From assembly GCA_021404905.1 (NCBI GenBank), contig QWHN01000001.1:194162-258161 (forward strand): DNA of 64,000 nucleotides, in the 5' to 3' direction. Positions within the stretch are counted from its first letter, which is position 1, and the number at the start of each line of letters is the position of its first letter. The translations under genes were made by a program, and so were the position numbers. This document shows, in pieces, positions 1-64,000 of the stretch. The notes below the pieces were generated by a model. The model made no database searches, was not told where the DNA came from, and was given only the letters and a program-made list of their open reading frames with translations. Source of the stretch: Candidatus Saccharibacteria bacterium CPR2. Lineage in GTDB: Bacteria; Patescibacteriota; Saccharimonadia; Saccharimonadales; QWHN01.

Positions 1-660
1 CTGGATTCAATAATCGAGCAAATCGACCCAAGTTATCACAACACCAGGCTAAGATATAAAAAGGTACTTTTCCAGCGAAACCAATATCTTAAAAAAAATA
101 TTCATTCAAAAAAAGACGATATATTTGTTTGGGACCTACAGCTTAGTAGTCTTGGTTCTGTTATTTCCAAAAAAAGGGAGCATATCATAAACCAAATCAA
201 CAAAACATCAGGTAAAGTTTATAGCCTAATAAGTCAAAAAAAATCAGAACTAAAAATTGTTTATAAGCCAAACTTGTCGGCGCAAGACTATTCGACAACT
301 ATGCTTAATCTTCTGAGCAAGGACCTGGAACAAGACACATTGAGGGGTTTTACCAGTATTGGGCCACATCGAGATGATTTTGAGGTATTTTTAAATAAAA
401 ACAACGTTTTATCAAGTGCTTCCAGGGGTGAAACTCGAACAATTATTCTTGCGCTAAAGCTTATTGAGCTATCAATACTGGAAGATCTAACGGCGCGAAA
501 ACCTCTTTTATTGCTGGACGATGTTTTTAGTGAACTTGATGGAGCCCGCCGCCAAGCACTTACCAAATATCTAAAAGATTACCAAACTATTATCACCACA
601 ACCGACGCCGACGCCGTTCTGGACCACTTTATGTCTGATTACAAAGTCATTCCTTTATAA
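1..660 (+). CDS. recF: DNA replication/repair protein RecF, 3' part (5' end lies outside the window)
   Basis: Frame 1 is open from nt 1 with no stop. C-terminal RecF/SMC-like motifs are present: GPHRDDF, SRGETRT (signature-like) and LLLLDDVFSELD (Walker B/D-loop). Confidence 0.85.
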   Translation: MDSIIEQIDPSYHNTRLRYKKVLFQRNQYLKKNIHSKKDDIFVWDLQLSSLGSVISKKREHIINQINKTSGKVYSLISQKKSELKIVYKPNLSAQDYSTTMLNLLSKDLEQDTLRGFTSIGPHRDDFEVFLNKNNVLSSASRGETRTIILALKLIELSILEDLTARKPLLLLDDVFSELDGARRQALTKYLKDYQTIITTTDADAVLDHFMSDYKVIPL

Positions 661-665
661 GCGCC

Positions 666-2210
666 CTAATCCACCACTCCTTCACTATTTTGAGAAAACC
701 CTGGATTGTCTAATTCATTATCCGCCGGTGAAAATATTATGTTCATTTCTGAGGAATTAATACCGTTTGAATTTAGGTAATCTAACGCTTTTTGCCTGTA
801 AGTTTTGGTGTTCGATACATATTGAGGAAATTGCGAATCTCTATTTAAGATTGCATTAGTGGTAATTAAAAGAGTAGGCTTGTCGCCAAAATGTACAACA
901 TCAATGTTATATTCGTTGTTTTGAGTTGGTAAGCTAGTAGAAATTGTCTCTTCAACCCCACCACTATTATTTGGCTCCAAGATTATTTTATATATCCCAG
1001 TTTCATTGGAGGCATTCCTTCGAGTGGTTATATATATAGCATTCATCTCTGGCGCACTATAAGCATTGGTAATATCATATTCATTAACAGTAGCCTTAAT
1101 AATTCTTTTTGAGTAACCCGAAGACAAATCAAACTTCCACAAACCCTCTTCGTCGGAATAAAGTATTTCAGAACCCGATCGCCAAAACATAAAATGTACC
1201 GGAGAGTGTACTTGTTTTACTATGGCGTTGTTATTGTCTGTGTCGATTACAGTCATTAGGCCTGTATTTGTGACATAAGAGAAATACTTACTATCACCTG
1301 ACCAACTGGCACCAAAAATCGGTGTTTGAAAATCCGCCTTTGCCCCTGTGGACACATTAATAATTGAACTGGTTGAGTTTGCCTCTTCTTGCGCATCGGG
1401 TGTCTCGCTTGCGGAATAAATAAAAATCTTATTGTTCTTTAGCTTGATCTCGTCTATATAACTGGGCACTAAACCTAAATCCTTGGGTTGCTTGTCTTGA
1501 ACCCCGTAAAACACCAATATCCTGCTATCAATAGTTATGACTGCAAAGGAATTATTGTCAGGGTCAACACTAAAGTCTTTGTATCCAATCACATCTCCTT
1601 CGTCCCAATCCCCTTCACGCTCCAGTATAAGACTAGATTTTTCGCTGGTCGCATCAAAGTAATGCAATGAGCCATATTTATCCAGATACAACGAAGAGCC
1701 ATCGTTGAACCATTCCGAATCTTGCACAATGCCATCTCCGCCAATTCGCCTTGGTTGATAATGATTTTTGAGTAATTCATAAAAATAATCGTCGTCACTT
1801 TTTTGATATCGCAGAACATCGTTTGATGCAAAAACACTGTCAGCTTCTTTGTTGATTACAACTTGCTTTTGCGCAAAACTATAAGGAGGAGTGTCCACGA
1901 CAGATTTACTGGAACGCTTCGCACTAATAATAATTTCATTTATTTGCCCGTCTGGTTTCTCGACCCTTATTTCATATTCCCCCGGGCGTACCCGCATATT
2001 GGCATTTTCTTTTTTTATTTCGCTTTGATCACTTATTAATCCATTTTGTGAGAGCCTAGCGACTTTAATAAGCGACCCCTTGTCATGGGTTGTTATTTCA
2101 ATCTTTGCCTTTAGAAAAAAATTATCTATAACTAAAAAAACTATAATCAACACAAGCGTTAACAACACTGCAAAAACAAGTACGCGTTTCTTGTTGCTCA
2201 TACTTTGCAT
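666..2210 (-). CDS. Hypothetical N-terminally membrane-anchored/secreted protein, possibly beta-propeller (PD40/TolB-like repeats)
   Basis: 514-aa ORF with an AGGAGG-type RBS. It has an N-terminal hydrophobic helix (VLVFAVLLTLVLIIVFLVI) and repeat-like segments such as SWSGDSKYFSYV. It is the last gene of the minus-strand T4SS-like operon. Confidence 0.5.
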   Translation of the reverse strand: MQSMSNKKRVLVFAVLLTLVLIIVFLVIDNFFLKAKIEITTHDKGSLIKVARLSQNGLISDQSEIKKENANMRVRPGEYEIRVEKPDGQINEIIISAKRSSKSVVDTPPYSFAQKQVVINKEADSVFASNDVLRYQKSDDDYFYELLKNHYQPRRIGGDGIVQDSEWFNDGSSLYLDKYGSLHYFDATSEKSSLILEREGDWDEGDVIGYKDFSVDPDNNSFAVITIDSRILVFYGVQDKQPKDLGLVPSYIDEIKLKNNKIFIYSASETPDAQEEANSTSSIINVSTGAKADFQTPIFGASWSGDSKYFSYVTNTGLMTVIDTDNNNAIVKQVHSPVHFMFWRSGSEILYSDEEGLWKFDLSSGYSKRIIKATVNEYDITNAYSAPEMNAIYITTRRNASNETGIYKIILEPNNSGGVEETISTSLPTQNNEYNIDVVHFGDKPTLLITTNAILNRDSQFPQYVSNTKTYRQKALDYLNSNGINSSEMNIIFSPADNELDNPGFSQNSEGVVD

Positions 2211-2236
2211 TATAAACCTCCTTCCAACAAATATTG

Positions 2237-4114
2237 TTATGGTAATTTTTCATAGGTTTCATATAATTTTGTAGGCAACTGTATCTTGTCGCTACCTTGT
2301 CTAAATAACGCCTGGTTTTCTGAAGGGCAACTTTCTCGTTTACAGGGTGGCCGCTTTTGTCCGGTGGCGGCATCAATGTGTAAGTGGGCTGAACCGCAGC
2401 CATTGCTTGCGGATCCTACTACGCCAATCTGGTCGCCAGCATTTACAGTTTGACCTTCTGTAACGGTTAGACCGTCAAAGGATAAGTGGAGATAAGACAC
2501 AACTACATCATTCTCTTGATTGTAGACTTCTACTAATCTTCCAGGACACTTATCTTCACCAAAACGCGTAACAGTACCACCTATTGATGCCAAAACTGGG
2601 GTCCCTGGAGTTGCCATAATGTCGTGAGCAGCATATGGATGGCCCCCCTCGCTCATTTTTCCATCTTTAAATTGCCCACCATTTTGAGATTCCATATCTG
2701 CTTTTGTGGTGTCTAGAGGAAACACAAAGTCCCCAGTCCCTACTTGTTGACCACACTCATCAGTAGCGCCTGCTCCCCCAAGCAGAGCCATGATTGTCAT
2801 TGCGCCGGCTTGTTTATTTACTTTTCCCTGAGTGCTACCTGGCTCAGATGCATTGCCTGGCCAAACCATGCCTTCTCCGTCACCCCCAGCATGCTCAGCA
2901 TCATAATAATTCATAGCATATGGTGATGTGTCTGGGTCTTGATTAACCCTCTTGTACATAAATCCTCTATTGTAAGCAACAAAGGCATCGCGCATTTCCT
3001 CAAAACTTGATGTGGCCGTCAATTCAATTCCGTATACCATTTTGGCCATTTCCTTTAAATGTTGTGCTCCGCGCTTATAGTTTTCGGTCTTATCTGTGGG
3101 CCATACATCGTTGCTATCTGGGTTTGATGATCCTAGTGGTTCACCAGAACCAATAGAAGCCCCAGGGTCATTGCCTGCTTCTCTATAATGTAGTGCAGCT
3201 AACATTTGCCATGGTATATTTTCTGCCTCCGCAGCTTCCTGATAATTTGGCTGAAGTTCTTTTATTGTTCCCTCTACTTCACTAAAAAGCTGTTTGCCTT
3301 TATCAGTAACAGAACTTCCGCTGAAATCAGCGGAACCGGCTTGGTTCTCTGGTGTTGTTCCAGCTCCTGGTGAAGGAGTCGCGCCCGGAGTATTTGTAGA
3401 CTGAGTTTTGTTTAGCTCCTCTCTTACCTGGGCCATAAATGTAGCTCCAGGGTCGCTATTACCCGGGTTTGCTTCATAATGACCAAAAACTCCTTTTTTT
3501 CCAGCTCTATCCGCTATATTTTGGATATTATATTTTGCCATTAGTTCTTTCACGACTCCGATTACGGTTTGAAACTGTGTAGGGTTTGAGAGTAGAGCAT
3601 TTTCATCCATGCCCTCAATTTCTATACCAATACTGACATCGTTCCATCCCTGGTCAGCCATAGTTTGCATTGGCCGAGTTTCCAAAGTATTGGTAAGTTG
3701 AAATAACTTTCCAGACGCATTTATAAACAACTGTACCCATCTACCGTTTGGGTAACCTGCTTCAACACGACTCTTTAATACATCAATAAGTTTTGTTGGA
3801 GGATCTCCATAATTATCACCCTGAGTAAAATGGAGCATTATCGCAGTTGGTTTGATCTGTCGCGTTTCTGAAAATGACCCAGTCATTACCTGAGCTTCTT
3901 CCAGAAAGTTTGTGTTTTGCTCATTGGCTGCTTCCGTACTTCCACATTCGTCAATGTCATAAAAATACGTGCCGCCATCATATAGCTTTTTTTGATCTTC
4001 GGACAATACGGCATAAGCAGGGATAGCATTAAAAAATAAGAACCCCAAAGCCACCACTAAAAAAATGACTCGATTTGAATGTTTAAATAAGTTATTCACT
4101 GCCCTGTGCCACAC
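2237..4114 (-). CDS. Secreted multidomain peptidoglycan hydrolase: N-acetylmuramoyl-L-alanine amidase (Amidase_2-like) plus C-terminal M23 (LytM-type) peptidase
   Basis: It has a signal/anchor helix. Amidase_2-like motifs are MLHFTQG, GIEIEG and GHYEANPGNSDPG. M23-like motifs are AAHDI...YLHLS...GSAHLHID. It overlaps the upstream gene by 19 nt. Confidence 0.7.
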   Translation of the reverse strand: MWHRAVNNLFKHSNRVIFLVVALGFLFFNAIPAYAVLSEDQKKLYDGGTYFYDIDECGSTEAANEQNTNFLEEAQVMTGSFSETRQIKPTAIMLHFTQGDNYGDPPTKLIDVLKSRVEAGYPNGRWVQLFINASGKLFQLTNTLETRPMQTMADQGWNDVSIGIEIEGMDENALLSNPTQFQTVIGVVKELMAKYNIQNIADRAGKKGVFGHYEANPGNSDPGATFMAQVREELNKTQSTNTPGATPSPGAGTTPENQAGSADFSGSSVTDKGKQLFSEVEGTIKELQPNYQEAAEAENIPWQMLAALHYREAGNDPGASIGSGEPLGSSNPDSNDVWPTDKTENYKRGAQHLKEMAKMVYGIELTATSSFEEMRDAFVAYNRGFMYKRVNQDPDTSPYAMNYYDAEHAGGDGEGMVWPGNASEPGSTQGKVNKQAGAMTIMALLGGAGATDECGQQVGTGDFVFPLDTTKADMESQNGGQFKDGKMSEGGHPYAAHDIMATPGTPVLASIGGTVTRFGEDKCPGRLVEVYNQENDVVVSYLHLSFDGLTVTEGQTVNAGDQIGVVGSASNGCGSAHLHIDAATGQKRPPCKRESCPSENQALFRQGSDKIQLPTKLYETYEKLP

Positions 4115-7044
4115 CTGTTAGCCATTGGTGCCGGATCCCAGTGCCATGGCTCATATGAATACTGTTTAAATCCAAATGATTCAGCGTTCTTCTCGAGCCA
4201 TACCCATCCCGGGTCTCCTGGAGCTCTAGCTCTCCCACTACAACTAGTTTTTGACCCACTCGCCGAACCTCCCATTTTTCCTCCTCCACCCGTTGCTAGA
4301 AAATCAATGGCGGTACCAGTTTGATGTAGCGATTGCCCTGGTTTAGCACACAAACCTCCATCACCAGTTCCGCCGCACGAATCGGCCAACCTAAAGGAAC
4401 TGGATGAGTTAAGTTGAATACCTTCAGCCTTTGCTTTTTCGCCCAAAGCTTGCCATGCTCCGGAAACCCTGGAATTGACTGTTGCCCCACCTGGCGTTTC
4501 GTTACCACTCGCATCGTTTCCCTCCCCCCCTATGCCACTCAGCCTGCACAAACGTATAACAAGGGGACCCGCGCTCTTTTTTAGGTCTCCGGTGTACTTT
4601 GTCTCCACTACACCCAAATCGGATGTGCCAGCAGCACATGGTACGGAATCTGAATTTTCACCTATGTCGCCTACGATGCCACCATCATTAGTTCCCATTG
4701 CTTCTGAAGAACTGCTTTCTACACCTAAATTCGCGCAAGCGCTATCGTCTATACTCTCATAACAAGCCATTGATTCGGCCACATAGCTGTCCATTACGAA
4801 AAACCTAAATCTTAAATAATCTTCATTATTTCTATCATCAAAACACTGGTCGGGAAGCTTTCTGTAGTCCATTGATTGTCCGGTTGTAATCTTAAATTCC
4901 GGAGCTGGTGACATTGAAATACCGAAACAATCCTTATATTTATCATAGAGATTTTGGATTTGCTCATCGCTCATAGAATTCATATTTTCTATTGGGTTTG
5001 CTACAGTTGGATTATCAAGCTCTTCTAAACTAAAACCATATTTGGAAAAACTGTATTCGTACTCTTCCTGAGCGTGAACCTTTCTTACGAAAGGAAGGTT
5101 TGAAAATGCTGAAGAAAATAATGAACTCGGTGTTTTGAATACGGAAGAGACCATTCCACTGTAAGACACAGGAGCTTGTCTGTAAGCGAAAGACATTAAT
5201 GAACGAGGGTTGGAAAGCGAGAAGGTTCTATACACAAACCCTTGTTCTTTTGCTATTCTGCTTATTTCTGCGTCTCTAACTTCATCCAGTTCAGCGGTTT
5301 CCTCTGGAGTTAATTTTCGCCCTCCTAACGTAACCGCTTGTTCGTTAGCAAATAGGCGCGTCCCGTAATTAAATGCGTTACCAAGGTCTGAACCCGTAAG
5401 GCTTTCAAGGTTGACTAATTTTTTACCAAAAGTTTCTATGACAAAGTCAAGTAACTTGGGAAAGAAAAATGCACCCGCAACTTCACCCAGAACCGTACTT
5501 GCTATTTTCCCTGCTCCGGTAGCAAATTCGGCTGCCGTAACTGCCCACTGAAATGCAGTGTTCTCAACTATTTTACACCCAATGCCCACACCAGGAATTG
5601 AGTTTATTATCTCAAGTACTTTATTTTGCTCGTCAGGGGGCTGTAAGTTTGCTGGCATATCAGGCCCAGTAAGCTCTTGCCCTAATTCCCCTTGTATACT
5701 CCTCGCGTTACTCCATGTCCTTTCATTGGACTCTTTTGATTCATCATAAAGCTTATTGGCGTAATACCCTAAAGAATCTAAATCAATATCATGGCCAGCT
5801 TGCGCCTGACTACCAAGAGCCATAAACTCACCACCCAGACGCATCAGCGGTAAGATTAAGTTTGGGTGAGCTGTAGAATCAATAGCCTCAATAACCCCCT
5901 TAATTGCGCATAAAGCACTGGCGATTCCTACTGCTCCAAGAGCCGCAAATCCACCCTTTTTAAAATCTGATTTTATATCTTCTAGTGTGTCTGGGTTTTT
6001 CGCACCACCAGCCGCTGCATCATCGTCGGCATTTGGTGTTTTGTTTCCGTCCTTATCCTCATCGCCATCCCCAACATAATCTGGTTTATCGTCTGTCTGC
6101 CCATTGGAAAGCGTGTCGTCTCTCTTTTTCTTTATTTTTTCCCAAACGTCAGAAAGCTTTTCATCCACCTTTCTGTCTAACTTTTTAATGGGATGAAGAG
6201 TGATACCAGCCTTTGCTTTCAAGGGGCGTCCTAGCATGGATGAAGCGATGCGGCCAGGGAAGGTCTTTGCCATAAATTTGTTTCTAAATTTGGAGAATTT
6301 TCTAGTAGAAAACATACTCTCGAACTGGGTTCTATCTATGTCTACAGCATTGCCATTAATATCAGCGTCGATATCAAACTCAGATTTAAGTTGTTTTTGA
6401 ATTTCCTCTGGGCTTTTGCCTCCGCTATCAAACGCATCGGGGTCAATTTTGACCTTATCTAAATAACCAGCCCTATTATATTCGAACTCTATTCCACTTG
6501 CCTTAAGCTTTGTTTCGTATCTTGTGGCAATAGCGTTTTGCAAAACAGTAAGTCGCCTGCCAGCCTTGTCGTTTGGATTTCTCATATATCTAATAAGCCT
6601 AGTTCCTCTATTTGCGATGGCTTCGTCATTTGAGAATAAATGAAACTGTTGTAGTAATTGAGAAATGTGAATAAATTGAAGGGGGCCGTGCAAAAAGCTG
6701 AACCCAAACATGGTTAGGCCGACAATTCCGCCACCAATGCCTCCGCCAATGATTTTCTTTTTGTGCCGCGCGTACCATTTTCCGGATTTGCCATCAGAAT
6801 CGTCATCATCTTCTACAACTTTTAATCCAGCATCCCTAGAGCTGGCTCCTCCGCCTTGTCCTTCGCCTTCAATGGAGTGCAGCTTCGCTCCCCGCCCGGT
6901 GTACTTAAAAGAATCTGCTTCCTCCGCTTCCCTCAGGTTACCACTTGGCGTACCATCACCCTTTCCACCCCCATGAATAACTTTTAATTTTGGTCTTTCA
7001 TGCGGGTTAAACTCTGGGTCGTATTTTCTAGCTGGTTCTGCCAT
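4096..7044 (-). CDS. Large membrane protein with a C-terminal VanY/M15-type (LAS) D,D-peptidase domain; T4SS-associated cell-wall hydrolase candidate
   Basis: 982 aa with an AGGAGG RBS. Gly-rich TM segments include IIGGGIGGGIVGLTMFGFSF. The C-terminus carries SLHQTGTAIDF and YEPWHWD, which match the LAS metallopeptidase signature. Confidence 0.6.
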   Translation of the reverse strand: MAEPARKYDPEFNPHERPKLKVIHGGGKGDGTPSGNLREAEEADSFKYTGRGAKLHSIEGEGQGGGASSRDAGLKVVEDDDDSDGKSGKWYARHKKKIIGGGIGGGIVGLTMFGFSFLHGPLQFIHISQLLQQFHLFSNDEAIANRGTRLIRYMRNPNDKAGRRLTVLQNAIATRYETKLKASGIEFEYNRAGYLDKVKIDPDAFDSGGKSPEEIQKQLKSEFDIDADINGNAVDIDRTQFESMFSTRKFSKFRNKFMAKTFPGRIASSMLGRPLKAKAGITLHPIKKLDRKVDEKLSDVWEKIKKKRDDTLSNGQTDDKPDYVGDGDEDKDGNKTPNADDDAAAGGAKNPDTLEDIKSDFKKGGFAALGAVGIASALCAIKGVIEAIDSTAHPNLILPLMRLGGEFMALGSQAQAGHDIDLDSLGYYANKLYDESKESNERTWSNARSIQGELGQELTGPDMPANLQPPDEQNKVLEIINSIPGVGIGCKIVENTAFQWAVTAAEFATGAGKIASTVLGEVAGAFFFPKLLDFVIETFGKKLVNLESLTGSDLGNAFNYGTRLFANEQAVTLGGRKLTPEETAELDEVRDAEISRIAKEQGFVYRTFSLSNPRSLMSFAYRQAPVSYSGMVSSVFKTPSSLFSSAFSNLPFVRKVHAQEEYEYSFSKYGFSLEELDNPTVANPIENMNSMSDEQIQNLYDKYKDCFGISMSPAPEFKITTGQSMDYRKLPDQCFDDRNNEDYLRFRFFVMDSYVAESMACYESIDDSACANLGVESSSSEAMGTNDGGIVGDIGENSDSVPCAAGTSDLGVVETKYTGDLKKSAGPLVIRLCRLSGIGGEGNDASGNETPGGATVNSRVSGAWQALGEKAKAEGIQLNSSSSFRLADSCGGTGDGGLCAKPGQSLHQTGTAIDFLATGGGGKMGGSASGSKTSCSGRARAPGDPGWVWLEKNAESFGFKQYSYEPWHWDPAPMANRCGTGQ

Positions 7045-7056
7045 TTTTACTGCCTC

Positions 7057-8976
7057 CTAAAAAATCTCTCCAGAAGCACCTTGATTGATTACTTGGTTTG
7101 GTTGAGTATTCTGAGAATGAAGATTGGTTGCGAGCTCTTGTATTTGTTGTAACTCGCTAGGGTTAGTAGTGATCAACGACTGTTCTGTTGGAGAAGCGAC
7201 AATCTGTAAATGCACATGGTTTTGCCCGGCGAACAACAAACCTTGACCGACAGGGAATTGGCTAAGACGCTTCTTTTCTTCGCTAGTAAGCTTAAATACC
7301 TCAGCCAGAACATCCACAGAAGAAGTAGACTGCTTCAGTAAAAGCTGCATAGACGAGTTGGCCACAACCGCGCGGCCTAGTTTTGAACCCATAAAATCTT
7401 CAACATCCTGAGAAATTGTAGTCAAACCCAAACTATATTTTCGGGCTCTTTTTGCCAGGCTAAACATAAACTGAGCTGAATCCTCGTAACGCATAAGTTG
7501 CCAAGCCTCGTCTATGATAAGGAGGCGTCTTTTTTGGTCGGTCTTTGTTTTATTCCAAATATAATTTAGGACTATATACATTGCCACAGGGCGCAGTTCA
7601 TCTTCGAGGTCGCGAATGTTAAACACAGCCAAAGAGTTATTGATATCAATATTTGATTGCTGGGAAAATATTCCGGCAAACGTGCCCGATGTGTATTTCC
7701 GCAGTCTTTGCGCCAGTTGCGGGCCAGTTCCCTGCATGTGCAAAAGGGTTTGATAAAGATCATTCATTGTTGGCGGGGGTGTATTGTGAGTAAGCGGGTC
7801 GCTGGTTATTCCTGCTTTAGCATAAGTTTCGATTAAAGCTTGATCTAGGTCTGCTTCTTCAACAGGGCTAAGTGCTGGCCCTAAAGACTCTCCGCCGGAA
7901 AGTTGTGCTTGGGCTCCACCCATCATCAATCTAAGCAACCCGTGCAGGGTGATGAGGTTTGACCTGAGCGCGTTATCTGCCTCTTCTTCGTCAATGACCC
8001 TTGGCAGGTCAAACGGATTGATTCGAGTTTGTGAATTTAAAGACAACCTTACATAAGCACCGCCGACCGCGTCACACAACCTTTGGTATTCATTTTCCGG
8101 ATCTACCACTATTACTTCCGCGCCAAACATCATGGTTCTTAGAGCCTCGAGTTTAACGGCGAAAGATTTTCCGGCGCCGGACTTTGCGAATACTACCGAG
8201 TTAGCATTTTCCAAAGTAAATCTGTCAAAAATCACTAAACCGTTGTTGTGCATATTAATTCCATAAAGAATCCCAGACTCTTGCGTTAAATCCGCGGAGG
8301 TAAACGGAAAGGTAGTTGAAAGGGCTCCGGTATTTAAATTGCGTTTAATTTGCAAAGTGTCAAATCCTTGTGGCGCGGTAGAGCTGAGCCCCTGCTCCAT
8401 CTGGACGGTGGCAGCTTTTGAATAAACCAACTGTTGGCCCAGTATTGTCTCGATTTTATGCTGGATATACTCTAGCTCCTCGAGAGAAAAGGCATAGATC
8501 GTTATATATAAAGCAAACCTAAAAAATCTTTCTTCTCCTACCTGAAGTTTATCGCGAAGCTCCTCGGCATCTTGGATGGCTGCTTGCTTGCCCGGGTCCC
8601 TAACCCTGCCTTTTTCGGAGTCAATTTGTATAGAAGCTTCAAGCTGGCCAACTTTTTTGCGTAAATTCTCAAGTACAATTTGACTTTCAACAGGATATAT
8701 AAACATAGATATATCGGTTTCTTCGTCGATATTTATAAGGGGTGACATCCATCCGGTGTATAGTTGCCTGGGATAGCCGAAAATATAGAGGGTTCTTCCA
8801 TATTTGGTTCCTAGTTTGAAGTGCCCCGACTCGAGCTCTATCGAACTAGGAGCGATGAAATCTCGAAGCGCGGTAATGCCTTTTTGAAACGCTTCCTCAA
8901 CCTCTATTTGCTCACGAGCTCGTTGCTCGGCAGCAACATCAACCGGTTCTGGTTTAACGGATTTAAACAAGCCCAT
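7057..8976 (-). CDS. virB4: VirB4/TraE-family type IV secretion ATPase
   Basis: Walker A is FAKSGAGKSF and Walker B is RRLLIIDEAW. The N-terminal domain is typical of Gram-positive VirB4 (FKLGTKYGRTLYIFGYP). A GAGGGGG RBS precedes the start. Confidence 0.9.
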   Translation of the reverse strand: MGLFKSVKPEPVDVAAEQRAREQIEVEEAFQKGITALRDFIAPSSIELESGHFKLGTKYGRTLYIFGYPRQLYTGWMSPLINIDEETDISMFIYPVESQIVLENLRKKVGQLEASIQIDSEKGRVRDPGKQAAIQDAEELRDKLQVGEERFFRFALYITIYAFSLEELEYIQHKIETILGQQLVYSKAATVQMEQGLSSTAPQGFDTLQIKRNLNTGALSTTFPFTSADLTQESGILYGINMHNNGLVIFDRFTLENANSVVFAKSGAGKSFAVKLEALRTMMFGAEVIVVDPENEYQRLCDAVGGAYVRLSLNSQTRINPFDLPRVIDEEEADNALRSNLITLHGLLRLMMGGAQAQLSGGESLGPALSPVEEADLDQALIETYAKAGITSDPLTHNTPPPTMNDLYQTLLHMQGTGPQLAQRLRKYTSGTFAGIFSQQSNIDINNSLAVFNIRDLEDELRPVAMYIVLNYIWNKTKTDQKRRLLIIDEAWQLMRYEDSAQFMFSLAKRARKYSLGLTTISQDVEDFMGSKLGRAVVANSSMQLLLKQSTSSVDVLAEVFKLTSEEKKRLSQFPVGQGLLFAGQNHVHLQIVASPTEQSLITTNPSELQQIQELATNLHSQNTQPNQVINQGASGEIF

Positions 8977-9066
8977 TCTAATTCCCCCTCTGGGTGTAAA
9001 TTTTCATTTTCCATTCGCTGTACAGCGAACCAATTTTCAAAAACTGCTCCATTAACCAGTCAACAC

Positions 9067-9129
9067 AAACTGAAAACTGAGAACTGAAAACTGAGAACTG
9101 GCCAATGTGATTTGTGATTTGTGATTTCA
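9067..9129. repeat. Heptamer tandem tract of nine in-phase 7-bp units
   Basis: The units read aaactga aaactga gaactga aaactga gaactgg ccaatgt gatttgt gatttgt gatttca. The tract sits in the spacer between the 9133 gene and virB4. Confidence 0.9.
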
Positions 9130-9132
9130 TAA

Positions 9133-10077
9133 CTAATTCCCTTCTTGCAAATTCTTTCTAGGGGCTTCACCTTGGCCTTTAGTAACAATGGGGGTGCTGA
9201 GTTCGTCGTAGTTTTTTAGCTCTTCAGTGCTGGATGTGCCTGGGTTATAGAACGAATAATAAAGCTCAATTAACTCTTCGGTACTAAGCGGAACCGCTTG
9301 AATGCCTACATTAATCAAACTATTTACAACGCCTTGGACGCGATTTTTTAGCTCAGTCTTTGCTTTCTCGAGGTCTTGTTGATTAATATCTATAATCCTG
9401 GTAGTTTTTTTGAATTTAAAAATACTAAACACTTCATTCACAGCTTTTTTGCCCTTATTAAAGGCTTGCTTTGGATCAATAACTGGTGAGTACGGTACGA
9501 CAATGTAAAACTTTTTATCCATGATATTTGTTTGCTGCACTAGGTCCGTGATGAAGTAAATATAATCTTCCATTAATAGCGACAAAAGCATGTTTTCTTG
9601 GTCGTTTTTGGCTTTTTCCAGTTTCTCCAAGTATGGACGCATGTCGACTTTCTGAGAACGCATAAATATTTGAACTGTAAAATATAGCGAATTAAGAAAC
9701 GATTGATATGCGTATTCAACCGCTTCTCTCTCCTGTGGATTCATTAAGTCAAAGTTGATTGACTGAGCCATAATGACCGAACGGTAACTTCCATCATTCA
9801 TAATGACGAGCCCGTCGCGAATTTCGGCAATATCAAGATTGTTTTGAGTGCTGTTTTTATTGACGTTGGCAGGAACGACAGGTGCCCTTGCCGATGGTTT
9901 GATTTGTGGATTTTGAACGGCTGGCCTCTCCTGCGGAATGCTTTGAGGATTAAATTGTTGAGAGGGCGCAGGTTGTTGTGTTTGGGCGTCTGGTGCCTGC
10001 GTCGTCGGCTGAGATTGTACCGACGCGCCTTGAGACATTTGCTGATATGAGTTTTGATTCTGTTGATTAGGATCCAT
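9133..10077 (-). CDS. T4SS-associated protein: Q/P-rich N-terminus plus a domain resembling the N-terminal domain of Gram-positive VirB4, with no ATPase motifs
   Basis: 314 aa. The segment IRDGLVIMNDGSYRSVIMAQSINFDLMNPQEREAVEYAYQSFLNSL resembles the VirB4/TcpF N-domain pattern. No Walker motifs are present. It lies immediately upstream of virB4. Confidence 0.4.
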   Translation of the reverse strand: MDPNQQNQNSYQQMSQGASVQSQPTTQAPDAQTQQPAPSQQFNPQSIPQERPAVQNPQIKPSARAPVVPANVNKNSTQNNLDIAEIRDGLVIMNDGSYRSVIMAQSINFDLMNPQEREAVEYAYQSFLNSLYFTVQIFMRSQKVDMRPYLEKLEKAKNDQENMLLSLLMEDYIYFITDLVQQTNIMDKKFYIVVPYSPVIDPKQAFNKGKKAVNEVFSIFKFKKTTRIIDINQQDLEKAKTELKNRVQGVVNSLINVGIQAVPLSTEELIELYYSFYNPGTSSTEELKNYDELSTPIVTKGQGEAPRKNLQEGN

Positions 10078-10105
10078 TGGTTCTCATTTTGCTAGAGAAC
10101 AAACA

Positions 10106-11032
10106 CTAACGTAGCGGTATTTCTCCGTCACCTTTGAGTATATGTTCTGCCTCGTGGGCGACAGTGCTTACAGTTAGGTCGTCTCTATGTGCTAACGAGT
10201 CAAGTATATCAGTTGCGGCTTTCTCTGTCATTGTGCTTGTGGCTATAGAACTAACTTTCTTTTCTTTTTTTATATTTTGACGGTCAGCATAAGGAGAAAC
10301 TACTTTTTGTTGCATCTTAGGGTATGGGCTAAATAAGGGTGATGTTTCCTCTTGGGTTGGGTAACTTTGCGCCTGGGGGAGCGAGTTGGGCCTAACTGAC
10401 ATGGGGTTTTTGCCAGAGAGCTGTTGCTCTATTTGCTGCCGTGATTTTGCCGCACTTTCATTAATAAGGCTAGACATATTGCTGGCGGCTTGTGTGCTTT
10501 CTATATCCGTAACATCATCACTTACAACCATGCCCACCGGCTGTGGTATTTGGGGAAGTTCATTAATTGCGATCAAACGATCTTCGTCATTTGAACTTGA
10601 AAGCTGCATAACATTTTTTGTCGACCATCCATGCGTATCCATGACAAGAGCCAGGTTTTTTAGCTTGCTCCTGGCTTCGCTTTTACTGAGACTGTTAGGG
10701 TTTATTTTTTCTTTTTTTGGCGCTGTTATGTTAACTAGCTCGACTATTCCATCCTGGCTCCAAGTTTTTTTCCTGGGCAAAAGCCAAAATCGCAAGAGTG
10801 CGGCTAGATATATTTCCACTGGCTGATCTTCTCGTCGAAAAACTGCCAGGAAACCGAAAAATAGCGCGAATGGCAGGGGCAAGGATATAAGTGCGGGGTG
10901 GACTTGGAAAAACACAAAAGTTAAATATCCAAAAAAAACGGCTATTAATGCAAAAATAAACTGCTTGAAAGTCAATGGGCCAACAAGCTTATCTTCAGCC
11001 TCAACATCCTGAATCACCTTATAAGTAGCCAT
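10106..11032 (-). CDS. PrgI-family (VirB3-like) T4SS membrane protein with a long C-terminal extension
   Basis: From Met30 the protein reads MATYKVIQDVEAEDKLVGPLTFKQFIFALIAVFFGYLTF, the PrgI-like pattern, followed by two TM helices. The 29 codons upstream in the ORF track are read through a repeat element and are probably not coding. Confidence 0.65.
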   Translation of the reverse strand: MATYKVIQDVEAEDKLVGPLTFKQFIFALIAVFFGYLTFVFFQVHPALISLPLPFALFFGFLAVFRREDQPVEIYLAALLRFWLLPRKKTWSQDGIVELVNITAPKKEKINPNSLSKSEARSKLKNLALVMDTHGWSTKNVMQLSSSNDEDRLIAINELPQIPQPVGMVVSDDVTDIESTQAASNMSSLINESAAKSRQQIEQQLSGKNPMSVRPNSLPQAQSYPTQEETSPLFSPYPKMQQKVVSPYADRQNIKKEKKVSSIATSTMTEKAATDILDSLAHRDDLTVSTVAHEAEHILKGDGEIPLR

Positions 11033-11190
11033 AAGGATTAGTATATAGTATGGAGTATAGAGTATGAAGTATGAAGTATGGGCGTTGGAAAATAGCAATT
11101 GGGAACTAGCAATTGGCAATTAGAAACTGGAAATTAGTTTTTAAAAATATACTATTTTCTATTTTCTAATTGCTATTTTCCAATTGCTAG
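11033..11190. repeat. Inverted heptamer-array element, copy E1
   Basis: In-phase 7-bp units (agtatga, tagcaat, tgggaac and similar) flank the centre tagtttttaaaaatatacta. The exact 22-mer is at 11142-11163. The element fills the whole intra-operon spacer. Confidence 0.9.
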
Positions 11191-13616
11191 CCCCCGTTCC
11201 CGCCGAACATAGACCTATAGGCATCTATAAATGAGCGCATTTCGCGTACAGCTTCCTGGGCGGATTGGGTATATCCAAGTGGCTGGTTTGTATCTGGGTC
11301 TCTTTCTGTACCAGTCATGGTTCTTTCGGTTGCCTGAACTGCTTTTTCGTAGAGTCCTCTTACTTGCAACCCAAAATCTGAATTTAAGTCAATTCCCTCA
11401 AGGTCGTGACTCTCAATCATGCCACTGGTAGCGTAGCGCCAAAATGATCCGCTTTGCCGCCCAAGCGCGTATGAATCTACGGATCTGTCAACAAACTCTG
11501 TCATACTCTTAAAGCTTTTAACTAGCTTTTGAGGAGGCAAGTTCATAGGAGTGGGAACTGAAGCATCGTGAGCTGGCCTCTGAGCTTTAAAGTAATCGCC
11601 ACGGTCATAAAATTTGTGTTGAAGCTGAGTGTCTTTGTTGTTATACCAAACACCCTCGGCAATTTCGTTTTTAACATCTGGCTCCCATTTGCTGGCACGT
11701 AATCCTTCCCAAACTCGGGTTTGGTCTTCCTCAGTCAGAGATTTACTCATTGCATAATTTAATGCAGCCTGAAGTTTGCCGCGGCTTATGCCATGGCTTT
11801 TTACCTGAGCCATCAGCTCGTCATTATAGAAGTCGCTTTTTGTGGCAAGGCCAGCTTCTTCCCACCTGCCTTCAGCACGATTATAACTTCCCAGCATGGC
11901 AGCGCCATTTCGGGTCATAATGCTTCCGTCGGGGTTATATAAAAAGTGCTTACCCATCTTTAAATAACCCGAATTTGCTGTTCCGCCATCAGCAGTACCA
12001 ATTTTGGTGCCCTTATACCGTCCGCCTCCAGTCATTGCTATTGCGCGCACCACATCATCGTGTCCGGTTCCAATAATCTCGCTTGCCCATTTTTGCCCCT
12101 CGCTCAAATCGTTAATTAAACCAGCGCGGTTATTAATTCCGGGTACTCTGTTCATCAAAGTTCTAACGGGTAAGTAACGACTGTTTGGTATTCCCATAAA
12201 TCTTTTTTCTCCACGCATGGCTCGGCCGATCTCCCTGGATCTGTGAGACCTAACCTTGCTTCTGAGAGAATTTGGATCTCTATGGTCGCCTTTAACTTTA
12301 TCCCCAGCGCCTCTAAGGACATTACCCAGCGCAGCGACACCCGCGCCAGCCCATTTAAACGTTGCGGTCATGAGGAAAAACGGCGCGAAGGTCGCGATAA
12401 AACCTATTGAAGTATCCACAAAATTTGTGTTTTCTCCAGCAATAGCCAAACGGCCCATTAGTTGACCGGCAGAGATAAGCACCACGATTATTGGGTACAT
12501 AAGCAAAGCTTTAAAAAATATACTCCACCAGGTTTTAAAATATTGCTCGGTGTTTGGGAGGATCCACAAAACAAATGCCACCGGCGCGACGACCATTAAT
12601 GAAATAATGATTAGATTTCTGAGGATTAAGACTACAAAAAGAATAATTAGGCCTGTGATTCCAGCCAGGAACAATGCCAAAAAGAAATAATAAAGCGCAT
12701 AGCCAATAGCAATAACACCCGGAATAGCCAAAACATTAGTGAGCATAATGTCAAAGGCTTCATTTCCGCTTATGCCGGTTTCGGTAAATAATTTATTGCC
12801 GTTGTTACTAAAAAGTCCGGAAATTTCAAACTGAGCCATTCCATCCAATGGAGCCATGACTAGCTGGCCCACTCCCGCGCCAAGCGTATTAACCATATTA
12901 ACTGTTAGCGTTACGACCACGAAAGACAGTTGAATAAGAATAGAGCCAATTAAAAGTCGTGGTAGCATTTTTTTAACATTGTATGTTTCAAGGATAGAAC
13001 CCGTTGCCTGGGCGTAAATTATAAACATAAACACGATAATGATGGCCACGTTTGCCAAAACGCGAAAACCATTCCAGACTTTTTCCAAAGAGTCTCCATA
13101 TTTGTCTAGGTCAAGTTCAAGCAAATTAAAAACGACATTTTCCATCAACCACCTCATGGCGCTGTAAATTGGGCGCAAGACGGCGCACAGTAGCCAGCCC
13201 ACCGGACCGGCATTGCTTTCACAAGTACTCTCTTGCGGTTTGTTATCTGTGCTTAAAACCTCCGTATTTGAAATTGAAATTGTTTGAGGCGGACCGATTG
13301 CGATGCAGGGTTGCCCGTCTCGATACACATAGAGCGCTCCAGAAGCGGGGTTGTTTGCTGATATAACAATTTCGTTCGGGCAGGTCACACCAGACTGTGA
13401 GCGAAATTTTTGTCTGTCGTCGCTGGTTTGTTTATATTTTTCGTTACCCCAAATGATGGTTTGTGAGTCCGCCCACCTCGGGCTTGAATTGTTTTGAGCG
13501 CTAACGGGACCAGAAAAAAGAAAGGTGTTTAAAATTGCAAAAACAAAGAACGCAGACAAAACTGTGCCGGAAAACTTGCTGAATTTACCCCATTTTTTCG
13601 GGGCGGCAATTTTCAT
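11187..13616 (-). CDS. VirB6/TrbL-like polytopic T4SS membrane protein, paralog B
   Basis: 809 aa with a signal peptide, a small Cys-containing ectodomain, about 6-7 TM helices and a C-terminal tail of about 350 aa. It shares the blocks WNGFRVLANV and KKMLPRLLIGSILIQLSF with the 15552-18482 protein. Confidence 0.65.
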   Translation of the reverse strand: MKIAAPKKWGKFSKFSGTVLSAFFVFAILNTFLFSGPVSAQNNSSPRWADSQTIIWGNEKYKQTSDDRQKFRSQSGVTCPNEIVISANNPASGALYVYRDGQPCIAIGPPQTISISNTEVLSTDNKPQESTCESNAGPVGWLLCAVLRPIYSAMRWLMENVVFNLLELDLDKYGDSLEKVWNGFRVLANVAIIIVFMFIIYAQATGSILETYNVKKMLPRLLIGSILIQLSFVVVTLTVNMVNTLGAGVGQLVMAPLDGMAQFEISGLFSNNGNKLFTETGISGNEAFDIMLTNVLAIPGVIAIGYALYYFFLALFLAGITGLIILFVVLILRNLIIISLMVVAPVAFVLWILPNTEQYFKTWWSIFFKALLMYPIIVVLISAGQLMGRLAIAGENTNFVDTSIGFIATFAPFFLMTATFKWAGAGVAALGNVLRGAGDKVKGDHRDPNSLRSKVRSHRSREIGRAMRGEKRFMGIPNSRYLPVRTLMNRVPGINNRAGLINDLSEGQKWASEIIGTGHDDVVRAIAMTGGGRYKGTKIGTADGGTANSGYLKMGKHFLYNPDGSIMTRNGAAMLGSYNRAEGRWEEAGLATKSDFYNDELMAQVKSHGISRGKLQAALNYAMSKSLTEEDQTRVWEGLRASKWEPDVKNEIAEGVWYNNKDTQLQHKFYDRGDYFKAQRPAHDASVPTPMNLPPQKLVKSFKSMTEFVDRSVDSYALGRQSGSFWRYATSGMIESHDLEGIDLNSDFGLQVRGLYEKAVQATERTMTGTERDPDTNQPLGYTQSAQEAVREMRSFIDAYRSMFGGNGG

Positions 13617-13636
13617 TTTTCCATATTTCTCCGTTG

Positions 13637-14242
13637 TTATTCACCTAAAAGGCGATTTATTTCGTCCTCAATTCTTTGTTCTTCTTCTGGAGTTAGGCAA
13701 CCGTTTTCTACGTCAAAGTCGAGCATCAATGAGGCAGTATTAGTTAGATTTTCCCTTTTTCTTGAGTCTTCAGTAACTTTCGCTTCATCTATAACGTTGC
13801 TAACTTGCCCCTCCGCGTCGTGGCAGATCGCGTCATTTTCCGGCGCGGTCACTTGGCTTTTATCGATTTCGTTGCCGTTAACGCCGGTGACAGTATCCTC
13901 TTGTTTGTCATTATCGTCAGTGCAAGCTCTCAGACCACTGAAAAGCACTAATGCGCCAGCGACAGCCACCGCACCGATCTTCACTCTCTTTTTTGTGTAA
14001 GCTATTTGCTTTTCTTTTTCTTCCTTTGCTTGTTGCTCATCTTTCTTCTTTTTCTCTACTGCGATAGCATACTCAATAGCCTCTTTATCAAGCTTAGCGG
14101 GGTCAACTTCGGCGTTGCGTGGGTCTCTTACCACCTCTCTATAGGCATCGCTATCTCTGAGTTCTTTTAGGCGAGCCTTTCGAGCTTTTTCTACAGCGTC
14201 TCTCGCGTCTTTATCTGGATCATGATTTGCTTTTTCAGCCAT
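13637..14242 (-). CDS. Hypothetical single-pass membrane protein with a K/E-rich N-terminus
   Basis: 201 aa with an AAGGAA RBS and one TM helix (IGAVAVAGALVLFSGL). I recognised no motif. Confidence 0.5.
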   Translation of the reverse strand: MAEKANHDPDKDARDAVEKARKARLKELRDSDAYREVVRDPRNAEVDPAKLDKEAIEYAIAVEKKKKDEQQAKEEKEKQIAYTKKRVKIGAVAVAGALVLFSGLRACTDDNDKQEDTVTGVNGNEIDKSQVTAPENDAICHDAEGQVSNVIDEAKVTEDSRKRENLTNTASLMLDFDVENGCLTPEEEQRIEDEINRLLGE

Positions 14243-14486
14243 TTTTTCGTTCCTTATTTAAACTACTAAATATCTTAGGAGCATGCGAAATAAATCGAGC
14301 GAAGTCTTGGCTAAAGACAAGTCTTTGCGATCAATCTCACAAGCCGGCACAAGTAAACCAACCCCCAGAGGTCGAACACATATATTTCTATCACAAAACA
14401 GAGGTAAAGTCAAACGACTATCTATAATTCGCTGAAGACACCCAAAACAATACTAGGGCAGCATAATCACTAGTCCAACCCAGAGT

Positions 14487-15452
14487 TTATCTGCTGTAGC
14501 CTGTTTCGTCTGTGTTGTGAGGAGGATGTGAGGAATATACTAAACGGGGCTTGTTTTTTCTGCGATGGTTTGCAACTTCTGTTTTTGTTATTCTGGTCGC
14601 AACTTCCTGATTGTGTTTTTCTTGAATCGGTATGTCGTCGCCTCTATGTCTTTCATTCGGGGTTTTTGATCGAATGGTAACATCAACAGGACTAATGCCG
14701 ACGAAACCTTCCTGTTTTGTCCAGAGTGGCTCACCCATGCGTCTTCCACGTGCCAAAACAGTTGTTTTCACTAAAGCTCTTTCGGTTTTCTCTCTTCGTT
14801 TTCTGGCTCTTTTTTGTACAAAATCTTCCCCAGTAGTTATCCAAGTGCGAGTAGCTTGATCCTTTGCCTTTTTAAGTTCTCTGTGGGATATTTCACCTTT
14901 TCTGAATTTTTCTCTTGCAGATTTTGTTATTGCTCGTCGAGCTTTCCAAGTCTCAATTCTTTTTACGGGGCCACTTTTTTCGGATCGGCCGACATTTGCC
15001 CACCTTTCGTATTCTTTTGCTTTTGCGAGTTTCTCGGTATCTTTCTCTAATCTTCTGTGTGCTCGTTGTTGATACCGTGTCTCGGGCGCAAGGGTGAGCT
15101 CGGGGTAGTCATTGTCAGTAAGCTTACTCTCAACCCTTGAACGGGCAACATAAAGGAGGTTATCAAAATATTCTTTGTCTTGCTGCGCTTTCTCGGGGTC
15201 AGAGGGGCTAGTTAGCCATTTACCAACTTTCTTGGCGCCGTTTATGGCTCTGTCTATTGCAACCTGGCCTAAAAACTTTTTTTCTTGTTCTTGAAAACTA
15301 TCATTCATTATGTCGGTCATTGGTTCGGTAGCAGGGTCTTGACCAATTTCATTTAACAGAAGCATAGTTGGGCTATGCTCAAGTCCTTGGGGGTTGGTAT
15401 TTTGAGATTCTATTGTCTCTGGGTTGGTAAGTTGTTCTTGACTGTGTGGCAT
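14487..15452 (-). CDS. Hypothetical highly basic (K/R-rich) soluble protein
   Basis: 321-aa ORF inside the T4SS-like operon, with no TM segment and no recognisable motif. Confidence 0.45.
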   Translation of the reverse strand: MPHSQEQLTNPETIESQNTNPQGLEHSPTMLLLNEIGQDPATEPMTDIMNDSFQEQEKKFLGQVAIDRAINGAKKVGKWLTSPSDPEKAQQDKEYFDNLLYVARSRVESKLTDNDYPELTLAPETRYQQRAHRRLEKDTEKLAKAKEYERWANVGRSEKSGPVKRIETWKARRAITKSAREKFRKGEISHRELKKAKDQATRTWITTGEDFVQKRARKRREKTERALVKTTVLARGRRMGEPLWTKQEGFVGISPVDVTIRSKTPNERHRGDDIPIQEKHNQEVATRITKTEVANHRRKNKPRLVYSSHPPHNTDETGYSR

Positions 15453-15551
15453 TTTTGTTTTTGGTTAGTTTAACAACATAATAGCATATTATTGCGCTAA
15501 AGGCAATATTAAGTTTCAGCCAGAGTTTAGGAGTATAAAAACCATCGTTAT

Positions 15552-18482
15552 TTATCGAGGGGGGCCCTGCTGCCCTTCTTCTCCGCCCCGGTTTTGTATT
15601 TCCTCTAATTCATCTTTTCTTAAATCACTTCGATCTATAAGCTCTGGCAGGCCCAGCAATCCAGGCCCGTGAATTTCTTCCGCTGTCTTCTTTATGGCAG
15701 CGATTTCTTGTTTCCCCTTAAGGTTTGCATTTGAGTATACTCCCTCCAAGACAGATCTCCACTGCTTTTCTCCTTCTATATCGCCACTTGACCTTGCTTT
15801 TAGATATGTCTCGCCCATTTCCTTGAAAGACTGTGGTTTCAGCTGTCCAAGTTGGTACTCGGATAGTTTCGCAAAACCTGTTTCTGGACTGTATCCTGTT
15901 CCATTGTTAATTCCTCCGAGGTGAGCTAAACCAGCATTTTTGGCGTTATATTGACCTTGATTCATAAGGTTGGAGTACATTCCATCATCACCACCAGATA
16001 TGCTTCGCGCAGTTCTGGCAAGCTGATTATACCCACCCTCGCCATCCTCAAAATTGTAACCAGATCTTGTCCACATATCATACGCTTGTCGTCTGGCACC
16101 TGCATTACCATATCCTACGCGGGCAGCTGATGCATGGGCTTGTTCCCATATTGCTCGCGAACCCTCGCCATCCTTTTTTATATAATCTTCCATTAATCTT
16201 TTGGCATGACTTGCATTTTCAGCTTGGGCCAGAAGAGCAGCTGCTTTATCGTTGGTCGCTATGGCTTTCATAGCTTCAGTTTCTGCTGACAGAGCTGCTC
16301 TTCTCATTTGCCCTGTTTCCATTGAGGCGCTAATACCCCTTTTGCCTCTCAGCCAACCCTTTGGTCCTGCTGCCAATACACCAACACCCTGACCAAATCT
16401 TTTTCCAATAGCTGTATTACCACCCATAAATCTTGGAAGCTGCCCAGCTTTAATATTAGCACCAGCCATTGCGCGTCGTTCTGCTGACTTTGCCTGGGCG
16501 CGTTTTTTGGCGCCAGCCGACAGCCCGCCACCCATTTTGCTGGCAAATCCTCCGATAGTTGCGATAGCGCCCCCTGCGAATTTGAAAGTAAAGGGAATTA
16601 AGAAAGCAGGCCCGAAAAATAATACTACCGCTACAATCGCGTCGAGGGCGCCTTTGGTATTATCGCTACTAACTGGGCTTGCTCCGGCACCAGTACTGTC
16701 TGAAACCGCCTGGAGTTTGCTAGCCCCTAGAATTTTTCCCATTGTAAGAAATGCTACTATTAGAGGGTACATCATCAAAACTTTCATAAATAAGCTGCTC
16801 CACATTCTGGCAAATCTGTCCGCACTTGGAATCGCCCAAAGCGCTAATGCTACGGGAGATGTTACCACTAGTAAGTATAATATGGATTCTCTAAAGACTA
16901 TGGTAATTATTGCCGCGAAAACAGCGAAAAACGCTGCTATGGCCAAACCAAGCAATGAGATTCCCCCAAAAACAACGCCTATAACTCCAGCCATCAATCC
17001 AGCGAACAACCCAACCTCTCCACCAGCGCTTAAAGATTTTAGGTCAATGTTTAAATTATCTATGCCTCCCCACGGCGCAGCCATAAGACTCTCAATGCCA
17101 CTGCCTAAAACGTTTGTGATATTCACAGCCAAAATACACAAAAAGAAGGAAAGTTGAATAAGAATCGCTGCGATTACCAGGCGCGGTAGCATTTTTTTAA
17201 TAGTATACGCGTCTATAAAGGATGTGGCTTGGCCGAAAATAGCTGCCAAGAAAGCTACTACAAAAATAACATTTGCTAATATCCTAAAGCCATTCCATAC
17301 TTCTTTAACTTTTGGCGCCTCGTCCGCATTGTCCAGACTAAATTCAAGCCGCTCCAGAACTACTTCGTTAATAAAATAATCTACTAATCTGTCCACCAAA
17401 TTTAGAACCGGGCAAAGAACCCAGGACATAGGGCTATTTAAATGAACCTCACAGGTAGGTTTTGCTTCTTCTGGATTTTTCCCACCGGAATCTTGTGAAG
17501 GCAGATCATTTACTCCTGTATCAGTACCGCTGAAACAAGTGGAACTATTAGTTTCCGAAAAGCATTTTGCTTGTTCATCATAAATTATTTTTATAAAACC
17601 ATTGATATACTCATTTTTTTTCTCGGCATAACTAGCGCAACCTACACCTATTAACATCTGATCATCTAATTTCTCGATAGTACCATCTTTGCTATAAGTT
17701 ACGATTTCATTAGTTACAACATTATTTTCTACAGATACAGCAAAGTTTGCCCCGTCTTTTACAACAATAGTTTTGTATGTGCCTCTGCTGTCATTCCCGT
17801 TATCATCACCCGAACCAGCAAACTCTGCACTGTTTTTGTAATATTTGCCCCCGCAAATTTCGGAACGCTTAAATATTTCATCATAGTAGTAGTAGTTTGC
17901 TGCATCGGTCATCTGTGCTTCTAGCTTTTTATCAACTCCTAATACTGAATAATCGGTTCCAGATACTTTTTTAGACAACAGTTTGGTTTCAAGTGCCTTA
18001 TCCAATTCACTTCTACTTTTGAATTTAGAAGGACATGTACCGTCTTTACAATTCTCGTGAGGCCATATGAAATCTATAAATTCATAGTGGCTATTAAACC
18101 CCAGATTCTTCAACAATGAACCAGTATTGCCTGCATCGCTACAACCAATCCGGCCATTTGAATCAGACTCTTTAAACAATAGGCCCAAACTTACAGTATC
18201 CTCTTTCCAAATTCCGCCACTATCGTTGTAGTCGAAGTCTTTTATGTCACGAATTTGAGATGACCCGATAGGATCCACGCAGAAGAAAATTGTTTTATAA
18301 GATTTGTATGTAAGATATTCCCAACGGGCAACATTTTTCATATTCTCATAGGGGTTTCCCTCATAAGCGTATACAGCTTCAGGTGCTAATACGGTGAACA
18401 TAAAGTACATAACAAAAAAAAGTGCAAAAAACACAGATCCAATACTAACTGTGCTGTTTTTCTTTGTCATATAGACTCTCAT
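15552..18482 (-). CDS. VirB6/TrbL-like polytopic T4SS membrane protein, paralog A, with a large Cys-rich ectodomain
   Basis: 976 aa. An extracytoplasmic region of about 340 aa contains many Cys residues, followed by a TM core and a long Gly/Ala-rich C-terminal tail. Blocks shared with paralog B include TCEVHLNSPMSWVLCPVL, WNGFRILANV and KKMLPRLVIAAILIQLSF. Confidence 0.65.
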   Translation of the reverse strand: MRVYMTKKNSTVSIGSVFFALFFVMYFMFTVLAPEAVYAYEGNPYENMKNVARWEYLTYKSYKTIFFCVDPIGSSQIRDIKDFDYNDSGGIWKEDTVSLGLLFKESDSNGRIGCSDAGNTGSLLKNLGFNSHYEFIDFIWPHENCKDGTCPSKFKSRSELDKALETKLLSKKVSGTDYSVLGVDKKLEAQMTDAANYYYYDEIFKRSEICGGKYYKNSAEFAGSGDDNGNDSRGTYKTIVVKDGANFAVSVENNVVTNEIVTYSKDGTIEKLDDQMLIGVGCASYAEKKNEYINGFIKIIYDEQAKCFSETNSSTCFSGTDTGVNDLPSQDSGGKNPEEAKPTCEVHLNSPMSWVLCPVLNLVDRLVDYFINEVVLERLEFSLDNADEAPKVKEVWNGFRILANVIFVVAFLAAIFGQATSFIDAYTIKKMLPRLVIAAILIQLSFFLCILAVNITNVLGSGIESLMAAPWGGIDNLNIDLKSLSAGGEVGLFAGLMAGVIGVVFGGISLLGLAIAAFFAVFAAIITIVFRESILYLLVVTSPVALALWAIPSADRFARMWSSLFMKVLMMYPLIVAFLTMGKILGASKLQAVSDSTGAGASPVSSDNTKGALDAIVAVVLFFGPAFLIPFTFKFAGGAIATIGGFASKMGGGLSAGAKKRAQAKSAERRAMAGANIKAGQLPRFMGGNTAIGKRFGQGVGVLAAGPKGWLRGKRGISASMETGQMRRAALSAETEAMKAIATNDKAAALLAQAENASHAKRLMEDYIKKDGEGSRAIWEQAHASAARVGYGNAGARRQAYDMWTRSGYNFEDGEGGYNQLARTARSISGGDDGMYSNLMNQGQYNAKNAGLAHLGGINNGTGYSPETGFAKLSEYQLGQLKPQSFKEMGETYLKARSSGDIEGEKQWRSVLEGVYSNANLKGKQEIAAIKKTAEEIHGPGLLGLPELIDRSDLRKDELEEIQNRGGEEGQQGPPR

Positions 18483-18615
18483 TCAGAATATTTCTGAATT
18501 GATATTACCAAATACACGCTTATGGTAAAAGTCTAGAATGAGTTACAAAGCAGACAACACCAATCAGACACTGAGCCGTAGGGAACTCAAGTAAACAAGT
18601 TGAATTAAGCTTTCT

Positions 18616-19605
18616 TTACTCGTTGTGGTACGAATATGTATCGTCGACAAGATCGCGTCCAGCAGTTTTCTTCCAATTTCCGTTTTCGTCGCGCATCAAA
18701 GTTTCTGTACTAACCGAATCACTCACAACACGCCCCTCGTCTGGAAGTGATTCGTGATATTGCCGTCTTTCATAATTTGCTGTATATATCAACACTCCCT
18801 CTTCTAAATCAATCTTATCGATGGTTATGTTAAACGTTTTGTCGACGACTCTATATCCCTCATTTGGGTGCTCCTTTAAGAACTGGACATTTTTCAAAGC
18901 ATCTGCGTATCTTCTTTCAAAATCTTGTTGATTGATCTGATAACCCATATCGTGCGTGTAGGTAAAAAACTGTTGATTTGCGGTCATTGCGAAATTAGTA
19001 TCAGCTTCATCTAGTTGCATTATAATGTCATAAGGATCACTTCCTTTTATGTAGTCTGGCTCTGGAGAGTCAATTTCCTGTAATTCTGGGTCGTTAATAC
19101 TTTCCTCTGGTTGCGTAGTGGTTGTTTCTGGAATAGTAGTGCTTGGGCTTACAGTTCTCTCAACGGCTTTGTCTTTGCTATTTACTGCGGATTTGTCAGA
19201 GTCATTGCTTTTTCCGAGAAACCATCCTAACCCAACAGCACCGGCCAGCGCTGCTCCGGCCGTACCAACTGCGATTGCCGCAAGTGGGCCTTTTCTGGTT
19301 TTGCGATCGTTTTGGTAATGTGGACTCAAAATCTCGCCAGGGCTTGAAGGGTGTTCCTCGGTGTATATATTACTATCTGCTTCAGGTTCAACCAATGTTG
19401 CTGTGGCTTCTACACCTGGATTATTACCAAATTCAACCGTACCCGTGCCGTTGTCATTAGAATTTACGGCCCAAGCCTCACTTTCCGCTTGATTTCCCAG
19501 CGGATATCCATTATCTTTTATTCTTGTGTCTGCTCCAGGGATTTGAATTGCTTGATCGGCGTTTTCTTCATTACCTAGAGGAGGCACGTTTAAGTTTGAT
19601 TCCAT
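18616..19605 (-). CDS. Bitopic membrane protein; VirB8-like role is possible from topology only
   Basis: I chose the start at Met8 because it has an AAGGAAG RBS. The protein has an acidic N-terminus, one TM helix (LAAIAVGTAGAALAGAVGLGWFL) and a C-terminal globular domain of about 150 aa. It is the first gene of the operon. Confidence 0.4.
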   Translation of the reverse strand: MESNLNVPPLGNEENADQAIQIPGADTRIKDNGYPLGNQAESEAWAVNSNDNGTGTVEFGNNPGVEATATLVEPEADSNIYTEEHPSSPGEILSPHYQNDRKTRKGPLAAIAVGTAGAALAGAVGLGWFLGKSNDSDKSAVNSKDKAVERTVSPSTTIPETTTTQPEESINDPELQEIDSPEPDYIKGSDPYDIIMQLDEADTNFAMTANQQFFTYTHDMGYQINQQDFERRYADALKNVQFLKEHPNEGYRVVDKTFNITIDKIDLEEGVLIYTANYERRQYHESLPDEGRVVSDSVSTETLMRDENGNWKKTAGRDLVDDTYSYHNE

Positions 19606-19670
19606 TAAACATCTTCCTTTTTTCAATGCGCTTTAATTATACCATATTAATGCTTAAAATCCAATACCAA

Positions 19671-19697
19671 AATGCGTGGATTTATCCATAGCGCATT
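19671..19697. promoter_or_regulatory. Imperfect 27-bp palindrome in the divergent control region between the T4SS operon and the pilin array
   Basis: The sequence aatgcgTGGATttATCCAtagcgcatt has inner arms TGGAT/ATCCA and outer arms aatgcg/cgcatt. It sits in the 125-bp divergent gap. Confidence 0.3.
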
Positions 19698-19751
19698 TGA
19701 TAATTGCACTAAACCCCAGTAATATAAAAGCGTAATTGTTTCTTTATAAAA

Positions 19752-20180
19752 ATGAAAAATATTATTTCGGTTTTGATAGTTTCCTTCGGGATGTTTTTTG
19801 TGCTGAATTTTGGGTTGGTGGCAAACGCTGGTTCTATCCAGGCTGTGCATCAATATGGAGTATTTAATCCAGACAATTGCCCAAAAGACGGTGCCCAAGT
19901 TCCAGTTGAACAGAATTGTATAATCACCGAAATCCTGGTGCCGATAGTAAGATTTTTATTAGTTGGGGTTGGGGTTGTTGTCACGGTTATGATCGTACTT
20001 GGCGGGATTCAGTACTTAACATCAGAAGGCAATCCTCAACGAATCGCGGCGGCGAAGTCAAAAATAATGAATGCACTCATCGCTCTTTTAATCTGGGCAT
20101 TTATGGGCTTAATCCTAAACTGGCTGATTCCTGGTGGCATACTTAATATTGGTTTGGGTAACGACATTCCTAATCTATGA
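19752..20180 (+). CDS. T4SS pilin (VirB2/TrbC-like), paralog 1
   Basis: It has a signal peptide, a Cys pair (NCPKDG...QNC) and two TM helices joined by GGIQYLTSEGNPQRIAAAKSKI. The stop overlaps the next start (ATGA). Confidence 0.7.
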   Translation: MKNIISVLIVSFGMFFVLNFGLVANAGSIQAVHQYGVFNPDNCPKDGAQVPVEQNCIITEILVPIVRFLLVGVGVVVTVMIVLGGIQYLTSEGNPQRIAAAKSKIMNALIALLIWAFMGLILNWLIPGGILNIGLGNDIPNL

Positions 20181-20779
20181 CTATTCAACCTTTTGTACTA
20201 TTTGCTCAGCAGTGCGCCGATAAATCTATATTTGGCATTCCAACCTGGTATAAATATTTAAACTGTACAAATGGTGTCCCCGACATAGACGCGACCACCC
20301 AGGAGGGGCTTAACTCTGTTTGGCTTATAGGCGCCGCGGTGCTTGAGATGTTAATGGTTGTGGTGGGTATTGCCTCTGTTGCGATGATAATCTACGCCGG
20401 TTTAAAATTTATTATGAGTCAAGGCAACCCAGAACACGTCAAACAAGCTCGTGATACCATTTGGAATGCGATAATTGGGCTTGGAATCGCGTTGATCGCC
20501 TCAAACTCTGTGTCTTACGCTGCCAATCAACTTTATGGAAAGCCTGCGGACCAAAGCACAATAACGGCTGTTATTTTACCTTTTGTGTTTCGTCTGGCCG
20601 GCGCCCTGGCGGTGCTGTACATAGTTATATTCGGCGCCCTCAGATACATTATGTCTGGCGGCAATCCTAACGACACCAAACAGGCAAGGGACGCGATAAT
20701 TTATGGATTAATAGGCATAGCCGTAATAGTCACGGCTTATTTAATAGTTCAATTCGTAGTTGGGAGGCTTACCTCGTGA
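20177..20779 (+). CDS. Tandem-duplicated T4SS pilin carrying two VirB2-like modules in one ORF, paralog 2
   Basis: The pilin motif occurs twice: YAGLKFIMSQGNPEHVKQARDTIWNAIIG and FGALRYIMSGGNPNDTKQARDAIIYGLIG. There are four TM helices and an N-terminal Cys pair. Confidence 0.7.
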   Translation: MTIQPFVLFAQQCADKSIFGIPTWYKYLNCTNGVPDIDATTQEGLNSVWLIGAAVLEMLMVVVGIASVAMIIYAGLKFIMSQGNPEHVKQARDTIWNAIIGLGIALIASNSVSYAANQLYGKPADQSTITAVILPFVFRLAGALAVLYIVIFGALRYIMSGGNPNDTKQARDAIIYGLIGIAVIVTAYLIVQFVVGRLTS

Positions 20780-21180
20780 GAGCTTTTCGTATATTTTTTT
20801 TGATCTTTAGCGCCTTTATAATTTTCGCTATGTTTAATAATGTTTCGCGCGGTGTAGTTTTTGCTCAAGGTCCGGAATTTCAGGAAATTTGCAATAGAGC
20901 CCCAGACCCAAAACCGGATTTTTGTAATAACCCAAACTCTGGAAAAGATCCACTCACAGGCAAGGACGGCATAATTACCAAAGCTACTCAAACAATGGTT
21001 TACCTCGTGGGTGTTCTTTCTGTAATTATGATAATGATTGCTGGCATTAGATTTGTTATGTCAAACGGCGACCCAGCCGGAGTTAAAGGGGCCAGAGACG
21101 CCCTGCTATACGCTGTGATTGGAATAATTATCGGATTTTCGGCACAACTTTTGGTTTGGTTTGTGCTAAGGAGATTATAA
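20776..21180 (+). CDS. T4SS pilin (VirB2/TrbC-like), paralog 3
   Basis: A GTG start overlaps the previous stop, with a GGGAGG RBS. The motif is AGIRFVMSNGDPAGVKGARDALLYAVIG, and the Cys pair is EICNRAPDPKPDFC. Confidence 0.7.
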   Translation: MRAFRIFFLIFSAFIIFAMFNNVSRGVVFAQGPEFQEICNRAPDPKPDFCNNPNSGKDPLTGKDGIITKATQTMVYLVGVLSVIMIMIAGIRFVMSNGDPAGVKGARDALLYAVIGIIIGFSAQLLVWFVLRRL

Positions 21181-21182
21181 AA

Positions 21183-21494
21183 ATGAGAGTACAAGATTTT
21201 TTCGCCGCTTCAAAAGATACAATTTGCAAAGGTATTGGTGTGGGCGGAGGTGATTGCAATAATCCTGGCGGAATTGGCCCTGTTATAAGTAAGGTGACCA
21301 CCGCGATTGCATTTGTCGTGGGGGGTATTTCGATAATAATGATTATTGTCGGTGGAATTCGGTATGTTATGTCTGCTGGCGATCCCAACGGCGCAAAAGG
21401 CGCGAAAGATACCATCATGTATTCGCTAATTGGTTTGGTGATCGCTATTGCTGCCTACGCAATTGCCAACTGGGTTGTCGATATAGTTACTTAA
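21183..21494 (+). CDS. T4SS pilin (VirB2/TrbC-like), paralog 4
   Basis: I chose the ATG at 21183 because it has an AAGGAG RBS. The motif is GGIRYVMSAGDPNGAKGAKDTIMYSLIG, and the Cys pair is ICKGIGVGGGDC. Confidence 0.7.
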   Translation: MRVQDFFAASKDTICKGIGVGGGDCNNPGGIGPVISKVTTAIAFVVGGISIIMIIVGGIRYVMSAGDPNGAKGAKDTIMYSLIGLVIAIAAYAIANWVVDIVT

Positions 21495-21539
21495 CTGTGA
21501 TATATTGAAAATAAATAAACATTAGCATTTAGGAGGCAT

Positions 21540-21959
21540 ATGATAAGCTCAGTAATCAAAAATCGCACGATCCGCAAATCTGTATTTGTGTCACTTTTTG
21601 CGTCTGGCCAAATAGTTTTAAACTCTGCTTCTGTATTCGCGCAAACTGCCAAGGAAATCTGTGAAGGCAGTGGTGGCACATGGGATGGTAGCCAGTGTGT
21701 TAGAGATGGCGACCCGGGTTTGTTTGGCCCGGGCGGTTTATTTGAAAAAATAGCCAACGCGTTGCTATTTATAGTCGGCGCGTTGTCTGTGGTGATGTTG
21801 ATTGTTGGCGGTATACGCTATGTTACCTCGGGGGGCGACTCCAATGCGGTTCAAGGCGCGAAAAACACAATTTTGTACGCGATAGTCGGGATTGTAGTTG
21901 CCTTTCTAGCCTTCGCGGCTGTTAATTGGGTGATAAACGCTCTTGGGGCAACTTCTTAA
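21540..21959 (+). CDS. T4SS pilin (VirB2/TrbC-like), paralog 5
   Basis: It has an AGGAGG RBS and a signal peptide. The Cys pair is EICEGSGGTWDGSQC, and the motif is GGIRYVTSGGDSNAVQGAKNTILYAIVG. Confidence 0.7.
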   Translation: MISSVIKNRTIRKSVFVSLFASGQIVLNSASVFAQTAKEICEGSGGTWDGSQCVRDGDPGLFGPGGLFEKIANALLFIVGALSVVMLIVGGIRYVTSGGDSNAVQGAKNTILYAIVGIVVAFLAFAAVNWVINALGATS

Positions 21960-22018
21960 ATTATGGTATATTCTATATGAGTAAAAATTGTTATAATCCA
22001 CGCTAAGGAGAATAAGAT

Positions 22019-22420
22019 ATGACCATAAAAGATAAACTCAAAGTCCATTCAATAACAGGAGCAACTACCGTTGCTGGTGTTTTAGCTTTAAGCAATGGAG
22101 TAAGCGCGCAATGCGATCCATCAAGCGGTAGTATTGGTCAGGGCGTACAGTGTGCGAAACCAAAAGGCGCAGCTGAAGAATTATTCGGTGATGGAAGTAT
22201 ATTTCAAACAATAACCAACGCGCTGTTATTCTTGGTTGGAGCTATATCTGTGGTAATGCTGATCGTTGGGGGCGTCAGGTACGTAGTCTCTGCTGGTGAT
22301 CAAAATGCGGTTCAAGGCGCGAAAAACACAATTTTGTACGCTATAGTCGGTATTGTGGTTGCCTTTCTAGCCTTCGCGGCTGTTAATTGGATCACAACTT
22401 CTCTGGCAGAAGGATCCTAA
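22019..22420 (+). CDS. T4SS pilin (VirB2/TrbC-like), paralog 6
   Basis: It has an AAGGAG RBS. The Cys pair is QCDPSSGSIGQGVQC, and the motif is GGVRYVVSAGDQNAVQGAKNTILYAIVG. Its 3' end is nearly identical to that of paralog 5. Confidence 0.7.
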   Translation: MTIKDKLKVHSITGATTVAGVLALSNGVSAQCDPSSGSIGQGVQCAKPKGAAEELFGDGSIFQTITNALLFLVGAISVVMLIVGGVRYVVSAGDQNAVQGAKNTILYAIVGIVVAFLAFAAVNWITTSLAEGS

Positions 22421-22561
22421 TAGATAGCAAATAGCAGTTGGGAACTAGCAATTGGCAATTAGAAAATAGGAATTAGTTTTTAAAAATATACTATTTTCTA
22501 TTTCCTAATTGCTGTTTCCTAACATCTATACGCCATACTGCATACTCTATACTCTATACCC
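22421..22561. repeat. Inverted heptamer-array element, copy E2
   Basis: Seven left units (caaatag through gaattag), a centre with the exact 22-mer at 22481-22502, and ten right units (ttttcta through tactcta). It fills the convergent gap between the last pilin gene and argS. Confidence 0.9.
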
Positions 22562-24283
22562 CTACATTTTACTCGGTACCGCTATGCCCAATATGCCCAA
22601 GGCGTGTGAATATATGTATTTAATTAGATACAAAAGACCGATTCTTAAACTTTTGATGTTGGGTTCTGAATCTATAATCGAAACTTCTTCATAGTATCTG
22701 TTACATATTTTCGCGAGGTCATAAATAAAATAAGCAACTTCGTGGGGCTCATAATTTTTCGCAGCGCTTTCAAGAACCAGAGGATACTTTGCTATTTGTT
22801 TGAGCAAGTCTTTTTCAGACTTCCAGCTGTAGTCACTGGCAGCAAAGTCCAATTTCTCCTCTCCTATTTTGCCTAGAATTGAATTTACCCTAACGGCTGC
22901 ATATTGGACATAAGGGCCGGAATACCCGTGCAGGTTAAACATTCTATCCCAGTCAAATAAGATATTGGCATGTTTGTTTTGAGAAAAATCGGTAAATTTC
23001 ACCGCGCCGATTGCTACTTTTTTAATGTCCTCATCCGAAACATGGGTTTTTAGGGCGATTGAGCGAGCCTTTTCTTCCGCCATATCCAGCAATTCTTCAA
23101 GAAGAATCGTGCCTTTTCTAGAGGACATTTTTTCCCTGCCGCCACTTTCGTTTTTTTGCTGGACTAAACCGTACCACACATGAATAAACTCGGTTTCATA
23201 ACCCAATTTTTTTGCTAAAGCAAAAAGCTGTTTAAAATGAAATTGTTGCTCCTGGCCAACGACATAGATTATTTTTTCCGGTTTCCATTTTTCGACTCGA
23301 TAATCTATCGTCGCGATATCGGTAGTGGCATATAGACTGGCTCCATCACTTTTCTGCAGTAAGATTGGAGTTTCAATGCCGGCGTCACTCAAATCAACGA
23401 TTACTGAGCCGTCTTCTTGCTTCTGAGCAATATTTTTTTGAACCAGTTGGCTGGTGATTTCTTTGGCTTTTTCCAGGTAAAAAGATTCTCCTAAATTTTC
23501 ATCCGGCTTTACGCCAAGACGGTCGAAAATCTCTTGAATATGCCTATACGATATGTCCGAGAATTTTTTATGATAACTCAAAGCCGTCTCGTCTCCCGAC
23601 TCCAATTTTTTTACCCACTCTTTAGCGCTGGCAATAAGTTCGTTTTTGTCGTTCAGTTCTTCCTTTTTCGCTTCTTCACGAAACTTCACATATATTCGTC
23701 CAAGTTCATAAACCCCATTTTTTTCTAAAGCTTCTTCGCTTCCCCATTTTTGAAAACCAACCACCCACATGCCAAAAGGCGTGCCTGTGTCGCCCAAATG
23801 GTTATCACCGATTACTTTGTATCCCCAGTTTTTTAAGAGCTGTATTATCGCCCAGCCGATGTTAGTTGAGCGTAAATGCCCAACCGAAAAAGGCTTGGCA
23901 ACATTCGGACTCGCGAAATCAACTACCACGACTTTATCTGTACCTAGTTTTGATTCACCGTATTGGATGTTATTTTGTTTGACTTGAGCAGAGTCATTTT
24001 CTATGCCTTTTGCAAGAGCAGTGGACTTTATCCATACATTAAGGTAGCCGTTGGTAGATTCGGTTTTTTCAATTGCCTCGTTTTTTAATGCGCTGGCTAA
24101 CTTATCGGCAATATCTTTAGGAGATTGATTGAGTTTTTGAGCGAGAGTAAAGCAGGGAATCGCCAGATCAGCTTCGATTTTCGAACCAGGGGCTTCAATA
24201 TGGATGTCATCAACATTAAGGCTAACTAAACCCGCAACGCTACGTTTAACCTCTTCTTGTAATTTGGCTAAATAATACTGCAT
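22562..24283 (-). CDS. argS: Arginine--tRNA ligase
   Basis: 573 aa. It has a class I HIGH-like region (PFSVGHLRSTNIG) and the C-terminal anticodon-binding domain ending in ...PSKM that is typical of ArgRS. Confidence 0.9.
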   Translation of the reverse strand: MQYYLAKLQEEVKRSVAGLVSLNVDDIHIEAPGSKIEADLAIPCFTLAQKLNQSPKDIADKLASALKNEAIEKTESTNGYLNVWIKSTALAKGIENDSAQVKQNNIQYGESKLGTDKVVVVDFASPNVAKPFSVGHLRSTNIGWAIIQLLKNWGYKVIGDNHLGDTGTPFGMWVVGFQKWGSEEALEKNGVYELGRIYVKFREEAKKEELNDKNELIASAKEWVKKLESGDETALSYHKKFSDISYRHIQEIFDRLGVKPDENLGESFYLEKAKEITSQLVQKNIAQKQEDGSVIVDLSDAGIETPILLQKSDGASLYATTDIATIDYRVEKWKPEKIIYVVGQEQQFHFKQLFALAKKLGYETEFIHVWYGLVQQKNESGGREKMSSRKGTILLEELLDMAEEKARSIALKTHVSDEDIKKVAIGAVKFTDFSQNKHANILFDWDRMFNLHGYSGPYVQYAAVRVNSILGKIGEEKLDFAASDYSWKSEKDLLKQIAKYPLVLESAAKNYEPHEVAYFIYDLAKICNRYYEEVSIIDSEPNIKSLRIGLLYLIKYIYSHALGILGIAVPSKM

Positions 24284-24987
24284 TAAGCAATTATTCCTTC
24301 CAGAAAAGCGCCAACGTAGTAGGATATTGCGGCTGCGATACCTCCAAGCAACAGCGTTTCAATCAGTGATTTTATTCTGGATGAGTGAGAAACCACCCCC
24401 TTTATGTAACCAATTCCAGCGAAAGTTACCCCTGCGAGTATGCTTGCGTTTAAAAATAGATCATTTTTTTCGCCATTTACGCTAAAAAAATAATCAAACA
24501 GATATATTACCAAAGGAATCAATCCGACAGCGATGAAAGCCATAAAAGTCATAAACCCAATAACTAATGCTGAACTCTTTTGAGGCGTAAGATCGTGTTC
24601 TTCTTTCATTATAAAATTAGCGGCGTTATCATTGTTGCTAATAATTATTCGGGAAGACTCATTTAAATTCTTGTTTTTTAGTCCATATTTCTTAAGATGC
24701 TTCTCGATGACTTTTAGAGCCTTGTTAGTTTGCTGCTCTACTAATTTTAATGTTGCTCGGCGTTGCTTTTTATATTGATCGGATTCTGATTTTTCTGAAA
24801 GGTAAGAGCTTACGCCCATTGAAAAACCATCGGCGAAAAGGTTTGCCAGCCCAAGTATTATTACTACGGCCGAGCTTAAGCCGGCACCAGCCGCGGCTGC
24901 CACGACGGCAAAAGTCGTTACGGTTCCATCTATGGCACCATAAACAAATTCGGGTAGATACTCATCTACAAATATTTTTTTGCTCAT
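24283..24987 (-). CDS. VIT1/CCC1-family iron/manganese transporter
   Basis: The N-terminal block [21 protein letters not shown] is present, and the protein has five TM helices typical of the VIT family. Confidence 0.75.
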
Positions 24988-25043
24988 ACATTTCTCTTAC
25001 TGTAGAGATTATATCGGCGACGAACCAGTTAAACAACCTGTGG

Positions 25044-25194
25044 GTGGGAACTGGAAAACAGAAAAACAGGAAACAGCAATTAGGAAATAGAAAATAGTAT
25101 ATTTTTAAAAAACTAATTCCTATTTTCTAATTCCCAACTCCTAGTTCCCATTTGCTGTTTTCCGTAATCTAAACAATAGTAAGGGTGCCACCCT
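25044..25194. repeat. Inverted heptamer-array element, copy E3, with the centre in reverse orientation
   Basis: The exact reverse-complement 22-mer is at 25086-25107. The element ends with agtaagggtgccaccct at 25178-25194, a partial reverse copy of the GGGTGGCACCC module. Confidence 0.85.
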
Positions 25195-25363
25195 GCAATC
25201 GGTCCTGTAAACCTTGTAAGATATCCTTCAGGATTAAATATTTTCGAATAACCTGCTGCCAATTGATTATAAACATGGGCTTTTCATTAAGATTGGACTG
25301 TTCCAAATGTTGCATATTCCCGCAGCGATGTTATTATTAGTTTGAAATTTATAGGGGGAATTT

Positions 25364-26977
25364 ATGCCGAATTTAAAGGTATCCGTAAAATCAGAAAACA
25401 TACTAAATAAATGGTGGGTACTGGCAACATTGGGGTTTGGGTTAATACTGCCTATGCTTGATTTTGCCGTTGTCAGCGTTGCGGCTTCAACTATTCGTGA
25501 AGCATTTCAGGCAAACTTTAATAACTTCCAATGGATAATGGGAGCTTATTTAACGGCTTTTGCTGTGGTTATTTTGGGTTCTGGCGTGCTTGGTGATATT
25601 TATGGCCGAAAAAAAGTGTATGCGCTGGGCCTTTTATTCTTTGTTGCCGGCTCTGCTATATCCGCAGTTTCAGACAACATCAGCATGTTATTAGTTGGAC
25701 GAGTAATTGCTGGCCTAGGCGGTGGATTTATATTCGCGAATACTCTAAGCATCGCCGCAAATGCCTTTAAACCCAAAGACCGCGCGGTAGCCTTGGCTTC
25801 ATGGGCAGGAATATCAGCTTTTGCTTTGGCAATTGGGCCAGTTATAGGTGGTTTGCTGATTGAGAATTTCGGCTGGCAGTGGGCATTCTGGGTCAATGTG
25901 CCTATTGGTGTTTTTGCTTTAGTTTTGTCGCTGGGAATACTAAAAGAAAATAAAAAATCCAAGGAACAACTTGATCTTCTTGGGATAATGCTTGGTTCAC
26001 TGAGCCTAGTTACCCTAATGTATGCTGTAATTCAATCCACAAGCCTTGGCTGGGGCAGTTTTTATGTAGTCGGCAGTTTACTGCTAAGTTTGATACTTGG
26101 TTGGATTTTTGTGGCTAACGAGCGGCGCGCAAAATCACCCCTAATTGATGTTAATCTTTTCAAAGATGAAACATTTAGCGTAGTCAACTTAACAGGGTTA
26201 GTTGCTTCTTTAGCTCTATTCGGCTTGACGTTTTATATAGCATTTTACTTTCAACAGATACTTGGTTACTCGGTACTAAAAACCGGCTTAAGCCTTTTGC
26301 CGCTAACTGCGTTTGTGTTTATGTTAGCACCTGCAGCTAGGACTTTAAGCGGTAAATATGCCGGGCGTTGGGTAGTAGGCCCAGCTTTAGTTACAGGCGC
26401 CATTGGCTGTTTACTACTAAGTGTTTATGTCGGCACATCGACCAGCTATGCTCAGATAGTGGCTCCATTAGCGCTAATTGGGATTAGTTTGGGCGTGGTG
26501 CTTTCTCCTTTAACAGTCATGGCTCTTGGTTCTGTAGCAGACGGTAAAGCTGGTGGTGCATCGGGAATTATTAATACTACGAGAGCTATTGGTGCAGCTA
26601 TTGGCGTTGGACTTTTGGGTACATTGCTTGCTTATGGTGCTAGCAACAATATTCCTGCTCAACTCAAGAACTCTGGTAGCCTCCCAGAGGGGGCAGACCA
26701 GGCTGTAAAACAAATCGTTGGTACTAACATCGTTCAATTTAACGAAACAATTACATCTTTGCCTAAACAATATTCAGAACCAATATACAAGGCTATAGAC
26801 AACGCAACTGCCTATGGGCTGGAGAGAGTACTTTATGTAACAGCAGCTTTGTTACTGATCTCCGCTGTACTAACGGTTATTTTTGTTAAGGATGAAGACA
26901 AGTTTGAACTTAAACAATTGGTCAAGAAAATCAAATCGTCTTTGAGTCTCTCGAAAGATTTCAACTACAAAGCATAG
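25364..26977 (+). CDS. MFS transporter, DHA2 (EmrB/QacA-like, 14-TM) family
   Basis: 537 aa with about 14 TM helices. It carries MFS motif A-like GDIYGRKKV and motif C-like GPVIGGLL. Confidence 0.8.
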   Translation: MPNLKVSVKSENILNKWWVLATLGFGLILPMLDFAVVSVAASTIREAFQANFNNFQWIMGAYLTAFAVVILGSGVLGDIYGRKKVYALGLLFFVAGSAISAVSDNISMLLVGRVIAGLGGGFIFANTLSIAANAFKPKDRAVALASWAGISAFALAIGPVIGGLLIENFGWQWAFWVNVPIGVFALVLSLGILKENKKSKEQLDLLGIMLGSLSLVTLMYAVIQSTSLGWGSFYVVGSLLLSLILGWIFVANERRAKSPLIDVNLFKDETFSVVNLTGLVASLALFGLTFYIAFYFQQILGYSVLKTGLSLLPLTAFVFMLAPAARTLSGKYAGRWVVGPALVTGAIGCLLLSVYVGTSTSYAQIVAPLALIGISLGVVLSPLTVMALGSVADGKAGGASGIINTTRAIGAAIGVGLLGTLLAYGASNNIPAQLKNSGSLPEGADQAVKQIVGTNIVQFNETITSLPKQYSEPIYKAIDNATAYGLERVLYVTAALLLISAVLTVIFVKDEDKFELKQLVKKIKSSLSLSKDFNYKA

Positions 26978-26989
26978 TTAATTTTCCAG

Positions 26990-28399
26990 TTAAGAACTAG
27001 GCTGTAGATCACCAATCATATACATAGAGCCGGTCATCACAATAATTTGCTCTTTGTCATTATTTTCATCAATGGTTTGCATTAACGCGTCACGGGGATT
27101 GTTAAAGAATTTACCTATTTTATTTCTAAATTTACTCTCGTTGATAACAGCAACCATTTTTTTACTCTTTGAAGACAAGCTGCGTAAGTGACTCGTCTTT
27201 GTGTCTTTGAAAAACGAACATAAATTTACTTTTTGCGCATACGGCAAGATAATGTCTAGCATTTCCCCCGTGTCCTTATCTGCCTTCGCGCCGAATATAA
27301 AAATGGGTTTTTTGGCTAGATTTAATTCGTTCAGGCTGTCGATTAAAATTCTTATCTCCTGGGGATTATGTGCCCCATCTAGGATTATGGTTTTATTACC
27401 TATATTCCTTACCTCCATTCGAGCTGGAATATACGTTGTCGCAAACGCGTCTTTTACTTTATTTTTGTCTATATCAAACCCATCTCTACTGGCCAATGTT
27501 TCAAGCGCTTGAATCGCCATTGTGGCGTTCTCCACCTGGTATTTAGCAATTGTGGGAATGAAAATATCTTTTATATCTACTTTGCCGGAATAATCAAATA
27601 GAATACCCTTCCAACTGACGCGGATATTATTTGCAAAATTATCTATGTTTACTTCATGAGCGTTAGCGTTTTTGGTTGCCGCGACATCAATGATCACTTT
27701 CCTTGCTTCCTGGCTTGAATTAAGAAAAAACCCGTTGCCTCTATTGGTTAAAATTTGAGCTTTTTGACGCGTAATATCGGCGATGGTTTTCCCAAGGATG
27801 TTTGTGTGATCCAGGCCAATTCTGGTTATGACGGATAATTTATCGTTACGATTGATGGTGTTTGTTGCGTCGTATTGTCCGCCTATGCCGGTTTCAACGA
27901 CAGCGTAATCTACATTTTCATTCTTAAAAATGAGAAACGCCATGGCGGTACACACTTCAAAGTAAGTAGGCCGCCCGTAAAAAGAGCTACCCATTTTATT
28001 AATCTTTGGAATTAGACTGTTGACACACTCTATAAACTGCAATTTGGGCATCCACTTGAGATTTATCATCGCGCGCTCGCGGATATCGTAAATATGCGGA
28101 GAGACGTGAGTCCCCACCTTGAAGCCGTGTTTTTGAAGTAGACTTGATAAATAATAAGCTGTCGAGCCTTTTCCGGATGTACCGGCTATGTGGATGCTTT
28201 TATAATTTTCCTGCGGATTGCCCAGTAGCTCGTAAAATGTCTTTGCTCTCTTCAAGCCAACATCTTTGCTGTATAAAACTTTTGGGCTGGAGGGCAAAGA
28301 TTCCTGTAGAAAATCTCGAGCATCAGCAAAATTAGCAACGGTAGTATGTTCTCTTATGTTCTGCCTGAAATTTTTTGTCTCAGTGCCTGCTCTGTTCAT
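26990..28399 (-). CDS. folC: Folylpolyglutamate synthase/dihydrofolate synthase (Mur ligase family)
   Basis: The P-loop is HIAGTSGKGST, and the overall layout is FolC-like. It is divergent from the MTHFS gene. Confidence 0.8.
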   Translation of the reverse strand: MNRAGTETKNFRQNIREHTTVANFADARDFLQESLPSSPKVLYSKDVGLKRAKTFYELLGNPQENYKSIHIAGTSGKGSTAYYLSSLLQKHGFKVGTHVSPHIYDIRERAMINLKWMPKLQFIECVNSLIPKINKMGSSFYGRPTYFEVCTAMAFLIFKNENVDYAVVETGIGGQYDATNTINRNDKLSVITRIGLDHTNILGKTIADITRQKAQILTNRGNGFFLNSSQEARKVIIDVAATKNANAHEVNIDNFANNIRVSWKGILFDYSGKVDIKDIFIPTIAKYQVENATMAIQALETLASRDGFDIDKNKVKDAFATTYIPARMEVRNIGNKTIILDGAHNPQEIRILIDSLNELNLAKKPIFIFGAKADKDTGEMLDIILPYAQKVNLCSFFKDTKTSHLRSLSSKSKKMVAVINESKFRNKIGKFFNNPRDALMQTIDENNDKEQIIVMTGSMYMIGDLQPSS

Positions 28400-28431
28400 A
28401 ACAGCAAAGACTATACTCTATAATCTAAGAT

Positions 28432-28947
28432 ATGGTAAGCAAAATTTCTTTGCGTAAAAAAGTGATGAAGCGTAGAAAAAATATGAACGCGGCTGATTTT
28501 AATAAGGCTTCAAAACTAATTTGCGATCATTTAATAAATTTTGCGGATTGGCAGAATATAAATTCGGTTTTAGTTTATTTACCCATAGCTGGCAACCGCG
28601 AGGTTGATATTTCTCCTTTTATAAATTATTTGCTTAAACTGCCCAGCAATTTGCAAATTTTTGTTCCTGACTTTGACAGAAAAAACCCGGTACACTTCAA
28701 ATTTAGGTCATTAAAAGATGACGATTTTGTAAACTATGCTGATTTTGAAATTGTTATTGTGCCTGCGCTTGCCGTAGACAAAAATAAATACCGCCTAGGT
28801 TACGGAGGCGGTTATTACGATAGGCTTTTGCATAAATACCCAAGAGCTAGAACAATTACGCCAATTTTTTCTCAAGATGTTTTTGAATCCATTCCCCACG
28901 AAACACACGATGAAATAGTGGATGCAGTTATCACAGAAGTAAGTTAG
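28432..28947 (+). CDS. 5-formyltetrahydrofolate cyclo-ligase
   Basis: The N-terminus has LRKKV..RR, and the C-terminal signature is VPALAVDKNKYRLGYGGGYYDRLL. Confidence 0.85.
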   Translation: MVSKISLRKKVMKRRKNMNAADFNKASKLICDHLINFADWQNINSVLVYLPIAGNREVDISPFINYLLKLPSNLQIFVPDFDRKNPVHFKFRSLKDDDFVNYADFEIVIVPALAVDKNKYRLGYGGGYYDRLLHKYPRARTITPIFSQDVFESIPHETHDEIVDAVITEVS

Positions 28948-29063
28948 TTTCAAAACAAAGGGTGGCGGAGCAAACAGGTCTGGAACTTTTCAGGGTCCTT
29001 CGACTCGCCCTGCTCGCTCAGGATCATTCTCCAATCTCCTGGCGGAGCCATGAGCTTGTCGAA

Positions 29064-29155
<92 letters not shown>

Positions 29156-29170
29156 GAAGCTACTTACATA

Positions 29171-29457
29171 ATAGTATGAAGTATATAGTATGCAGTATAG
29201 CGTATAGAAATTAGGAAACAGCAATTAGAAAATAGAAAATAGTATATTTTTAAAAACTAATTCCTAGTTCCCAAGTTTCATTCGCTTTGTAGCGAATAAA
29301 TTTTCAAATTCTTTTTGCTAGTTGCCAGTTGTTAGTTGCTCTCTTGAAGGGTGGCACCCTTACTACTGATTTCTACTAATTCCCAATTCCTTATTTCTAA
29401 TTTCAATTTTCTGGTTGCCAATTGCTGTTTTCTAATTCCCAGTTGCCAATTCCTAAC
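29171..29457. repeat. Inverted heptamer-array element, copy E4 (composite)
   Basis: It has GTAT-type heptamers and the reverse 22-mer at 29231-29252. It also has the hairpin attcgct-ttgt-agcgaat at 29280-29297, the 85-bp module at 29335-29419, and further heptamers. Confidence 0.9.
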
Positions 29458-29502
29458 TTTTTCCTTGTATCACGAGATCGAACTAGCGTATCATATTAAT
29501 CT

Positions 29503-30237
29503 GTGGAACTGATAAAACTTGACAACATCAGCAAATTTTACGGCATGGGTGACGCTACTACTGTAGCTTTGGATAACCTTTCTTTTATTGTTGAAAAGGG
29601 TGAATTTGTTTCAATCATGGGGCCAAGTGGTTCAGGAAAATCTACACTCATGAATATTATTGGCTTGCTGGATACACCAACCCATGGAAGCTACTTATTG
29701 GAAAATAAAGAAGTTGCGAATTTGAGCCAGAAAGATCGTGCTAGAATTCGCCGTGAGAAAATCGGGTTTATTTTCCAAACTTTCAATTTAATACCTCAGT
29801 TAACAGTAATCGAGAATGTTGCTTTGCCGCTTTTGTATAAAGGCGCAAGTTATGTTAAGCGTATGGAAGCAGCTTCAAAGGTATTAAAATCTTTGGATCT
29901 GGGCGACAGAGAATACTATCTGCCAAACCAGCTTTCTGGTGGCCAGCGCCAACGAGTTGCTATAGCACGGGCTCTTATCAACAAGCCTTCTCTTATACTC
30001 GCGGACGAGCCGACAGGTAACGTAGATTCCAAAACCAGCGAAAACATAATGAACATACTCAAAGATATTCATAAGAAGGGTAATACTATCTTGATGGTGA
30101 CTCACAACCCAGACTTGGCTGAGTATGGTACCCGCGTCATACATGTTATAGACGGCCAAATTGAGGAGAAAAATAGATCAACCCAGAATAAGAAAAAGGC
30201 GACCAAAAAAACTAACAAAAAGGCAGGAAAGAAATGA
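29503..30237 (+). CDS. ABC transporter ATP-binding protein (MacB/LolD-like)
   Basis: Walker A is GPSGSGKST, the signature is [15 protein letters not shown], and Walker B is LILADEPTG. It uses a GTG start. Confidence 0.9.
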
Positions 30238-30250
30238 CTTTAAGATACAG

Positions 30251-30316
30251 CAAATTGGAATCAGGAATTGAAAATTCGAAGATATCTAATTCCCATTTGC
30301 CATTTTCTATTTCCTC
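30251..30316. repeat. Small inverted heptamer element, copy E11
   Basis: The sequence is caaattg gaatcag gaattga aaattcg / aagatat / ctaattc ccatttg ccatttt ctatttc, located between the ABC ATPase and permease genes. Confidence 0.7.
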
Positions 30317-30334
30317 TCGACTGGAGGTCGAGCA

Positions 30335-31558
30335 ATGATCTGGACTAACATTAAACTGGCGCTCAATTCATTGAGGCAATCCAAACTTCGATCTTTTTTG
30401 ACTATGATTGCGGTTATTATTGGGGTTGCCGCATTCATGATAGTAACGACTACTGTCGAAGGACTCAAATCCGCAGCGTCAAATGAAATCAACGAACTTG
30501 GTGGTAATCTGATCACCGTTAATTCCGGAAAAATTCTTTATAAAGACGAGTCTGGCAGACAACAATTTAATTTCGCCGCAAGCATGGGCGCCTCTACTTT
30601 AACTGAAAAGGATTTAAATGATTTACGTTCTCTGGACGGCGTAAAAGCGGCCGCACCGCAAGTCATGATATCTGGCGAGGTTGAGGTTAAAGACAAAGCT
30701 TTTCCGTCTGCCTTTATTCTTGCTACTAATGAAGATTATCCAAGCGCGTTTAGCCAAAAAGTTGAAAAAGGAGAATTCTTTTCAGACAACCTTACCAATA
30801 AAAATGTAGTAGTGGTTGGCTCTGGTGTAGTCGCAAAAGGCTTTAGTGGAGCCTCCCCGCTAGGATCAAAAATATTAATTCGCAACCAGGAGTTTACTGT
30901 TCTCGGTGTTATGGAAGAATACAAGTCTTCTTTTAACATTGGTGCTGATCTTAACAACGCCATAATCATTCCGGTTGAAAGCGCGAAAGAACTGACTGGA
31001 GGCACGCCCGTTTCAATTCAAGAAATTGATATTCAACTAGACGAAGGAGCGGATGCAAATGTACAGGCAGAAAAGATAAACAACAAGCTACTAGAGAATC
31101 ATGGCGGCGAAGACGACTTCACGGTTCTCAAGCAAGACGAGCTGATTGATTTAACTGGCAGTTTGCTTGATCAAATTAAAAAAGTTTCTCAAGCGGTCTC
31201 TTATATTATGTTATTTGTGGGTTCGGTAGTAATTCTGCTGATTATGCTCATTACTGTCAAAGAGCGTACTCGGGAAATTGGCATCAGAAAAAGTATCGGC
31301 GCGACAAATAGTAATATTCTAACTCAGTTTTTAACTGAGGCCGTTGTACTTAGCTGGGTGGGCAGCTTAATGGGCATTGCTCTTGGCTTTGCACTAGGGT
31401 TCGCAGTCAAAGCGGCAATAGACATAACTCCGACTTATTCAATTAACTCTATAATAACTGTAGTTATAATCAGCACGACTATTGGTGCTGTTGGCGGTTT
31501 CTTTCCGGCCCTTCAAGCTGCCCGCAAAGATCCAGTCGAAGCCCTTAGATATGAATAG
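30335..31558 (+). CDS. ABC transporter permease (MacB/FtsX-domain family)
   Basis: The protein has an N-terminal TM helix, a large extracytoplasmic MacB-like domain and a C-terminal FtsX-like 3-TM bundle. The ending ARKDPVEALRYE is typical. Confidence 0.85.
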   Translation: MIWTNIKLALNSLRQSKLRSFLTMIAVIIGVAAFMIVTTTVEGLKSAASNEINELGGNLITVNSGKILYKDESGRQQFNFAASMGASTLTEKDLNDLRSLDGVKAAAPQVMISGEVEVKDKAFPSAFILATNEDYPSAFSQKVEKGEFFSDNLTNKNVVVVGSGVVAKGFSGASPLGSKILIRNQEFTVLGVMEEYKSSFNIGADLNNAIIIPVESAKELTGGTPVSIQEIDIQLDEGADANVQAEKINNKLLENHGGEDDFTVLKQDELIDLTGSLLDQIKKVSQAVSYIMLFVGSVVILLIMLITVKERTREIGIRKSIGATNSNILTQFLTEAVVLSWVGSLMGIALGFALGFAVKAAIDITPTYSINSIITVVIISTTIGAVGGFFPALQAARKDPVEALRYE

Positions 31559-31563
31559 ATACG

Positions 31564-31581
31564 AAATACTCAGTATTTTTT
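31564..31581 (+). terminator. Weak AT-rich hairpin plus T-run after the ABC permease gene
   Basis: The stem is AAATAC-tca-GTATTT, followed by TTT. The stem has very low GC. Confidence 0.3.
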
Positions 31582-31597
31582 AGGCAAAATGGATGGC

Positions 31598-32251
31598 TCA
31601 GCGAAGTGACAGAGCTGTTTTGCCTAGATTAGCTACTACTTTCTTGTAACCTTCTTTTATACCTATAACTTTTTCTGTTGATCCGCCTTCTACGACATTA
31701 TCATTTGATCTCTTAGCAATAAGCTCAACGGCTTCTTCAAGCAGGCGGAAGTTATGCAAGTTCATTGGGTGCGGGTTGTGGGCATGATTATTAACATGCC
31801 TGTCTGCGTGAGTAAAAATATGCATTTCAGCAAAGATTCTTCTTTGACCAGATTCTTCATCCTCAAAATCAATTATACTAAACGCAACCCCTTCTTTATG
31901 GCCCAGATTGTTTCGGCCAGTTGTTAATAATTCTACAGTGTAGATGTCGTCTCTTTTTACCAAAATGACTTGCCCAGTTTCTTTTTGTTGCCTATTCCCA
32001 ATTGCCTCTTGGAACATGCCCTTGAATCTATCTACTCTATCAACGACTTCGCTGTATTGTCCATTAGCGTTTGCTAGAAGATCAAAACTGTCATTGTCTG
32101 CATCTATTAAATCGAACATATGGGTATGGGGTTTTTCAGTTTCAACCACTGGGTTAAAATCCGGCATCTCAGAAACGGGCAGGTTAACAATGTATATCCC
32201 ATTTGCATCTTGTCCTGTTTCGACTCCAAGGCGACTCATTTTTATTTCCAT
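31598..32251 (-). CDS. Hypothetical protein
   Basis: 217-aa ORF with a His-rich patch (HADRHVNNHAHNPHP) and no recognised family. Confidence 0.5.
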   Translation of the reverse strand: MEIKMSRLGVETGQDANGIYIVNLPVSEMPDFNPVVETEKPHTHMFDLIDADNDSFDLLANANGQYSEVVDRVDRFKGMFQEAIGNRQQKETGQVILVKRDDIYTVELLTTGRNNLGHKEGVAFSIIDFEDEESGQRRIFAEMHIFTHADRHVNNHAHNPHPMNLHNFRLLEEAVELIAKRSNDNVVEGGSTEKVIGIKEGYKKVVANLGKTALSLR

Positions 32252-32315
32252 ATAATCCTATACGTTGGATATTATACACCTGACCTCTGTTTTGTCAAGA
32301 GCTTGCGCTTAATTA

Positions 32316-33347
32316 TTATCTGTTGAGCTTTGTCTTAAATTTTTCAATGATGTCTACTGGTGTAGGGTTTACACCGTTCAGCAAAGCCAAATAGATACTA
32401 ACGAATTCTCCTAAAACAACCAGCCACAATAGATGTTCAAGCTCTGTGTTGCCTTTTGCTTCAACTCTGATTGCCTTGGGACGCATACCCGAAAGCATAC
32501 GGTCGCTAATGTCAAACCTAAACTTAACACGCTCGTTCTCAAGTGATGAAAATAGATCAATAACACCAAACGGCTTTTCTATTGGATGCGATGTCCAGCC
32601 AAGAAATTCATTATGATTAAACTCTGGTAATTTGTTGCAAAAAGCAATATTCTTAGAATTTTCATTGAAACTAATTTTCCATTTGTAGGCTGCTGGGAAC
32701 ATCTTAGGGCCAGCGTATACAACTGGAGTTTTCCCAACCAATTGCTCCGCCAGTTGCTTGGCTAAATTTTTATTTGTATGCACATCTGCCCGCCATGAAT
32801 TAGTTGTTTCCAATAGTCTGTCTGTGCAAGATTCGAGTTCTTGTGTGCTTTCTTTTGGAATTAAATTGTACGCAGCTAATACTGAAACCAAGGCTTTATA
32901 TGATGCTAATGCTGCCATACGAGGCTGAAATCCATCTCTTAGTTTTACAAATGGGAATGAGTTGCTATCGGCCAATTCCTTAAGCTTTCCTCCCGAAGCT
33001 ACACACACAATTTGTGCGTTTTTTTTGCGAGCAAGTCCAAATGCGGAAATAGTTTCTTCTGTGTTTCCGGAATAACTCGAAGCTATAAACAAAGTATTTT
33101 CACTTGTATATGCCGGTATTTCATAACTACGACAGATTTCATAAGGCACACTTACTCCTGGCCAGGTATTTATGAATTCCGCAGACAAAGCAGAGCCCCC
33201 CATGCCTGCTATCACGATGTTACTAATTGGCCTGTTACTTTTGTTTGTTACTTCAAATTTATCAAGTAATTGTTCTGGTTCGTGAGTCGCGACTCCAAGC
33301 GCATCCTGCGGATCTTTTTGTGCAATATATTTTTGATCATCCAACAT
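32316..33347 (-). CDS. Bifunctional phosphoglucose/phosphomannose isomerase (SIS domain)
   Basis: It has the SIS motif IAGMGGSALSAEF...ASSYSGNTEET and a PGI/PMI-type C-terminal domain. Confidence 0.75.
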   Translation of the reverse strand: MLDDQKYIAQKDPQDALGVATHEPEQLLDKFEVTNKSNRPISNIVIAGMGGSALSAEFINTWPGVSVPYEICRSYEIPAYTSENTLFIASSYSGNTEETISAFGLARKKNAQIVCVASGGKLKELADSNSFPFVKLRDGFQPRMAALASYKALVSVLAAYNLIPKESTQELESCTDRLLETTNSWRADVHTNKNLAKQLAEQLVGKTPVVYAGPKMFPAAYKWKISFNENSKNIAFCNKLPEFNHNEFLGWTSHPIEKPFGVIDLFSSLENERVKFRFDISDRMLSGMRPKAIRVEAKGNTELEHLLWLVVLGEFVSIYLALLNGVNPTPVDIIEKFKTKLNR

Positions 33348-33354
33348 GATAGTT

Positions 33355-33526
33355 AGTATAGAGTATAGCGTATGGAGTATGAAGTATGAAGTATGGGCAC
33401 TGGAAAACGGGAATTAGGAACTAGAAACCAGGAATTAGTTTTTTAAAAATATACTATTTTCTATTTCCTAGTTGCTGTTTCCTAACATCTATACGCTATA
33501 CGTCATACACCATACTCCATACTCTA
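33355..33526. repeat. Inverted heptamer-array element, copy E5 (most complete)
   Basis: Twelve in-phase left units span 33355-33438. The 18-bp centre contains part of the 22-mer (33444-33465). Ten in-phase right units span 33457-33526. The arms are mutually reverse-complementary. Confidence 0.92.
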
Positions 33527-33631
33527 TTCCCATCACGCTTTTGTTTAATCGCAGTGTTTGTTATTATTAAAAATAATAATTAACAAGTGTTAAATGATAA
33601 CTTTCCGTCTTTGGCGGAACGAGGGGTGGAG

Positions 33632-34168
33632 ATGGATCAAGTACAATCGGTATCACCAACACAAGACAACAATGACCAACAATTAGATCAGGCAATCGCT
33701 AACTTGCCTGGAATAACAACTGACAGCGACTCTCATACAAATAATTACCAAGATCAGAGCACAAACACACCTCAGCCTTCTGGCCAGCTAGAAAACACAC
33801 CTCCGGTTGTAACAAACAATCAAGCTGGTTCAAGTGACAATAATTCCCAAGGCTCTTATATAGACTCTATAACTAAAGACGACGCATCATCTTCATCAAA
33901 CGCCGCCAGTAATGATGACTTACAACACATAAAAGACGAAGCTCTGGAAAAGCTCAGGCCTTTGGTAGATAAATTAGATCAAGGTCCTGAAGAAAAATTC
34001 GATACATTGCTCATGTTGATCCGTGCAAGTGACGATAAATCTTTAATTAAACCAGCATATGAAGCGGCTGAAGCTATTGAAGACGATCAGAAACGAGCAA
34101 AAGCACTGCTCGATGTTGTTAACGAAGTAAATTATCTAACTCAACCCAGCTCGCAAACACAAGATTAG
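33632..34168 (+). CDS. Hypothetical protein with a low-complexity acidic/polar N-terminus
   Basis: I preferred the ATG at 33632 because it has a GGGGTGGAG RBS. I recognised no motif. Confidence 0.45.
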   Translation: MDQVQSVSPTQDNNDQQLDQAIANLPGITTDSDSHTNNYQDQSTNTPQPSGQLENTPPVVTNNQAGSSDNNSQGSYIDSITKDDASSSSNAASNDDLQHIKDEALEKLRPLVDKLDQGPEEKFDTLLMLIRASDDKSLIKPAYEAAEAIEDDQKRAKALLDVVNEVNYLTQPSSQTQD

Positions 34169-34314
34169 TTCTGTAATACAGGCTGTCTGATTCGTAAATT
34201 TCCCTAAGCCTAATAAATGCAAACGAAGACTTATAAGACAAATCTGTAAACTAATGTTGCAGAAAGAGCCAGAATATGTTACTAATATAGTATATTTGTT
34301 TATAAAAAACAAAA

Positions 34315-36333
34315 ATGTCAAAAATTCTAACTCAGTTATCAACTAACCATGCATTAAAGTGTTTTTCAAGTATTGTCGTATTTCCCCAAAAAATCAGCAG
34401 TAAATTTAAACAGATTAACATTTCACCTAGGTTTAAATTAACGGCTGTTATAGTTGTAGTTTCACCTGTGTCGCTATTCATAACTACGCTTGCAGTGCTT
34501 CATCTCTTGCCTGGTAGTGTAGCGTACTCATATGACAAATCTTTTAATTGCATTACTGCTCCCACGCTATTTCCTGAATTTATCAAGTCAGGTACTGTTT
34601 CAAGCTTCAAATCATTTTCAACAAAGGATGTAACATTGTTAGGGTATCCCCTGTATTCACATAGCACATGTTTTGCTGCAAAAGCTCCTGTTAATGAGAA
34701 ACACTCTGAAAAAGTTAATTTTTCTTATTTTGGGAATAGTTTTTTAAAGAAAAGCGTTACTCTACAAACTGATCTATTCCCTGTGCTTAGTTATGCACAC
34801 ATAAAGAAAGGACCTTTATCAACCAAAGACCCAATAGAATTTAAACTCAGCACCAATGACCAAACGTTCTCTTACCAGCTTGAGTCTGAAGAAAAAACCG
34901 CAAAGTGTGAAAACAAAAATCAAAGTTTATTCTGTGATGTATCGCCATTAGAATTTAAACAATCTGAAAATTACAATATAAAACTTAGCAGATTTTTTAA
35001 TGATAAAAACGTAAACCAAATTTTTGAAAGTGTTATTACTACTGTAGCGCCAGTCGAAATAGTCAGTACAAGCATTGGTAATGGGTCAACGGTGCTTGAT
35101 AAACCGTCCAGTCTAACCCTTGAACTAAATAAAAAAGCTGTTTCAGTTGATGAAGTTGTGCTTGTGCAAATAGGTGATGTTGAGACAAATATCCCAGTTT
35201 CAAGCGAGATTACTGATCAAGGTATTAAAATAATTTTTGAGGAAGAACTGGCAAGAGAAGCAGCTTTTAAAATGACAGTGGATTCCATTACAGCCGAGGA
35301 CAAAGGTTTCTTGCCAAATCCGTACACATTGGAATTCACAACTTCTGGCGGCCCTAAAGTTAACAGTGTCAATATAGGCACATATGGAATATCTCAGTCA
35401 CAATCTTTTATCGTTTCTTTCGACCAGACACTGAAGGATGCGGATTATAATAGTCTGGTTGATGTAAGGCTAGGTGCTCAATCAATCCCTGCATTAGTTA
35501 CTGCAAAAAATAACCAATTAACAATTAAACCAAAGGAAAACTTACCTTTTTGTGCTTCATTTTCTATCAATATAAATGGTAATATCGAAAATCCTCATGG
35601 TGTATCTAGATCTGTTAAATGGAGCTATAACTCTCGAACAATTTGCCACACTATATCTATAATTGGCTACTCAGTGCTAGGAAGAGCAATATATGCTTAT
35701 AGATTTGGCAATGGACCAAGCAAAGTAATATTTGTTGGTGGTACTCATGGGACTGAAGGCAACACCAAGTGGCTTCTTGATAGCTGGATAAATGAGCTTG
35801 AAGCCAAAGCACCAAATATTTCAGCAACCCGGACAATAATTGTAATTCCTAATGTTAACCCCGATGGGTACGCTTCTGGCACACGTACCAACGCAAATAA
35901 TATTGATCTAAATCGTAATTTTCCGGCTAATAACTGGAAATCTGGTGTAAAGATGCCTACCGGTGAATACCTGGAAAATGGCGGAGGTGTCCAAGCTCTC
36001 TCTGAACCGGAATCATCGGCTCTTGCGAGCTTTATCTTAAGCGAAAATCCCAGAATGGTATTAACTTATCACAGCCAAGCATCTTTAGTGGTAGCCAATG
36101 AATCCGGAGACTCAATTTCTGCCGCAAACACGTATGGCAGCTCAAGTAATTACACCAGCCTTACAAACAGTCAGCTTGGCAGCACTTTTGATTATGATAC
36201 TACAGGCGCGTTTGAAGATTGGCTGCATGATAAATACGACATACCAGCATTGTTGGTAGAACTTGCCACCACCACATCCAACGAATTCAATCGTAACAAA
36301 AATGCAATGTGGGCAATGGTAAATTTGCCATAA
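34315..36333 (+). CDS. Secreted M14-family zinc carboxypeptidase with N-terminal Ig-like/beta-rich region (gamma-D-Glu-DAP peptidase-like)
   Basis: C-terminal motifs are GGTHGTEGNT (HxxE), NPDGY, DLNRNFP and LTYHSQ. An N-terminal TM/signal sequence is present. Confidence 0.65.
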   Translation: MSKILTQLSTNHALKCFSSIVVFPQKISSKFKQINISPRFKLTAVIVVVSPVSLFITTLAVLHLLPGSVAYSYDKSFNCITAPTLFPEFIKSGTVSSFKSFSTKDVTLLGYPLYSHSTCFAAKAPVNEKHSEKVNFSYFGNSFLKKSVTLQTDLFPVLSYAHIKKGPLSTKDPIEFKLSTNDQTFSYQLESEEKTAKCENKNQSLFCDVSPLEFKQSENYNIKLSRFFNDKNVNQIFESVITTVAPVEIVSTSIGNGSTVLDKPSSLTLELNKKAVSVDEVVLVQIGDVETNIPVSSEITDQGIKIIFEEELAREAAFKMTVDSITAEDKGFLPNPYTLEFTTSGGPKVNSVNIGTYGISQSQSFIVSFDQTLKDADYNSLVDVRLGAQSIPALVTAKNNQLTIKPKENLPFCASFSININGNIENPHGVSRSVKWSYNSRTICHTISIIGYSVLGRAIYAYRFGNGPSKVIFVGGTHGTEGNTKWLLDSWINELEAKAPNISATRTIIVIPNVNPDGYASGTRTNANNIDLNRNFPANNWKSGVKMPTGEYLENGGGVQALSEPESSALASFILSENPRMVLTYHSQASLVVANESGDSISAANTYGSSSNYTSLTNSQLGSTFDYDTTGAFEDWLHDKYDIPALLVELATTTSNEFNRNKNAMWAMVNLP

Positions 36334-36422
36334 AACTAATAGGTCTAATAAATCACGGTTATGTTTGTTGTATTTTTATGATATTTTAAGAGTGTCTACC
36401 AAGAGAGAATACAAACAAAAAT

Positions 36423-38222
36423 ATGAAAACCTTAGAAGGCTCAGTTAATGCACATGGTCATGGCGGTTGGTCCGGCAACCTTAGTGGATTTTTAAATTTT
36501 ACAGGTTATTTAAGAGGCTTATTTTATAGACATAAAAAAATACTTAAGTTTTTTATTTGGATGAACATATTTTTATTAGCCATTTTTTTGCTGCTTAATA
36601 TTTTTCTTTGGGTATTTCAAAAAGGTAAATTGCCCCTCAATGCTAAAGTCCAAAACGTAAACTTAAGCTTAAAAACACCGGATGAAGCAAAAGAACTATT
36701 ACAAGAGTTGGATCTCCAAAAACTCAACATAGACGCGAATGGCAATTTTATTGAGGCTAATTTGGGTGATTTAGGCGCAGCTGTGGATGTTGACGGGGTT
36801 ATAAATGATTTAAATACAAGTTCTGGGATTTTCAGACTGCCGCTAATAAAAGCTATTGCATTTAGCATGATTAACCACGCTCCAAAGTATGAGATAGATC
36901 AGCAAAAAGCTATTGGCTTATTTGAATCGATCGGGCAAAAATATAATTTAGAACCGACAAATGCCGCCATAAAGCTTCCGGGTAGTGCAGAAGATGAAAT
37001 AATTATTGAATCTGACAAAGATGGTTTTAACGTTGACCCTAAACTTACTGCACTGCAACTGACTAACAATCCAAATTCTTTGGGCCAATCCACAATTGAG
37101 TTAAAGCCCGGGCGAATAAAAGCTAAAATTACATCTAAAGACTTGCAACCTGAGAAAGAGCGTATGGCCACACTTCTTTTACATAATACGGCCATGTATT
37201 TCGAGCAAAAACGTTTTGAGCCGGATCAGGATCAAAGGCTCTCATTTTTAACGATTGAGCCTAATGAGGAAGGTATCCCAAGGGGTAGTTACAACAAGGA
37301 AAATATAAAAAGCTACATAAAGAATGTTGTTCTGCCTGATGTCTACAAAGCTCCCACGTATACAGTCGTTAATTTAGTAGATGGAGTCCAAAGTTCGCAA
37401 ACAGCTGGGGTGTCGGGTTTAACGGTAAATGTAGATGAAACCACCGATGCTTATATACAAGCATGGCAAGAAAAACAACCTTCAGTGGAAATTAAAATGC
37501 AATCAATTGCCCCAAAAGTTATTTATAACCGCGCGTATAGCTATACAAATGAGGGTCTGCATCAGTTAATCAAAGATTTTGCCAGTGAGTATAGCGGAGA
37601 GTACCAAGTTGTTGTCAAAGATCTGACAAATGGCTTCAGTGCTAGTTTAAACGCCGGTTCGTCAACTGTACCGGCCAGTACATATAAAGTCTTTTTGGCT
37701 TATGTTGCACTCAAGAAAATTGAACAGGGATCCTTGAGCTTTGATGTACAAACGGGTTACGGAAGTGTTAGTTATTGTATAGAACAAATGATAGTAATCT
37801 CTGACAATAATTGCGCAAAGGCTATCCTCAACACCATAGGCTGGGCTGAGACAGATCGAGTCATCCACGAAGCAGGCTTTAGCAGCACAAACTTAAATAA
37901 CAGCGGTGGAGGATATATGTCTACGACTGCTCAAGATGAAGCGAACATGATGGAAAAACTCTATAACGGCTCTTTACTGACTAGCGCTAATCGTGATTTT
38001 TTGTTTGGATTCATGAACAGGCAGATTTATAGAAGCGGCATACCGGCCGGTTCAAAAGGCAGCGTGGTTACGGATAAAGTTGGGTTTTTGGAAAGCTGGA
38101 ACCACGATATGGCCATAGTCCACTCGCCAAAATCAACTTATGTCTTGATAGTCATGAGCAAATACAGCTCATTTAGCAATATCAGTGTCCTGGCCTCTCG
38201 CGTGTATGATTTCTTCAACTAG
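36423..38222 (+). CDS. Membrane-anchored serine hydrolase with a class A beta-lactamase/PBP-like C-terminal domain
   Basis: It has a TM helix near the N-terminus. The catalytic-type motifs are STYKVF (SxxK), SDN and DKVGF (KTG-like). Confidence 0.55.
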   Translation: MKTLEGSVNAHGHGGWSGNLSGFLNFTGYLRGLFYRHKKILKFFIWMNIFLLAIFLLLNIFLWVFQKGKLPLNAKVQNVNLSLKTPDEAKELLQELDLQKLNIDANGNFIEANLGDLGAAVDVDGVINDLNTSSGIFRLPLIKAIAFSMINHAPKYEIDQQKAIGLFESIGQKYNLEPTNAAIKLPGSAEDEIIIESDKDGFNVDPKLTALQLTNNPNSLGQSTIELKPGRIKAKITSKDLQPEKERMATLLLHNTAMYFEQKRFEPDQDQRLSFLTIEPNEEGIPRGSYNKENIKSYIKNVVLPDVYKAPTYTVVNLVDGVQSSQTAGVSGLTVNVDETTDAYIQAWQEKQPSVEIKMQSIAPKVIYNRAYSYTNEGLHQLIKDFASEYSGEYQVVVKDLTNGFSASLNAGSSTVPASTYKVFLAYVALKKIEQGSLSFDVQTGYGSVSYCIEQMIVISDNNCAKAILNTIGWAETDRVIHEAGFSSTNLNNSGGGYMSTTAQDEANMMEKLYNGSLLTSANRDFLFGFMNRQIYRSGIPAGSKGSVVTDKVGFLESWNHDMAIVHSPKSTYVLIVMSKYSSFSNISVLASRVYDFFN

Positions 38223-38231
38223 GAAGATTCA

Positions 38232-39875
<1,644 letters not shown>

Positions 39876-39894
39876 TTAGATTTCCTCCTTTATC

Positions 39895-40010
39895 GTCATT
39901 ATTTGGCATTTATCATCTAGCAGCTTACATTCATTTTGCAGTTTGCAATGGGCATTGATTAATTGGCAACTGAATGATAACTGTAAACTGTTAACTGAAA
40001 ACTGAATCAT
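39895..40010. repeat. Heptamer-periodic spacer between groES and groEL
   Basis: In-phase units read attttgc agtttgc aatgggc attgatt aattggc, then aactgaa tgataac tgtaaac tgttaac tgaaaac. Confidence 0.8.
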
Positions 40011-40274
40011 CTATTTAATGACCCCTAAAACGTCTTCTTCTTTTATGATCAAAACTTCTTCTTTACCGATTTTTACCGGAGAAGTATAGGTCTTGTAGAC
40101 GATCTTGTCGCCAACTTTTACTTCCTTAACGTCCTTCCCGACTGCCAATACTTTTGCTACGTCAGGCTTTTCCTGAGCATTGTCAGGCAGGTAAAGCCCG
40201 GACGCTGTTTTTGCTTCAGCTTCAACTTGCTCGGCAACAATTCTATCTGCCAATGGTTTGATTTTTGTACTCAT
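40011..40274 (-). CDS. groES: Co-chaperonin GroES
   Basis: From Met7 the protein reads MSTKIKPLADRIV. The start has a GAGGAGG RBS. Confidence 0.95.
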   Translation of the reverse strand: MSTKIKPLADRIVAEQVEAEAKTASGLYLPDNAQEKPDVAKVLAVGKDVKEVKVGDKIVYKTYTSPVKIGKEEVLIIKEEDVLGVIK

Positions 40275-40309
40275 ATAATCTCGCCTCCTCACTTAATATC
40301 GATTTATTT

Positions 40310-40336
40310 TTAGCACTTTCCTCGTTAGAGTGCTAA
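40310..40336. promoter_or_regulatory. CIRCE operator (HrcA binding site) upstream of groES
   Basis: The sequence TTAGCACTT-tcctcgtta-GAGTGCTAA has one mismatch to the consensus TTAGCACTC-N9-GAGTGCTAA. Confidence 0.9.
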
Positions 40337-40347
40337 TTTCAAGATTA

Positions 40348-40376
40348 ATACTAATTAAACAATTTTTTGCTGTCAA
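40348..40376 (-). promoter_or_regulatory. Sigma-70-type promoter of groES-groEL
   Basis: On the minus strand the sequence reads TTGACA, a 17-nt spacer, then TAGTAT. It lies immediately upstream of CIRCE. Confidence 0.65.
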
Positions 40377-40400
40377 GAATTTGCAGTGATATTAGTTTTA

Positions 40401-40847
40401 TTAAAAAAGGCGTTTGAGCAAATCTATGAGAGCTTTTTCATCTCTAACTGTTTCTAAGCCGCTTCCAAAATGTATGATGCCTTCCACGCTATAAACGCCC
40501 TCAGGAGTTCTATGTATAGTAGCCACCCACCATGTGCCAGGTCTTTCTTCTTCATTTGCGATTGGGTCGTTAGAAAGTTTGTAGCTTGGCGGGCGAGACA
40601 TGTCTTCATGAATCTCAAAGGCATAGATAGGATCTCTCTCGGTATTGATATTTATTCTAGAGATTCTCCTGCCTTTTATGGGTACGCTGTCTAGCCCCTC
40701 AATATTTGAATCCTGAAAACCACTCTCAATATCTTCATATAAATTACCGAGAATTTCCTGGTCAGATTCATGTGACTCGTCTTTTGATTCGTGTTCATTC
40801 ATGTTATGTGTAGTATACCTTGTAAAATTAAAGCGGTTTCCTGCCAT
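40401..40847 (-). CDS. Hypothetical protein
   Basis: 148-aa ORF that overlaps the PGM stop region by 20 nt and runs in the same direction. No motif recognised. Confidence 0.5.
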   Translation of the reverse strand: MAGNRFNFTRYTTHNMNEHESKDESHESDQEILGNLYEDIESGFQDSNIEGLDSVPIKGRRISRININTERDPIYAFEIHEDMSRPPSYKLSNDPIANEEERPGTWWVATIHRTPEGVYSVEGIIHFGSGLETVRDEKALIDLLKRLF

Positions 40848-42243
40848 TCTTCGGGACTGTTGTTAAAGATCCTTTGCTCATTTGATAGGAGCCTTGCGTT
40901 TGTGCGTTAGATTCAATAACTCTAGAGGCTTTCTCAACAATCTCTCGAAGTTTTTCATTGTTTTTTGCCTCCACGTTGAGCCTTAGGAGTGGTTCGGTGT
41001 TGCTGGGTCTTACATTGATCCAGTAGTCAGAGTAATTAACTGTCAATCCATCGAGCCAGTCTTGATTGCCAGTCGAGAAATCTTTAGCCACAGTGTCCAT
41101 AACCAGCTCTTTATTCTTTACTTCAAAATTGGTTTCAGGAATCTGACTATAGCGCCTGAATTCGTTAGCTATCTCGGATAACTTCTTGCCACTGCGTGAA
41201 AGTACTGCCGTTGCGACTATTGCGGCAATCAAACCGGAGTCTGCCATGTAATTATCTCTAAAATAATAATGCCCGCTGTGTTCACCCGCGAACACGGCGT
41301 TGTACTTACGCATATCTGCTTTTATAAACGAATGTCCAACTTTTGTGCGTTTTGGCTCTCCACCATTTTCCTTGATTGATTCTACGGCTGCTCGACCACA
41401 AATTGCATTATGTAATACAGTTGCTCCCGGGTGTTGGCTTAAAAAGTATTTGGCCAAGATTGCGGTCATCTCTGTTCCGGTTAACGTATGGCCGTTCTCA
41501 TCTATTAATACTGCTCTATCGCCATCACCGTCAAAAGCTATACCGAGGTCGCAACTGTCTTGTTTTACCCTTAAAATTAAATCCTTAAGATTCTCTGGCT
41601 CTAAGGGATTGGCTATGTGGTTAGGAAAGGACCCGTCCAACTCAAAATACATGGGTATTATCTCAAAAGGTACACGTTTGGTTAAATAGGGGATTATAGC
41701 ACCAGCCATACCGTTGCCCGCATCAATAGCAATTTTATAGGGCTTGAGCTCGCTTACATTAACAAAAGCCAATATGTGCTCAACCCAATCTTCTGTAATT
41801 TCTTTTTTTCTTTGAGTACCCACTTTTTTAACTCGATCAAAAGATTCTGAAAGCGTTTTATCTCGAATCTCAGCTAATCCGGACTCGATGCCTACAGGCT
41901 TTGCTTCTTCTCGACACACTTTAATCCCGTTATATTCACTGGGATTATGGCTAGCGGTAACCATGGCACCTCCGGCGAGCTTAAACTTTCCTACCGAAAA
42001 ATAAATCATGTCGCTAGTAACCTGCCCAATATTCCAAACTTCACGACCTTGCTTAACCAAACCCTTAATCATCGCAGAGGATAATTCTGCTGAATCTGGG
42101 CGCATATCTCTACCAACTGCCACGGCGCCATTTTTTGGTAAAAAATCAGCAAATGCGCGTCCAATTTTCTCCACCACATCTTTAGTTAATTCTGATCCAA
42201 CCTTACCTCTTACGTCATAAGCCTTGAAAATTTTTTCAATCAT
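40828..42243 (-). CDS. Phosphoglucomutase/phosphomannomutase
   Basis: I chose the start at MIEKIFKAYDVRG. The active-site loop is TASHNPSEYNGIK, and the Mg loop is FDGDGDR. Confidence 0.9.
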   Translation of the reverse strand: MIEKIFKAYDVRGKVGSELTKDVVEKIGRAFADFLPKNGAVAVGRDMRPDSAELSSAMIKGLVKQGREVWNIGQVTSDMIYFSVGKFKLAGGAMVTASHNPSEYNGIKVCREEAKPVGIESGLAEIRDKTLSESFDRVKKVGTQRKKEITEDWVEHILAFVNVSELKPYKIAIDAGNGMAGAIIPYLTKRVPFEIIPMYFELDGSFPNHIANPLEPENLKDLILRVKQDSCDLGIAFDGDGDRAVLIDENGHTLTGTEMTAILAKYFLSQHPGATVLHNAICGRAAVESIKENGGEPKRTKVGHSFIKADMRKYNAVFAGEHSGHYYFRDNYMADSGLIAAIVATAVLSRSGKKLSEIANEFRRYSQIPETNFEVKNKELVMDTVAKDFSTGNQDWLDGLTVNYSDYWINVRPSNTEPLLRLNVEAKNNEKLREIVEKASRVIESNAQTQGSYQMSKGSLTTVPKNGRKPL

Positions 42244-42333
42244 ATCGTGAATTTCCCTATAATATATTGAGTCTAACATTTTCCGAATAAAAGCATTGCT
42301 AAAATAACAGCTAAATGGTTGAGTTAATAGAGT

Positions 42334-42513
42334 ATGGCCTATCATGAGCAAGAACCACCAGAATTACCCGAAGAAGATGATCAATTTGACAACCTATTTA
42401 GGGGTGTAATCGATACCGCTCAAAATCTAAACGAAAATAAAATTGTAGTTGATGTTGAGATTGATGACGAAGAAAATGATGAACCGGAAGATTCCCAGAG
42501 CACGGAATCGTAA
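42334..42513 (+). CDS. Possible small acidic protein (59 aa), below the ORF-track cutoff
   Basis: It translates as MAYHEQEPPELPEEDDQFDNLFRGVIDTAQNLNENKIVVDVEIDDEENDEPEDSQSTES and is the only open frame in this gap. No clear RBS is present. Confidence 0.3.
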   Translation: MAYHEQEPPELPEEDDQFDNLFRGVIDTAQNLNENKIVVDVEIDDEENDEPEDSQSTES

Positions 42514-42530
42514 CGTTTTTATATCAAAAC

Positions 42531-43865
42531 TCATATGCGCACAAATTGGTCAAATTGTGCCCTGGTGGCTTGGTTAAGCTTTTCCAACTTATTTTCTAAA
42601 TCAGTAACATCACCATTCCTCTCAATCCCGTCTGCTCCCTGACCATTTAATTGGTAATCACTAATAATTTGTCTGGCTCTAGTTTGCATTTCCTTGATGT
42701 TGGTCGATATTCGATAGACTTCGATGCCGTTTTCATATATTCTCTCTGTTTTTACATCTCGCGTTAAATTGAACTGAGTTAGATGTAAGTCAACTGGGAC
42801 CTCTCCTTTGCTGTGGCGCATCGCGCGTTTATACTTGCGGCGACTTGGAGCCTTGTGACGACACTTAAGTTGAATTTGAAGACGAGATTGCTCAAAGTTG
42901 TTATTATCAAAATATTGTACAGACGCATCAAAACCTTGTTTGTACTTAACACTGGGTAGATCCGGACTCAATTCTGTTGAATCAGTACCAGGAAAATCTT
43001 CCCTGGCAAACGCGCTTCTTACATATATTGAACCTAGCAACCCGCTTTTAAAGATTTTATCCCTCTGACCGAGAAGAAACATCCACTCAAAGATGAAACC
43101 GGCTTGATTTTTACCGCCCTCCCGGCAAAACTCTTGAAATCGTTCGTTAAATTCTATTTGCTTGTGCATAAAGTAATTGCTTATAGCTTCATTTTGCTCT
43201 GGATTTTCTCGGGATTGGTCGGCAAGCATATGCAGTTTATACATATCTATATCGTAAATGTGGCCAACCGCCATTCTGTAATAAGCGTAATCCCATTTTC
43301 TTTTTGGGTTATATATGACTTCGCCTTTTTCGTTACTAAGCTTGGGTGTAGTTTCATAAATTCTTTTTACGTCATAAAAATGCTTTCGAGAGTTAATTAG
43401 TAACTTTCGTTTGGTTGATGGATCGTCATTTAGAAATGCTGCTTCCATAAGTAATGTTCCGCCCAGGAAATGACTGCGCCTGGTATCGTAAGTTGCTTCA
43501 GCAGAATCCAGGTATAACCACTCATACGCGTTTATAAGATCTTCAAATGCTTCCGGTAACCTGTTCTGCGCTCCCAAATGCATATAAAACCGATATACGT
43601 CCGATGAGCTTGGATTGTGAGCTTCTGAAACGGTTTGATCTTTTAAGTGATCGTAATAACCAATGAGCTGTTGTTGGTTATCTATGTGAGTGGTTAATTC
43701 TTCGGCTGTCGTTGCGAGAATAGCTTGTCTGGCAAAAAACTTTAGGTACTCGGGAATGTTGTCGGGCGTTATCTGACTCCTAGAAATCTCTGGCACAAGC
43801 TCAGAAACCCCCTCGCGCATATTAGGCGCCTCGCCTTTTATGAGCAATTTGTTGATAATACCCAA
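42531..43865 (-). CDS. Hypothetical protein (ORFan); C-terminal region has a weak PD-(D/E)xK-like pattern
   Basis: 444-aa ORF. The segment GFDASVQ...LQIQLKC could be a D...(E/Q)xK nuclease motif, but this is speculative. Confidence 0.45.
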   Translation of the reverse strand: MGIINKLLIKGEAPNMREGVSELVPEISRSQITPDNIPEYLKFFARQAILATTAEELTTHIDNQQQLIGYYDHLKDQTVSEAHNPSSSDVYRFYMHLGAQNRLPEAFEDLINAYEWLYLDSAEATYDTRRSHFLGGTLLMEAAFLNDDPSTKRKLLINSRKHFYDVKRIYETTPKLSNEKGEVIYNPKRKWDYAYYRMAVGHIYDIDMYKLHMLADQSRENPEQNEAISNYFMHKQIEFNERFQEFCREGGKNQAGFIFEWMFLLGQRDKIFKSGLLGSIYVRSAFAREDFPGTDSTELSPDLPSVKYKQGFDASVQYFDNNNFEQSRLQIQLKCRHKAPSRRKYKRAMRHSKGEVPVDLHLTQFNLTRDVKTERIYENGIEVYRISTNIKEMQTRARQIISDYQLNGQGADGIERNGDVTDLENKLEKLNQATRAQFDQFVRI

Positions 43866-43920
43866 CCATTTATCTACAGCATAGCTCAGCCACAGCGCTT
43901 ATGGCAATTGCAATATACAT

Positions 43921-44358
43921 ATGGATAAAAACCACATTTATGCGAGTACGCGAGATATTGACAACGCAAGGGATCAATGGTTATATAATTTACATCCATC
44001 GGACAACCGAAAGGGAATGGATATGGCGTTAACGCATCGTGTATGCGAGTCCGTATTGGCGTTTGGGGAATTCGGTCCGGAGGTCTTGCGACTTGGTAGG
44101 GCTGAAGCTCGAGTCAAGCTCGATGGGGGACATCAAGACCTTATCGGTCATCTCGAGCAAGCACTACGCACTGTCTCAATTGTAGCCGACGCTCAGGTCT
44201 GCTACCGTTCAGACTATTGCGTTTGTGAGGAGCAACCCTCCGATGGACGACCCTGTGTTTGGGTATCGTTCGAGGAGCGCACTCCCCTGAGCGTCATGTG
44301 CAGCGCAGTTAGGGAAGCAATTCGCGACTCAAGCGAGCTACGTAGGCTCGGCGACTAA
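43921..44358 (+). CDS. Hypothetical Cys-rich protein encoded in a locally GC-richer segment
   Basis: 145-aa ORF. Hand counts give about 53-58% GC against about 43-47% in the flanks. No motif recognised, and the coding status is uncertain. Confidence 0.4.
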   Translation: MDKNHIYASTRDIDNARDQWLYNLHPSDNRKGMDMALTHRVCESVLAFGEFGPEVLRLGRAEARVKLDGGHQDLIGHLEQALRTVSIVADAQVCYRSDYCVCEEQPSDGRPCVWVSFEERTPLSVMCSAVREAIRDSSELRRLGD

Positions 44359-44553
44359 TCACGATGTTCGCGCCAGGGTGGTGGAATCAACAGATTCCAT
44401 AAAAACACTCCACCACCCGGCAGCGCGGAGCAGTAAGTAGTTAAGAGTTTTTGTGTACTAACACACATCACATAAAGACTCATCCTAATCTATAAACTGC
44501 TCCGCAAAAATACATTTAGTTATGGAGCATGTTTGTCAATAATATGATTGTGC

Positions 44554-45873
44554 TTACTTCTGTTTCAAAATTTCACGAGCTATTTGGCGATCGTCCCATT
44601 TTTCTTTGTGGTCACCCACAACTCGAAATTGCTGATGACCCATGCCTGTTATATAAACCGTGTCACCTGCTTTAGCCTGTCCTATTGCCATAGATATTGC
44701 CTCGCGTCGGCTCGCTACTTCACGCATGTCTGCCGCGGTTTCATGAAAACCGGCAATTACTTCACTTCTAATCTTTGCTGGATCTTCGCTGTAAGGTTCA
44801 TCATCCGTAACCATGGCAACATCACTTAAGTTGCCGACGATTTTACCCATTTTTGGCCTTTTATCTTTATCGCGGTCTCCCGTAGCGCCAAAAACAGTAA
44901 TTAACTTGCCTTTAGTCATTGCTTTTAATGTCTCGAGCGAATTTTCCAAAGCGTCTGGAGTGTGCGCATAATCCACAATTACGTCAAAATTTTGTCCCTC
45001 CTCGATTTTCTCAAGCCTTCCAGGAACATTTGTAACGGCTTCTAAGCCTCTTTTTATGTATTTCGGCGCCACACCTATAGCATAAGCCGTAGCAGTGGCT
45101 GCAAGAGCGTTGTATGCGTTAAACTTACCAATGAGTCCAAGATTGACCTCAATTTCTTCACTTCCTAAAGCAAGTTTCAGGGTCGAGCTTTTTTTGCCTA
45201 GTTTTGCACTGACTATTCTGCACTCATCTGACTCTTTAGTGCCATAGGAAACTTTTTTGGTTTTTGCTTCATATTTATCAAAAAACTCGAACCATTGATC
45301 GTCACTATTTAGCACTATAAAGTTTGGTTTTTTAGCAAATAACTTCCCTTTTGCAGCCGCATATTTTTCCATTGTGCCGTGGTAATCCAAGTGATCCTGA
45401 GTCAAATTAGTCATCACGGCTGCCTCAACAGGAATGCCCCAAGTTCGATACTGGGATAGTGCGTGGGAGGTTACCTCTATAACCGCCCAATCAACTTCAG
45501 CCTTCCTCATTTTGTCCAACATCTTTTGCAGTGAAAACGGGTTGGTAACTGTCATATTTTTGTCATTTGGAATCACTTCTTTTCCAGTCTGGAAAAAAGC
45601 CGTTGAACTTAACCCCACCCTGTTTCCCGCCTCCTCAAGAATCTTGGCGATTAACACCGCTGTAGTTGTTTTGCCATTTGTACCCGTGACCATAATCACG
45701 TGCATTTGTTTTGCGGGAGATCCATATATAAAATTTGCAACTACGGCACGTAAAAAATGATACGGCGGAAGAATAACCTTGAGGACAGGCCCAGGGATAA
45801 ACCCTTTGATAGCTGATTTAAACCCCGTTAACATAAGTCTATAATACCCCAAAGAAAAGATTTTGTGCGCCAC
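44554..45873 (-). CDS. murE: Mur ligase, MurE-like (UDP-MurNAc-L-Ala-D-Glu:DAP/Lys ligase) with a short N-terminal domain
   Basis: The P-loop is VTGTNGKTTT. The block DYAHTPDALENSLETLK is typical of MurE. It uses a GTG start. Confidence 0.7.
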   Translation of the reverse strand: MAHKIFSLGYYRLMLTGFKSAIKGFIPGPVLKVILPPYHFLRAVVANFIYGSPAKQMHVIMVTGTNGKTTTAVLIAKILEEAGNRVGLSSTAFFQTGKEVIPNDKNMTVTNPFSLQKMLDKMRKAEVDWAVIEVTSHALSQYRTWGIPVEAAVMTNLTQDHLDYHGTMEKYAAAKGKLFAKKPNFIVLNSDDQWFEFFDKYEAKTKKVSYGTKESDECRIVSAKLGKKSSTLKLALGSEEIEVNLGLIGKFNAYNALAATATAYAIGVAPKYIKRGLEAVTNVPGRLEKIEEGQNFDVIVDYAHTPDALENSLETLKAMTKGKLITVFGATGDRDKDKRPKMGKIVGNLSDVAMVTDDEPYSEDPAKIRSEVIAGFHETAADMREVASRREAISMAIGQAKAGDTVYITGMGHQQFRVVGDHKEKWDDRQIAREILKQK

Positions 45874-45917
45874 TTACGCATTAATGTAATAGTTTAATCT
45901 GTTAAGATAGTTAAGTT

Positions 45918-47039
45918 ATGAATATTCTTGGGATTGAAACCAGTTGCGACGAAACTGCCGCTGCGGTAGTGAAAAATGGGACTATCTTGACTTCCAGTAT
46001 CGTGCTGAGTCAAATAGACATCCATAAGGAATTTGGAGGGGTTGTACCTGAAATTGCTGCTCGTAGCCATATTGAATCGATTTTACCAGTTATAAAACAA
46101 GCCCTTAAACAAGCATTTAACAGAGGCGGTAGAGTCTCTGCCCGTGATGAGGAACTGTGGTCTAATATTGACGCTATCGCTGTTACGTACGGGCCCGGTC
46201 TGCTTGGCTCTTTGTTGATAGGGGTGCTTACGGCTCGAACCCTGGCAATTACAAAAAACCTGCCTCTTTACGCTATTAACCATGTCGAGGGACACGTATA
46301 CGCGAATTTTATAAATTCGCAGTTTTCAGGTAACAATTTTCATTTTTCAAATAATAAGACTTGGGAACCACCGGCATTTCCATTACTCGCGCTAATAGTT
46401 TCCGGGGGGCATTCTCAGCTGGTTTTATTTAAAGACCATGGGAATTACAGACTATTGGGCCAGACTCAAGATGATGCTATCGGTGAAGCATTTGATAAGG
46501 TCGCTAAAATTCTGGGCCTTCCCTACCCTGGCGGCCCATCTATCGCCAAAGCTGCGCTCAAGGGTAATCCAAATGCTTATGACTTCCCTATCGCGAAAAT
46601 GTCTGGCAAATATGATTTTTCTTTTTCTGGGCTAAAAACCGCTGTTCTAAGAAAGGTTCAGGAAATCTGCAACAAGCCTTATGACTTTCCGTCGTTTGAA
46701 CTCCACGGTCTACTCAATGATAAAGTTCGTAACGATCTCGCTGCTTCTTTCCAAAAAATAGCAGCGAAAACAGTGGTGAATAAGACCATAATAGCTTATA
46801 AAGAGTTTAAGCCTGCCTCTGTTGCTATAGGGGGCGGTGTAGCTGCAAATATGGAGCTTCGTTCTCAGTTAAAACAACTTTTGCCAATAGAAATTGAATA
46901 TGCCAGCCCCAGTCTTTGCACGGATAATGCGGCGATGATTGCCTCACTTGCCTATTTTCAAGCCCAACATTCAAAACCTGTTGATCCTTATTCTTTGGAA
47001 ATAGAGCCAAGTTTAAGAATGACTAAGAATACAAGCTAA
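45918..47039 (+). CDS. tsaD: tRNA N6-adenosine threonylcarbamoyltransferase TsaD
   Basis: It carries ILGIETSCDETAAAV, the HVEGH metal site and GGVAAN. Confidence 0.9.
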   Translation: MNILGIETSCDETAAAVVKNGTILTSSIVLSQIDIHKEFGGVVPEIAARSHIESILPVIKQALKQAFNRGGRVSARDEELWSNIDAIAVTYGPGLLGSLLIGVLTARTLAITKNLPLYAINHVEGHVYANFINSQFSGNNFHFSNNKTWEPPAFPLLALIVSGGHSQLVLFKDHGNYRLLGQTQDDAIGEAFDKVAKILGLPYPGGPSIAKAALKGNPNAYDFPIAKMSGKYDFSFSGLKTAVLRKVQEICNKPYDFPSFELHGLLNDKVRNDLAASFQKIAAKTVVNKTIIAYKEFKPASVAIGGGVAANMELRSQLKQLLPIEIEYASPSLCTDNAAMIASLAYFQAQHSKPVDPYSLEIEPSLRMTKNTS

Positions 47040-47077
47040 GGCTCTGAACTCGATATATCTATAATTTCTCTTGCGAT

Positions 47078-47097
47078 AAAAGCTTTTCAAGCTTTTT
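47078..47097 (+). terminator. Candidate intrinsic terminator after tsaD
   Basis: The stem is AAAAGCT-tttca-AGCTTTT, running into T. Confidence 0.45.
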
Positions 47098-47324
47098 GAT
47101 CGCCCTACTTTTTCTCTCCAGCAAGAAAAAGTAGGCAAAAAGTGCCGCCCAAGCTCAAAAAACTGCCCTTGTCTCTCGTTTCGCTAAAAACAGACTAAAC
47201 TTGCGGAACTCTCCGCTGTAGGGCGGATCAGACAGTCCTCAGTTTAATCTGTTTCAGCTTACTTAAACAAAGGTGTTTTTTGAGAAGGGGGTTAAGACGA
47301 TAGTTTAAGAATAACCAGTGTGGA

Positions 47325-47410
47325 CGTTGGAAACTAGAAACTAGTTTTTAAAAATATACTATTTTCTATTTCCTAATTGCTGTTTCCTAATTTCTATACT
47401 TCATATTCTA
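47325..47410. repeat. Inverted heptamer-array element, copy E6, with a truncated left arm
   Basis: The exact 22-mer is at 47349-47370. The right units read ttttcta tttccta attgctg tttccta atttcta tacttca tattcta. Confidence 0.85.
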
Positions 47411-47587
47411 CGGGCTTTGATTGTGCAAAACCCATTTGTATTATCTTGCTATTGAGTTAAAATAGGGGAGTAAAACAAACACGTGAAATCAGTAGTGGGG
47501 ACATAGCAGATAGCACACAGCCCGTGTGTTGTGGTTTAGTTTTTTCACGTGAAATCAAAATAGTAATTAAAAGGGGCAATTTTTTGT

Positions 47588-50164
47588 ATGAGCTTGCCTA
47601 AGATTTATGAGCCGCACGCATACGAGTCCGATGTGTACCAAGCATGGGAAAAGAGTGAGGCATTTCTTCCAAAAAACAGGGGAGATCACCGCGCTTTCAG
47701 TCTGGTTATGCCCCCACCCAATGCAAATGGCAACCTGCATATTGGACATGCTCTTACTAACGCGATTCAGGACGTTATGGTTCGCTTTGAAAGAATGCGA
47801 GGCAAAGCTAGTTTATATCTTCCTGGGGCAGATCATGCTGGTTTTGAAACCTGGGTTGTTTACGAAAAGCAACTGACAGCACAAGGAAAAACGCGCTTTG
47901 ATTTTTCTCGATCAGAGCTGTATAGCCAGGTCTGGAATTTCGTAGAACAAAATAAGGAAGATATGCTTGCCCAGCTCAGAGAGTTGGGAGCTAGTTGTGA
48001 CTGGTCACGGTTTACTTACACTCTGGATGAAAAAGTTGTTGCCACTGCTTATGAAACGTTCAATAAAATGTGGAAAGATGAGCTGATCTACAGGGGTGAG
48101 CGCATAGTAAATTATTGCACCAATCACGGAACTTCTTTTTCTGACATCGAAGTAGTTTATAAGTCTGATAAATCAAAACTTTGGTATATAGATTATCCAC
48201 TGAGCGATGGCAGCGGTAGTATCCAGGTTGCAACCACCCGTCCTGAAACAATGCTAGGGGACACGGCCGTAGCAGTACATCCTAAAGACGAAAGATACAA
48301 GAAACTTGTAGGTAAAATGGTGAGGTTACCTCTGTGTGATCGAGAAATTCCAATTATTGAAGATGAAGCTATAGATCCTGAATTTGGTACCGGAGCGGTT
48401 AAGGTCACGCCGGCACACGACCCCAATGATTACGATATCGCCTCTCGTCATAATCTTGAATTTGTTAGAATTATTGACTTTGAAGGCAAGATTACAGATT
48501 TAGCTCCGAAAAGATTTCAAGGGCAAAGCGTAGAGGAGGCTAGAGAGCATGTCGTTACTGCCTTGAAAAAAGAAGGGGCATTGGCAAAAGAAGAGGATTA
48601 TGAACATAGTGTCGGACATTGCTATAAATGCGATAGCGTCATAGAGCCCCTGCTAAAAGACCAGTGGTTCGTAAAAATGGCTCCTCTTGCAAAGAAGGCC
48701 ATTGAAGCTATTAAAAACAAAGATATCTCGTTTTTTCCTAAATCAAAGGGTAGCCAATTATTGCGTTATCTGGAAAACATTCGCGATTGGAATATTAGCC
48801 GTCAAATCGCTTGGGGAATACCAATTCCTGCTTACCAAAACGCAGATGATCCTAATGATTGGATATTTAACAGTGATGTAGGGCAGGAAACTCTGGAGAT
48901 AGACGGGAAAACTTATAAAAGAGACCCGGACGTATTTGATACCTGGTTTTCCTCTGGGCAATGGCCATTTGTAACATTGGGCTACCCCAAATCTTCAGAC
49001 TACAAGCATTTTTATCCTCTTAGCGTTATGGAAACCGGAGGTGAAATTCTATTTCAATGGGTGGGCCGCATGATAATGTTGGGGCTATACATTACTAAAA
49101 ATGTTCCTTTTAAAGATGTTTATATTCATGGCTATGTGTTAGACGAGCATGGAGCTAAGATGAGCAAATCAAAGGGCAACGTCATCGCGCCAAAAGAGAT
49201 CATCAAAGAATATGGCTCAGACGCATTGCGCATGGGGTTAATTGCCGGCAGATCTGCTGGATTAAACCAGGGTTTTAGTACTGCTAAAATTGTCGGAGCG
49301 CGTAATTTTTGCAACAAATTGTGGAATGCGGCCCGTTTTGTAGAATCTCAATGCCCAGAAGGTTATAAGCTGTCAAAACCTCACCCCAAAACCATGGTTG
49401 ACTACTGGATGCTAGAGCAATTAAGAGTTAAGGCGCAAACAATTACCCAAAAACTAGAGAATTATCAATTCACGGAAGCTTATGAAACAATTTATCACTT
49501 GCTTTGGGATGATTTCGCGGATTGGTATATAGAGGTATCAAAACATCAACTAAACAAAGATGTTTTGGCATTCGGTCTTATTAACATATTGAAGTTAGCC
49601 CATCCCTTTGCGCCTTTCGTTACGGAGTCGATTTGGAGAACACTGGCTTGGGAAAAAGACATGCTGATAATTAACGGTTGGCCGCAGCTTAAATACTCAT
49701 ATGAAAAAGAGTCAAAAGACTTTTCTCGTATTCAAGACGTAGTTTCAGAAATTCGTTATCTAAGATCACAACTCCATTTAACAGAGAACAATTTGTACTA
49801 CAAGGACAGTCCTTTTATTAAAGCCAACGCTGATTTAATAGTAGCTCTTACCGGCCTCTTGGGATGCCATGAGGTAAGTTCCGGGCATGGCCTTCATTTA
49901 ACCAGGGCGAACGTTGATGCCTGGATAGACGTTGAAGAAAACGCCATGCGCGATTATTTAATCAAACTTCTTGAGGAAAGAGATGCCCATATGGAAGAGT
50001 TAAAAATTCTGGAAACACGACTGGAAAATAAATCGTATTTGAAATCGGCTCCGCACCATATAGTTGAGGAAACCAGAACCAAACTCGCGGAAAAGAAGAA
50101 CCTTATTGAACGGTTTAAAGATGAGGTTGATTTTATCGAGATATCCCTGAAGAGATACTTGTAG
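47588..50164 (+). CDS. valS: Valine--tRNA ligase
   Basis: It has PPPNANGNLHIGHAL (HIGH), KMSKSKGN (KMSKS) and a C-terminal coiled coil. Confidence 0.95.
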   Translation: MSLPKIYEPHAYESDVYQAWEKSEAFLPKNRGDHRAFSLVMPPPNANGNLHIGHALTNAIQDVMVRFERMRGKASLYLPGADHAGFETWVVYEKQLTAQGKTRFDFSRSELYSQVWNFVEQNKEDMLAQLRELGASCDWSRFTYTLDEKVVATAYETFNKMWKDELIYRGERIVNYCTNHGTSFSDIEVVYKSDKSKLWYIDYPLSDGSGSIQVATTRPETMLGDTAVAVHPKDERYKKLVGKMVRLPLCDREIPIIEDEAIDPEFGTGAVKVTPAHDPNDYDIASRHNLEFVRIIDFEGKITDLAPKRFQGQSVEEAREHVVTALKKEGALAKEEDYEHSVGHCYKCDSVIEPLLKDQWFVKMAPLAKKAIEAIKNKDISFFPKSKGSQLLRYLENIRDWNISRQIAWGIPIPAYQNADDPNDWIFNSDVGQETLEIDGKTYKRDPDVFDTWFSSGQWPFVTLGYPKSSDYKHFYPLSVMETGGEILFQWVGRMIMLGLYITKNVPFKDVYIHGYVLDEHGAKMSKSKGNVIAPKEIIKEYGSDALRMGLIAGRSAGLNQGFSTAKIVGARNFCNKLWNAARFVESQCPEGYKLSKPHPKTMVDYWMLEQLRVKAQTITQKLENYQFTEAYETIYHLLWDDFADWYIEVSKHQLNKDVLAFGLINILKLAHPFAPFVTESIWRTLAWEKDMLIINGWPQLKYSYEKESKDFSRIQDVVSEIRYLRSQLHLTENNLYYKDSPFIKANADLIVALTGLLGCHEVSSGHGLHLTRANVDAWIDVEENAMRDYLIKLLEERDAHMEELKILETRLENKSYLKSAPHHIVEETRTKLAEKKNLIERFKDEVDFIEISLKRYL

Positions 50165-50340
50165 GAATTTGGAATCAGCAACTAGCAATTAGGAATTAGT
50201 TCTTGAAAACACTAGTCTCTATTTCCTAATTCCCAGTTTCTAGTTCCTAGATGCTAATTCCCAACTCCTAGTTCCCAATTTCTGGTTCCTATTTCCTAGT
50301 TGCCAATTTCTAGTTCCCAGTTCCCAATTGCTATTTCCTA
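50161..50340. repeat. Inverted heptamer-array element, copy E7, with a diverged centre
   Basis: Five left units are followed by 18 consecutive in-phase right units at 50215-50340, with consensus (G/A)TT(C/T)C(C/T)A. The element overlaps both flanking stop codons. Confidence 0.92.
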
Positions 50341-51189
50341 GCTCCTGTTTCCCTCTATGGCTTGCCTGATGCGTTCTACAGACTCTTCCGGACGATAGTC
50401 GTCAAACCACAAGACTTGCCAGCCGCGTTTTTCAGCAGCCATAAGGTTAATTCGGCTGTCATCTACAAACAAAATTTGATTGCCGCTATAACGAGCTTTC
50501 TTCTCGGCAATTTCATAAATACGTGGTTCCGGCTTAATTGCTCCTTCTATGGATGAGTCTACAATTGCAGAGTAGGGGAGATCTGGCAAAATTTTCTTTT
50601 CTATCATGTAACCTAAAAATCCCGGAGCGATGTTTGTAAGTAAACCAATTTTGACACGAGACGATATGTGCTCTAGAAACCCCTGGACTATTTTTATCGG
50701 TGATACAGCATTCATATAGTGTTTTTGCCAATCTACAGATTGAACTCGCAAATGGCCTGCGATTGCCTTGTTAAATTCCTCAACGCTCATCTCGCCCCTG
50801 CAAACGGCATCATTGTAGTGCCAAAACGTACTCTCAACTTTTTCTGGACTGGCGCCAGCTTCACGCGCCAAAGTTGTGAACGCTCTTTGAAAAAACCGCA
50901 CCAGCACGCCATTGACGTCGCAGTAAAGAAATTTGACAGCTTGATCGTCCTCAATGACTTCACTCGTTGCAGTTTTATTGATCGGCAAAGCTGCTAACGC
51001 GTCGATGGACATGTTTAATGCCTGCGCTATTGCCGCAATAGTTCCGAACGTTGGGTTTTTTATGGCACCTCGTTCAATCTTTGCTAACGTAGAATATGCC
51101 AATCCAGCTCTGTCAGATAGATCATCTTGCGTAAAACCCGCTTCTTTTCTCGCCTCTTGGATGCGTTTGCCAAGCTCTGATGTGTCCAT
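50338..51189 (-). CDS. Fusion protein: N-terminal XRE-family HTH domain plus C-terminal HAD-superfamily hydrolase-like domain
   Basis: The HTH is LGKRIQEARKEAGFTQDDLSDRAGLAYSTLAKIERG. HAD-like motifs are YCDVNGVL, LLTN and LFVDDS. Confidence 0.7.
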   Translation of the reverse strand: MDTSELGKRIQEARKEAGFTQDDLSDRAGLAYSTLAKIERGAIKNPTFGTIAAIAQALNMSIDALAALPINKTATSEVIEDDQAVKFLYCDVNGVLVRFFQRAFTTLAREAGASPEKVESTFWHYNDAVCRGEMSVEEFNKAIAGHLRVQSVDWQKHYMNAVSPIKIVQGFLEHISSRVKIGLLTNIAPGFLGYMIEKKILPDLPYSAIVDSSIEGAIKPEPRIYEIAEKKARYSGNQILFVDDSRINLMAAEKRGWQVLWFDDYRPEESVERIRQAIEGNRS

Positions 51190-51229
51190 TGTTCTACTAG
51201 TATTAGCATACTAGTAACTTAATATCAAT

Positions 51230-51628
51230 TTAATCTAGTCTCAATTTTTTAGCAGTCTGGGCGAGTTTACTGTGGTCGGGTTCAAGCTCTGGGGAATATT
51301 CTGCCATAGTAGCCTTAAGACCCTTATATAGGGGGAATATATGGTAATGCGCATGGGGAACTTCAAAGCCTTCCACCATTACGCCAACTCTTGGAGGATT
51401 TATTACTTCACGGATTCGGTTCGCTATTTTTTTAGAAACTGACATGAGATGGAGATAAAGATCATCTTCCAAATCCCATAGGTGGTCTATCTGTTTTTTT
51501 GATACTACAAGTGTGTGGCCCTCAGAAACTGGATGAATATCTAAAAAGGCAATGACTTTATCGTCTTCATAAACCTTGTGACAAGGAATTTCGCCTTTAA
51601 TGATTTTGGTAAAGATGCTCTCTGCCAT
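51230..51628 (-). CDS. HIT-family (histidine triad) nucleotide hydrolase
   Basis: I chose the start at MAESIFTKIIKGEIP. The triad is VPHAHYHIFP. The upstream 19 codons in the ORF track run into a repeat. Confidence 0.85.
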   Translation of the reverse strand: MAESIFTKIIKGEIPCHKVYEDDKVIAFLDIHPVSEGHTLVVSKKQIDHLWDLEDDLYLHLMSVSKKIANRIREVINPPRVGVMVEGFEVPHAHYHIFPLYKGLKATMAEYSPELEPDHSKLAQTAKKLRLD

Positions 51629-51642
51629 AAAATTCCTCAGTG

Positions 51643-51725
51643 CTCTATATACAGTATAGTGTATGGGGAAATTAACAAATAGCAATTGGAAATTAGAATC
51701 TAGAATCTAGAATCTAGAAGCTAGT
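51643..51725. repeat. Heptamer array, copy E8, a partial element
   Basis: The units read tacagta tagtgta tggggaa attaaca aatagca attggaa attagaa, then tctagaa three times. A matching TATAC-type arm lies near 51830-51856. Confidence 0.75.
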
Positions 51726-51902
51726 TAAAAGCTATCAAGTTCGTAAAGTTATAAAGTGCTTTTTGAAGTTTACTAATTTGTAATTTATTTGATATTTGTA
51801 TATTGGGATTTGAGATCTTATGAAGTATACGCCATACTGCATACTCCTGGTCTACCACAGTAGATTGGTGCTTATAAAAACAATGCACTATACTGGTTAT
51901 GG

Positions 51903-52997
51903 ATGAATTTGCTTAGATATTTGGGAAAAAATATATTTTTTGTACTTGCGGTAATAACGCTAACTATTTATCTGCCTTTATTCGCAATTTGGACACAACT
52001 GAATAATCGGGAAACGTTGAAAAATTGGCTGGAAAAGTCGAGCTTGTATGAAAACATTGTGGAAGACTTTTTTGAGTTAACGCAATCTGCTCCCCAAAAC
52101 AATGAATCACGAGAATCAAATAAATCTTCTCCTCTCGAATCAAGTACAGATAAGGGGCCATTGAAAAGAGAAGAACTCCTGGCGATACTAAAGCAGACTT
52201 ATAACGAAGAGTTCTTGCGTTCGGGCGCGCATGAGATACTGGACGGCACTTACGATTGGCTTGAAAAAAAGGCCGAAAAACCAGTGTATGAAGTTTCATT
52301 AGGAGAAAAAGCTCCTGAACTTGCTAGCAAATTAGGGGGTGAGCTCAAGCTACGGCTAGCAAAGCTACCTGAATGTTCGTATGCGGAACTCATAGCTCTT
52401 GAAGAAAAGGGATTTGACCCGCTTCAAGCTACTTGTGTCCCTGCGGGCTATGACCTCAATAAACAAATTGATGAATATGCGGCCAAGTATGCCCAAGAAG
52501 ATTCCTTTTTATATGATGCCACTTTGAGTAGCAATAACTTAAGTATGAGCAAAGATGTGCTGGAAGGCTTGCCGAGCATGTTTGGGCTTTTAAACACTTT
52601 GTTATTTGTTTTGCCGTTGTTCTTAGTGATTTTTACTGGTTTATACGTATTAACCTCAACGAAGCGCCTTGAGAGCCTTGAGAGGCTTGGTACAAGATTT
52701 TTCACCACAGGTTTATTCGCGTTTCTTGGGTTTTTGATCCTTTTATCCAGCAGAGGGTGGTTTAAAGGCGCTGACCCGAACTCAGGGGCTGAACCAGGCA
52801 CCAAGGGACCTGGTTTTCTCCAAAACATAATTGGCTCTATTTGGAATCAGGCGATTGGTGATATTGCCAAAACCGGTATGATCCTGGGTGTTGTTATTGT
52901 TCTTCTTGGCGTTGGAATTTGGGTGGGAGCTTGGTTTGTCCAAAATAACAAATCTGGCAATATTGATAACAAAAAAGAAGAAAAAGTTAAAACCTAA
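51903..52997 (+). CDS. Hypothetical membrane protein
   Basis: 364 aa with an N-terminal TM helix, an extracytoplasmic domain and 3-4 C-terminal TM helices. No motif recognised. Confidence 0.5.
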   Translation: MNLLRYLGKNIFFVLAVITLTIYLPLFAIWTQLNNRETLKNWLEKSSLYENIVEDFFELTQSAPQNNESRESNKSSPLESSTDKGPLKREELLAILKQTYNEEFLRSGAHEILDGTYDWLEKKAEKPVYEVSLGEKAPELASKLGGELKLRLAKLPECSYAELIALEEKGFDPLQATCVPAGYDLNKQIDEYAAKYAQEDSFLYDATLSSNNLSMSKDVLEGLPSMFGLLNTLLFVLPLFLVIFTGLYVLTSTKRLESLERLGTRFFTTGLFAFLGFLILLSSRGWFKGADPNSGAEPGTKGPGFLQNIIGSIWNQAIGDIAKTGMILGVVIVLLGVGIWVGAWFVQNNKSGNIDNKKEEKVKT

Positions 52998-53102
52998 TCT
53001 GTAAGTTGGCTTGCCGTAAGCGAATGTTGTGAATCAAATAGCGGCGAAGCGATATATCTCCTCACAATTTTCGCTTTTGTCGGTTTAAATATGTTTACAG
53101 AT

Positions 53103-54218
53103 CTATTCAGTTATTTTTGTCCCTACCGCCTCAGCCACTGACTTAAAACCATCTTTTTTTAGAAGGTCTGCGATCTCTTTATTAATTACCCCAATCTGGC
53201 CGGGACCCATATATATCATGCCTGTAATCATCTGCACAGCAGAAGCGCCACGCTTTATTTTTTCATAAGCGTCAGCGCCCGAAAAGATGCCACCACAACC
53301 AATGATGATCAATTTTCCCCGATATTTTTCATACAACGCGCTGATTAGTTCATTAGATTTTTTCTCGGTTGGCTTGCCGCTAAAATTACCTTCCCCAGCG
53401 TTTTTTATTTCTTCAGGATCAAATGCCGAGTTGCCCCTATCCTTCGCCAAATTTGAAAGTATAATGCCGCTAATCCACGAATATTTTATTACTATCTCGC
53501 ACAAGGCGATTATCTCCTCGGGCGACTTTTCTAGAGGCATTTTTACAAAAAGCGGCTTTGCAATTTGTTCTTTATTCAAACGAGCAAGGAGTGCTGTGAA
53601 TCCAGCAGGCTCATCAACCCGCTCTGTAAAACTTGCGATATTAATGAGATTAGGACAGCTAATGTTGAGTTCATAATATTGGATATTTTCTGCAATGCGG
53701 ACAAGCGAAAAGCCTGCGGCGATCTCCTCTGTTATTTCGTTGAAGTTTTCATATCGTCGATTCGTGGCGCCAATACTTAACCCAATCGGTATTTCAAAGT
53801 TATTCTTCCCGATTTTCTTAAGAACTGCCTGCATACCAGCACTTTTGAATCCCTTATTCACGAGCAGGGATCGAGATTTCGGTAATCGTCCGAGCATTGG
53901 CCGAGGATTCCCTCTATAAGCGCCAAGGGTGACTGTGCCAATGCTTTGAAAACCAAAGCCGATGCTGGGGGTAATTCGCATAAGATCCGCATCATAATCA
54001 AAGCCGGCCGCAAGGCCAACGGGATTTTTAATTGAAAGACCAGCAAGATTGATGTGCAACGATTTATTGTGATAGGAAAAGAGATGTCCTATAAATTTCC
54101 GAGCAATACCGCTTGATCCAAGCCAGCGTCCAAGCGTGAGTACCATTGCGTGCACCTGATCTGCAGGGAAATTAAATAAGACAGGTTTAATTATTTTGCG
54201 ATAAATGATTCCTGACAT
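53103..54218 (-). CDS. pyrD: Dihydroorotate dehydrogenase, class 2 (quinone)-like
   Basis: I chose the start at MSGIIYRKIIKP, because the ORF-track N-terminus overlaps a tRNA. Motifs are GLAAGFD, NISCPN and IGCGGIFSGADAYEKIKRGAS. Confidence 0.8.
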   Translation of the reverse strand: MSGIIYRKIIKPVLFNFPADQVHAMVLTLGRWLGSSGIARKFIGHLFSYHNKSLHINLAGLSIKNPVGLAAGFDYDADLMRITPSIGFGFQSIGTVTLGAYRGNPRPMLGRLPKSRSLLVNKGFKSAGMQAVLKKIGKNNFEIPIGLSIGATNRRYENFNEITEEIAAGFSLVRIAENIQYYELNISCPNLINIASFTERVDEPAGFTALLARLNKEQIAKPLFVKMPLEKSPEEIIALCEIVIKYSWISGIILSNLAKDRGNSAFDPEEIKNAGEGNFSGKPTEKKSNELISALYEKYRGKLIIIGCGGIFSGADAYEKIKRGASAVQMITGMIYMGPGQIGVINKEIADLLKKDGFKSVAEAVGTKITE

Positions 54219-54234
54219 GTAATTATTTCCTAAC

Positions 54235-54326
54235 TGGCGGAGAGGGTGGGATTTGAACCCACGGTACCTAATGAAAGGCACAACGGTTTTCGAGACCGTC
54301 CAGTTAAGCCACTCCTGCACCTCTCC
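54235..54326 (-). tRNA. tRNA-Ser(CGA), CCA encoded
   Basis: The reverse complement reads GGAGAGGTGCAGGAGTGG...ACGGT-CTCGAAA-ACCGT...long variable arm...GGGTTCAAATCCC...CCTCTCCGCCA. Confidence 0.9.
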
Positions 54327-54370
54327 GTATATAGAACATTTTAATACTTTTTAGGATCCGCTGCAGATAT

Positions 54371-54393
54371 AACAAAACCACCCTCTAGGGTGG
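54371..54393 (-). terminator. Intrinsic terminator downstream of the tRNA-Arg/GIY-YIG unit
   Basis: On the minus strand the sequence reads CCACCC-taga-GGGTGG followed by TTTTGTT. Confidence 0.55.
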
Positions 54394-54399
54394 CAATAA

Positions 54400-54417
54400 T
54401 GGCGTACCCGGCAGGAT
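54400..54417 (-). other. Orphan copy of the tRNA-Arg 3' end (18 nt, including CCA)
   Basis: tggcgtacccggcaggat is identical to 54582-54599, the acceptor 3' strand plus part of the T-arm of tRNA-Arg. Confidence 0.85.
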
Positions 54418-54581
54418 ATCGGCCTCATTTTTTCGGCCTCCTTCGTTTGCTCGCAAAAATATACAAGTGCATTTTTGCTTCGCTACACTTCGCCGAACCT
54501 GGTGCTATGCACCGCAGGTTCGAATCTTCTTATTAACAAGTTTTAAAGTAAATAATAAAAGAGTATCTAGCGAGTATCACC

Positions 54582-54658
54582 TGGCGTACCCGGCAGGATT
54601 CGAACCTGCGGCCTCTGGCTCCGCAAGCCAACGCTCTATCCAGCTGAGCTACGGGTAC
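54582..54658 (-). tRNA. tRNA-Arg(GCG), CCA encoded
   Basis: The reverse complement reads GTACCCGTAGCTCAGCTGGATAGAGCG-TTGGC-TTGCGGA-GCCAG...GCAGGTTCGAATCCTGC-CGGGTAC-G-CCA. Confidence 0.88.
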
Positions 54659-54931
54659 TTATGTATCAACTGATTTAATATAACCATCTTTAATGATTTT
54701 CTCAATGAAATCTTTGCGTTTCCAAGACTTAAGCTTATTTTCTAACTTTCTAGCTATTTTAATACTTGAAAATTCTTGACTAAATTTCAAAATGCATTCA
54801 TCTCCTAAACGAACAGTGCTTGGAGTATAGCCAGATCTGTGTTGCTTAATTCTTCTTGCTAAATCAATTGTGCTACCAATGTAATATTTATCTGACTTTG
54901 GAAAGTAAAGTATATATACAAATGCGTTCAT
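54659..54931 (-). CDS. GIY-YIG nuclease-family protein (small, URI-domain only)
   Basis: The N-terminus MNAFVYILYFPKSDKYYIGSTIDLARRIKQH carries the GIY...YIG...R motifs. The stop codon abuts nt 1 of tRNA-Arg. Confidence 0.85.
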   Translation of the reverse strand: MNAFVYILYFPKSDKYYIGSTIDLARRIKQHRSGYTPSTVRLGDECILKFSQEFSSIKIARKLENKLKSWKRKDFIEKIIKDGYIKSVDT

Positions 54932-54994
54932 ATCCAGCTCCGACGTTATCAGTCGGAGTCCCGATTGTAAACATCGGGACTGAGCTACGGGTAC
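54931..54994 (-). other. Interrupted copy of the tRNA-Arg 5' end: nt 1-15, a 42-nt insert forming two hairpins, then nt 16-22
   Basis: On the minus strand: GTACCCGTAGCTCAG + TCCCGATgtttacaATCGGGA + CTCCGACtgataacGTCGGAG + CTGGATA. The last A is the first base of the GIY-YIG ATG start. Confidence 0.85.
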
Positions 54995-55151
54995 AAATGA
55001 AAACCGTCGCTAACCGTCCCGCTAAATGCGGGACAGTTAGGCAACACATTGAGTAAAAGGAGCTTTCCAAAATTTTGATTTTTGGAACAGGGGTCACTAT
55101 AACACACTTCTACTAGCAAAACAAAGTGGAAAACTTGGATTGATAAAACAG

Positions 55152-55913
55152 TTAAAAACGTATTTGGCGAGCCAGCCTGTCTATAAAATCAGGCTCTTTA
55201 TCTTCGTGTGGCAGTTGCAAACTTAGAATGTTAATTATTTGATCTTTATGAGCAGGATCAAAATATATAGAAATTCCTGGCATAAATCGTTTCAGCGGCA
55301 AAAATTCTATACTCTCAATACCCCCATCATGAAGAATGTTAAAAGATCTAAATTGATCAAAACGATAATTTTTATTGCCGATTGATAGCCCTTCTGGAGT
55401 AATTGAATATTGTAGAACTTCCGGTTTACGTTGAGCATAGACAATAACAGTCACAGCCATCAAAATAACGACCATAGCTGCCCAAATATCAACTACGAAG
55501 TAAAGAGCAACGGCAAATATTATTGCAATCAGACTTAAAATTGCAAACCACCCGACACCTTTTTGATGATGAACATATTCAGAAGCCTCCCATGTGATTG
55601 TATTCTCTCCCTTTGATCCGTGAGCAATATCAACATGAGACTGGCCACGTACATTTTGGAGTTCATGACGTTGGGTTTCAGATTGATGAGAACCTAGGTC
55701 TTTGTTTGTCTCTTTATTTTGCTCTTTCTCATTTTCAATATTTTCTCGTGGTAAATCTTCTTTCCTGCTTTCATTAACTTGACTTAAAGAACTAGGTTCC
55801 GGAGAAACCACTACTGTTTCCTGGTTTGGTTGTATAGTTTGTCCTGGAGTAAATTGACTTACTGACTCATCTGAATTTGCCTGATCTGATAATTCATTTG
55901 TCTCATTACTCAT
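55152..55913 (-). CDS. Hypothetical membrane protein: acidic low-complexity N-terminus, two TM helices, small C-terminal domain
   Basis: 253-aa ORF with a TM pair (WFAILSLIAIIFAVALYFVV and WAAMVVILMAVTVIVY). Confidence 0.5.
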   Translation of the reverse strand: MSNETNELSDQANSDESVSQFTPGQTIQPNQETVVVSPEPSSLSQVNESRKEDLPRENIENEKEQNKETNKDLGSHQSETQRHELQNVRGQSHVDIAHGSKGENTITWEASEYVHHQKGVGWFAILSLIAIIFAVALYFVVDIWAAMVVILMAVTVIVYAQRKPEVLQYSITPEGLSIGNKNYRFDQFRSFNILHDGGIESIEFLPLKRFMPGISIYFDPAHKDQIINILSLQLPHEDKEPDFIDRLARQIRF

Positions 55914-56066
55914 ATTACAGACCAGTATACCCCATAAAACATATTAAAAAAACATAAGGAATATACTAAAACTTGGTCGCCTCGATTATCGAACCTATGT
56001 GTTCGAATCTTTCTCTTTCCATCAAAAGAGAAACGGCTGCACATAAACGTGCGACCGCCTCTCTCT

Positions 56067-56156
56067 TGGCGGAGAGGCAGGGATTCGAACCCTGGGTGCC
56101 ATTGCTGGCACACCGGTTTTCAAGACCGGCTCCTTAAACCGCTCGGACACCTCTCC
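56067..56156 (-). tRNA. tRNA-Ser(TGA), CCA encoded
   Basis: The reverse complement reads GGAGAGGTGTCCGAGCGG...CCGGT-CTTGAAA-ACCGG...GGGTTCGAATCCC...CCTCTCCGCCA. Confidence 0.9.
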
Positions 56157-56264
56157 TCATCTAAAGTGTATAGTATTTACAGATTGTAATTCAACAATAA
56201 TTCCCTCTTGGGTAAATAACAAACTTGTCTTACAATCTATAAGACCATAGATTATGGGCGTAAA

Positions 56265-56357
56265 GGAGAGGTACCCAAGAGGCTGAAGGGGACGGTTTGC
56301 TAAATCGTTAGTCCCGAGCAATCGGGAGCGAGGGTTCGAATCCCTCCCTCTCCGCCA
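56265..56357 (+). tRNA. tRNA-Ser(GCT), CCA encoded
   Basis: The sequence reads GGAGAGGTACCCAAGAGG...ACGGT-TTGCTAA-ATCGT...long variable arm...GGGTTCGAATCCC...CCTCTCCGCCA. Confidence 0.9.
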
Positions 56358-56410
56358 TCCTACTTCACCAAGGCTACGGATGGCAATTTGACTCAAAATT
56401 TTAACTTATC

Positions 56411-56456
56411 CACTGTCAATTGCCTAATTTCCAATTCCCAGTTGCTATTTCCAAGC
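56411..56456. repeat. Heptamer array, copy E9, one arm only
   Basis: The units read cactgtc aattgcc taatttc caattcc cagttgc tatttcc, between tRNA-Ser(GCT) and the convergent gene. Confidence 0.7.
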
Positions 56457-56459
56457 TTT

Positions 56460-57065
56460 TTATCTAAAAACCCTTAATCTAAGCATGAAAAGCCGGGCTA
56501 AAATTACAAAACAATGCATTGCCAGCATGAGTAGGAATGTAAATAACCCAAAATACAAAGCTATTTGCCAGTAGGGCGACGTTAAAGCCCAATCACTGAG
56601 TGTATTCACAATGGTGGGGTAAATGAATTGCACGAAAAACAAGGCGTAAAAAATACTTAAAAGCACGATGGCCGCTCTAAATCCAAGCCTGGCACCGTAC
56701 GCAACCCAATGATCTGACTGATGAAATGACCTTGGGTGGTTAAACACCAAAGCAATATTGACTTCATTTGCCAGATCACGTATTACCCCAGTTATTAACC
56801 ATATGACTATATAAATTACAGCTCCACCAGCACTCCAAAAAGCCACTGTAGTTACTACATCGACATTGCGAGTTGATTCCAGCTGGTTTAGAAATTGTTG
56901 CCACTGATAGCTGAATATGCTAGATTGAGCTTCAATGATAGACGGATTTATGAGTCCTTTGAATACCGAAGTTGAAGCACCTATTACTAATAAAAAAGCA
57001 CTTATGAAAAAATAAATAATTAACTCGAGTCTTGTTGGTAATAAAAACAAAATAAAGCGATTCAT
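56460..57065 (-). CDS. Hypothetical polytopic membrane protein
   Basis: 201 aa with about five hydrophobic helices. No motif recognised. Confidence 0.5.
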   Translation of the reverse strand: MNRFILFLLPTRLELIIYFFISAFLLVIGASTSVFKGLINPSIIEAQSSIFSYQWQQFLNQLESTRNVDVVTTVAFWSAGGAVIYIVIWLITGVIRDLANEVNIALVFNHPRSFHQSDHWVAYGARLGFRAAIVLLSIFYALFFVQFIYPTIVNTLSDWALTSPYWQIALYFGLFTFLLMLAMHCFVILARLFMLRLRVFR

Positions 57066-57115
57066 ATAATGCGAATGTCTTTTAAGTTATTATACATGCC
57101 TTAAGCTTTTTGGGA

Positions 57116-57790
57116 TTATTCGCAGGTCTGGGCAATGGCTATAGCACTAACAGTTTTTGCTCCGGCATTTTTTAAGGTTTTCGCGCAAGCCGAGAGGGTA
57201 GCACCGGTAGTAACTACATCATCAATTATTAATATTTCTTTGCCTGCAATCTCATTTTGGTTAATTGCCCAAAACGCACCATCCATCTGATGTAAACGTG
57301 CATGCTTTGAAGATCCAACCTGTCTTGCATTTGTTACGCGTAACAGCAAACGTGAATACTGCCAGCCTCGTTGTTTTGCCAGCTTGCGTGCTAATAATTC
57401 GCATTGATCATAACCCCGCACGCGTATTCGATTGTTTGCTGTTGGCACGTGCGTAACGAGCATATTACTTGGCAATCCGTGAGGCAAAACGTCTGCTAAG
57501 AAATTGGCAAAAATTTTATAAGCGTCTTTAGCATTATTATATTTAAATTTTTGAATTAGCGTGCTAATAGGTTCTTCGTATTCAGCGCCTACCCAGACAT
57601 GCTTGAGTTTTGTTTTTGCGTAGCAATTATCGCAACTACGGTGATCTAAAGTAATTTTTTTGCACAGAAAACACCTGGAGGGCAAGTGAACTACATAACT
57701 TTCTCTGCATCCATCACACAGCAGATTTCCTAGTTGCCTGCAGCTTACGCAACTGTGTGGCGCTATAAGTTTTAGAACGTCTTCGATCAT
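57116..57790 (-). CDS. comFC: ComF-family protein (zinc-ribbon plus phosphoribosyltransferase domain)
   Basis: The N-terminus has CxxC pairs, and the PRTase motif is EILIIDDVVTTGATL. Confidence 0.8.
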   Translation of the reverse strand: MIEDVLKLIAPHSCVSCRQLGNLLCDGCRESYVVHLPSRCFLCKKITLDHRSCDNCYAKTKLKHVWVGAEYEEPISTLIQKFKYNNAKDAYKIFANFLADVLPHGLPSNMLVTHVPTANNRIRVRGYDQCELLARKLAKQRGWQYSRLLLRVTNARQVGSSKHARLHQMDGAFWAINQNEIAGKEILIIDDVVTTGATLSACAKTLKNAGAKTVSAIAIAQTCE

Positions 57791-57882
57791 ATATGTGAAA
57801 TTTATTGACTCTAGTTTATATTAACTTTCTGATGTGAGTAGAATAAAATAGCTTAAATTATTTTGAAATATGCCAGCTATTG

Positions 57883-57912
57883 TTGCATATTTACTAATAG
57901 TTTGGATATAAT
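57883..57912 (+). promoter_or_regulatory. Candidate sigma-70 promoter of the hsp20 gene
   Basis: TTGCAT, an 18-nt spacer, then TATAAT, about 55 nt upstream of the ATG. Confidence 0.45.
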
Positions 57913-57966
57913 GCTAGTTATAATTTAATGAAGCCATGTGTTCGTTAGGTAATAAGTGGAGGTGTT

Positions 57967-58431
57967 ATGGCTCGACGACAAAAACAAGATGACGATTTGC
58001 TAATGGAGGATGAGTTAGCGGCAGCTTTTCTGGAAGAAGATACTCAATCCGAACCAGACAACGCACAAGCTGCAGGGCAGGATGATTGGGACGAAGATGA
58101 TACCATCCCCGGACAACTCGCTGTCGATGTCTACGAAACCAAAGAAAAATTAATCGTAAAAGCGCGAACAGCTGGTGTAAACAAAGATGATCTTGATGTT
58201 AGTATTGCGGATAATACCCTAACAATACGCGGGACTTTGTCTTCTGGCGAAGAAGTCGAAGCAGAGAACTATCACATCCAAGAATGTTACTGGGGTGAGT
58301 TTTCTAGAACCCTAACACTGCCAGTGCCGGTTAAAGAAGATGAAGTTGAAGCAGTATTAAAAGACGGTGTGCTTACTATTTCGTTTAATAAAGTTAAGCA
58401 AGATACTGTCAAGAAAATACAAATACAGTAG
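57967..58431 (+). CDS. Small heat-shock protein (Hsp20/alpha-crystallin family)
   Basis: It has an alpha-crystallin domain (PGQLAVDVYETKEKLIVKARTAGV...GVLTISFNK) and a GGAGG RBS. Confidence 0.85.
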   Translation: MARRQKQDDDLLMEDELAAAFLEEDTQSEPDNAQAAGQDDWDEDDTIPGQLAVDVYETKEKLIVKARTAGVNKDDLDVSIADNTLTIRGTLSSGEEVEAENYHIQECYWGEFSRTLTLPVPVKEDEVEAVLKDGVLTISFNKVKQDTVKKIQIQ

Positions 58432-58440
58432 TTGCCTCGT

Positions 58441-58646
58441 ATTAAGTATAGAGTATAGAAATTGGGAAACAGCAATTAGAAACTAGGGATTAGTTTTTAA
58501 AAATATACTATTTTCTATTTCCTAATTCCCGATTGCTAGTTGCTCTCTTGAAGGGTGGCACCCTTACTACTGATTTCTACTAATTCCCAATTCCTTATTT
58601 CTAATTTCAATTTTCTGGTTGCCGATTGCTAGTTCCTAGTTTCTAG
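58441..58646. repeat. Inverted heptamer-array element, copy E10 (composite)
   Basis: The exact 22-mer is at 58498-58519, the 85-bp module is at 58539-58623, and further heptamers follow (ctagttc ctagttt ctag). Confidence 0.9.
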
Positions 58647-58713
58647 ATCTATCTCGGGTTTCGCATATTCTTGATCCATAAATTATACTTATAGTATTAA
58701 GAAGGAGGTTTTT

Positions 58714-59148
58714 ATGGATTATGCTAGTGCTTTTGAAAATATAAATTTTTTGGCTATATTATTTGCGGCGCTATCATCGTTTGTCGTTGGAGGATTCTGG
58801 TATTCAAAATCAATGTTTCTGAAAATATGGATGAAAGAGACAGGGTTAACACAAAAAGATATTGAAAAAAAACAGGGCATGGCACAAATATTTACAGCTA
58901 CTTTTCTATTAGCTTTGGTTGCCGCGTATTTTTTGGCCGTGGTCCTATATATGGTTAGCGAGCCAAAAGCAAATTGGCTAGACGGCGCAGTGTTTGGAGC
59001 TGTCGTTGGCATGGCTTTTGTGGCTACATCACAGGCGACTCACGTACTTTTTGAAAGAAAGACTCTTAGACTGTTTGCCGTACAATCTGGCCACGACATA
59101 CTAAGACTCGCGGTAATGGGTGCAATATTAGGAGCATTTGGCTCCTAG
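58714..59148 (+). CDS. DUF1761-like small membrane protein
   Basis: 144 aa with four TM helices. The N-terminus INFLAILFAALSSFVVGGFWYS is typical of DUF1761. Confidence 0.55.
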   Translation: MDYASAFENINFLAILFAALSSFVVGGFWYSKSMFLKIWMKETGLTQKDIEKKQGMAQIFTATFLLALVAAYFLAVVLYMVSEPKANWLDGAVFGAVVGMAFVATSQATHVLFERKTLRLFAVQSGHDILRLAVMGAILGAFGS

Positions 59149-59158
59149 CGGATTTTCT

Positions 59159-59374
59159 ATGGGGTACTTAACGAGCCAAAATTTTAGCCAAGGAATTCCG
59201 CTGGAACTTGAAGATTTACTAAATGACGATCCTCTGGCAAAAAGTATCTTCATCAGCTTGCCCCCATCACACAAAAAAGAATACATTGCATGGATTGAAG
59301 AGGCTAAGAAGGAAAATACTAGAAAAAGCAGGGCTCAAAAAGCCATATCTATGTTAAAAAAATATAAAAAATAG
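59159..59374 (+). CDS. YdeI/OmpD-associated family protein (short)
   Basis: The segment PPSHKKEYIAWIEEAKKENTRKSRAQKAISMLK matches the YdeI C-terminal pattern. I chose the ATG at 59159 as the start. Confidence 0.55.
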   Translation: MGYLTSQNFSQGIPLELEDLLNDDPLAKSIFISLPPSHKKEYIAWIEEAKKENTRKSRAQKAISMLKKYKK

Positions 59375-59384
59375 GGTATCCGTT

Positions 59385-59999
59385 ATGGATAAAATGCCAG
59401 ATAGAAACCTTGCAAAATACTTAAGTCAACTTGGTGTGGTTAAAACAGATGGAGTTTATGAAGCTTTTTCGCATGTTAGAAGAGAAGATTTCCTTCCAAA
59501 AAATGTTAAGGATTATGCATATTTAGATAGCGCTCTTAGTATTGGATATGGCCAAACAAATTCGCAGCCGTATACAGTAGCATTTATGCTTGAGCTTCTT
59601 GAAGTAGAAAGAGGGCAGAAAGTGCTTGATGTAGGCTCGGGTTCTGGTTGGACAACGGCACTGCTAGCTAACTTAGTGGGTAAAAAGGGTAATGTAATTG
59701 GAGTGGAAGTTGTTCCAGAACTGGTTAGTTTAGGGTCAGAAAATCTGAGTAAATATAATTTTTCTTGGGCTCATATAGAGGAGGCTGGCGATATTTTCGG
59801 CTGGCCGGAAAAAGCTCCGTATGACCGGATTCTGGTTTCGGCTTCAGCCAAGGAAATACCAAAAGCTTTGATTAATCAACTTGCCAAGAACGGTATTATG
59901 GTAATTCCTGTTCGCGAATCAATTTGGCGTATTATAAAAACCAATGGGAAAATTGAAAAAGAAGAATACCCAGGCTTTTTATTTGTTCCCCTCGTGTGA
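59385..59999 (+). CDS. pcm: Protein-L-isoaspartate O-methyltransferase
   Basis: It has the SAM motif VLDVGSGSGWTTALLA and a PIMT-like layout (GYGQTNSQPYTVAFML). Confidence 0.8.
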   Translation: MDKMPDRNLAKYLSQLGVVKTDGVYEAFSHVRREDFLPKNVKDYAYLDSALSIGYGQTNSQPYTVAFMLELLEVERGQKVLDVGSGSGWTTALLANLVGKKGNVIGVEVVPELVSLGSENLSKYNFSWAHIEEAGDIFGWPEKAPYDRILVSASAKEIPKALINQLAKNGIMVIPVRESIWRIIKTNGKIEKEEYPGFLFVPLV

Positions 60000-60006
60000 A
60001 TACCCG

Positions 60007-60789
60007 TTATTTAAACTTGTTTCTTAAATAATCTCGACTTGATTTGCGATCACGGCTTTGATCCCTAACCTTGAGCTCAAGGTGTTTGGCAAGAATATTT
60101 GGGTAAAAAATCACTTTATGGCCAAGTTCACGAAATCTAAGCGCCAAATCCTGACCTTCGCTATAACGCATATTACTGTCAAAACCGCCAATCTTTTTAA
60201 ATACATCACCGCGCAAGGCACAAAAAGCTTCCGATACCCAATCAACTGGGCGCTCTACTGGTTTAAAGTATCTAATTTCTACATTATATGTATATTTTTT
60301 GGCAATTCGTCTTAGGGGCAATACAAGCGGCTTAAAATGAAGTAAAATTGCCAGCCTCTCAATCCATCCGCCCCAGAACGCGGCGGTTTTAGTATCTAGC
60401 CGCCCGTAGTTATATGTCATGGGTTTATTCTTTTTGTTGAGAATCATACCGCCAATTATTCCAACATCGTCATTATTTAAAAAACATTCCTCAATTTTTT
60501 CCCTGATGCCAGGTGTTTTTATTTCCATATCTACATCAACAAAACAAACAATATCGTCCGGTTCCAGAAATTCAAGAATTCGGTTTCGATTTCCAGCCGG
60601 TCCCAGATTTTTGTGGCCATCTACCGCAATAACCTGGTCTTTAAACGCGTAGAGAAGTTCCAAACTGTTATCAGTAGAAGCATCATCCAGCACATATATC
60701 TCATCAAATGAATCATTTACTACTTGCTTAATTATGTTAACTAAGCAGCTTGCTCCGTTATAGTTTGGGATGGCACAGATTACTCGCAT
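60007..60789 (-). CDS. Family 2 glycosyltransferase
   Basis: The N-terminus is ICAIPNYNGASCL...VLDDASTDNS, and a DxD motif (VDVD) is present. Confidence 0.8.
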   Translation of the reverse strand: MRVICAIPNYNGASCLVNIIKQVVNDSFDEIYVLDDASTDNSLELLYAFKDQVIAVDGHKNLGPAGNRNRILEFLEPDDIVCFVDVDMEIKTPGIREKIEECFLNNDDVGIIGGMILNKKNKPMTYNYGRLDTKTAAFWGGWIERLAILLHFKPLVLPLRRIAKKYTYNVEIRYFKPVERPVDWVSEAFCALRGDVFKKIGGFDSNMRYSEGQDLALRFRELGHKVIFYPNILAKHLELKVRDQSRDRKSSRDYLRNKFK

Positions 60790-60854
60790 TGAAACAAATT
60801 CTAAACTTTTAACTTAATGCGAGTATATATCATAAAAATTAATGAGTGATAAAT

Positions 60855-61751
60855 TTATATTCTAAATACGTATTTCGCTAGCCCCATTAGAGCCAGTAGC
60901 CCGAGCAGCCCATAAATCATTGGCAGGAGAAAATCAGGGTATAAAGTAGATAGTATCCAAACTCCAACAAACCACAGTGTCATGCCAATACCAAGACGCA
61001 TTAAACCGCGCTTTTCCTGTTTCCATGATTTGAATTTTTTCAAACTGACACCGTAGTATGCCAGCCCGATTATCACAAGCAGAGGCAAAACAAACACTAG
61101 ATTATAAAACAGAAGCAGAGGCATTGCCGTTATATATCCCATACCTTTTTGGGACATTAGAGCCAGAATTGCTAGATAGGGCGCTCCGGTGCAGGGGAGT
61201 TCTATCAGGGTAACTATAAACCCAAAAAATGCTGCTGAGAGAATACTGGTTGAATGACTAGCTTGATTCTCAACTGTTTTAATAAAACGTTTTGGGATTG
61301 CCAGTGACCAACCGCGCCCATACCAAAAGAAATCTTTTACTTCTAGTGTTCCGGCTAGCAGCACGAACACACCGATTACTAAGTAAAACATTTGGCTAAT
61401 TACAGTAATTTCTCTTACAGCATTAAACGTGCCAAGTAAAGTTAGTCCGCCAACCAAATAAGTTATATACACGCCGGCTGTGTAAGCCATCCCATTTCTC
61501 AGGACCGCTTTTTTCTTCCCGGTTTTGACCAATATTGTCAGCAATAGCAATAGTACACCAATCACGCATGGGTTAATGGCATCTATGGCTCCGAGCACTG
61601 TAATGACGGGGAGCGATAATTCAACTGAATCGATGTGGAATCCTGTCGCATCGACGACGTTTTCATCTTCTCCGGCGTGTGCCAAAACAACTTTTGGTAA
61701 GAGTGCTAACGCAGCAAGTGTTAACATAAGCAATATTCGTGTTTTTCTCAT
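60855..61751 (-). CDS. CcdA/DsbD-family thiol-disulfide transporter (cytochrome c biogenesis TM-region family)
   Basis: It has a signal peptide and six or more TM helices. Conserved Cys residues lie in INPCVIGVL and ELPCTGAPYL. Confidence 0.7.
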   Translation of the reverse strand: MRKTRILLMLTLAALALLPKVVLAHAGEDENVVDATGFHIDSVELSLPVITVLGAIDAINPCVIGVLLLLLTILVKTGKKKAVLRNGMAYTAGVYITYLVGGLTLLGTFNAVREITVISQMFYLVIGVFVLLAGTLEVKDFFWYGRGWSLAIPKRFIKTVENQASHSTSILSAAFFGFIVTLIELPCTGAPYLAILALMSQKGMGYITAMPLLLFYNLVFVLPLLVIIGLAYYGVSLKKFKSWKQEKRGLMRLGIGMTLWFVGVWILSTLYPDFLLPMIYGLLGLLALMGLAKYVFRI

Positions 61752-61752
61752 T

Positions 61753-62394
61753 CTAGCCCCTTCCTAACTTTGGAAATTCGATATTCTGTGAGTTGAGATA
61801 CTCCTTTGTCTCTTGAGCTGTCCTCTCATCGAATACAATTACAATTATATCTTGGTCTTCCCAGATATATTCTCTATAATCTTCATTTTGCTTAAATGAA
61901 TTTTCTCCTTTTTTCTTTACAAACATTTTTAGCGAACCGGGTTTGCCATTTGGGCACCCCTCGCCATTTTTTCTATCCATTAGGGAAGTGGAGTCAAAGG
62001 TTAAGTTTTGGTTATCCATTGCTGTACCAACTTTGAGTTTTGTTGTGTCCGTAATTTCTTCTTTTTCTTTGTCATAAGGTAGTTTGTCGTGCCAATGGAT
62101 AATATTTCTTTCCTCATGAGTGTGTGGTCCATCGAGTGGCCCCACTTCGTTGCCTAGATATTGAGGTTCACCGCACATCTCGATCACCATATAAGAATGA
62201 ATATGAGCCGTTAGCACACATGATCCGTCATTGAGGCAGGTTACAACCGGCTTGTTGAGGCCACCTTGTTTTTTAACCTGCAAGTATGAGTAAACACCCC
62301 AGCCTACAGCTGCGAGTATTGCTACAAGAATAAATACTTTTATTGGTAGCTTGTTATTCTTTTTCGACTTAGTTGATTTTGATTTTTTCGCCAT
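61753..62394 (-). CDS. Hypothetical membrane-anchored protein with a His/Cys-rich extracytoplasmic domain
   Basis: 213 aa with an N-terminal TM helix. Motifs are CLNDGSC, HIHSY and GPHTHEERNIIHWHD. It abuts the CcdA-like gene with a 1-nt gap. Confidence 0.5.
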   Translation of the reverse strand: MAKKSKSTKSKKNNKLPIKVFILVAILAAVGWGVYSYLQVKKQGGLNKPVVTCLNDGSCVLTAHIHSYMVIEMCGEPQYLGNEVGPLDGPHTHEERNIIHWHDKLPYDKEKEEITDTTKLKVGTAMDNQNLTFDSTSLMDRKNGEGCPNGKPGSLKMFVKKKGENSFKQNEDYREYIWEDQDIIVIVFDERTAQETKEYLNSQNIEFPKLGRG

Positions 62395-62407
62395 TTTTTC
62401 TCCTTAA

Positions 62408-63868
62408 TTACTGAACTAATAGAACGCCTTGACCGCCCCATGCACCATCAGGCATGGGCAAGTAACCGGCGACCTCGAGTTTCTCTACATCAATAACTGT
62501 CACCCAAAGTGAAAATTTATTAGTGACATAAGCGTAGGTTCCTCCATTTTGATTCTTACCAAAGAATACTCCGTGCGATCCGTCACCAATATTTGGGATT
62601 TTCTTAACTATATTCCAGCTTTCGGTTGATATAACGGCAACTGAGCCTTCTCCAGAAACGGGCACAAACACATAGCGTCCGTCTGGCGAAGGGACGGTTT
62701 GTACAGGGCCTTTACCGATATCAATTGATGCTATTCTGCTTTGATTGGCAATATTGTAAGCATAAAACTTGCCACTGTGATGAGTCGCAACGAAAGCGTG
62801 AACCCCATTTGGTGTAATTCCTGCCATAAGTGGCAAAGAGTGATTATGTTTACTCGAATCGCTGCCATGTTGATCACTATGGGTAGACTCAATTGTTTCA
62901 TCCTGAAAAATAATTTCGTTTTTGTCTGTATCCCATACGCTAATCATGCCTTTTTCGGTACTTGCAAGAGCCATGAGTTTTCCGTCTGCACTCATCCAAT
63001 GACCATGCGGGCCTTTTGGCGCCCGAACTTTTTTATCGATTTCTAACGTTTGGGAATTAAGTATTGCTATGCCGTCATCACCTTGAAGTGTTACAACTAT
63101 TTTGTCGCCGTTTGCATGGATATGGGCTGGGCTTTCACCAGCCAAAATTTTCTTTTTAAAGTCACCAGTCTTACTGTCGAAAGTACTTGCGAATAAATCA
63201 AACCAGTTAGTAGCTATAACATTATCGCCAACTTGCCAGAGATTGTGAGGATTATTCAAAGATTCATCGTCTATAACTCTTTCAACGCTCCAATCCTCTG
63301 TGTTAAAAATCACGATTGTTCCTGGTTTCTCTTTGTTTTTTAGTTCCTGAAATTGGGCGCCAACCCAGAGCTTACCGCTGCCCTTTATGGCAGGCGTACC
63401 AGCTGGAACCGGTTTATTTTCTGGTGGCCAATTTGCCCATTTTGGCAATTTTTCTTTAGGAACAGGCATGCCAACACCAATAATTCCCTGCATGTACGGA
63501 TGAATGGGGCAGACATAAACATATATTCCGGGTTTTTCGAATTTGTGACTCCAGGAATCAGTGAAATGACCCGAATGAAACTCTTCTGGGCCCTCCAGTG
63601 TCATAACAGGGTGTACTGCAGGAGTATTTTTCTTCCATACAACTGTTTCTCCTGGCTTAATCTCTAGCGCAACAGGGTTCATCCATGGGGCATTATCAGT
63701 TATTGTTACAACATTAGATTTGCCTTTTATAAAAATAAACCAACCGCCTAAAGCAAATATAAACGCAACTGTAATCAGCAATCCCCACCTTAATTTTTTA
63801 TTAATATCGCTCTTTTTCTGGGATTTTCTTCTTGTAGCTTTAGACCTATTAGTTTTTTTAGCAGGCAC
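62408..63868 (-). CDS. Membrane-anchored cupredoxin (amicyanin-like type 1 Cu site) fused to a beta-propeller (YVTN/NHL-like repeats)
   Basis: The segment VVWKKNTPAVHPV...YVYVCPIHPYMQG provides the H...C-x2-H-x2-M copper ligands. The C-terminal region of about 330 aa is repeat-rich (GPHGHWMSADGK, SPDGRYVFV). Confidence 0.65.
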   Translation of the reverse strand: MPAKKTNRSKATRRKSQKKSDINKKLRWGLLITVAFIFALGGWFIFIKGKSNVVTITDNAPWMNPVALEIKPGETVVWKKNTPAVHPVMTLEGPEEFHSGHFTDSWSHKFEKPGIYVYVCPIHPYMQGIIGVGMPVPKEKLPKWANWPPENKPVPAGTPAIKGSGKLWVGAQFQELKNKEKPGTIVIFNTEDWSVERVIDDESLNNPHNLWQVGDNVIATNWFDLFASTFDSKTGDFKKKILAGESPAHIHANGDKIVVTLQGDDGIAILNSQTLEIDKKVRAPKGPHGHWMSADGKLMALASTEKGMISVWDTDKNEIIFQDETIESTHSDQHGSDSSKHNHSLPLMAGITPNGVHAFVATHHSGKFYAYNIANQSRIASIDIGKGPVQTVPSPDGRYVFVPVSGEGSVAVISTESWNIVKKIPNIGDGSHGVFFGKNQNGGTYAYVTNKFSLWVTVIDVEKLEVAGYLPMPDGAWGGQGVLLVQ

Positions 63869-64000
63869 TTATCGCAACCTTTATACTTATGCTTTTTTTA
63901 TACAGGTTTATTCTTTTTATTTCAAGGTAGACACTAGTTAATGGCGCGTTTACGACTACAGAGGTTACCATCTTATGGTATAATCTAAATATACCGATAT

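Follow-up and report, generated by a model that had tools for sequence, protein, structure and literature searches.

Among the described systems that resemble the locus analyzed here, the SegB protein of phage T4 provides a precedent: this free-standing homing endonuclease of the GIY-YIG type, encoded in the T4 tRNA gene cluster, recognizes a site with a conserved motif of the tRNA T-loop, and it promotes the inheritance of itself together with the neighboring tRNA genes (PMC2330249). The GIY-YIG homing enzymes known so far go back to the UvrC-like branch of the superfamily; the prokaryotic Slx1-like proteins are usually seen as cellular repair factors, one of which is fused to a TrmH-type tRNA G18 methyltransferase, and a phylogenomic survey of GIY-YIG proteins predicted a repair role alone for the prokaryotic Slx1 homologs and treated their branch as non-selfish (PMC1564403). 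GIY-YIG-encoding insertions that are neither group I nor group II introns are on record from the rRNA genes of CPR bacteria, where they occupy the tops or bases of stem-loops (PMC11270868). Short, G+C-rich, mobile double-hairpin elements are known from the mitochondrial DNA of Allomyces, according to Paquin et al. (2000) as cited in PMC3787672.

Organization of the interrupted tRNA-Arg locus

In the window (i.e. the whole 64-kb stretch of DNA from Candidatus Saccharibacteria bacterium CPR2 that was analyzed), two fragments of a tRNA-Arg(GCG) gene flank, in this order, a double hairpin, a remnant of the D-loop, a gene for a GIY-YIG nuclease, a complete tRNA-Arg gene and a 164-nt spacer (Table 1).

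Table 1. Features of the interrupted tRNA-Arg locus (window positions, minus strand, in the order of reading)
Feature	Position	Strand	Remarks
Terminator hairpin of the upstream gene	55010-55040	-	Terminator of the 253-aa gene; native 5' flank of the resident tRNA-Arg
15-nt leader	54995-55009	-	Between the upstream terminator and the resident tRNA-Arg; native 5' flank
Outer 5' fragment, resident tRNA-Arg(GCG) nt 1-15	54980-54994	-	Exact 15-mer, on the native 5' flank
Insertion as a whole	54418-54979	-	562 nt, splits the resident tRNA-Arg gene (as judged from the empty site)
Double-hairpin element, 42 nt	54938-54979	-	In the D-loop, between tRNA nt 15 and 16
Hairpin 1	54959-54979	-	TCCCGAT/ATCGGGA, perfect 7-bp stem, 7-nt loop
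Hairpin 2	54938-54958	-	CTCCGAC/GTCGGAG, perfect 7-bp stem, 7-nt loop
tRNA nt 16-22 (CTGGATA)	54931-54937	-	D-loop resumed after the hairpins; the ATG starts with its last A
GIY-YIG nuclease gene, 90 aa	54659-54931	-	Slx1-like/UPF0213 branch; Pfam PF01541
Promoter-like site, TTGAGA-17 nt-TATATT	54677-54705	-	Within the last ORF codons (I-E-K-I-I-K-D-G-Y-I)
Complete inner tRNA-Arg(GCG), CCA encoded	54582-54658	-	ARAGORN; Rfam tRNA, 69 bits
Spacer, 164 nt	54418-54581	-	Inside the insertion
Exact inverted copy of tRNA nt 48-62	54512-54526	-	In the left arm of the near-palindrome
Near-palindrome	54494-54522	-	Inside the 164-nt spacer
Outer 3' fragment, resident tRNA-Arg nt 60-77 with CCA	54400-54417	-	Exact 18-mer; native terminator next
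Native intrinsic terminator of the resident tRNA-Arg	54368-54394	-	Hairpin 54377-54394, then T run; terminator scan and fold

The fragments, hairpins, ORF, tRNA, spacer, terminator and GGAG listed in the initial annotation of this DNA are all present at the coordinates given. The GGAG lies within hairpin 2, 6 nt ahead of the ATG of the nuclease gene, the stop codon of which (TAA) directly adjoins nt 1 of the complete inner tRNA. The fragments are more similar to the tRNA than expected by chance, a point on which the initial annotation had made its reading depend: exact 15- and 18-mers of a 77-nt tRNA within ~600 nt have a chance expectation of ~10-4 (an estimate), and the longest other matches to tRNA-Arg in the window, excluding those to the T-loop, are 9-11 nt long. 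The inner and outer sequences are identical, hence cargo and resident gene are indistinguishable at this locus.

The arrangement might be read at the RNA level, with the outer fragments as the exons of a tRNA that is split or contains an intron, and with the hairpins, the ORF and the inner tRNA cut out of the transcript. This is hardly credible, since nt 23-59 are missing from the outer gene, the insert holds a complete tRNA, and no intron or ribozyme family of Rfam matches the region: the search of positions 53500-57000 (E <= 1) and of five related loci returned only tRNAs and antisense-tRNA artefacts. Hairpin-bearing tRNA copies elsewhere, which also argue against this reading, mostly lack part of their 5' end or show acceptor halves that do not match. 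A group I or group II intron in the tRNA gene was likewise ruled out, given the missing intron match and the incomplete outer exons. The hairpins do not behave as removable inserts of intact tRNAs either, as their excision in silico gave just 5 extra tRNA calls, all with mismatched acceptor halves or odd junctions.

An empty site in a sister lineage

The initial annotation interpreted the duplicated tRNA termini as the scar left by a mobile insertion through which the tRNA target is restored, and proposed to look for an empty site in relatives. Such a site was found in a contig of a sister lineage (L102), in which the ortholog of the upstream gene has 61% identity. In this contig the tRNA-Arg(GCG) is uninterrupted. 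The terminator and leader ahead of it and the terminator behind it are the same as in the window, a tRNA-Ser(CGA) comes next, and the ORF, the hairpins and the tRNA fragments are all absent from the locus. The left flank with tRNA nt 1-15 is identical at 95/104 positions between the window and L102, and the nt 60-77 fragment with the right flank at 63/75. As the flanks are the same and the tRNA is uninterrupted, the outer fragments correspond to the ends of the resident gene, and the 562 nt between them to an insertion. Judging from this comparison, the resident tRNA-Arg(GCG) gene is split by the insertion, and the first half of the earlier interpretation is supported. A search for the hairpins in L102 and four further loci (L103-L106) found none.

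Filled and empty alleles of one site are thus both seen, as expected of a homing gene. The polymorphism exists between lineages only, which leaves room for a precise loss in the L102 lineage: every sampled contig of the window's species is filled and nearly invariant, and look-ups with the GIY-YIG protein and with the upstream 253-aa protein returned near-identical, filled contigs only. The pyrD gene led to seven orthologous loci in other Patescibacteria, none with a tRNA-Arg close by, and these are therefore uninformative as to an empty site.

The insertion codes for a single 90-aa ORF. It contains neither a tyrosine nor a serine recombinase, so that an integrase-type integrative element was ruled out, and as its sole protein is of the GIY-YIG type, with no HUH (Y1) transposase, it is not, by its own coding content, an element of the IS200/IS605 or REP/RAYT type.

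A minimal Slx1-like nuclease

The 90-aa protein confidently matches the Pfam GIY-YIG family (PF01541, E = 8.6e-15, 55 bits against a cut-off of 22.6), with no further Pfam domain detected. Residues Y6, Y17, R27, H31 and E64, among them the two Tyr, the Arg and the Glu typical of the GIY-YIG superfamily, are invariant across 36 homologs, and the AF2 model (pLDDT 88.4) exhibits the GIY-YIG fold, with helices on either side of a three-stranded sheet, in the order beta-beta-alpha-alpha-beta-alpha-alpha. The profile search of the PDB identified the UPF0213 protein BH0048 as the best match (1zg2, E = 5e-12), followed by 1ywl (1.5e-8), Slx1 (9e-5) and I-TevI (1e-3); Foldseek with the AF2 model recovered the GIY-YIG domains of UPF0213, Slx1, I-TevI and UvrC in agreement with this ranking. 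By both profile and predicted fold, the protein is a member of the Slx1-like/UPF0213 branch, reduced to a minimal domain with no auxiliary domain. UPF0213-like relatives are numerous, with 1,912 representatives of clusters at E <= 1e-10. Peculiar to the tRNA-linked family are the last 16 residues of the protein (DFIEKIIKDGYIK).

The homing-endonuclease cassette offered as one option by the initial annotation is supported as far as the filled and empty alleles are concerned, but the nuclease is Slx1-like/UPF0213 rather than of the I-TevI/Seg type. The latter was ruled out, as in a protein of 90 aa in total the C-terminal DNA-binding region (NUMOD, helix-turn-helix) is missing; TIGR01453 aligns with residues 3-33 only, at 23 bits (cut-off 56), and the matches to PHROG homing endonucleases are confined to residues 1-34. 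The small size and the missing DNA-binding domain count against homing, as does the membership in the Slx1-like branch, unlike the UvrC-like homing enzymes.

The family has a median dN/dS of 0.165 (0.1-0.2), i.e. it is evidently under purifying selection, and because the median is this low and the catalytic residues are invariant we regard the nuclease as probably active. A phage origin was rejected, as viral contigs gave only six weak matches to the N-terminal motif, none with an adjoining tRNA. Membership in a defence system was also rejected (PADLOC returned marginal partial matches only).

A family of tRNA-linked cassettes

A set of 80 related loci was picked by the protein motif alone. 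In all 75 that extend for more than 60 nt past the ORF, a tRNA or tRNA 5' fragment lies on the same strand at the ORF end, and in 67 of these 75 the tRNA starts between -45 and +30 nt from that end. The homologous GIY-YIG ORFs are 85-92 aa long, and in 29/75 loci U8-A9-G10 of the tRNA serves as the stop codon. The gene is tied to tRNA genes at every related locus examined and so, contrary to what the initial annotation had allowed for, it is not a housekeeping paralog. Taken together, these loci indicate that the same design recurs across Patescibacteria beside many tRNAs.

Upstream of the ORF, 16 loci carry a copy of tRNA nt 1-15 and 19 loci a copy of nt 1-10 to 1-12, in each case followed by hairpins and then by the next bases of the D-arm (nt 16 to ~25 in the class A loci, at the place where the window has nt 16-22). 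The break in the D-loop and the embedded hairpins, which the initial annotation found to match neither the classic tRNA-intron nor the 3'-end integration pattern, are not an anomaly of this locus but a conserved signature of the family. The upstream repeat begins exactly at tRNA nt 1 in 39/43 loci. Target-site duplication through staggered cuts was rejected, as the start of the repeat is fixed at nt 1 whatever separates the ORF from the tRNA, and homology between the old and the new gene fits this better than a fixed stagger.

The nuclease could alternatively be a domesticated host factor that resides beside tRNA genes and serves in maintenance or recombination of the locus or acts on the tRNA or its precursor, the fragments being by-products of local duplication. 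The dN/dS of 0.1-0.2, the fixation of the arrangement in the sampled population, the tight coupling of ORF and tRNA, which implies co-expression, and the usual view of Slx1-like proteins as repair factors, including the TrmH-type fusion (PMC1564403), would agree with such a role. A host factor would not be expected, however, to be missing from the sister-lineage locus, to occur patchily at about a dozen tRNA identities, to have its resident tRNA gene destroyed and replaced, or to leave ORF-less and truncated relics, and we regard domestication as improbable. Strong purifying selection and fixation would fit a domesticated function, too.

A truncated ORF occurs in L022, and hairpin modules with no ORF precede tRNAs in L044, L054 and L077/78; we infer that these represent relics of the life cycle of the cassette. 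ORFs that are 80% identical are joined in frame to different tRNAs (Thr in L029, Phe in L036), which requires a step that remakes the junction, postulated only. The family also affects genome annotation: gene callers run its ORFs through the hairpins and into the tRNAs, generating spurious N- and C-terminal extensions, tRNA finders report the inner gene only, and the tRNA fragments can break assemblies.

The inner tRNA, its promoter-like site and the spacer

Three loci (L069, L088 and L079) have an outer 5' fragment that pairs with the outer 3' fragment (GCCCTTG/TGAGGGC, GCCTAGA/TCTAGGC and CCGCTCG/CGAGCGG, respectively), and their self-consistent inner tRNA differs from the split outer gene. 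Outer fragments that are complementary to each other and unlike the inner tRNA imply that the cassette imports its own tRNA. By extension from these three loci, the complete tRNA-Arg of the window is probably a functional copy carried as cargo by the insertion, and not a restored resident gene, in which respect the second half of the earlier interpretation is most likely wrong. The D arm of the inner tRNA is intact, and an endonuclease that simply recognized the D arm would cleave the cassette that encodes it, which counts against homing.

The site TTGAGA-17 nt-TATATT is the top promoter-like site in a scan of 2.5 kb (10/12) and ends 18 nt ahead of nt 1 of the inner tRNA. Its -35-like hexamer is TTGA(A/G)A in 41/68 family loci, and the Ile codon at this position is ATT in 50/68 loci as compared to 180/419 elsewhere (p = 3e-6). 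This codon preference suggests that the family-specific C-terminal codons spell a promoter-like site before the tRNA, with a putative promoter function.

On the 3' side, the layout of the window (spacer and 3' fragment) recurs in L059, L083 and L086, while most family loci have no 3' tRNA repeat. The interpretation of the spacer as a shared mobile element was rejected, as only the spacers of L059 and L083 share sequence (51 nt at 80%). It was also considered as the decayed middle of an old tRNA, but it aligns no better than shuffled sequences, save for the exact inverted 15-mer. The right-hand junction (a break in the T-loop, the 164-nt spacer and the inverted piece of the T-arm) is not covered by the homing model described below.

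Two unrelated events could in principle have produced the locus: a 5' insertion of the hairpins and the ORF that duplicated nt 1-15, and a separate 3' insertion of ~164 nt that duplicated nt 60-77, with the complete tRNA as the resident gene. An 18-nt repeat of the tRNA 3' end, from the T-loop onward, is typical of tRNA attachment sites, and the identity of the inner and outer sequences in the window, the recurrence of the 3' layout and the partly shared spacers point the same way; yet the insertion codes for no integrase, the 3' repeat is missing from most family loci, and the inner tRNA of L069, L079 and L088 is not the resident one, which makes two separate events very improbable.

Hairpin elements

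Folded as RNA, the 42-nt double hairpin has an energy of -21.1 kcal/mol (z = -5.6), and none of 200 shuffled sequences is as stable. The hairpin motif was not found elsewhere in the 64-kb window. Throughout the family the hairpins have the core CCGAC...GTCGG and a stem fixed at 7 bp, with covarying outer pairs: pair 2 is Watson-Crick in 168/196 and pair 3 in 163/196 hairpins (means of 77 and 71 in shuffled sets), each with 3-4 types of pairs. Most hairpins (177/201) lie within 150 nt of an ORF start or a tRNA end, against a background of 1 hairpin per 85 kb. From their conserved form and position it is evident that the hairpins belong to the element.

It is conceivable, if unlikely, that we are dealing with a hairpin-ended transposon, with the double hairpins as its actual mobile ends and the Slx1-like nuclease as a structure-specific transposase or nickase; hairpin units would insert alone into the loops of tRNA genes, and the ORF with its tRNA would be a composite between two hairpin elements. 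Near-identical hairpin elements indeed lie on both sides of the ORF-tRNA pair in several loci (L046, L069, L088), but in the window and in ~60% of loci the left one is alone. Solo hairpins at many pseudo-tRNA positions, nested in one another's loops (L033, L047, L070, L074, L079), would fit the insertion of single units; hairpins are nearly absent, however, far from these tRNA loci, and the position of the tRNA-like bases within, and not beyond, the hairpin elements is unexpected for a simple terminal-repeat transposon. The ability of the window's two hairpins to cross-pair into one long hairpin, and the fact that after UPF0213 the closest solved relatives are the Slx1 structure-specific nucleases, speak for the transposon, against which it must be said that we know of no GIY-YIG transposase.

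Proposed mechanism and significance

We consider it fairly likely that the cassette is a homing-type mobile element aimed at the tRNA D-loop, which replaces the gene that it breaks. It would spread as free-standing genes for homing endonucleases do: the nuclease would cut an uninterrupted tRNA gene in the D-loop region, after nt 15 in the window's class and after nt 10 in the second class, and the break would be mended by copying the cassette-bearing allele, with the conserved D-arm sequences beside the cassette as homology. The point at which the copied strand re-anneals would decide between reuse of the resident 3' part and its displacement downstream. The double hairpin would stop the left-over 5' fragment from serving as a target, and may also be the structure bound or cut by the Slx1-like enzyme. 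The nuclease is probably expressed from the upstream signals of the resident tRNA, and the inner tRNA from the promoter-like site in the last ORF codons, by read-through, or both. With the resident gene destroyed and the cargo tRNA in place, the host could lose the cassette only through precise recombination.

More tentatively, the family may represent a new class of mobile elements, in which a Slx1-like nuclease acts on DNA structure (double hairpins, tRNA loops) rather than on a long recognition sequence, and which inserts into tRNA D-loops; with the resident tRNA gene destroyed and the one functional copy carried by the element, the host could not do without it, and the promoter of that copy would lie in the last codons of the nuclease. 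Such a selfish design would be new, as it neither relies on self-splicing like introns and inteins nor stops at the restoration of a gene end like integrative elements, but supplies a whole replacement of the essential gene that it breaks. Patescibacteria have reduced genomes in which the majority of tRNA genes probably exist as one copy, and there the element would be hard to lose. If true, this would give the large Slx1-like/UPF0213 subfamily its first concrete biological context, and the conserved peptide motif, the codons of which form a promoter-like site at the same time, would be a case of overlap between protein and transcription signals. Our literature searches found no published account in which GIY-YIG genes are fused to tRNA genes or in which these hairpins are described, nor any link of UPF0213 proteins to tRNA genes or mobility.

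Comparison with known systems

The cassette shares with tRNA-targeting integrative elements the tRNA gene as a target, the duplicated terminal tRNA segment and the preservation of a functional tRNA. It differs by having no integrase, by a main junction in the D-loop on the 5' side, and by the insert size of 562 nt.

In the atp6-ORF360 case, which Paquin and coworkers are said to have described in 1994, a mobile endonuclease ORF reportedly brought a replacement gene end. Fungal mitochondrial endonuclease ORFs of this kind are similar to the cassette in that the insertion comes with a substitute gene part and leaves the resident part as a remnant, and short mobile G+C-rich double hairpins reportedly accompany such insertions. 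The mitochondrial case is organellar and concerns a protein-coding target, and its hairpins are likened to ours by description, not by sequence; in the family described here, in contrast, a tRNA gene is hit, its substitute can consist of an entire tRNA, and the hairpins have the fixed core CCGAC/GTCGG.

The insertions in CPR rRNA genes (PMC11270868) are alike by description, being non-intron insertions with GIY-YIG ORFs in structural RNA genes of the same phylum, but hairpins and tRNA are unmentioned in that paper. The minimal UPF0213/Slx1-like proteins (1zg2, 1ywl; PMC1564403) are the best matches of the nuclease in sequence and fold, with the same size and no auxiliary domain; the alignment covers, however, only profile positions 1-72, and the 16 C-terminal residues are family-specific.

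T4 SegB (PMC2330249) is similar in being encoded among tRNA genes and in having a site with the tRNA T-loop motif, and offers the relevant parallel that its cleavage drives the co-inheritance of adjacent tRNA genes, which replace those of the recipient. Yet SegB comes from a phage, is of the I-TevI/Seg type and includes a DNA-binding part, and its system involves no fusion to a tRNA 5' end, no hairpin elements and no split resident tRNA, whereas the enzyme of the window is a 90-aa Slx1-like minimal domain encoded on a bacterial chromosome.

An insertion in the tRNA-Arg(GCG) gene

Every item on the feature list of the initial annotation was found on the minus strand of the window (Table). Its reading of the arrangement as a mobile insertion, with an empty site to be sought in relatives, was supported by L102, a sister-lineage contig with the same flanks around an uninterrupted tRNA-Arg(GCG). 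This contig was identified by a homolog search with the poorly conserved 253-aa upstream gene, whose ortholog in L102 is 61% identical; synteny via pyrD was dropped as a route to the empty site, because seven relatives have no tRNA at that place. In L102 the ortholog is followed by the same terminator hairpin and leader; then come the tRNA-Arg(GCG), without interruption, a downstream terminator that is again the same, and tRNA-Ser(CGA). The neighbors match those of the window, with tRNA-Ser(GCT) and tRNA-Ser(TGA) to one side of the locus and tRNA-Ser(CGA) to the other. The left flank of the window together with tRNA nt 1–15 is identical to L102 at 95 of 104 positions, the nt 60–77 fragment together with the right flank at 63 of 75, and the ORF, the tRNA fragments and the hairpins are all absent from the L102 locus. 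Since L102 combines matching flanks with an uninterrupted tRNA, the outer fragments are the two ends of the resident tRNA-Arg gene. The 562 nt at 54418–54979 are inserted material in place of resident nt 23–59, or of nt 16–59 if CTGGATA arrived with the insert. The window belongs to 'Candidatus Saccharibacteria bacterium CPR2', the name that a source attaches to the identical protein. Contigs of the CPR2 population are all filled (0–1 SNP apart), thus the filled/empty polymorphism is seen between lineages only, and a precise loss, in two steps, on the L102 side is a formal alternative to insertion.

Table. Features of the tRNA-Arg locus and its surroundings in the window
Feature	Position	Strand	Remarks
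Outer 5' fragment, tRNA-Arg(GCG) nt 1–15	54980–54994	minus	
42-nt insert	54938–54979	minus	two perfect hairpins (7-bp stem, 7-nt loop)
tRNA nt 16–22 (CTGGATA)	54931–54937	minus	final A is the A of the ORF's ATG
90-aa GIY-YIG ORF	54659–54931	minus	PF01541, E = 8.6e-15
Complete inner tRNA-Arg	54582–54658	minus	nt 1 directly after the ORF's TAA
164-nt spacer	after inner tRNA	minus	with near-palindrome
Exact inverted copy of tRNA nt 48–62	54512–54526		inside the spacer's near-palindrome
Outer 3' fragment, exact 18-nt copy of tRNA nt 60–77	54400–54417	minus	
Terminator	54377–54394	minus	
Mini-ORF, 27 codons	54342–54428	minus	MRPISCRVRHYCHPRGWFCYICSGS
tRNA-Ser(CGA)	54235–54326		
tRNA-Ser(TGA)	56067–56156		
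tRNA-Ser(GCT)	56265–56357		
tRNA-Ser(GGA)	29064–29155		

Of the four tRNA-Ser genes in the 64-kb window, three lie around the tRNA-Arg locus and are ordered as in L102; none of the four is associated with hairpins or a nuclease gene. Matches to the Rfam families 'Plastid-psbl-rps4' and 'Plastid-ycf2' (54238–54291, 56070–56121, 56300–56354) score below the gathering threshold and were rejected as antisense images of tRNA genes. The mechanically called dihydroorotate dehydrogenase ORF (53103–54320) starts at a GTG inside tRNA-Ser(CGA); its actual start most likely lies at 54215 (ATG). The mini-ORF, preceded by AGGAGG with an 8-nt spacer, spans the outer 3' fragment and the terminator and is probably a chance occurrence or a relic. 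L102 also encodes (1143–2720) a 525-aa protein with LexA DNA-binding, peptidase S24 and DNA methylase domains.

A family of tRNA-linked ORFs

With E <= 1e-10 as the limit, the profile search returned 1,912 cluster representatives. The close homologs (n = 68) are proteins of 85–92 aa, and those with a named source come almost throughout from Patescibacteria, with one from Omnitrophica. Among 80 metagenome loci chosen by protein motif alone, 75 extend more than 60 nt past the ORF, and in all 75 the ORF end is where a tRNA on the same strand begins, or else a tRNA 5' fragment with hairpins that has the tRNA after it. The tRNA starts between -45 and +30 nt from the ORF end in 67 of them; an offset of -10 or -11, as in 29, makes the tRNA's own U8-A9-G10 the stop codon and lets the acceptor stem code for the last two or three residues. 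The abutting tRNAs are Arg, Thr, Pro, Val, Met, Ile, Phe, Asn, Lys, His and Ala; among these loci none is Ser, Leu, Tyr, Glu, Gln, Asp, Cys, Trp or Gly.

Most ORFs are preceded by a duplicate of the 5' end of the same tRNA, which hairpins break either after nt 15 (16 loci, the window among them, resuming past the hairpins with nt 16 to ~25) or after nt 10–12 (19 loci, resuming with CTCAG). The repeat has nt 1 of the tRNA as its exact start; in 39 of 43 loci the match reaches 0–2 nt further upstream, loci with a gap between ORF and tRNA included.

Many database gene calls of the family (the proteins P0003, P0040 and P0055, and many cluster representatives) carry false extensions: 25–60 N-terminal residues read through from the hairpins and the tRNA fragment, or C-terminal tails such as GAHSSVVRAGDS, translated from the downstream tRNA. 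Two loci contain a second, divergent GIY-YIG match (30–42% identity) ~1.2–2 kb from the tRNA-linked copy (L017, 1941–2177; L081, 2634–2753). In L017 (191–372) an outermost second tRNA-Arg 5' fragment (nt 1–11) follows a -10-like box, TGATAAAAT, and is set apart from the nt 1–15 fragment by ~170 nt, which suggests two successive insertions at one gene.

The inner tRNA and the end of the ORF

Both ends of the split gene are preserved in three loci, where the outer acceptor halves are complementary to each other (GCCCTTG/TGAGGGC in L069, GCCTAGA/TCTAGGC in L088, CCGCTCG/CGAGCGG in L079) and unlike the inner tRNA, which is itself self-consistent. To judge from these acceptor stems, the inner tRNA can be cargo in these loci. 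At their right junction stand a few D-arm bases and then a second hairpin element, which gives the layout: old nt 1–15; hairpins, nt 16–25', ORF, new tRNA, spacer, nt 7–15', hairpins; old nt 16–77. In the window and in L059, L083 and L086 the right junction lies in the T-loop, after a 162–183-nt spacer with an inverted T-arm piece, and in ~60% of the family loci no right-hand remnant is detectable.

In the window, TTGAGA-17 nt-TATATT, the top promoter-like site of a 2.5-kb scan (score 10/12), lies within the codons for I-E-K-I-I-K-D-G-Y-I and ends 18 nt upstream of tRNA nt 1. Among 68 loci, 41 have TTGA(A/G)A as the -35-like hexamer and 24 pass a two-hexamer criterion, and the Ile codon giving TT is ATT in 50/68 vs 180/419 elsewhere (p = 3e-6); distances from the -10-like hexamer to tRNA nt 1 cluster at 5–8 and 13–26 nt. 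This suggests that the end of the ORF may double as the promoter of the cargo tRNA, which would be why the ORF always abuts a tRNA.

The hairpins

The 42-nt insert folds as RNA at -21.1 kcal/mol (z = -5.6), and its motif has no other occurrence within the 64-kb window. Strict hairpins number 201 in 293 kb of family loci; 124 are found in the 150 nt before the ORF and 53 in the 150 nt after the tRNA, against a background of one in 85 kb in unrelated Patescibacteria loci and none in the empty-site loci. The hairpins are part of the element. Stem covariation was examined in 196 cases seeded with CGAC...GTCG only. The C-G pair next to the seed is nearly invariant, the two outer pairs come in three to four types and obey Watson-Crick pairing in 168 and 163 cases vs shuffled means of 77 and 71, and position 8 is unpaired; therefore the stem is 7 bp long, with a conserved inner and a covarying outer half.

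Hairpins nested in one another's loops, and solitary hairpins within degraded tRNA copies (in the D, anticodon and T regions), occur in L033, L047, L070, L074 and L079. L074 (~3340–3640) carries, past the functional tRNA on its downstream side, a tRNA-Val(TAC)-like copy with three separate double-hairpin inserts (D, anticodon, T). Tandem 5'-truncated hairpin-bearing copies lie directly 3' of the functional tRNA in L070 (3322–3660) and L042 (3339–3526), the latter array running to the contig end, where an assembly artefact is possible. ORF-less modules between ORF and functional tRNA (L054, 855–927; L044, 3220–3336) consist of tRNA nt 1–10 or 1–15, hairpins, the next D-arm bases and 15–26 nt ending in ...ACAT, which with tRNA nt 1 (G) forms ATG, with two codons between it and the TAG of the tRNA.

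The nuclease

Y6, Y17, R27, H31 and E64 are invariant among homologs, and the AF2 model of the 90-aa protein has a pLDDT of 88. Both profile and fold comparisons identified the UPF0213 proteins BH0048 and EF2693 as the closest solved relatives, followed by Slx1 and then I-TevI. The phylogenomic survey of the GIY-YIG superfamily places 1zg2 and 1ywl in a prokaryotic Slx1-like branch, and derives the homing enzymes from another, UvrC-like branch (PMC1564403). The protein lacks a DNA-binding domain and fails the model of group-I-intron endonucleases; its 16 C-terminal residues (DFIEKIIKDGYIK) are confined to the tRNA-linked family. With a family median dN/dS of 0.165, the nuclease is conserved and presumably active.

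Possible mechanism and comparison with known systems

Taking as established the insertion in a resident gene, the family-wide architecture, the structured hairpins and the cargo tRNA of three loci, we propose that the nuclease would break uninterrupted tRNA genes in the D-loop region, and that the break would be repaired by copying the cassette from a filled allele via conserved D-arm sequences. Re-annealing at the D arm of the inner tRNA would reuse the resident 3' part; re-annealing further right would import a whole tRNA and displace the old 3' part. The hairpins might disable what is left of the target, have a role for the Slx1-like enzyme, or do both. This homing scheme has weak points: the D arm is intact in the inner tRNA, a DNA-binding domain is lacking in the enzyme, there is strong selection, the cassette is fixed in the population, 80%-identical ORFs are joined to different tRNAs (L029, L036), and the right junction of the window is not accounted for.

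Membership of the I-TevI/Seg family, an intron and an integrase element were all rejected for the cassette. Most likely, it acts in the manner of a free-standing homing endonuclease cassette. Mobile ORFs of fungal mitochondria that carry in a substitute for a gene end are similar, atp6-ORF360 reportedly being one of them. Mobile double-hairpin elements occur in Allomyces mtDNA, according to the citation of Paquin et al. 2000 in PMC3787672. GIY-YIG ORFs have been reported in non-intron insertions of CPR rRNA genes (PMC11270868) and introns of group I within tRNA genes from Patescibacteria (PMC13011429); neither paper mentions the nuclease-tRNA-hairpin arrangement, and no description was found in the literature searched. 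A precedent for a GIY-YIG enzyme recognizing a conserved tRNA gene motif is SegB of phage T4, which drives tRNA gene inheritance (PMC2330249).
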